Positions 1 to 32,000 are shown, counted from the stretch's first letter. The stretch: DNA of 32,000 nt from Microcystis aeruginosa NIES-843 (GCF_000010625.1 NC_010296.1:2820001-2852000); one strand, 5' to 3'. Notes: a model not told the origin generated them from the letters alone. Numbers and translations are program-made.

Positions 1-2871
1 ATATCGCTTCTTTGAGCGGGGAGATTTAATTGTTCCAATTAATCTTAAACCCTATTAGGGATTGAAACGTAATTCAGGCAAAAACTTCGGTTTTTGTTCA
101 AGTTCCAATTAATCTTAAACCCTATTAGGGATTGAAACTAAATATTCTTAGTTTTAATCCTCAGGCAAACCCGTTCCAATTAATCTTAAACCCTATTAGG
201 GATTGAAACAGTTAATAGTGGCTAGAGGAGTAGGATTAAATTGGCGTTCCAATTAATCTTAAACCCTATTAGGGATTGAAACTTAAAAGCAGGTAGTTTT
301 AACTACCTGCTTGATTGTTCCAATTAATCTTAAACCCTATTAGGGATTGAAACTTGTGATCGACCTTTGCCTGCTTGCCAAGCTCTCGATCGTTCCAATT
401 AATCTTAAACCCTATTAGGGATTGAAACCTTCTACCCGCAATAATAGCGCTTCGATCTCTTGGTTCCAATTAATCTTAAACCCTATTAGGGATTGAAACT
501 TTGCTGTGGACTATAAGGGTCGCAACGCTCGATCCGTTCCAATTAATCTTAAACCCTATTAGGGATTGAAACATTGACAGATTACAGTGGGCTGAAACCC
601 ACCGGGTTCCAATTAATCTTAAACCCTATTAGGGATTGAAACGCATTGGCAGATTTATTCAAATTAGCGATCGCATTGTTCCAATTAATCTTAAACCCTA
701 TTAGGGATTGAAACATTTTAGACATTTTTAGGTCTGTGCCAAGAATGCAGTTCCAATTAATCTTAAACCCTATTAGGGATTGAAACCGTTAGTTTCAATT
801 GAAGCATCAAGATAAATATCATCGTTCCAATTAATCTTAAACCCTATTAGGGATTGAAACGTAATATTAAATTATAGAGAAAGACGACCGCAACTAAGTT
901 CCAATTAATCTTAAACCCTATTAGGGATTGAAACATTTTTTTTAGCGACCCTTCGGCTTTGCTCGGGGGTTCCAATTAATCTTAAACCCTATTAGGGATT
1001 GAAACTCATCCGTCTATCATTCACCTTTTTATAATACCATGAAAAGTTCCAATTAATCTTAAACCCTATTAGGGATTGAAACATGAGCCCATTAGTTGAG
1101 GGATTCACAAAAGTTTGTTCCAATTAATCTTAAACCCTATTAGGGATTGAAACAAAAAAGGAGGACAAGTTGATGGGATTTGTAAAACGTTCCAATTAAT
1201 CTTAAACCCTATTAGGGATTGAAACCGAATACTTCATCTGACCTCCTGTAGAATCGGGTTCCAATTAATCTTAAACCCTATTAGGGATTGAAACCTCGCT
1301 CTAGCCTCGGAACGATCAGAAATCTACTGGTTCCAATTAATCTTAAACCCTATTAGGGATTGAAACCTCTTTGGCTTTCTGATGTGTCTCCTCGCGACAA
1401 ACGTTCCAATTAATCTTAAACCCTATTAGGGATTGAAACGCCATAAGAAGGGATCTCTTAAATATAAAATTATTGTTCCAATTAATCTTAAACCCTATTA
1501 GGGATTGAAACAATTTCTTATTAGAGATTAAGGGGTAATTGCCCTCGTTCCAATTAATCTTAAACCCTATTAGGGATTGAAACCCACAAACCTTTTTTAC
1601 CGGAGTAACTTTTAGATCGAGTTCCAATTAATCTTAAACCCTATTAGGGATTGAAACTCTTTATAAGCATATCTTCTCATTATCTCTCGCCAGTTCCAAT
1701 TAATCTTAAACCCTATTAGGGATTGAAACCTCAAACAAATCGGCTAAATCAAAACTCCAGTTTTGTTCCAATTAATCTTAAACCCTATTAGGGATTGAAA
1801 CTATTCCAATGCTCCCATTTGGGAGCCTAAAAAGATGTTCCAATTAATCTTAAACCCTATTAGGGATTGAAACCGAAATTCTGCAATTCCATCGGCAATA
1901 ATTAAAGTTCCAATTAATCTTAAACCCTATTAGGGATTGAAACCGAAATTCTGCAATTCCATCGGCAATAATTAAAAAGTTCCAATTAATCTTAAACCCT
2001 ATTAGGGATTGAAACACAATCGAAATTAAAACTAATCCGATAGCGATTAGTTCCAATTAATCTTAAACCCTATTAGGGATTGAAACTGGCAAAGGATAGG
2101 ATAACTCTCTTAAACTCCGCGTTCCAATTAATCTTAAACCCTATTAGGGATTGAAACGCTTCTGGTAGTGGAAATAATGACGACGGTGTGACTGTTCCAA
2201 TTAATCTTAAACCCTATTAGGGATTGAAACCTATGAAGTATCAGAAGATATTGCACGCAAAACAGTAAGGTTCCAATTAATCTTAAACCCTATTAGGGAT
2301 TGAAACCAACTCCTGCTCAACCTACTAAAATAGAGAAAATAGTTCCAATTAATCTTAAACCCTATTAGGGATTGAAACATTTGACGGCACATCTTTTGCT
2401 GATCAGCTAGAAGGTTCCAATTAATCTTAAACCCTATTAGGGATTGAAACACTAAGTATTTTGCTGGTAAGCAAATAGATGAATTGTTCCAATTAATCTT
2501 AAACCCTATTAGGGATTGAAACCCTGATAGTGCAGTATCGCACCCCTCGCCTTAATTGTTCCAATTAATCTTAAACCCTATTAGGGATTGAAACATAGGC
2601 GATACGGGTATTCCATCCGGTTTCACCTGAGGTTCCAATTAATCTTAAACCCTATTAGGGATTGAAACGAGGTACAGGTTGCGGTTTACTTAAGTCTCTA
2701 ACGTTCCAATTAATCTTAAACCCTATTAGGGATTGAAACTTGGATACTTACGAAGATAAATTACCTTGTTCAGCGTTCCAATTAATCTTAAACCCTATTA
2801 GGGATTGAAACTTGTAATTGAGCTTCGTTGTACAGCCAATTTAATCGTTCCAATTAATCTTAAACCCTATT

Positions 2872-3050
2872 GGGACTTAGGCATTTTCGGGCAGCAAAAA
2901 AGGCTCAAACCATTACGGGACAAAGGGTTAACCTCGATTTATGATTTTCCTTGATCTATCTGGGTTTCAGCGATTTTGGGCTTCTCGAAGTAAATCCCAA
3001 GCAGGGATTGGGGTTGAGGCTTTTCTCGATTTGTTTTTTGTCTAAGTCCC
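2872..3050. mobile_element. 179-bp MITE inserted inside CRISPR repeat 40
   Basis: The repeat reads gttccaattaatcttaaaccctatt (2847-2871), then GGGACTTAG...CTAAGTCCC, then a-ctatt-agggattgaaac (3051-3068). The terminal inverted repeat is 9-10 bp. CTAT or CTATT from the repeat is duplicated on both sides. There is no ORF. Confidence 0.8.
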
Positions 3051-4728
3051 ACTATTAGGGATTGAAACTCCTGCTTTGGTAAAATTACTGATGCCCATAA
3101 GCGTTCCAATTAATCTTAAACCCTATTAGGGATTGAAACCAGCCCGAATGGTACGAGACAGCCTGGGCAGACCAAGTTCCAATTAATCTTAAACCCTATT
3201 AGGGATTGAAACTGCTAATCATTCTTTTAAATCTAATTCAGTAAACTTGTTCCAATTAATCTTAAACCCTATTAGGGATTGAAACGTGATTGAGGTGTAG
3301 GTAGTTCCCGCCCATCCAACTGGTTCCAATTAATCTTAAACCCTATTAGGGATTGAAACATTCTGATGGCCAGTTTACGGTTGAGGTAATGGGGGTTCCA
3401 ATTAATCTTAAACCCTATTAGGGATTGAAACATGTAAAACGGGAATCCGCAAAGAGTGTTACCCGGGTTCCAATTAATCTTAAACCCTATTAGGGATTGA
3501 AACAAGGATCGTCGGGCGCGGGATTCGGGAAATGAAATTGTTCCAATTAATCTTAAACCCTATTAGGGATTGAAACATGGTTTTTACTCCTAAGTATTTG
3601 TTTTTACTGGCGTTCCAATTAATCTTAAACCCTATTAGGGATTGAAACAAACTGTAACCCATATCGTTCCGTGATTCTACGGTGTTCCAATTAATCTTAA
3701 ACCCTATTAGGGATTGAAACCCCAGATCGGATATTTAGTAAATTCGATTACCTCTTGTTCCAATTAATCTTAAACCCTATTAGGGATTGAAACACCAAGT
3801 ATTTTGCTGGTAAAGAAACAGACGAATTGTTCCAATTAATCTTAAACCCTATTAGGGATTGAAACGCAGAATCGGAAAAGACGATTAACAATTTTTCCGA
3901 GTTCCAATTAATCTTAAACCCTATTAGGGATTGAAACTTTTTAATCGATTCTTTTTCATTAGCAAGTAATTCGTTCCAATTAATCTTAAACCCTATTAGG
4001 GATTGAAACATTTGCTTCTTATTGCCATAGTGACAAAACCGTATGGGTTCCAATTAATCTTAAACCCTATTAGGGATTGAAACGTAAGCACCTCTCGATA
4101 CTTGCCACTGGACATATTTGTTCCAATTAATCTTAAACCCTATTAGGGATTGAAACCAGTTGGACTGACTTATCGGCATCAGATTTTTAGCGTTCCAATT
4201 AATCTTAAACCCTATTAGGGATTGAAACTTTGAAACTGGCAATAGCGTCGGTGTAGGAGCGGCGGGTTCCAATTAATCTTAAACCCTATTAGGGATTGAA
4301 ACCCCTTCGAGGTAACGCCTTTTAAAGCCAATCCCAACGTTCCAATTAATCTTAAACCCTATTAGGGATTGAAACAGTTAATCGATGAATAGCGATCACC
4401 CTCTTGACTGATCGAGTTCCAATTAATCTTAAACCCTATTAGGGATTGAAACCGCCTACTAAATTCCCCTCATCTTGAATTGATAGCGTTCCAATTAATC
4501 TTAAACCCTATTAGGGATTGAAACTTCTTTTGATGATGATGCTAACCGGGAAGCAATCGTTCCAATTAATCTTAAACCCTATTAGGGACTTCCAAAAAAT
4601 AAACTATTCATGCTCAAGAATAATAATCATTCTCGGAGTGTAGGAGGTAGGGGTCGATGGTTGCCTCCTCCTTCCAATTTTGTAGTAGAATTAATCCTGT
4701 ACATTATTAATCAAGTTTTTCTTTGTAA

Positions 4729-5247
4729 GTGTATATGGAATTAACTGATTCCCTCAAGAAATTGCTCAGTGAAACTGCACTTCAATTAAAAGGTGCAGCT
4801 AAAAGAAGATTCATGGCCCAAACAGTCTTAGAATTAGGCTATGGGGGACAAACCCTTGCTGCACAGGAGTTAGGCTGGAATCGAACTACTATTCGTAAAG
4901 GAATTAAAGAACTAAAAAGAGGTATTATTTGTGTTGATAATCATTCAGCTAAGGGGCGGAAAAAAGCAGAAGAACATTTACCTTTTCTATTGGAAAACAT
5001 CAAAAGTTTAGTGGATTCTCAAAGCCAAACTGACCCAAGTTTTAAAAGCCAAAGGCTTTATGTGAGACTGAGTGCGGCCGAAGTCCGAAAGCAATTAATC
5101 TCTAAATATGGGTACAGTGATGAGGATTTACCGAGCGAGGAAACTATTCGGGTTAAATTAAATAACTTAGGTTATCGTCTGAAAAGAGTCGCTAAAGTTT
5201 TACCTCAAAAAAAATTCCAGAAACCGAGGCAATCTTTGAGGAATTAG
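4729..5247 (+). CDS. Transposase, N-terminal (HTH) part, ISAzo13 / Rhodopirellula-type DDE family
   Basis: 172-aa ORF. The N-terminal pattern (LKGAAKRRFMAQTVLELGYGGQTLAAQELGWNRTTIRKGIKEL) is what I recall for ISAzo13-family transposases. The frame ends shortly after an A8 run at 5207-5214. Confidence 0.75.
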   Translation: MYMELTDSLKKLLSETALQLKGAAKRRFMAQTVLELGYGGQTLAAQELGWNRTTIRKGIKELKRGIICVDNHSAKGRKKAEEHLPFLLENIKSLVDSQSQTDPSFKSQRLYVRLSAAEVRKQLISKYGYSDEDLPSEETIRVKLNNLGYRLKRVAKVLPQKKFQKPRQSLRN

Positions 5248-5282
5248 CTAACATTAATCGGGAAGCGGATGAAGACCCTACG

Positions 5283-5957
5283 ATGTTACGTCTTAGTTTG
5301 GATGCCAAAGCCCGTGTTAATATTGGACTATTTGATCGAGGAGGTAAGAATAGAATAACTGTCGAAACAAACGATCATGATTTTAATCCGAAAACAACCC
5401 TAACCCCTTACGGAATATTTATTCCAGAATTTGATGAGTTGTTTTTGTATTTCACTGCCTCCACAGTCACCAGTGACTTTATTGTTGATATATTAGAAGA
5501 TTTCTGGGAGTCGGAAAAATCTCGTTTTGAGAAAATTAAAACTTTGATAATTAATCAAGATAATGGACCAGAAAATAATTCGAGACGAACTCAGTTCATG
5601 AAACGTATAGTTGAGTTTTCCCAAAAATATCAAGTTAATATACGTTTAGCTTACTATCCCCCTTACCATAGTAAATATAATCCTATTGAACGAACCTGGG
5701 CTGTGTTAGAAAACCCTTGGAATGGGAGTATTTTAGATGAAATCGAAACGGCTTTGAAATTCGCCCAAACTATGACTTGGAAAGGAAAACACCCGATTGT
5801 TAAGTTGATTACTGAAACTTATGAAAAAGGAGTAAAGCTTACTAAAAAAGCCATGGAAAAAATCGAAGAAAAAATCGAACGTCTCACAGAATCAACGAAT
5901 CAAGACTTTCCCGATTTGGGACAATGGTTTATTGATATCTATTATGATAAGACCTAG
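5283..5957 (+). CDS. Transposase, C-terminal DDE part, in the -1 frame relative to 4729-5247; this frame is open from at least 5202
   Basis: 224-aa ORF from its first ATG. The same frame reads ..KKIPETEAIFEELANINREADEDPTMLRLSLDAKARVNIG upstream of that ATG. It therefore continues the upstream ORF if one A of the A8 run is skipped. Confidence 0.75.
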   Translation: MLRLSLDAKARVNIGLFDRGGKNRITVETNDHDFNPKTTLTPYGIFIPEFDELFLYFTASTVTSDFIVDILEDFWESEKSRFEKIKTLIINQDNGPENNSRRTQFMKRIVEFSQKYQVNIRLAYYPPYHSKYNPIERTWAVLENPWNGSILDEIETALKFAQTMTWKGKHPIVKLITETYEKGVKLTKKAMEKIEEKIERLTESTNQDFPDLGQWFIDIYYDKT

Positions 5958-8900
5958 TTTGTAGTTAACTAAGATGGTTAGCTAAAAACTGTCTTTGATT
6001 CTTTAACTTGTCCTTGTTATACTCGAAAAAGCTCGGAAGTATAAGAGTTTGTGCTGCCTATTTTTTCGGAAAAATAGGTTGTAATGGGAGACTCTTTGTT
6101 TTCCTAGACAAAAATAATTACTTTTTCAAAAAAACACTTTTCTATTTTTTTGTTGGGTATTTTATTCTCTGGAAGTCCCTTAGGGATTGAAACAGCAATA
6201 TTTTTGGCATCGGATTCGGTCAAAACTGTTCCAATTAATCTTAAACCCTATTAGGGATTGAAACCTTAAGACAGTGCCTTTGAGCGATAAGGGCGATTAT
6301 CGTTCCAATTAATCTTAAACCCTATTAGGGATTGAAACGCAAATGCAAAATCTTCGGATCAAGCAGAATTATCTGGTTCCAATTAATCTTAAACCCTATT
6401 AGGGATTGAAACGCAAATGCAAAATCTTCGGATCAAGCAGAATTATCTGGTTCCAATTAATCTTAAACCCTATTAGGGATTGAAACAGGCGGGCCGGGAG
6501 ACAGCCTTTTTCTTTGATCAGGTTCCAATTAATCTTAAACCCTATTAGGGATTGAAACTTTGTGAGTCCCTGTGCAACAATCCGAAAATTCCCGTTCCAA
6601 TTAATCTTAAACCCTATTAGGGATTGAAACACTACACACAACCGAATTGTAAGTGATAATTTATCGTTCCAATTAATCTTAAACCCTATTAGGGATTGAA
6701 ACCTGACAGAACGGGTTGAATGGGAAGGTAAGCCTAGTTCCAATTAATCTTAAACCCTATTAGGGATTGAAACGCACAAAGTTGTCACTTTGTCTCGTCA
6801 GGAAAGCGTTCCAATTAATCTTAAACCCTATTAGGGATTGAAACAAATTTTGCATTTGCTGAAAAAATCTTTGACCTTCGTTCCAATTAATCTTAAACCC
6901 TATTAGGGATTGAAACGCTGGTGTACCTAGCCTACAATCTTAGTTTAAATCGTTCCAATTAATCTTAAACCCTATTAGGGATTGAAACCATTTACTTTTT
7001 AATGAAGGCACGCCATAATTTAAGTTCCAATTAATCTTAAACCCTATTAGGGATTGAAACTGTGCAAAGCTACGCCCATCGATTTCCCGTCTGGGGTTCC
7101 AATTAATCTTAAACCCTATTAGGGATTGAAACTGGGAGATTGGAATCACAGCCGAAAAATAGGATCGAGTTCCAATTAATCTTAAACCCTATTAGGGATT
7201 GAAACCCGGCTTTTTTAGCTCCCTCAGTAATGATTATTGGGTTCCAATTAATCTTAAACCCTATTAGGGATTGAAACCCCAACTATACCGATGATTTCGG
7301 TACTGAATACAAGTTCCAATTAATCTTAAACCCTATTAGGGATTGAAACCCCGTATTTGCGGGTGTTGGAGCTATACTCAAAAAGAGTTCCAATTAATCT
7401 TAAACCCTATTAGGGATTGAAACACTATGGTATAATGAAAGTACAAACAAAGAAAAGGTTCCAATTAATCTTAAACCCTATTAGGGATTGAAACTTGATT
7501 ATTTCCGTGGCTATTTTTAAGCATTGCTCATGTTCCAATTAATCTTAAACCCTATTAGGGATTGAAACCATAAAAGTGCCTCTTTAATTCCGGCTTCTAG
7601 AGGTTCCAATTAATCTTAAACCCTATTAGGGATTGAAACATTTTACTTGCAACTTATTCTCAATAAAAAATCAGTTCCAATTAATCTTAAACCCTATTAG
7701 GGATTGAAACCAGAGGCTTGAGCTAATTCAAATTTTTCACGCGCTAGTTCCAATTAATCTTAAACCCTATTAGGGATTGAAACTTTCCTTCCCTCTCGGC
7801 TTTTGCCCGGATAATCGGAGTTCCAATTAATCTTAAACCCTATTAGGGATTGAAACTAAGTTCTGTAGAAAACGACTTAGATATACAGCTTGTTCCAATT
7901 AATCTTAAACCCTATTAGGGATTGAAACACTGTATTCCTTTGGTGCGAGAGTATCGGGGTATCGTTCCAATTAATCTTAAACCCTATTAGGGATTGAAAC
8001 TTTCCTTTATTTTTGGCTGTTTCTCCTAAGCTTGAGTTCCAATTAATCTTAAACCCTATTAGGGATTGAAACTTCGGAGTATCCTGTAGATATGTACTTT
8101 TATAAGGGTTCCAATTAATCTTAAACCCTATTAGGGATTGAAACTTTTTTGTATTCCGTGGAAGAATACGAAGAAATGAAGTTCCAATTAATCTTAAACC
8201 CTATTAGGGATTGAAACATCGACATAAAACACATACTAACAGTCCTAACCAGGTTCCAATTAATCTTAAACCCTATTAGGGATTGAAACAAAGCTAGGCT
8301 AATAGCGGCACTGATTAAAATTTCGTTCCAATTAATCTTAAACCCTATTAGGGATTGAAACGTAACTGCCTTATTTTCTGGCAGTTTTTTCAAAAATGTT
8401 CCAATTAATCTTAAACCCTATTAGGGATTGAAACTACTCGTCGGGAACCCTATCACCCGCTTTCGGTTCCGTTCCAATTAATCTTAAACCCTATTAGGGA
8501 TTGAAACCTGCCATTGTCCGCAATGGTAGCCCTAAGCTATCTGAGTTCCAATTAATCTTAAACCCTATTAGGGATTGAAACGCCAATAAATCCAATTCTC
8601 GCCGGCGCGTCTTGACAGTTCCAATTAATCTTAAACCCTATTAGGGATTGAAACAACAGAAATATTGCTGATTTCGCCGCTATGCCACGCGTTCCAATTA
8701 ATCTTAAACCCTATTAGGGATTGAAACCCCTCGGAACAGCAGTTGCGGCGGTGGCTGAATAAGTTCCAATTAATCTTAAACCCTATTAGGGATTGAAACA
8801 ATTACCACCGGCTTAATCCACCCAGACTGCCGAGTTCCAATTAATCTTAAACCCTATTAGGGATTGAAACGAGGGAAAATCTGCCCTTGTCGCAGATGCC

Positions 8901-9224
8901 CAAATATCGTTCCAATTAATCTTAAACCCTATTAGGGATTGAAACCATGATTTTCTAAATATTCAGCTATCTCTAGCCGAGTTCCAATTAATCTTAAACC
9001 CTATTAGGGATTGAAACCATTTACTTTTTAATGAAGCCACGCCATAATTTAAGTTCCAATTAATCTTAAACCCTATTAGGGATTGAAACCTCACTTTAGG
9101 CTAGTGTTTGCCCTCTCGTGAAAAAGCAAGTTCCAATTAATCTTAAACCCTATTAGGGATTGAAGTGAAGGGAATTTCTGAAATGGAATTCAGTCTGTCT
9201 ATATTTGACTATACTTTTACTAAC

Positions 9225-9463
9225 TAGGGCTTGCTGAATAATGGTAAAACCCTTTGAAAATAAGGCTTTTGACCTGTTAAAATCCGATGTTCATGCTGCG
9301 AAAATCGGATTGGGACCCTCAAAAACCTTGCATTATCCTTCTTGTAGTATATAAGTTGGTACGAAAAGAGAGGGCAACAAAGCCTGAAACGACCGACTAC
9401 TGACGACCGACGACCGGCTACTGACTCCTAACCCCACCAACAAACTTTTTGCCGCAAACCCTA
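9225..9463 (+). mobile_element. TA-flanked MITE, family copy A (TAGGGCTTGCTGAATAA ... TTGCCGCAAACCCTA)
   Basis: The imperfect terminal inverted repeat is GGGCTTGCTG versus the reverse complement GGGTTTGCGG, bracketed by TA. Related copies lie at 16105-16194, 19391-19458 (partial) and 23401-23625 (inverted). An internal heptamer tract (GACGACC / GACTACT type) is present. The element ends 2 nt from the stop codon of the next gene. Confidence 0.75.
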
Positions 9464-9464
9464 T

Positions 9465-9752
9465 CTAAAAATCAAACTCGTCTAACCCCGGTTGTGGGGG
9501 AGGAAAGCGACTGCGAGGAGATTTTTTCGACTTTCTCAAAAAAGCGGGGATAAATGCGGCCATAAAAAATCCAATTCCCAAAGAAAAAGCCAATAAAACA
9601 CCGATAGGTACTTTAATTGACTCAAATTGTAGAAACTTTAAAGAAACTGGTTGGATATTTTGAATAGCAAAAACTGCCATGGTCATAATCCAGCCGCCGA
9701 CAATAGCACTAGCTAAAAAATTACTAATTGTATTCATGCTTGTCCTCGCCAT
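9465..9752 (-). CDS. Small membrane protein, LapA/DUF1049-like
   Basis: 95 aa with two hydrophobic helices followed by a basic, proline-rich tail. The family assignment is from recollection of similar cyanobacterial proteins. Confidence 0.55.
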   Translation of the reverse strand: MARTSMNTISNFLASAIVGGWIMTMAVFAIQNIQPVSLKFLQFESIKVPIGVLLAFSLGIGFFMAAFIPAFLRKSKKSPRSRFPPPQPGLDEFDF

Positions 9753-9854
9753 GTTTGTGGGAGATTTTTTCAGGTTTTGTAGGCTAATTTCGCAGTTAGC
9801 TCCCTATTAATACCATTTTTCTTTATTCGTGGCCCTCCTATCCATTAGTCGCAT

Positions 9855-10346
9855 CTTTCTTAACATAAAATTTGACAAAAAGAGAAAAGTGTGCAAGATT
9901 GCTCAAGGGGGTTCTATGGGGGAACTAATTTGATCAGATAGTTTCCAAGTCTGGCTGATATCATGTAACCTTCCCAGTCCTAACCAAATAGTTTTAACAC
10001 TAGGTTCACCGTCGCCTTTTCTACCTAAAAAAACCCCAAGAGAAGCAATCATTCTCACCACTGAAGGTTGAAAATAGGGTGAATTCCCAAAATCAGATGT
10101 GGCACTGACGGCGGCTAGATTTGCCGAGGAATGTCGTACGCTTGTACTAAGTTGGCTGGCCAAGTTTTCCACGATACTGATTAACCTTTTCTTTCTTCTC
10201 GTGTCTCCTAGGTCTGCATACTGTAATTCTTGGGCTGCCCATTTCTCCATTTTTTTGCTCACCTCCACCTTGATTCCTTCTTTCAAAACTATACCTATCA
10301 ATCGGTTCCCCTTTTTTTAAGTTTCTTCTCTTTTTGTTAAGAAAGC
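9855..10346 (-). mobile_element. Internally deleted IS4-family (Tn5-like) element remnant that retains both ends
   Basis: CTTTCTTAACA...AAAAGAGAA occurs at 9855-9890 and its inverted counterpart TTCTCTTTTTGTTAAGAAAG at about 10327-10346. These enclose a fused N-terminal plus C-terminal transposase fragment. Confidence 0.65.
9903..10301 (-). pseudogene. IS4-family transposase remnant: N-terminal DNA-binding segment fused to a C-terminal tail
   Basis: MEKWAAQELQYADLGDTRRKKRLISIVENLA is the typical Tn5-like N-terminus. The tail ..SLGVFLGRKGDGEPSVKTIWLGLGRLHDISQTWKL is the typical C-terminus. The roughly 300-aa catalytic core is missing. The likely original start is the internal Met at 10250. 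Confidence 0.7.
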
Positions 10347-10388
10347 TCCGACTAACTGATTACTGATCACTGAAAAATCTCTTGTCTC

Positions 10389-11318
10389 TTAATCAAATTC
10401 TGCTTTTAAATCCCGACGCATCAATTCATAAACGGCAACTTGGGGAGAAATTTCCCCGCGCAAAAGACGATCAACTTGGCAGGTAATCGGTACATATAAA
10501 TTTTTTTCTTGGGCAATTCTCATCAAAACTTCTGTGGTATTTATTCCCTCGGCAGTTCCCTCTAACTTTGCTAAAATCTCAGGCAAAGATAAACCTAAAG
10601 CTAATTGATAACCCACTTGATAATTGCGAGATAAAGGACTATTACAGGTGGCTAATAAATCCCCTAAACCCGATAAACCGAAGAAAGTTTCTTGACAACC
10701 TCCTAGACAAGTTCCCACCCGAACTATTTCCGGTAAAGCGCGAGTTAACAGGGCAGATTTGGCATTAGTACCTAACTGTAAACCATCGCAAACCCCAGAA
10801 GCGATCGCCATGACATTTTTGAGAGTGCCACCTAACTCAGTCCCCAAGGGATCGCTATTAAGATAAACCCGAAAAGATTCCCCAGATAATAATTTTTGTA
10901 ACAATATTGCTGCTTTTTGCAGATAACTTGCTACCACCGTGGCAGCGGGTAAACCTTGATTAATTTCTTTAGCTAAATTGGGACCGGAAAGAACCACAAG
11001 GGGATTAGCGGGAAAAGCTTGATTCCACAGATGAAAAGGGGTACGAGTGGTGATTGGCTCTAATCCTTTAGTAGCGGTGACGATAATTATGCGAGAATTT
11101 AATTGTAATTGCTGTAATTTTTCGATCGTTGGAACAACTCCTTTAATCGAAACTGCTGAAATAATTACCTCAGTATCTGCTATAATAGCCCCTAAATCTT
11201 CCCCAGTATGACGCGACCAAACCCTAACAGCTAAGTGATTAAGTCTAGCCAAATTAGCGAGAGTTTGTCCCCAAATTCCCCCACCTATAACCGTAATTTT
11301 CTTGGCATTTTCTAACAA
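10389..11318 (-). CDS. gpsA: NAD(P)H-dependent glycerol-3-phosphate dehydrogenase
   Basis: 309 aa with an N-terminal GGGIWG dinucleotide-binding motif. The length and central/C-terminal motifs (GPNLAKE, LKNVMAIA.G..DGL, GLSGLGDL..TC) fit GpsA. Confidence 0.9.
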   Translation of the reverse strand: MLENAKKITVIGGGIWGQTLANLARLNHLAVRVWSRHTGEDLGAIIADTEVIISAVSIKGVVPTIEKLQQLQLNSRIIIVTATKGLEPITTRTPFHLWNQAFPANPLVVLSGPNLAKEINQGLPAATVVASYLQKAAILLQKLLSGESFRVYLNSDPLGTELGGTLKNVMAIASGVCDGLQLGTNAKSALLTRALPEIVRVGTCLGGCQETFFGLSGLGDLLATCNSPLSRNYQVGYQLALGLSLPEILAKLEGTAEGINTTEVLMRIAQEKNLYVPITCQVDRLLRGEISPQVAVYELMRRDLKAEFD

Positions 11319-11421
11319 CTTTTATTCTCCTCCTTATTAGTGATCCCTGATCAGTGACTGGTTAGAAATGATTCGATTTGAAGGTTATGAGTCTTAAATG
11401 AAATTATTCACCGATTACTGA

Positions 11422-11617
11422 TAAGTAGGTAGGTGTTAAAAGTTGTCAGACACCCCCCTTATCAAGGGGGGCAGGGGGGATCCCCCCGCCTATCGGCACC
11501 CCCCTTATCAAGGGGGGCAGGGGGGATCCCCCCGCCTATCGGCACCCCCCTTATCAAGGGGGGCAGGGGGGATCAGAGGCAAAATCTATCTTCAATTTAA
11601 TTATAACTACTTACTTA
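11422..11617. mobile_element. MITE-like dispersed element with G6/C6-rich 46-bp tandem units (copy 1)
   Basis: It starts TAAGTAGGTAGGTGTTAAAAGTTGTCAGACACCCCCC and ends AATTTAATTATAACTACTTACTTA. About 2.7 copies of ACCCCCCTTATCAAGGGGGGCAGGGGGGATCCCCCCGCCTATCGGC lie at 11452-11574. A second copy is at 20692-20844. Confidence 0.75.
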
Positions 11618-11641
11618 ACTGTTCACTGATAACTGAAAAAA

Positions 11642-12073
11642 ATGACAAACTATCGCAATCCTGCCCCCACTGTTGATATTATCATCGAACTGATCGACTC
11701 GCCCCACCGTCCGATCGTACTAATTGAGAGAAAAAATCCGCCCTTTGGCTGGGCAATTCCGGGGGGATTCGTGGACTACGGCGAATCGGTGGAAACGGCG
11801 GCCATTCGGGAAGCTTACGAGGAAATCAGTTTGCAGGTGCAGTTAATCGAGCAATTTCACGTCTATTCCGATCCTAACCGCGATCCGCGTCAACACACCA
11901 TTAGTATCGTTTTTATCGCCACGGCAAAAGGCCAACCGATCGCTGCCGATGATGCCAAAAAAGTCGGGATTTTTCATCTCTGGGAATTCCCCCAACCTTT
12001 ATGCTTTGATCACGATCGCATTCTCAATGATTATCGTCGTTATCGGGATTATAAAATTCGTCCCACACATTAG
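11642..12073 (+). CDS. NUDIX hydrolase
   Basis: 143 aa with a Nudix box, [24 protein letters not shown]. Confidence 0.9.
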
Positions 12074-12133
12074 ACCCCAACCTAGCCATAAAAGCAATCC
12101 TTGCCAAAAACGTCCCCGAAAAACCTTAAAAAA

Positions 12134-13351
12134 TTAGACACTTCTGAGGGCGACAATCGGCTCCAATTTAGAGGCACGATAGGCGGGAAAAACGCCAAAA
12201 AAGAGACCAATACCCGTGGAAACGCTCAAAGACAGGGCGACGGCGGTGGCGGAAACAGTGGCAGCCAGGGGAGAGAAACTGGAGACGAGAACGATCGCTC
12301 CTGCACCGACGAGAATACCAAGCGCACCGCCGGCGATGGAAACGAGAGTTGATTCAATCAGAAATTGTAAGAGAATATCCTGTTCTCTGGCTCCGATCGC
12401 TTTTCTTAGTCCGATTTCCCCGGTTCTTTCCGAAACCGAAACGAGCATAATATTCATTACCCCGATACCACCGACAATCAGGGAAATACCAGCGATTAAA
12501 GCCAAAAGTAGGGTGAGACCCTGAGTAATCGTGGCGAAGATTTCGATCATCTGTTTAGCAGTTTCGACGCGAAAATCATCCTCAGCGACGATTTTATGGC
12601 GTAAACGCAGAAGATTCTGGATTTGGAACTTAGCAGCGCGGATTTCCTCCCCCGATCGCGCGGTGAGACTAATCCAACTCAACTCGACACCGTAGGGTCC
12701 GGTTTTGCCCACCAGTTGCGAGTTCATGGTGCTAAGGGGAATAATCAGCATTTCATCCTGATTATTGCCAAAAAAGGAGCCTTTCGCCTCTAAAATCCCG
12801 ATCACCTCAAAACTGAGATTTTTGATCCGCAGCTGTTGACCAAGGGGATTTTGGGTGGGAAAAAGTTGCGCTGCCACTTCCGTGCCGATCACCGTTACCC
12901 GTTTGTTGCGGGCTAGATCGATATTATTGATAAAACGACCTTTTTCTAGGGTAAAATTGCGGACAGAAGCGTATTCTGGGGTGCTTCCCGTGACTAGAGC
13001 CGTCATGTTGCGATTACGATGGGAAATCAGGAAACGAGCGTTTATTTCCGGGGCGACTTCAGCGACGGTGGGAACCTGTTCGGCGATCGCCTGAGCATCG
13101 GCTAAAACTAGGGTTTTCGGTAAATTAACGGTGGTATTGCGTGCTTGTCGCGACCCCGGCACCACAAAAATGGTATTGGGTCCCAAGTTAGCAAACTGGT
13201 CATTGGCTAAGGTTTGCGCCCCTTGGCCAATACCGATCATGGCCACCACCGAAGCGTTACCGATGATAATCCCTAACATAGTCAGGCCGCTACGCACTTT
13301 ATTGGCCCCTAGGGTGGAGACGGCCATTTTTAAACTTTCGGTGATCAACAT
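12134..13351 (-). CDS. ABC transporter permease, MacB/FtsX type (DevC-like)
   Basis: 405 aa. It has an N-terminal TM helix, a large periplasmic domain and a C-terminal FtsX-type 3-TM bundle. The start motif is ...ANKVRSGLTMLGIIIG. Confidence 0.85.
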   Translation of the reverse strand: MLITESLKMAVSTLGANKVRSGLTMLGIIIGNASVVAMIGIGQGAQTLANDQFANLGPNTIFVVPGSRQARNTTVNLPKTLVLADAQAIAEQVPTVAEVAPEINARFLISHRNRNMTALVTGSTPEYASVRNFTLEKGRFINNIDLARNKRVTVIGTEVAAQLFPTQNPLGQQLRIKNLSFEVIGILEAKGSFFGNNQDEMLIIPLSTMNSQLVGKTGPYGVELSWISLTARSGEEIRAAKFQIQNLLRLRHKIVAEDDFRVETAKQMIEIFATITQGLTLLLALIAGISLIVGGIGVMNIMLVSVSERTGEIGLRKAIGAREQDILLQFLIESTLVSIAGGALGILVGAGAIVLVSSFSPLAATVSATAVALSLSVSTGIGLFFGVFPAYRASKLEPIVALRSV

Positions 13352-13478
13352 ATCAGTTATCAGTTATCAGTGATCAGTTATCAGTTATCGGTTAGATAGT
13401 TGTAGGGTTTTGGGGTTTTGGGGTATTAGTTGAATTCCCCCATTTCCCCATTCCCCCATTCCCCCATTCCCCCATTTC
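13352..13478. repeat. Block of short tandem repeats: (TCAGTTA)n at 13352-13392, (GGGGTTTT)n at 13405-13424, (CCCCATT/CCCCCATT)n at 13437-13478
   Basis: Read directly from the sequence. The block fills the 197-bp gap between the adaptor and permease genes. Its reverse complement is homologous to the block at 27177-27296. Confidence 0.9.
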
Positions 13479-13548
13479 CTGAATCCTGTCCGATCAGAAA
13501 AAAGACAATTTGGAGATATTTGTTAAGAAAAATTATTGAGATTTTTGA

Positions 13549-15027
13549 TTATTTTTGATTAGTTTTCGAGGTATCTTCGGCCCCTTCGGGGAGATCGATA
13601 AAGACCTTTTCTCCAGCTTCCAAACCTGATAAAATTTGGGTTTTATCGTCTAAGACCAAACCGATCGAAACGGGTTGAAAACTGGGTTTATTTTCGGCAT
13701 CGGGAACTAAAACCCCTGACTTGCCTTCCCGGGTGACAATGGCGACAGTCGGCACGACGAGGGCATTATCTAACTGCTGGCCGACAAAAGTTACATCCAC
13801 ATTCATTTTCGATTTGAGTTTGTCCCGTCCCGTCACCAAACCGATTCTCACTTCAAAAGAAGTAACATTATCCTCGATAATCGCTTCGGGAGCCACGAGA
13901 ATAACTCGACCTTCAAAGACTTCTTCAGGAAAAGCATCGGCGACAATGCGCACTGGTTGGCCGCGCTGCAATAAACCCACATCTACTTCCGGCACTTTAG
14001 CAATCACTTCCAATCCCGATGCTAGGGCGATAATCGAGGTGGAAGTGGCGGAAGCGGTACTGGAGGCCGAAGTGGTGGGAGTGACAAAAGAACCCTCGGT
14101 GGCGTATTTTTGGGTGACGATGCCATCAAAGGGAGCAGTAATGACCGTATCGCGGTATTGAATCTTAATTTGCTCTAAATCGGCCCTAGCGGCCGCTACA
14201 GATGATTCTAGTCGAGCAAGCTCGGTTTCTTGGGTTTTTTGGCGTTGTTCGAGGGCAAATTTCGCTTCTGCGATCGCTGCTGCCGCTCCTATCATTTCCT
14301 GCTCAATTCCGGCCACTTCTGGGGAAGCGGTTTTATCCGCTTGTTCCAAACGGCGGATCGATTCGTCTAAATTGGCTTTAGCGTTGAGATATTCATTGAG
14401 GACGGCATCAAATTGGTCTTGGGCGATCGCCCCTTCCCGGACTAAATTTTCATTGCGTTTAACCCGATTTTCTGCTAGTCGAAAACGGGATTGGGCTGCT
14501 TGTACCTGAGCTTGCAGCTGGTCTAAATCTTTGGGAATTCTTTCTTTGGCCTGAGCTAAACGGGCTTCTAATTGCTTATAACTGGCCTGGGCCTGATAAA
14601 ATCGGGCTTGTAATTGCCGGATATCTTCGGGAATGCTGCGTTTAGCCTGTTCCAGATTGGCTAGAGCTTCCCGTAGATGCGCTTCTGACTGCATTCCTCG
14701 GGCATAAACCTCTAAATTATCCATGACGGCGAGGGTTTGTCCCTTTTTAACAATCATGCCCTGATCTACCAATAATCGCACTAATCGGCCGGGGTTTTTT
14801 GGGCTAATGTTGACACTTTGGATTGGTTCCACCCTACCACTAGCTTTAATTTCCACAGCGAGGGTTTCCCGTTGAGCAGGAACGGTCATTTTCGCCAATT
14901 CTAGGCCAGGAGGAGGTGTTTGCAGCAAGCGATAAGAAACCACTCCCACCGCCAGAAAACCACTAGCCATGAGTCCGAATATCCAAAATAGGGGGCGATT
15001 TGATTTTCCCAACACGGTTATTGCCAT
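13549..15027 (-). CDS. Periplasmic adaptor / membrane fusion protein (HlyD/DevB-like)
   Basis: 492 aa with an N-terminal TM anchor, a long coiled-coil (repeated Q/A/E/R heptads), then beta-barrel regions. It lies upstream of the permease gene. Confidence 0.85.
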   Translation of the reverse strand: MAITVLGKSNRPLFWIFGLMASGFLAVGVVSYRLLQTPPPGLELAKMTVPAQRETLAVEIKASGRVEPIQSVNISPKNPGRLVRLLVDQGMIVKKGQTLAVMDNLEVYARGMQSEAHLREALANLEQAKRSIPEDIRQLQARFYQAQASYKQLEARLAQAKERIPKDLDQLQAQVQAAQSRFRLAENRVKRNENLVREGAIAQDQFDAVLNEYLNAKANLDESIRRLEQADKTASPEVAGIEQEMIGAAAAIAEAKFALEQRQKTQETELARLESSVAAARADLEQIKIQYRDTVITAPFDGIVTQKYATEGSFVTPTTSASSTASATSTSIIALASGLEVIAKVPEVDVGLLQRGQPVRIVADAFPEEVFEGRVILVAPEAIIEDNVTSFEVRIGLVTGRDKLKSKMNVDVTFVGQQLDNALVVPTVAIVTREGKSGVLVPDAENKPSFQPVSIGLVLDDKTQILSGLEAGEKVFIDLPEGAEDTSKTNQK

Positions 15028-15149
15028 CGATCAGCCAAAAGTTAATTGGTTATATACTAACGTCTCTAGAGCTGCCTTTGTTGTTTCTTTAGCCAACAAC
15101 TCCCAAGCGAGATAGACTGATTAAAAAAGGCCTATCGCGGGGGTAAACT

Positions 15150-16031
15150 GTGCCAAAACTTCAATTAATCATTTCTTTGCTCGTTTTTTTCGTCGCTGGC
15201 AGCCCGCTGGCTTTTTCCCAAGCGCTACTCCCCTACGCCATCGAACCGGAGTTAGAACAGATGGAACAAGCGGGAATTGAAATCGCCGAAGATGCCATCC
15301 AATTAGCTCGTTTTCGCCGTACCGATGCGGCCCTCGGACGGGCTAAGTTAGCGGTGCAGTTAGCCCCCCATCTCTATCAAACTTGGTTTATTCTCGGTAG
15401 TTTATATCTGCAAGACGATCAGGTGCAACTCGGTATCGAGGCATTAAATCAATCTTTGTCCCTTGCTCCCGCCGATGCCCACGCTAATATTAAATTTTCC
15501 CTCGGTAGTGCCTATTTTCAGAATCAAGATTACCAGTCTGCTATTGCCCAGATTGAAGCGGGTTTGCAAATGAAACCCGATATCTCCCCCGCTCTTTTTG
15601 ATCTGGGTAATTCCTATCTCAAGTTAGAACAATATCCTGCGGCGATTGCAGCTTACGAAAAAGCTGTTAGTCAAGATAAAAATTTTTGGCCGGCTATTAA
15701 TAATATTGGTTTAGTTAAATACGAACAGGGTGATAAGGAAGCAGCCCTTAAAGATTGGCGCACCGCTTTGAAAATCGATCCTAAACAGCCGGAACCTCAG
15801 TTAGCTATTGCGGTGGCCGTTTATAGTCAAGGTAAAACTGAGGAGGGCATCAAATTAGCTCAGGCCGCTCTCACTAGCGATAGTCGTTATGTCAGTCTGG
15901 AATTTTTAGAGGAAAATCTCTGGGGTCAACGTCTTCTGCAAGATACGGAGAAAATGTTTAATCATCCCAAAATGAAAGATTTTATCGCTCGTTTACCACA
16001 ACCAACCCCAGAAGCGGAGGAAGAAAATTAA
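15150..16031 (+). CDS. Secreted TPR-repeat protein
   Basis: 293 aa with a GTG start and a signal-peptide-like N-terminus. It has several TPR-like A..Y......A...Y..AL..P units. Confidence 0.75.
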   Translation: MPKLQLIISLLVFFVAGSPLAFSQALLPYAIEPELEQMEQAGIEIAEDAIQLARFRRTDAALGRAKLAVQLAPHLYQTWFILGSLYLQDDQVQLGIEALNQSLSLAPADAHANIKFSLGSAYFQNQDYQSAIAQIEAGLQMKPDISPALFDLGNSYLKLEQYPAAIAAYEKAVSQDKNFWPAINNIGLVKYEQGDKEAALKDWRTALKIDPKQPEPQLAIAVAVYSQGKTEEGIKLAQAALTSDSRYVSLEFLEENLWGQRLLQDTEKMFNHPKMKDFIARLPQPTPEAEEEN

Positions 16032-16104
16032 GCTGATAGCAGCAAGCATTAAGATAACCCCTTAGTTAATTTGCTAGGAATTCTTGAGGCTTGCTCTAGC
16101 TAAT

Positions 16105-16194
16105 TAGGGCTGGCTGAATATCGGTAGCAGCTTTGCTAAAAAATGGTTTTGGGACTTTATTAGCAAAACAACAAACTTTTTGCCGCAAACCCCA
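16105..16194 (+). mobile_element. TA-flanked MITE family, short copy B
   Basis: TAGGGCTGGCTGAATA ... CAACAAACTTTTTGCCGCAAACCCC. Both ends match copy A and the middle is deleted. Confidence 0.65.
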
Positions 16195-16237
16195 CATACA
16201 GTACAATTATTATAGTTAAGGGTTTGAAAGGCCTAGG

Positions 16238-16573
16238 ATGATGGCAAAGCAATCAAGGGCAATTGCGGTGACAGAACATGATAATAAGTATCCTGAATGT
16301 CTGCACTTGGAGATTTCGGGAGAACCCCTGGCGCCTGAGTCGAAGGGACTTTTTTCGCCTTTGAAAAAGTCTGATCCAGAGGCGATCGCCCTATCAGTGC
16401 GGCTTAATTTTAATCAGCAGTGGCTTGATTTTCGCTTTGGACGGGTTAAGTTTGGTTTGCGGGGGGGAGAGTTACGCTTAAAACTGGAGAATGGCCAAAT
16501 GCCTTCTGAGTTGAGAAATGAGGCGTTGAAAAAGATTTTAGCAAGGGAGTTGGAGATTAGACCTCTTGCATAA
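16238..16573 (+). CDS. Hypothetical protein whose 3' end is supplied by an inserted IS (disrupted ORF)
   Basis: 111-aa ORF. The last 4 codons and the stop (RPLA*) lie inside the left inverted repeat of the IS that starts at 16559. Removing the IS and one copy of ATT continues the frame into 17971-18066. Confidence 0.45.
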   Translation: MMAKQSRAIAVTEHDNKYPECLHLEISGEPLAPESKGLFSPLKKSDPEAIALSVRLNFNQQWLDFRFGRVKFGLRGGELRLKLENGQMPSELRNEALKKILARELEIRPLA

Positions 16574-16699
16574 TTTTTTTATGGTATAATATAAGGTTTT
16601 GCTTTTTTCTCAATTCTTAGATTGAAGTGGAAAAAAGAATAAAATGTGATCTTAGGTCAGGAAATCATCTATAATTTTGCTATGTTTATTAGCAAAATT

Positions 16700-17730
16700 A
16701 TGGATTATCAAAACTGATCAGATGAACAATTCAAACGCCGTTTCGGTGTGTATAAACAAACCTATAGAAAGATGGTAGAATCAGTAAAAAGTGTTGAAGC
16801 CGACTCTAATTCACCATCTAAAAGGGGACCGAAACCTAAACTATCTATAGAAGAACAAGTTTTAGTAACGTTAGAATATTGGCGAGAATATAGAACATAT
16901 TTTCACATTGGTACAAGCTGGGAACTATCAGAATCAACTATATGTCGGATTGTAAATAAGACGGAAAAAATGCTTTTACAATCGGGAAACTTCCGTTTAA
17001 AAGGAAAAAAAGCTTTACTCAATCAAGCAGAGATACCGGTCGTAACGGTAATGGATGTAACGGAAACTCCCATTGAACGCCCCCAAAAGAAACCGAAAGA
17101 TTTTTTGGGGGGTAAAAGAGGTTATCATACTTTAAAATCCCAATTAGTAGCTGATCAAAATACAGAGGAAATTATCTGTGTCTTTTGTGGGAAAGTCAGA
17201 GGTCATGATTTTAGTTTATTTAAAAAAAGTCGAGTTCGTTTTCATCCTTTAACTACCAGCATAGAAGACAGTGGTTATCAGGGAATAGCTGCATACCATA
17301 GTAATAGTTATACACCGAAAAAGAAACCGAAAAATGGAAAATTAACAGACTTAGAAAAGGAGTATAACAAGGCTTTGGCCAAAGAAAGAATTATCATTGA
17401 ACCTATAAATAGGAAACTCAAAATCTTTAAAATATTATCCTGTAAATATCGGAATCGTCGTCGAAGATATAGTTTAAGAGTTAACTTGTTGGCGGCTATT
17501 TATAACGGGAGCATCTCACCTTTGCAATGAGCATAAATACTTAGTGGAAAAATAGGCTTTTCGAGGGTAATTCTTGTTTTAATTCTCCATGTACGCAGTC
17601 TTTAAAAGCCTCTATTTCGTTCCAAGACACGATTAAGAGTGGCTTTTAGGCTAAGTATAATTACTTATCGCGTAAGTGAGATGCTCCCATTTATAACTGT
17701 GAGTTAGGGATAGGTATAGCAGCTTCTTAA
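16700..17730 (+). pseudogene. IS5-superfamily transposase with an in-frame TGA at codon 6 and a 182-bp MITE in its 3' end
   Basis: The ATG at 16700 reads MDYQN*SDEQFKRRFGV in frame with the GTG ORF at 16748-17530. After the nested MITE is removed, the frame resumes AAIYN|CELGIGIAAS* and ends at 17730. The pattern ...YWREYRTYFHIG..., ...DVTETPIERP..., ...DSGYQG..., ...YRNRRRR... fits this transposase type. Confidence 0.8.
17507..17688. mobile_element. 182-bp MITE nested in the transposase gene
   Basis: It has a perfect 13-bp terminal inverted repeat, GGGAGCATCTCAC / GTGAGATGCTCCC. A 9-bp direct duplication ATTTATAAC lies at 17498-17506 and 17689-17697. Confidence 0.9.
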
Positions 17731-18224
17731 AAGTTGCCTAAAGATTAATCAAGTCAAGGAGAATTTATTCTCAATTATAAAAATTGAGATAGTTTGTGCC
17801 GCTTAAATAAAGAGGTTTTGATAACCAAATTAAAGCAGCTCTAAAGAGTTTTGAGTTAAAAGTTAAACTTCAAGTTTTCATTCAGGACTAATGTACTGGT
17901 TAACTAATTTTTTGGGGAAAATTAGTTAACCCATCATTATAACATATAATTAATTTGCAAGAGTTCTATTGTTGAAAAACGCCCAGATGGCTATATTGCT
18001 TATCCTTTAGGTATTTCTTGTTCCAAGGCAGAGCCTTGGAACATAATATCTAAGGCTCTGCCTTAAAGTAGTATTTAGGAAGAACTGGAATTTCAGTAAA
18101 CAGTTATCAGTCAACAGTTATCAGGTAGAACCTGAATCAAGCGTTCCCAGGTTCTACCTGGGAACGAGATAACTAGATAAATAAGTTAAAATAGTAAGGC
18201 GATCATTAACAAAGGGGTCAACAG

Positions 18225-18464
18225 ATGCAAAATTTACGTCAGGTTTCTTTACTAACAAGTGGACAAGAGCAAGTATTAACTATTCCTCCTGAACTGGCCC
18301 TATCAAGTACAGAGGTTTTGTTACGCAAAGAAGGTCATCGCTTAATCATTGAGCCGATTTCTTCCGGTTCTCTAATTTCTTTGCTGACTACTTTGCCAGA
18401 CATTACAGACAATTTTCCTGATATAGATGAAGGGTTGCTTCCCCTTGATGACATTACATTTTAG
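18225..18464 (+). CDS. vapB: Type II antitoxin, AbrB/SpoVT-fold VapB-like
   Basis: 79 aa. The N-terminal pattern is ..GQEQVLTIPPELAL..TEVLLRKEGHRLIIEP. The gene ends 10 nt before a PIN-domain gene. Confidence 0.8.
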   Translation: MQNLRQVSLLTSGQEQVLTIPPELALSSTEVLLRKEGHRLIIEPISSGSLISLLTTLPDITDNFPDIDEGLLPLDDITF

Positions 18465-18473
18465 TACCACCCA

Positions 18474-18902
18474 ATGACCTATCAATATCTGCTTGATACT
18501 AACATCCTATCACATTTGATCAGGTATCCCCAAGGTCAGGTTTTCCAGCATATTGTGGATGTCGGCGAAGAAAGCGTTTGTACGAGCATCATTGTGGCGT
18601 GTGAATTAAGATTTGGAGTGGTTAAAAGTGGTTCCTCCCGTCTGGTGCAGCAACTAGAACGCATCCTGGAGTTCTTGACAGTTTTGCCATTAGAATCAAC
18701 TGTAGATAAGCACTATGCCCTAATTCGTAAACATTTGGAGCAAGCAGGAACCCCAATCGGTCCAAATGATTTACTGATTGCTGCTCATTCTCTAGCGCTT
18801 GATCTGACTCTTGTTACCGCAAATACTCGTGAATTTGAGCGTGTGCCTGCTTTGAAGTTAGAGAATTGGTTGATTGATTCTGTAATAATTTTTGGGGGAT
18901 AA
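18474..18902 (+). CDS. vapC: Type II toxin, PIN-domain ribonuclease VapC
   Basis: 142 aa. It starts YLLDTNILSHLIR (first acidic PIN residue) and has the later motifs E...G, NDLLIAAH and TANTREF. Confidence 0.88.
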   Translation: MTYQYLLDTNILSHLIRYPQGQVFQHIVDVGEESVCTSIIVACELRFGVVKSGSSRLVQQLERILEFLTVLPLESTVDKHYALIRKHLEQAGTPIGPNDLLIAAHSLALDLTLVTANTREFERVPALKLENWLIDSVIIFGG

Positions 18903-18906
18903 TTTG

Positions 18907-19173
18907 TCATAAATGATGTTGCTGATGATGGTTTTGTATATATTCTGCAACTACTTTTTTGCGGTTTTCTCGCAATGACAAATCAGGTGGAGCATTTTCT
19001 AAAAGATGCTGAGGATGACCTCCCCGGCGTTGTGATAAAGTTTTACGCGGTTTTAAGCTTTGCCAATGTTCGTAAATGAGTTTTTTCAGAAGTTCTTCTG
19101 AGCTAATATTCTCTTCAGAAATGATGTCTGCTAGATAGTTCTCGGTTTCTCGATCTAGATTAATCGATAACAT
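18907..19173 (-). CDS. Small protein with a possible ribbon-helix-helix N-terminus (orphan antitoxin-like)
   Basis: 88 aa. MLSINLDRETENYLADI... resembles the beta-strand plus helix start of CopG/RHH antitoxins. The gene is convergent with vapC, 4 nt apart. No partner toxin ORF is seen. Confidence 0.4.
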   Translation of the reverse strand: MLSINLDRETENYLADIISEENISSEELLKKLIYEHWQSLKPRKTLSQRRGGHPQHLLENAPPDLSLRENRKKVVAEYIQNHHQQHHL

Positions 19174-19277
19174 TGTTACCTCATGGGATAAATCAATATC
19201 TTTGATTATAGTTGAAAATCCATGATCGCACTACAGATAATCGCACTCACCCCCCCATCCCCAAATGGTAAAATGTT

Positions 19278-19308
19278 TTATGACATATAATTAATTTGCA
19301 AGAGTTCT
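19278..19308 (+). repeat. Solo copy of the right inverted repeat of the IS at 16559-17967
   Basis: TTATGACATATAATTAATTTGCAAGAGTTCT matches 17937-17967 at 30 of 31 positions in the same orientation. Similarity stops at both edges. Confidence 0.85.
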
Positions 19309-19390
19309 TATCTATCATTAATTTATTTGGTGCGTTACGCTATCGAAGGGCGCACCCTACTGGACTTTTTCAGTTACTATTTTCTTGCAC

Positions 19391-19458
19391 TAACATCAGA
19401 TTTTAACAGGTCAAAAGACCTATTTTAAAAGGGTTTTACCATTATTCAGCAAACCCTA
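19391..19458 (-). mobile_element. TA-flanked MITE family, partial copy D
   Basis: AACATCAGATTTTAACAGGTCAAAAGACCTATTTTAAAAGGGTTTTACCATTATTCAGCAAACCCTA is the reverse complement of the left third of copy A. Its terminal CTA is the complement of the glycosyltransferase stop codon. Confidence 0.7.
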
Positions 19459-20643
19459 ATTAGGATAAACTCGCCCTTTCCAACCTCCCCCTTGGCCGCG
19501 CCAATAACGCAGGGCAGAATCGACGGTCATTAAACTATAAAAGAGGGCAATTAGTGGTAAAGTTAAAGCCCGCAGGGGGGATAATTTATATAGTCTTAAA
19601 GTCGGGCTATAGGAAAGGGCGATTAGTAATAAGGTGACGGCGCTAATTATGATAATTGATGTTTCTTTTAAGACTAATCCCCAGATTAAACCCAAGGGGG
19701 CGGCTAAATAGGTTAAAAACATCCCGAAAATTGTCCCGATTAACCAAAGTGTTGAGTAATTTAGTTGCGTAAATGCGGTGCGGGCTACCATATTCCAAAT
19801 GCTGGCTAAATCGGGATAGGGACGGAGACTATAGGTGGTTTCTGTTAATCCTAACCAGATGGAACTCTCGGTATTTTCGGGGTGATTTTGCAGATATTTT
19901 TTAACCGCAATCGCCAAAGAACAATCATCAATTAAAGCTTGTTTAAGAATCTCAATACCGCCAATTTTTTCTAGGATATCTCGGCGAATTAAAATGCAAC
20001 CCCCGGCGGCGGCTGCTATCGGGGAATTAGGATTATTAACTAGGGGAAAAGGATAGAGTTTCTCGAAGAAAAAAACAAAGGCAGGAATGAGAAATTTTTC
20101 CCAAAAACTGTCACAGCGTAGCAACACCATCAGGGAAACTAAAGCTTGTTTTTCCTGTACTGCTTTAGTAACTAATTGGGTTAAATTATCTGGTGCGTGG
20201 GCAATATCGGCATCGGTGAAGAGAAAATAATCGGGTGCGAATTTCTCGGTAGCCTCTTTTATTCCCTGTTTCATTGCCCATAATTTACCCGTCCATCCTA
20301 TCTCTAAAGGTTGTCCAGAAATAATAGTTATTTGTCCAAATTTATGATATTTATCAGCAATTTCTTGGGCAACTTTTTCCGTACCATCACTGCTTTGATC
20401 GTCAATTAAAACAATCGAAAGTTCTCCTTGATAATCTTGGTTAAAGAGGGAGGTTAAACTCATAGGTAAAACGTCGGCTTCGTTTCGTGCGGGGATAATT
20501 GCCGAGACTTTTGGATAATTTGTTAAAGGAGAGGTGACAGGATTAATTTTTTGGTTAGATAGCCAAAATTGTCCCCTGGCTAAGATTAAATATAACCAAA
20601 TTATTAGCGATAGGAAAGTAACTAATAATAATAAAAATGTCAT
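19456..20643 (-). CDS. Family 2 glycosyltransferase, membrane-bound
   Basis: 395 aa. It has an N-terminal TM helix, SAIIPARNE, IDDQSSDGT, a DxD-like motif in FTDADIAH, and C-terminal TM helices. It might be HpnB-like, but I cannot establish that. Confidence 0.8.
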   Translation of the reverse strand: MTFLLLLVTFLSLIIWLYLILARGQFWLSNQKINPVTSPLTNYPKVSAIIPARNEADVLPMSLTSLFNQDYQGELSIVLIDDQSSDGTEKVAQEIADKYHKFGQITIISGQPLEIGWTGKLWAMKQGIKEATEKFAPDYFLFTDADIAHAPDNLTQLVTKAVQEKQALVSLMVLLRCDSFWEKFLIPAFVFFFEKLYPFPLVNNPNSPIAAAAGGCILIRRDILEKIGGIEILKQALIDDCSLAIAVKKYLQNHPENTESSIWLGLTETTYSLRPYPDLASIWNMVARTAFTQLNYSTLWLIGTIFGMFLTYLAAPLGLIWGLVLKETSIIIISAVTLLLIALSYSPTLRLYKLSPLRALTLPLIALFYSLMTVDSALRYWRGQGGGWKGRVYPN

Positions 20644-20691
20644 AAGTTAGTCCACATTTTGATGAGGGAATAGGGAACAGGTCAAAAAGAG

Positions 20692-20844
20692 TAAGTAGGT
20701 AGGTGTTAAAAGTTGTCAGACACCCCCCTTATCAAGGGGGGCAGGGGGGATCCCCCCGCCTATCGGCACCCCCCTAATCAAGGGGGGATCAAGGGGGGAT
20801 TAAAGGCAAAATCCATTTTTAATTTAATTATAACCAGCTACTTA
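20692..20844. mobile_element. G6/C6-rich MITE-like element (copy 2)
   Basis: It shares TAAGTAGGTAGGTGTTAAAAGTTGTCAGACACCCCCCTTATCAAGGGGGGCAGGGGGGATCCCCCCGCCTATCGGC and the AATTTAATTATAAC..CTACTTA end with 11422-11617. It has fewer internal units. Confidence 0.75.
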
Positions 20845-20946
20845 TCAAATTTAGATGCACAACAGCTTCATAAGTTTGGGGTTTAACAGAGGGCGATTTA
20901 GGGTAAAATAAAAGCAAGTTAGCAAGATTAGGCGAGGGAGTAAATC

Positions 20947-22170
20947 ATGGATTATGATGTCGTAATTATTGGGGGTGGACCGGCGGGAGGTCACTGTGGT
21001 AGATTATTAAGTGAAAAAGGTTATCGTGTTCTTTTAGTGGAACAACATTCTAGTTGGCAAGATAATAACTTTTCTAGTGCCGCTTCTCCCCTAGAAATTT
21101 TAGAACAATTCAATCTCCCCGAAACCGTAGTGGCTAGGTTTTGGAAAAATATCGAAATTATCTCCACTAGCATACATCATTTTTGGTCATCACCGCAACC
21201 TTTAGGGGTAGTTTTTGATTTTGCCAAATTGCGAGAGTTTTTAGCGGCGGAAGTGCTGCGTTGGGGGGGAGAAGTTCGTTTAGGTTGTCGTTATCTGAAA
21301 TATCAACAGATGGAGGATAAGCTAACTGTTTTCTTGAAATCAAAAGGCGAGGAAATCGAAACAGTTAATACTCGTTTATTGGTTGATGCCACGGGATACG
21401 CTAGAGCAGTTATGTATAAACACAGACGAGAAAAACCTAATTTTTTAAAAGCAGTGGGCATTGAATATTTAATTGCTGTGCCAGAATTAGATTATCAAAA
21501 GTATCAAGATAATTTAGTTTTTTTTCTCGGTCATAAATGGAGTCCTAAAGGTTATAGTTGGATTTTTCCTATGGATAATCAGCAATTAAAAATAGGAGCT
21601 GCTTGGTTAGAGGGAGAACATCCTTATATTTCTGAAGTTAAGCCTTTAAAAAGTTATATTACACAAATTATTCAAACCTACATGAATCTCTCTAAATATG
21701 AGATAATCGACATCCATGGTTCTATTTTAGAATATTCGCTCAATCTGCAAGATATTTATTATCAAGAACCGAATATTATAGCGATTGGTGATGCTGTTTC
21801 TACGGTTAACTTTTTAGGAGGGGAAGGTATTCGCTATGCTATGAAAGGAGCCGAAATTGCTTGTCAATACATGGAAGAATATTTACAGGGAAAATCGAGT
21901 AGTTTTGCCCCTTATCAACAGAGGATGCAAGAATATTTTCAACCCAAATGGAATTTATCTGCTCGCCTCAGTCGCAAAGTTTATTTAGAATATAGTGATG
22001 CGCGTATCGATCAAGGAGTATCCTATCTCAAGTATCTTGCCACCCAGGATATAATCGACGTTTTATTTTACTACAAATTTGAAAAATACACAAAAGGTTT
22101 AGGAGGATTTCTGCTGGGGAAATTACGTCAATGGTGGCACCGAATTTTCCCTAGTCAAAAACCTGAGTAA
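20947..22170 (+). CDS. FAD-dependent oxidoreductase, geranylgeranyl-reductase-like family
   Basis: 407 aa. It has an N-terminal DVVIIGGGPAGG Rossmann motif followed by ..LLVEQ, and a later GDA motif (IAIGDAVS). Confidence 0.8.
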   Translation: MDYDVVIIGGGPAGGHCGRLLSEKGYRVLLVEQHSSWQDNNFSSAASPLEILEQFNLPETVVARFWKNIEIISTSIHHFWSSPQPLGVVFDFAKLREFLAAEVLRWGGEVRLGCRYLKYQQMEDKLTVFLKSKGEEIETVNTRLLVDATGYARAVMYKHRREKPNFLKAVGIEYLIAVPELDYQKYQDNLVFFLGHKWSPKGYSWIFPMDNQQLKIGAAWLEGEHPYISEVKPLKSYITQIIQTYMNLSKYEIIDIHGSILEYSLNLQDIYYQEPNIIAIGDAVSTVNFLGGEGIRYAMKGAEIACQYMEEYLQGKSSSFAPYQQRMQEYFQPKWNLSARLSRKVYLEYSDARIDQGVSYLKYLATQDIIDVLFYYKFEKYTKGLGGFLLGKLRQWWHRIFPSQKPE

Positions 22171-22200
22171 ATAGGCTAGGATAAAGCTAAGGAAACAATA

Positions 22201-23403
22201 TTGGTAAAGACCGTGAGTAAGTTTATTCGCTACAGTACAATTATCACTCTGCTGGGTATTTTAGGAGCCTGTAGTGGCAATCCTGCCCTAGAAAATCGTC
22301 TGGCTGCCGATCCTAATCTACAAACAAATCCCATACCAGAAAACTCTCCTAATAACCAGCAATTACCCGCAAATTTTCCCGCAGAAATTCCTCGATATAG
22401 TCAATCAGAATTATTATCCGTGCAGACAAATCCTGATAATACCGGTGGACAAACCCGTTGGCAATCCAACGATCCCAGCAATGCGATCGAGGCTTTTTAT
22501 CAACAGGAATTAGTTAATAATAATTGGGAAATTATCACTCCCTTTTCTGGGGAAGGAGTTAATAGCACCTTGACAGCCCGTCGAGATAATTTAGAATTAA
22601 CTATCACCATAACTGCCACTTCTCCCAATACGGAATATAGCCTCGATTATCGTCCAACGGGAACCCCGATTGCTTCCCCTAGTCCCTCCCCCATTTCTTC
22701 CCCCTTACCCAATCTTAATCCCACCAGTTTTAACGATCTCGAATCCTTACCTAATCCCTTAAAAAGCCACATTCAAGACTTAGCTAGATTAGGAGTATTA
22801 ACAGGTAATAACAATCAGTTTAACCCTAATGATACAATAACGCGCCGAGAATTTGCTCGCTGGTTGTTACAGGCTAATAATGCCATTTATGCCAATGTAG
22901 CGGGTAAACAAATCCGTTTAGCTACTCCCAATAGTTCCCCAGCTTTTAGTGATGTTAAAAATAACGATCCCGATTATATTTATATTCAAGGATTAGCGGA
23001 AGCGGGGTTAATTCCCTCTCCTTTAACGGGAGATAGTAGCGCCCTTTTATTCCGTCCCAATGCTCCTTTAACCCGGGAAGATTTAATCGCGTGGAAAGTG
23101 CCATTAGATATTAGAAAAGCTTTACCGAGTGCCAATCTTGATACGATTAAAAATACTTGGGGTTTTCAGGATACTAATAAAATTAACCCGCAGCTGGTGC
23201 GCGCTCTTTATGCCGATTTTCAAAATGCCGAACAAGCCAATATTCGGCGAGTTTTTGGTTTTACTACCCTATTTCAGCCAAAAAGACCGGTAAATCGCGC
23301 TGAAGCTGCCGCTACTTTATGGTATTTTGGTTTTCAGGGTGATGGTGTTTCTGCTGCCGATGCTTTGCAGGGTCAAGATACGCAACAGAGTGGGGTTAAT
23401 TAG
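22201..23403 (+). CDS. SLH-domain lipoprotein
   Basis: 400 aa with a lipobox LLGILGAC and a Pro/Ser-rich linker. SLH-like segments are present (DLARLGVLTG...FNPNDTITRREFARWLL; YIQGLAEAGLIP). The start is TTG at 22201 or GTG at 22213. The TAG stop is the first 3 nt of the adjacent MITE. Confidence 0.75.
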   Translation: MVKTVSKFIRYSTIITLLGILGACSGNPALENRLAADPNLQTNPIPENSPNNQQLPANFPAEIPRYSQSELLSVQTNPDNTGGQTRWQSNDPSNAIEAFYQQELVNNNWEIITPFSGEGVNSTLTARRDNLELTITITATSPNTEYSLDYRPTGTPIASPSPSPISSPLPNLNPTSFNDLESLPNPLKSHIQDLARLGVLTGNNNQFNPNDTITRREFARWLLQANNAIYANVAGKQIRLATPNSSPAFSDVKNNDPDYIYIQGLAEAGLIPSPLTGDSSALLFRPNAPLTREDLIAWKVPLDIRKALPSANLDTIKNTWGFQDTNKINPQLVRALYADFQNAEQANIRRVFGFTTLFQPKRPVNRAEAAATLWYFGFQGDGVSAADALQGQDTQQSGVN

Positions 23404-23625
23404 GGTTTGCGGCAAAAAGTTTTTCCTGGGGGCAGGGTGTGGGGTGTGGGGTGTGGGGTGTGGGGTGTAGGGTTTTACCGATTTTGAGGGGGTCAATTAC
23501 CTAATTTTCAGGGAAAAAGTCCAGGAATTTTCCCCCCGATCACTCGCATATCCGGTACTTTTTGATTGACAAAAAGTCTAAAAGTCTTACCCAACAAGGT
23601 TTTTAGATTTATTCAGCAAGCCCTA
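23401..23625 (-). mobile_element. TA-flanked MITE family, copy C (inverted relative to copy A)
   Basis: It starts TAGGGTTTGCGGCAAAAAGTTT and ends TTATTCAGCAAGCCCTA, flanked AAT-TA ... TA-ATT. It contains (GGGGTGT)5 at about 23436-23470. Confidence 0.75.
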
Positions 23626-23786
23626 ATTGAAATTTGTCCATAAAAATTAAGGGTGTGTTAGGAAAATACAAGCACTCTTTTTGACATTTCTTCATATCTA
23701 TTCAGAAAAATTAACAAAGGATTCTTGACCCGGCAGCTAGGGGAATATTTTATGCTAAAGATATAACTCTGCTGCGGGGGATTTTC

Positions 23787-26033
23787 TTGCTGACTTCCGC
23801 TGCTATTAAAATTATGACCCATCAAACTCTCAAACTCGCCGGGATGAGTTGCGCTGGTTGTGCTAATTCGATCGAACGGATAATTAAATCTATCCCCGGA
23901 GTGATTCAATGTCAAGTTAATTTTGGCATGGAACAGGTGGATGTGGACTATGATCCCAAGCGTACCGATCTTAACACTATTCAAGCAAAAGTTAGGGATG
24001 CCGGTTTCCGGGCTACACCGATAACGGAAATTAATCTCGAATCCAGGCCAGAAAAAGAACTTCTCACTAAACTATCGATCGCTATTGTTATTAGCATTAT
24101 ACTTTTTATCGGTTCTTTGCCGATGATGACGGGTTTATCTCTATCTTTTATTCCCCACTGGTTACACGCTCCCTTATTCCAATTAATTCTCGCTACTCCC
24201 GTCCAATTTTGGTGTGGTCAAAGTTTTTATAAAAATGCTTGGAAAGCCTTTAAAAACCGCACTGCCACCATGGACACTTTAGTAGTTTTGGGAACCAGTG
24301 CCGCCTATTTTTATTCCCTGTTTTTAACCTTCGGGAGCGATTTTATCGAAAAACAGGGGTTTAATTCCCATGTCTATTACGAAGCATCAGCTATCGTCAT
24401 TACTCTGATTTTACTCGGTCGTTTCCTCGAAAAACGTGCCAGAAAAGAAACGGCCGCCGCTATTAAACAATTAATGAGATTACAGGCAAAAACTGCTAGG
24501 GTGATTAGGGAAGAACAGACGCTAGATCTACCGATCGAAGAGGTAAAAGTAGGAGATATAATTTTAGTGCGTCCGGGAGAAAAAATTCCCGTCGATGGCA
24601 TAATTATCCAAGGCAGTTCTAGCATTGATGAATCGATGGTGACAGGGGAAAGTTTACCCGTGCGAAAAACCGTCAATCAACAGGTAATCGGGGCGACAAT
24701 TAATAAAACCGGTAGCCTACAAATGCAAGCGTTACGAGTGGGAAAAGATACGGTTTTAGCTCAGATTGTCCGATTAGTGCAAACCGCACAAGCATCAAAA
24801 GCACCTATACAAAGATTAGTCGATCGAGTGACCGCTTATTTTGTGCCGGTGGTGATGATTATTGCGGTAATAACTTTCTTATTTTGGATTCTCCGCACGG
24901 GTAATCTCACCCTCGCTTTGATTACAATGGTGGAAGTCTTAATTATCGCCTGTCCCTGTGCGCTAGGATTAGCTACACCCACCTCGATTATGGTGGGAAC
25001 AGGACAGGGAGCAAAACAGGGAATTTTAATTAAAAATGCCGAAAGTTTAGAATTAGCCCAGGGCATTACTACTATTGTTCTAGATAAAACCGGAACTCTC
25101 ACCCAGGGTAAACCAACGGTGACGGACTTCTTGACTCGCGAAGGGGTGGGGGATGGACGGGAATTATCGCTGCTGCAGTTAGTCGTATCGGTGGAGAATC
25201 ATTCTGAACACCCGTTAGGAGAAGCAATAGTTAAATATGGGCGGTTAAACGCCATTAAAACCCTAGAAGTAAGCGAATTTGACTCAATAACCGGGTCAGG
25301 ATTGCAGGGAAAAGTCGGGTCAGATTTCGTGCAAATTGGTACACAACAATGGTTAGAAAGTCAAGGGATCGAAACAAAAGTTCTTAAAAAAGTCGCCCAC
25401 GATTGGGAATGGCAGAAAAAAACCGTGGCTTGGATAGCGGTTAACGGTGGTTTAGAGGGGGTTATCGCCATTTCCGACGTTTTAAAACCTTTTTCTTCTT
25501 CAGTGGTCGCCAAGCTCAAAAAAATGGGCTTAGAGGTGATGATGATGACGGGGGACAACCTCGAAACCGCAGAAGCGATCGCCAGCGAGTTGGGTATCCG
25601 GCGTTTTTTTGCCGCACTCCGTCCCCAACAAAAAGCCGAAAAAATCGAATATTTGCAGAAAAAAGGGAAAATAGTCGCCATGGTTGGAGATGGCATCAAT
25701 GATGCGATCGCATTGGCGCAAGCGGACTTAGGTATTGCCATTGGCACGGGGACCGATGTAGCGATCGCTGCGAGCGATATAACCTTAATTTCGGGAGATT
25801 TACAGGGAATTGTGACTGCTATTGAGTTAAGTCGGGCAACAATGCGAAATATCAAAGAAAATCTCTTTTTTGCTTTTATTTATAACCTGATTGCCATTCC
25901 CATCGCTGCCGGAGTCCTCTATCCTTTTCTGCTCAATCCGATTATTGCCGGTGCTGCCATGGCTTTAAGTTCCCTTTCCGTGGTGACGAATGCTTTACGA
26001 TTGCGTCGAGTTCATCCCAGGGTGGAGGGATAA
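23787..26033 (+). CDS. Copper-translocating P1B-type ATPase (CopA/PacS/CtaA type)
   Basis: It has an N-terminal HMA motif GMSCAGC, the TM CPC motif ([12 protein letters not shown]), DKTGTLT, SEHPL and GDGINDA. The true start is more likely the ATG at 23814 (MTHQTLKL) than the TTG at 23787. Confidence 0.93.
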
Positions 26034-26123
26034 CTTTCGTTAACAATTCTTAAGGAAAAACTAGAAAAATTAGCTGTACGGGGGATGATACCGTAGAAAA
26101 GGCAATAGAATAATCATCCTGAT

Positions 26124-27176
26124 ATGACTGACTCCCCTGAAATACCTTATTTATTACGCGCTGCCAAAGGAGAAATCTTACCCCGTCCTCCCGTGTGGAT
26201 GATGAGACAAGCAGGACGTTATATGCAGATTTATCGGGAATTGCGGGATAAATACCCCAGTTTTCGGGAAAGATCGGAAAATGCCGATTTAGCGATCGAA
26301 ATCTCCCTGCAACCCTGGCGCGCTTTTCAACCGGATGGGGTGATCATGTTCTCCGATATCCTCACTCCCCTAGCGGGAATCGGTATTCCCTTTGATATTA
26401 TCGAAAGTAAGGGGCCGATTATCGATTCTCCCATTCGTACTCAAGCGCAGGTGGACCAACTTAATCCCCTCGATCCCGATCAGTCTTTACCTTTTATCAA
26501 AACGATTTTAAAAACCCTGCGTCAAGAGGTGGGAAACAAATCCACTGTCCTCGGTTTTGTCGGAGCGCCTTGGACTTTAGCAGCATACGCAGTGGAAGGG
26601 AAAGGTTCTAAAAGTTATTCTGTGATTAAAGGGATGGCTTTTTCGGAACCCTCGGTACTGCACCAATTTTTAGATAAATTAGCGGATATGATCGCCACTT
26701 ATGTCCGTTATCAAATTGATTGTGGGGCGCAAGTGGTACAAATGTTCGACTCTTGGGCGGGTCAATTAACTCCCCAAGATTACGATGTTTTTGCCTTACC
26801 CTATCAACAAAAAGTAGTTCGTTTGGTGAAAGAAACCCATCCCGATACACCGTTAATTCTCTACATTAGTGGCAGCGCCGGCGTTTTGGAAAGAATGGGT
26901 AAATCGGGGGTTGATATTATTAGCGTCGATTGGACCGTGGATCTGGCGGAAGCGAGACAGCGTTTAGGTAAAGCGATGATGGTTCAAGGTAATATCGATC
27001 CGGGGGTTTTATTCGGTTCCCAGTCCTTTATTCGCGAGCGGATTATTGATACTATTCGTAAAGCAGGTAATCAAGGTCATATTCTTAATTTAGGTCATGG
27101 TGTTTTGGTGGGAACTCCTGAAGATAACGTGCGTTTCTTCTTTGAAACTGCTAAACAATTTAGTTATCAGGACTAG
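26124..27176 (+). CDS. hemE: Uroporphyrinogen decarboxylase
   Basis: 350 aa with the signature [12 protein letters not shown] near the N-terminus and the typical length. Confidence 0.93.
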
Positions 27177-27296
27177 GGAACAGGAAATGGGGAAATGGGG
27201 AAATGGGGGAATGGGGGAATGGGGAAATGGGGAAATTCAACTAAAACCCTAAAACCCTAAAACCCTAACACCCTAAAACCCTAAAACCCCAACACC
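27177..27296 (+). repeat. STRR-type cassette: (GGGGAAT/GGGGAAAT)n, linker TTCAACTAA, then (AACCCTA)n
   Basis: Read directly from the sequence. The reverse complement of 13396-13492 has the same architecture and linker (CAGGAAATGGGG ... GGAATTCAACTAATACCCCAAAACCCC). Confidence 0.9.
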
Positions 27297-27360
27297 GGTT
27301 TTTACTTTTGACTTTTGACTTTCACACTGTCCCCTAAATTCTGCCGTATCAATTAAAATA

Positions 27361-28308
27361 ATGAAAAAAATATTTCTAACGGGTGTGAGTGGCTGTATTG
27401 GGCATTATATCGCTGAGATTTTACTGGAAAATCCCGACTATGAATTATATTTTTTAGTTCGTAATCCAGAGAAGTTAAAATTTACTTACCAAGGGCGATC
27501 AAATGTTCATATACTTTTAGGCGATATGCAAAATATTGGGGTATATGCCGATCTTTTAAAAACAATGAATATAGCGGTTTTAATCGCTACCAGTTGGGGA
27601 GGAGAGGAGGAAAGTTATCAGATTAATGTGGTAAAAACCCTAGAATTAATTAGTTATTTAGATGCTCAAATCTGCGAGAAAGTCCTCTACTTTTCTACTG
27701 CCAGCATTCTCAATCAAAATAATCAACCTTTACCGGAAGCTGGGGAGATAGGAACTAATTATATCCGCACTAAATATATTTGTTATAGTAAATTTGCTCA
27801 CCTAGAAATCGCCGATAAAATTATCACTTTATACCCCACTTTTGTCTTAGGTGGTGACGAAAATAAACCCTATTCTCATATCTATGGGGGTTTACCGGAT
27901 GTGTTGAAATATATCGGTTTAGTGCGTTGGTTTCAAGCTGATGGCAGTTTTCATTTTATCCATGCCAAAGATATAGCTCAAGTGGTGAATTATTTAATCG
28001 AAAATCCCGCACCAGAAAGCAAAATTGTCCTAGGCAATCAACGCACAACAGCTAACCAAGCAGTGGAGGAAATCTGTACTTATTTAAACAAAAAAATCTA
28101 TTTTCGCATTCCTTTATCTTTAACCATTGCTAACTTTTTTATCAAAGTTTTTAACTTGCAGATGGAAGCATGGGACCGTTTTGCCATGAATTATCGCCAC
28201 TTCACCCACATAAAAACCTATACTCCTGCTGATTTTGGTTTAAAAAACTATTGTTCCACCCTCGATGATGTTTTAACCCTGCGAGGAATTCCCCGAAAAA
28301 AACCCTAA
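27361..28308 (+). CDS. NAD-dependent epimerase/dehydratase family (SDR) protein
   Basis: 315 aa with an N-terminal LTGVSGCIGHYI glycine-rich Rossmann motif. A YxxxK-like motif is present (YIRTKY). Confidence 0.75.
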   Translation: MKKIFLTGVSGCIGHYIAEILLENPDYELYFLVRNPEKLKFTYQGRSNVHILLGDMQNIGVYADLLKTMNIAVLIATSWGGEEESYQINVVKTLELISYLDAQICEKVLYFSTASILNQNNQPLPEAGEIGTNYIRTKYICYSKFAHLEIADKIITLYPTFVLGGDENKPYSHIYGGLPDVLKYIGLVRWFQADGSFHFIHAKDIAQVVNYLIENPAPESKIVLGNQRTTANQAVEEICTYLNKKIYFRIPLSLTIANFFIKVFNLQMEAWDRFAMNYRHFTHIKTYTPADFGLKNYCSTLDDVLTLRGIPRKKP

Positions 28309-28354
28309 GTAGTTGGGCTGCGGGGTTTGGGGGAGGCACTTCGTCCCCCGACGG

Positions 28355-28430
28355 GTAGGGTTGATTCATGAATCAACCCTACCTTGAATCAACCCTACCT
28401 TGAATCAACCCTACCTTGAATCAACCCTAG
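28355..28430. repeat. 28-bp perfect palindrome GTAGGGTTGATTCATGAATCAACCCTAC followed by 3 more tandem copies of its right arm (CTTGAATCAACCCTAC); candidate bidirectional terminator
   Basis: Read directly from the sequence. It lies between convergent genes ending at 28308 (+) and 28513 (-). It is flanked by two further G/C hairpins, GGGGGAggcacttcgTCCCCC and TTGGGGGGtagaaCCCCCCAA. Confidence 0.85.
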
Positions 28431-28512
28431 TGGTTTGGGGGGTAGAACCCCCCAAAAACTTGGCTTGAATGATAAAATCAGAAATAACGCCCAACTCTTA
28501 ACGCCAAATAGA

Positions 28513-30240
28513 CTAATCTTGAAATTGTCTAGCATGAAATTGAGCGTAACGACCATTAAGATTTAATAACTCCTCGTGATTACCCACCTCAATAATTTCA
28601 CCCTTTTCTAAGACTAAAATACGGTTAGCTTTTCTGACAGTTGCTAATCGGTGAGCAATAACAAATACTGTGCGCTCCGTCATAATTCTTTCTAAAGCTT
28701 CCTGCACTAAAGCTTCCGATTCCGAATCGAGCGCGGAAGTCGCTTCATCTAAGATTAAAATTCTCGGATTAGATAAAACCGCTCGTGCGATGGCGATTCT
28801 TTGTCTTTGTCCACCCGATAAATTAACACCCCTTTCTCCCACATAGGTATAGTAACCCTGAGAAAGTTCACTGATAAATTGATGAGCATTAGCAATTTTT
28901 GCCGCTTTTTCCACCTCTTGCAGATTAAAATCTCCCTGGCCAAAAGCGATATTTTGGGCTATAGTGCCAGAAAAGAGAATATTTTCCTGCAAAACTACGC
29001 CAATTTGTCGCCGGAGACTTTTTAAAGTCACATCACGAATATCCACCCCATCGATTAAAATCTTGCCGGCAGTGGGGTCATAAAAACGCAATAAAAGATT
29101 AACTAAAGTGGTTTTTCCCGCTCCCGATGCTCCCACTAAAGCAATCGTTTCGCCAGCGTGTGCAGTAAAATTAATATTTTTTAAAACCTGTCTGTCCTCA
29201 TTGTAAGAAAAATTTACTTGACAATATTCAACTTCTTTGCTGTGGGGTTGCAGATTGATCGCATTCGGTTTTTCGGTAATTGTCGGCAGAATAGCTAACA
29301 ATTCAAAAATCCGATCCATGGAGGCTTGACCCTGTTTAAATTGATTATAATTACTGGTAATATGGGCGATGGGATCGATTAACATTGCCACCGCTGCCAC
29401 ATAACTAACAAAGTCAATTCCAGTTAAATTCTTTTGGGAAATTTGCCAACCAGCGAGAAAGAATAAAAAGATGACACCGAGAGCTTGTAAGAATCCCACC
29501 ACGACGTATTGTAAAGCTTTGGTGGATTCTGATAGGTATTGAGCGCGGCGATTTTCCTCCGCTTCTTGGGCAAAAAGCTCGGTTTGATAATCTTCAGCAG
29601 CGAAAGCTTGCACCACACGAATACCGCTAAAAACTTCGGTTAATAACGCAGAAAGATTAGATATTTTTGCTTGGGCGCGACGAGCATATTGTAATAATTT
29701 TTCACCAAAAAATCCCACCAAAACTCCCAACAAAGGAGCGATAATAATGACAGCGATCGTCAATTGCCAGTTAACAATAAACATATAGGCAAAGACGACA
29801 ATTAACTGTAAGGCTGAGGGGATAAAATCATGGAAAAATTTGTTAATTACTTCCCCAATGCGATCAATATCTTCCGTTAAACGATAGGATAAATCACCAG
29901 TTTTGGCAGTTTCAAAGTAATTTAAACCGAGGGTTTGCAGGTGTGCATAAACTTTTTTTCTTAATTCGAGAGCAATTTTTAAAGAAGCTTTTGCCATCAG
30001 GGAATCTTGCCCATACTGAGACATTCCCCGCAGTAAAAAAACCACTGCCCCCACCCCCGAAAGTGTCGCCAATGCTTGCACATTTCCCTCACCGATATAT
30101 CTGGCCATTTGTCCGGCTAACCAAGCTAAAATCGGCCAAAATACCGTAAATCCGATCGTACAGATGAACGCCAAAATAATTGTTTGGGTTTGGGGACGGA
30201 GATAGGGAATGAGGTTCCAATAACTAGAGCGAGATTTCAA
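28513..30240 (-). CDS. ABC exporter, fused permease/ATPase (MsbA-like)
   Basis: 575 aa with a six-TM N-terminal domain. Walker A is GASGAGKTT, the signature is LSGGQRQR and Walker B is ILILDEATSALD. TTG start. Confidence 0.9.
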   Translation of the reverse strand: MKSRSSYWNLIPYLRPQTQTIILAFICTIGFTVFWPILAWLAGQMARYIGEGNVQALATLSGVGAVVFLLRGMSQYGQDSLMAKASLKIALELRKKVYAHLQTLGLNYFETAKTGDLSYRLTEDIDRIGEVINKFFHDFIPSALQLIVVFAYMFIVNWQLTIAVIIIAPLLGVLVGFFGEKLLQYARRAQAKISNLSALLTEVFSGIRVVQAFAAEDYQTELFAQEAEENRRAQYLSESTKALQYVVVGFLQALGVIFLFFLAGWQISQKNLTGIDFVSYVAAVAMLIDPIAHITSNYNQFKQGQASMDRIFELLAILPTITEKPNAINLQPHSKEVEYCQVNFSYNEDRQVLKNINFTAHAGETIALVGASGAGKTTLVNLLLRFYDPTAGKILIDGVDIRDVTLKSLRRQIGVVLQENILFSGTIAQNIAFGQGDFNLQEVEKAAKIANAHQFISELSQGYYTYVGERGVNLSGGQRQRIAIARAVLSNPRILILDEATSALDSESEALVQEALERIMTERTVFVIAHRLATVRKANRILVLEKGEIIEVGNHEELLNLNGRYAQFHARQFQD

Positions 30241-30297
30241 AATAATTTAGCGCCTTTAAATATAAGTATTCCTGCAAAATTAATTTGCTAGTCGAGA

Positions 30298-30514
30298 CAG
30301 TTATCAGTTATCAGTTATCAGTTATCAGTGGGTAAGTTATCAGTTATCAGTTATCAGTTATCAGTTATCAGTTATCAGATTTAAGTTTTAAGTGAGCAGT
30401 ATTAAATAGAAGTTTCCTACTGTCTTTTCACTGTTTACTGTTTACTGTTTACTGTTTACTGTTTACTGTTTACTGTTTACTGTTTACTGATCACTGATCA
30501 CTGATTACTGTTTA
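30298..30514. repeat. Heptamer arrays: (CAGTTAT)n at 30298-30378 and a 12-unit array at 30431-30514 (CTGTTTA x8, then CTGATCA x2, CTGATTA, CTGTTTA)
   Basis: Read directly and counted by hand. The arrays lie upstream of the ABC exporter start. Confidence 0.92.
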
Positions 30515-30539
30515 GACACTCTTTCACTTTGGCCAGAGG

Positions 30540-30727
30540 GGTTCTTCGGTTTGTGTTATGCAATGGACGGGAGTTATAAGGAGTGAAACCCTTATATAGA
30601 AAGACATTGCTTCGATTTTTGCCAATTGTTTTCAATCTAGAACGAGCTAATCAATTAAGTCTTTTGCCAGATAAGGATTTAGCCGATTTCTGCCCCCTGA
30701 TCGAACCATACCAAGTAACGAAGAACC
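30540..30727. mobile_element. Candidate 188-bp MITE
   Basis: The ends are GGTTCTTCG...CGAAGAACC, which extend to about 16 of 22 matches. An 8-bp direct duplication GCCAGAGG flanks the element at 30532-30539 and 30728-30735. Confidence 0.55.
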
Positions 30728-30882
30728 GCCAGAGGTTTACTCAGAGGTATAATTAACTTTGCTTAGGTACTGAAGAAAAGGAGATTGACTAACAAATTTG
30801 CTTAAGGGGTTAATCAGGATGTAGAGACGTTTGTAGTCCACGTCCCTACGATGTTTTCCAACAATACAAAGTTATGCTGCGA

Positions 30883-31437
30883 TTAAACCGCCACAGCTTG
30901 ATGAATGTAGCCTAATTCCGTCAATTTGTTCCAGACTTTGGCGACACTTTCCTCTAAAGTCTCTAAATCGGTGCGGCATTCCACTTCCGGGTTAAAAGGT
31001 GGTTCATAGGGATCATCAATTCCCGTAAAAGACTTGATTTCGCCAGCACGCGCTCTTTTATATAATCCTTTCACATCGCGATCCTCACAGACGCTTAAGG
31101 GAGCATTCACGAAAACTTCGACAAAATTGCCGATTTTTCCCCGTACTTCCTCGCGAATCTCACGATAGGGAGAAATAGCCGAAACTAGGACAATTACACC
31201 GTGACGGGTGAGCAAATTAGACACAAAACCAATGCGACGGATATTTTCATCGCGATCCTCTTTACTAAATCCTAAACCTTTGGTGAGGTTCGTCCGTACT
31301 ATATCGCCATCGAGAACTTCAATGGAATAACCTTCAGCGATTAATTTTGCCTGTAATGCCTCGGTAATCGTGCTTTTCCCCGCACCGCTCAATCCCGTTA
31401 ACCAAACCGTCACGCCGCGCTGTTTCATAGCAACCAT
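30883..31437 (-). CDS. cysC: Adenylylsulfate (APS) kinase
   Basis: 184 aa with the P-loop [14 protein letters not shown] and the motif LDGD..R. The length fits CysC. Confidence 0.92.
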
Positions 31438-31488
31438 TAATAATACTTAAATCCTGTTTAGCGTACCATATCTCAGGGATCAGTGATC

Positions 31489-31728
31489 AGGAGATAGGAG
31501 ATAGGAGTCAGGAGATAGGAGTCAGGAGCCGGTCGTCAGGAGATAGGAGATAGGAGATTATTTTATTTATTCTCCCCACACCCCACCTCCCCATTCCCCC
31601 TCCCCACACCCCACCTCCCCACTTCCCACTTCCCCACTTCCCCACACCCCACTTCCCACTTCCCACTTCCCCACTTCCCACTTCCCCACTTCCCCACTTC
31701 CCACTTCCCCACTTCCCCACTTCCCCAA
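31489..31728. repeat. STRR block: (GGAGATA/GGAGTCA)n at 31489-31558 and a roughly 155-nt C-rich array (CCCCACTT/CCCACTT)n at 31573-31728
   Basis: Read directly from the sequence. On the minus strand (sense for cysC) it is a long run of GGGGAAGT/GGGAAGT units. Confidence 0.9.
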
Positions 31729-31800
31729 CCTGATTGAAACAAACAACCTGTCACCACGATCACTGATAATGTATGTTGAGTTACTGTCTTGAATAAGGTA

Positions 31801-32000
31801 ATGTTTAAGAAATTCCCCCCTCACACCCCGCTCATTCTTGGACTAGGTTCTGGGGTTGCGCTTTTTACTCTCACCAGTCTCTTTCTCTTTCACCCGAAAA
31901 TTCTCGCTTGGCTCGATCGCAATAGTGCGTCGCTTCCTAGCCAAGATCCTAACCAACCCTCTGCCGTGGTTGATAGCGCTTCTTTACCACAAACCGAGCG
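31801..32000 (+). CDS. 5' part of an ORF running off the window (hypothetical membrane or secreted protein)
   Basis: The ATG at 31801 opens a frame to the window end: MFKKFPPHTPLILGLGSGVALFTLTSLFLFHPKILAWLDRNSASLPSQDPNQPSAVVDSASLPQTE. It has a hydrophobic N-terminal helix. I recognise no family. Confidence 0.4.
   Translation, partial: MFKKFPPHTPLILGLGSGVALFTLTSLFLFHPKILAWLDRNSASLPSQDPNQPSAVVDSASLPQTE

Follow-up and report, generated by a model that had tools for sequence, protein, structure and literature searches.

Two repeats of one CRISPR array in Microcystis aeruginosa NIES-843 are split by mobile elements at almost the same nucleotide, and both elements carry GGGACTT at both ends, raising the question of whether a single transposase directed them there. 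The original prediction held that it did, taking the longer insert as the autonomous and the shorter as the non-autonomous partner. The analysis of the window, a stretch of 32,000 nucleotides, points instead to two separate, ordinary transpositions by two unrelated DDE transposase systems, probably guided for the most part by a preference for TA sites.

A type I-D array with two split repeats

The array and its interrupted units comprise the following features:
32..9166, plus strand: CRISPR array of type I-D built on the repeat 'DR1', GTTCCAATTAATCTTAAACCCTATTAGGGATTGAAAC; the window covers 102 of its units, and it extends upstream of the window start
2847..2870, plus strand: unit 40, left part (repeat positions 1-24), ending with the duplicated target CTAT at 2867-2870
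3052..3068, plus strand: unit 40, right part, the second CTAT (3052-3055) followed by TAGGGATTGAAAC
4559..4584, plus strand: unit 61, left part (repeat positions 1-26), ending with the duplicated target TTA at 4582-4584
6180..6193, plus strand: unit 61, right part, the second TTA (6180-6182) followed by GGGATTGAAAC

The repeat is listed as DR1, subtype I-D, in Yang et al. 2015, and alternates regularly with spacers of 32-40 nt up to a degenerate last repeat (9130-9166) that marks the trailer end. The cas genes are situated beyond the window. Syntenic loci in other strains carry csc genes beside the array and cas6-cas4-cas1-cas2 on its far side.

The census of the repeat counts 100 of the 102 units as intact, including the degenerate last one, and 2 of the 102 as interrupted, at nearly one phase and each with a target duplication, as had been predicted. 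Unit 40 reads AAACC CTAT, TGGGACTTAGGCA ... TGTCTAAGTCCCA, CTAT, TAGGGATTGAAAC, and unit 61 reads CCCTA TTA, GGGACTTCCA ... TGGAAGTCCC, TTA, GGGATTGAAAC. Both interruptions fall in the central CTATTAG, the duplications spanning repeat positions 21-24 (CTAT) and 24-26 (TTA); the position in the centre of the repeat palindrome thus holds, and both duplications lie on the predicted repeat hairpin (stem 19-22/26-29, loop 23-25).

The ISAzo13-family insertion sequence in unit 61

The longer insert is an insertion sequence (IS) with a split transposase gene:
4585..6179, plus strand: ISAzo13-family IS, 1595 bp, with terminal inverted repeats GGGACTTCCAAAAAATAAACTA (4585-4606) and the matching arm at 6158-6179
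4735..5247, plus strand: transposase ORF1, 170 aa from ATG (GTG at 4729), N-terminal helix-turn-helix region and start of the ISAzo13 domain
5208..5214, plus strand: A_AAA_AAA heptamer in an A8 run (5207-5214), in a register that fits a -1 frameshift from ORF1 to ORF2
5283..5957, plus strand: transposase ORF2, 224 aa, DDE catalytic part

The predicted ISAzo13 affiliation is confirmed by matches of both halves to PF07592 in Pfam (ORF2, 3.2e-58, profile positions 92-296; ORF1, 1.4e-08) and to NF033519 in NCBIfam (ORF2, 178.5 bits, positions 170-374; ORF1, 82.1 bits, positions 4-145), each half scoring below the 200-bit whole-protein cut-off of the latter because the gene is split. The terminal arms are 87% complementary over 23 nt, one flanking base included. 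The length of 1595 bp falls within the 1.25-2.2 kb expected of the family, the element occupies at least 18 other sites with unrelated flanks, and Microcystis NIES-102 carries at least eight copies that are 100% identical across all 1595 bp.

Fusion of ORF1 and ORF2 by a -1 frameshift would yield 407 aa without a stop codon, and the frameshift site and its context are kept in a relative of 79% nucleotide identity (L105). The transposase is split alike in every copy of the IS examined, and also in most relatives with 66% identity or more; since the split is conserved, it looks programmed and not a defect, and we infer programmed -1 frameshifting from this sequence pattern.

The IS target, a spectrum drawn from only about 18 sites (18 further sites, 31 half-sites), is a 3-bp T-[A/T]-A duplication, with T first in 29/31, A or T second in 28/31 and A third in 29/31. 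Outside these 3 bp, none of the positions compared across the 31 half-sites is biased (lowest p = 0.08). This 3-bp target, measured here, was not found stated in the literature consulted on the family.

The 181-bp MITE in unit 40 and its candidate transposase

The shorter insert is a non-coding element:
2871..3051, strand not assigned: 181-bp MITE with terminal inverted repeats TGGGACTTAGGCA (2871-2883) and TGTCTAAGTCCCA (3039-3051)

Its inverted repeats agree at 12/13 positions, its subterminal regions carry AAAAAAGGCTC/GAGGCTTTT motifs, and the fold computed for it as RNA is a long hairpin (z = -3.9). The element measures 179 bp, the length given earlier, when counted from GGGACTT to AAGTCCC. 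A scan of one-genome-per-species representatives recovered 72 loci of the family, mostly in Nostoc and Scytonema, with four in Microcystis; all copies are about 181 bp, and the alignment with copies from the three genera runs over 181 nt without indels. The four bases flanking the left end are TTAG in 21 cases, TTAA in 16, ATAG in 8, ATAA and CTAA in 4 each and CTAT in 3, and the duplication, of NTAN type, is a perfect 4 bp in 37/59 copies and matches at three or more of four positions in 45/59. The prediction of a MITE is thereby upheld on every general feature of the class, namely (i) a length below 600 bp, (ii) no coding capacity, (iii) terminal inverted repeats, (iv) a flanking duplication, here CTAT, and (v) multiple copies. 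Within the window, BLAST found no second copy of either the MITE or the IS.

The MITE termini, TGGGACTTAG, are closer to the ends of resident IS701-family elements, TGGGACTTAAAC with 4-bp duplications, than to those of the ISAzo13-family IS, GGGACTTCC. Over the first 10 nt (TGGGACTTA), both MITE ends match the IS701-type end at 9/10 positions, compared to 7/10 for the IS, and for longer stretches of the right end, 14/16 and 16/20 positions agree with the IS701-type end, compared to 12/16 and 14/20 with the IS. The likeness therefore extends to another family beyond 7 nt, a finding that the original prediction had itself named as contrary to its reading. The two IS701-family elements compared, at loci L003 and L008, reach 316 and 291 bits with the NCBIfam profile NF033540 (cut-off 150), and are flanked by the duplications CTAA and TTAG. 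An exact 4-bp duplication and termini resembling those of an IS701 element in the same host, two marks expected of an IS701-derived MITE, are both found.

The match to IS701 is confined to the termini and does not continue subterminally. Among the 72 genome hits, no full-length IS with the exact subterminal sequence of the MITE (…N12 ARAAAAGSCTC) was found, so that the assignment rests on termini and duplication length and the parent would have either diverged or be absent. Judged by the ends of the MITE, the enzyme that most likely moved it in trans is a resident, ISMae34-like IS701-family transposase.

Target preference and transposon density

In the proposed explanation, the ISAzo13-family transposase would make cuts staggered by 3 nt at T-[A/T]-A, and an ISMae34-like IS701-family enzyme acting in trans on the MITE would make cuts staggered by 4 nt at N-TA-N; a TA-containing target would be required by both systems. 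The repeat (32% GC) contains four sites of this kind in its 37 nt, namely TTAA at 8, TTAA at 14, CTAT at 21 and TTAG at 24, the last two forming the central CTATTAG; since both systems would need TA, the repeats would hold most of the usable targets in the array. A null model gives them 80% of the MITE-type and 72% of the IS-type target weight. With the measured preferences, the probability that both elements hit repeats at phases no more than 3 nt apart is about 0.18, a value explained by this 72-80% share of acceptable motifs in the AT-rich repeat; the chance of roughly 1 in 15 suggested earlier ignored target preference and was too small. For both to lie in the repeat centre, the probability is 0.045-0.10.

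The number of insertions is also as expected. The 5.84-Mb NIES-843 genome contains 452 copies of IS and about 517 of MITEs, a density of about one transposon per 6 kb that predicts about two insertions in the 12.7-kb array. In the NIES-843 layout, the inserts occupy units 113 and 134 from the leader of a 175-unit array, and the leader-proximal 112 units are free of inserts. In such a transposon-saturated host, an old stretch of the array may well serve as a nearly neutral landing place, and density alone would account for both events. Each insertion destroys one repeat hairpin and would therefore break Cas6 processing at that unit, with a presumed effect on crRNA.

We regard two separate transpositions at preferred TA sites as the probable course of events. 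Among the points against this explanation are two observations: CTAT, the site used by the MITE, is a minor target type of its family (3/67), and a third interruption, described below, is central as well (P = 0.014-0.034 for three of three).

The repeat centre as a possible hot spot

A less probable reading, though one to be taken seriously, is that the repeat centre CCC-TATTA-GGG is a true hot spot for several unrelated TA-targeting transposons, the flexible TA steps between G/C runs at the hairpin loop giving this site an advantage over the remaining TA sites in the array through local DNA shape or deformability, with neither a shared transposase nor a dedicated anti-CRISPR function. In 12 arrays comprising about 430 repeat units, a survey that under-counts IS insertions because draft assemblies break at IS copies disclosed one further interruption, in another strain and unrelated to the two inserts, with TA duplicated at repeat positions 25-26. 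All three independent interruptions thus lie in positions 21-27, in three elements with 4-, 3- and 2-bp duplications (P = 0.014 for three of three in the centre under a short-motif null, and 0.034 if any single TA zone may receive all three), and the two TTAA sites of the repeat, at least equal by motif, were never used. In addition, Table 3 of Yang et al. 2015 gives same-repeat arrays split by about 1.64 kb in TAIHU98, 160 bp in PCC 9808 and 130 bp in PCC 9443, cited here as tabulated. Because the third, unrelated interruption is also central, a modest hot spot is possible.

On the other hand, the events number only three, two of them had been seen before the centre was defined, and the third alone has P of about 0.31; its insert, single-copy in the data surveyed, is a putative mobile element only. 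None of the other copies lies in a GTTCCAATTAATCTTAAACCCTATTAGGGATTGAAAC repeat (0 of about 17 IS sites and 0 of 67 MITE sites, about 84 in all), and thus neither a majority nor a clear excess of copies indicates site-specific targeting of CRISPR repeats. The MITE family displays no palindromic preference, with a mean best stem of 3.03 at 36 reconstructed empty sites vs 2.89 at same-4-mer controls (p = 0.24), bases beyond the 3-bp duplication are unbiased at the IS sites, and a metagenome scan for junctions of the repeat with a GGGACTT end found no further case. The predicted directed insertion into CRISPR repeats is thus weakly supported, with the third central interruption in its favour and the other copies, palindromes, flanks and metagenome against it.

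Two improbable readings: a shared transposase, or selection on the array

That the MITE is the non-autonomous partner of the ISAzo13-family IS, moved by one transposase that recognizes the shared GGGACTT termini and takes CRISPR repeats as target, is very improbable. Both elements do carry GGGACTT at both ends and lie within 3 nt in repeat phase, and ISAzo13-type ends adjoin TGGGACTTA-type element ends in Microcystis (L008) and Nostoc (L073). However, duplication lengths differ consistently, 3-bp T-[A/T]-A for the IS and 4-bp NTAN for the MITE family. A GGGACTT...AAGTCCC reading of the MITE leaves the flanks ATT and ACT, which are neither T-[A/T]-A nor a duplication. The likeness is lost beyond 7 nt, whereas IS701-type ends have 9-12 nt in common with the MITE family. 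Nostoc is rich in copies of this family, and their right end, CGGGACTTAAACA, agrees there with the IS701-type TGGGACTTAAACA. As the original prediction had noted, only the terminal GGGACTT is common to both, BLAST finding no similarity between the two elements beyond it; the autonomous/non-autonomous pair drawn from it is not supported.

Selection for disabling part of the array, either silencing self-targeting or costly spacers or benefiting mobile elements, is equally improbable: although each insertion removes one repeat hairpin and the 1.6-kb IS might exert a polar effect on the 41 units on its trailer side, there is no direct sign of selection, both inserts lie deep in the old part of the array with the leader-proximal units untouched, their number equals the genome-wide expectation, and the region yielded no excess of promoter-like or terminator-like signals. 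The suggestion that the insertions serve to damage arrays thus found no evidence in its favour, and neutrality appears the likelier state for both.

Comparison with known elements and published arrays

The ISAzo13 family, as represented in ISfinder, is usually described with a single transposase ORF. The IS in unit 61 resembles the family in its transposase profile matches, terminal inverted repeats of about 22 nt, length of about 1.6 kb and multicopy nature, but differs in having two ORFs, in frames 0 and -1, that overlap an A_AAA_AAA site. By size, it is probably ISMae28 of NIES-843, labelled 'IS630' with 1599 bp and eight copies (Kaneko et al. 2007); the weak similarity of its transposase to IS630 and DDE_3 is in keeping with this old label.

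Compared to the IS701 family, in which duplications are 'exactly four bps' and ACT is conserved at terminal positions 5-7 (De Palmenaer et al. 2008, PMC2266710), the MITE agrees in both respects and differs at terminal position 4, with G in place of the consensus Y. ISMae34 is listed with 1368 bp and 32 copies, vs 1363 bp for the IS701-family elements at L008. MaeMITEc (182 bp, 44 copies) and MaeMITEh (179 bp, 20 copies), both listed for NIES-843, and Nezha of Nostoc/Anabaena, given as 130-170 bp vs 181 bp here, likewise are small, non-coding elements of Microcystis and Nostocales with terminal inverted repeats, short AT-rich duplications and a stable fold-back; compared by description and not by consensus sequence, they are leads and not assignments.

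The array itself is already published, as three loci, Cris-1, Cris-2 and Cris-3 of NIES-843 (Yang et al. 2015; Kuno et al. 2012), with the same repeat. The intact repeats next after the two inserts begin at 3103 and 6228, and the published starts of Cris-2 and Cris-3 are 2,823,103 and 2,826,228 (Yang et al. 2015), the same distance of 3125 nt. Repeat counts are equal at 20 for one locus and 40 as published vs 41 here, including the degenerate last unit, for another. The tables of Yang et al. 2015 present three separate loci without a statement of what divides them, and MITEs within Microcystis CRISPRs are cited, in the sources consulted, as reported earlier. A single array interrupted by two unrelated transposons is thus reported as three arrays by annotation pipelines.

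The CRISPR array and its two interrupted repeats

The type I-D CRISPR array extends over 32-9166, with the window start falling inside it, and comprises, according to the repeat census, 102 units of the 37-nt repeat GTTCCAATTAATCTTAAACCCTATTAGGGATTGAAAC, of which 100 are intact and the final one is degenerate. Two units are interrupted:

From 2847, unit 40: 181-bp insert at 2871-3051 (the MITE), with CTAT duplicated at 2867-2870 and 3052-3055
From 4559, unit 61: 1595-bp insert at 4585-6179 (the ISAzo13-family element, hereafter the IS), with TTA duplicated at 4582-4584 and 6180-6182

The duplicated bases correspond to repeat positions 21-24 (CTAT, unit 40) and 24-26 (TTA, unit 61), both overlying the predicted repeat hairpin, which comprises a stem at 19-22/26-29 and a loop at 23-25. 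The sequence and the repeat census thereby bear out to the base the original prediction's description of two repeats interrupted at the centre of the palindrome, each with a duplication. If units are numbered from the leader end following the NIES-843 layout, the inserts occupy units 113 and 134 of the array, both within its older half. In addition, the same spacer, GCAAATGCAAAATCTTCGGATCAAGCAGAATTATCTG, is present in two neighbouring units (6339-6375 and 6413-6449), and spacer 72 of the reconstructed array equals or nearly equals spacer 100 in a comparison tolerating up to three mismatches; such duplicated spacers point to internal duplication via repeat-mediated recombination.

The ISAzo13-family element

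The IS, probably ISMae28, displays terminal inverted repeats of ca. 22 nt, GGGACTTCCA..., and its transposase belongs to the ISAzo13 family (PF07592 at 3.2e-58; also NF033519). An exact-protein look-up disclosed identical elements (100% over all 1595 bp) in Microcystis NIES-102, where at least nine places carry one, as well as in numerous metagenome contigs. Eighteen further sites, providing 31 half-sites, define a 3-bp duplication T-[A/T]-A, with T in the first position in 29 of the 31, A or T in the second in 28, and A in the third in 29. Outside these three bases, the 31 half-sites show no bias (lowest p = 0.08), so that an extended target CC[CT]A immediately 5' of the duplication, as read at the window copy and at L008, L009 and L073 (L-numbers designate comparison loci from other genomes or contigs), was rejected. 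Alternative ends, with A...T included in the element and a 1-bp duplication, are ruled out by the TAG/TAG site in L004. Three of the 12 complete copies carry imperfect duplications differing at the middle base only, TTA/TCA, TAA/TTA and TTA/TAA (L001, L010, L096/L099); these mismatches are the expected remnant of recombination between copies residing at different T-N-A sites and may mark past rearrangements.

The ISAzo13 family is usually described as single-ORF. In the IS, the transposase is split:

4735-5247: ORF1
5207-5214: A8 run with the A_AAA_AAA heptamer at 5208-5214, at the transition between ORF1 and ORF2
5283-5957: ORF2

The register of the heptamer suits a -1 frameshift, which yields an uninterrupted 407-aa protein spanning the whole family profile. 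All copies seen (window; L001-L010, L096-L105) are split in the same way, and a relative at 79% nucleotide identity has the heptamer and its context unaltered. Among protein relatives down to 66% identity, nearly all are of ORF2 size (219-250 aa) and a few are fused (376-381 aa). The split has the appearance of programmed frameshifting or of transcriptional slippage, of the kind found in IS1 and IS3. Curators of IS families may gain more from the conserved candidate frameshift site in this ISAzo13 clade, a by-product of the analysis.

The MITE family

The MITE, a candidate MaeMITEc or MaeMITEh, is bounded by TGGGACTTAGGCA and TGGGACTTAGACA, each followed at equal distance by ARAAAAGSCTC. In a one-genome-per-species scan this pattern matched 72 loci, mostly from Nostoc and Scytonema with four from Microcystis, all of them short, non-coding, ca. 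181 bp long and collinear, free of any indel, with the copy in the window. At the left end, the four adjoining bases read TTAG (21), TTAA (16), ATAG (8), ATAA (4), CTAA (4) and CTAT (3), and a perfect 4-bp duplication is present in 37 of the 59 copies having both ends; the CTAT of the window copy fits the family target pattern as a minor type.

Across Microcystis and Nostoc/Scytonema, the family (L011-L082 and 2871-3051) preserves an exactly constant length and 80% mean column identity, with conserved internal blocks that include AAAAAAGSCTCAAA, TTGATNTATNTGGGTTT and TTGAGGCTT. Such conservation appears unusually tight for a non-coding element across orders, and suggests that the family either spread horizontally in recent times or is constrained at internal sites. 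A scan of viral contigs for the MITE end returned no matches.

Which transposase moves the MITE

The IS and the MITE had been read as an autonomous/non-autonomous pair moved by one transposase, a proposal refuted by their differing duplication length, target and termini beyond 7 nt; no internal similarity between the two was found, and a shared 7-nt terminus is insufficient to make an IS-MITE pair. Past those 7 nt, the MITE termini align with the end of another family, IS701, an outcome that the original prediction had itself specified as refuting it. A further element in the IS loci, ISMae34-like and present in L003 and L008, ends in TGGGACTTAAAC, is flanked by duplications of 4 bp, CTAA and TTAG, and encodes a clear IS701-family transposase, with scores of 316 and 291 bits against NF033540 (cut-off, 150 bits). 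IS701 elements generate duplications of 'exactly four bps' and conserve ACT at terminal positions 5-7 (PMC2266710), with ISMae34, 1368 bp long, occurring in 32 copies in NIES-843 (PMC2779907).

Matches of the MITE right end to the two termini compared
IS701-type end: 9 in the first 10 nt, 14 in 16, 16 in 20
ISAzo13 IS end: 7 in the first 10 nt, 12 in 16, 14 in 20

Further inwards, the matches with the ISAzo13 end reflect A-richness. The other end of the Nostoc MITE, CGGGACTTAAACA, is almost exactly the IS701-type terminus, and it was most probably an IS701-type enzyme that moved the MITE.

The same terminal heptamer occurs in two unrelated transposase families, as GGGACTTCC in ISAzo13-type elements and as TGGGACTTA in IS701-type elements and MITEs, and is common to both in Microcystis and Nostoc (window 4585/6179 and 2871/3051; L003, L008, L031, L042, L073, L105); a rough estimate places the chance expectation of this coincidence at ca. 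0.1 among the IS families of one genome. ISAzo13-type and IS701-type/MITE elements are often arranged end to end or nested: (i) in L008, at 2292-2310, the ISAzo13 IS adjoins an IS701-type element at the TTAG duplication of the latter; (ii) in Nostoc L073, a GGGACTTCC end adjoins a MITE right end likewise; (iii) in L027, at the MITE right end, one TTAG is common to two MITEs; and (iv) in L003, at 996-4181, the IS lies inside an IS701-type element. Through its duplication, an insertion restores a preferred target at which the next element can land.

Proposed mechanism and effects on the array

The duplications, target spectra and family assignments are observed features of the two elements; behind them probably stand two DDE transposition systems, each of which cut a short target containing TA with a stagger, and the 3-bp and 4-bp duplications arose when the staggers were repaired. 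The insertions were probably neutral. Through each of them, one unit would no longer be processed by Cas6, and the 41 units on the trailer side of the IS may be transcribed less because of it; no promoter-like or terminator-like excess emerged from a simple scan.

Chance, palindromes and targeting of repeats

Dedicated targeting of CRISPR repeats, as originally predicted, finds no support: none of the 18 further IS sites lies in a CRISPR repeat, none of the 67 distinct MITE sites lies in this repeat, and the MITE family shows no palindrome preference. The mean best stem of 36 reconstructed empty MITE sites is 3.03 versus 2.89 in controls taken from the same 4-mer sites in the same loci (p = 0.24), and a preference for palindromes or hairpins was accordingly rejected. 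In metagenomes, the search for repeat/GGGACTT junctions (GTTCCAATTAATCTT N0-26 GGGACTT, covering GGGACTT ends within the last 22 nt of the repeat) returned one chance match outside arrays, a weak negative, since the window's own junctions are also absent from the collection. Scanning viral contigs for the repeat gave a single match, a short two-repeat stretch without insertion. The chimeric or array-borne ORFs at 3748-4053 and 6008-6190, looked up to trace these junctions or this part of the array elsewhere, are not on record. The spacers near units 40 and 61 are shared with no other array, sharing being confined to trailer spacers 99-101 (with L116 and L119), so that sister strains offer no empty-site comparison.

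The composition of the array bears on how often insertions would reach repeats by chance. The repeat has a GC content of 32% versus 41% in the spacers, and contains four TA sites: TTAA at 8, TTAA at 14, CTAT at 21 and TTAG at 24. A null model, in which the measured target spectra set the weight of each position in the reconstructed array, assigns to repeats 80% of the MITE-type weight and 72% of the IS-type weight. Under it, both elements fall in repeats, at phases no more than 3 nt apart, with a probability of 0.18, and both fall in the repeat centre with a probability of 0.045-0.10, depending on the weighting used. For positions 21-27, the short-motif model gives an expected share of 15-30% of insertions. 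Moreover, NIES-843 carries 452 IS copies and ca. 517 MITE copies in 5.84 Mb (PMC2779907), roughly one element per 6 kb, and the entire array measures ca. 12.7 kb without inserts; about two insertions are therefore expected in it from genome-wide density alone.

A third central interruption

Syntenic loci from other strains were fetched via the array-adjacent window genes (NUDIX, gpsA, MacB). The survey covered 12 distinct arrays or array segments and ca. 430 repeat units, window included, and disclosed a single further interruption, shared by two related complete genomes, L114 and L115 (CP191409.1 and CP086723.1), with the proviso that draft assemblies would conceal IS insertions. This insert reads ...CCCTATTA / TAGCGGT...93 bp...ACCGCTA / TAGGGATTGAAAC, with inverted ends of 7 nt; it duplicates TA at repeat positions 25-26, also central, bears no resemblance to the GGGACTT elements, and is an independent event. 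The data searched, viral contigs included, contained no second copy (0 matches), so the insert is only putatively mobile.

If the third insert is modelled as simply targeting TA, the probability that all three events fall in the centre is 0.014, that all fall in any one TA zone 0.034, and that all fall in repeats 0.36. This three-event result keeps alive, for a zone that was defined after two of the three events, the rather unlikely reading in which several unrelated TA-targeting transposons have a mild preference for landing in the loop region of the repeat, CCC-TATTA-GGG, through local DNA shape and without a shared transposase. If true, the repeat sequence would influence the fragmentation rate of long arrays in transposon-rich genomes; a real preference for the centre would be a small, concrete case of repeat sequence shaping array decay.

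The L114/L115 locus shows further differences in organization. At 5700-7279, cas4-cas1-cas2 are absent, and cas6 is separated from a short array of 19 units by a TnpB (OrfB_IS605) gene. Directly upstream of this array, two degenerate repeat copies end ...GGATTGAAAC (AAGCTTAAGCCTTACTAAGGATTGAAAC).

Other features of the window

9903-10301 (-): 132-aa Tn5-like fragment comprising the DNA-binding and dimerisation parts only, between gpsA and a LapA-domain gene; kept at the same place in other strains
16748-17530 (+): DDE_Tnp_4/IS5-like transposase gene
11451-11574, 28369-28429, 30298-30514 and 31489-31727: perfect or near-perfect short tandem repeats outside the array

The tandem repeats outside the array include a 46-bp unit repeated 2.7 times with many C6/G6 runs, a 16-bp unit repeated 3.8 times, the heptamers CAGTTAT (11 times) and ACTGTTT (12 times), and a CTCCCCA-type unit (21 times).

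Comparison with the published array

As it stands, the finding of two interrupted repeats matters little in itself; its use is as a warning when arrays are annotated or Microcystis strains are typed by their spacers, where gaps of ca. 0.2 kb and ca. 1.6 kb between 'adjacent arrays' can be transposons inserted within a repeat. Past each of the two inserts, intact repeats resume at 3103 and 6228, respectively, a distance of 3125 nt. In the list of Yang et al. 2015 (PMC4428289), Cris-2 of NIES-843 stands at 2,823,103 and Cris-3 at 2,826,228, likewise 3125 nt apart, with 20 and 40 copies, respectively, of the same repeat, preceded by the 112-repeat Cris-1. The agreement in start spacing and repeat counts indicates that the NIES-843 I-D array is already in the literature as three loci, and the transposon inserts explain this annotation of a single 175-unit array. 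Yang et al. 2015 also show split arrays of this repeat in TAIHU98 (gap of ca. 1.64 kb), PCC 9808 (ca. 160 bp) and PCC 9443 (ca. 130 bp). For MITEs in Microcystis CRISPRs, a 2024 paper cites Kuno et al. 2012. The elements, the element families and the split array have thus all been catalogued before.
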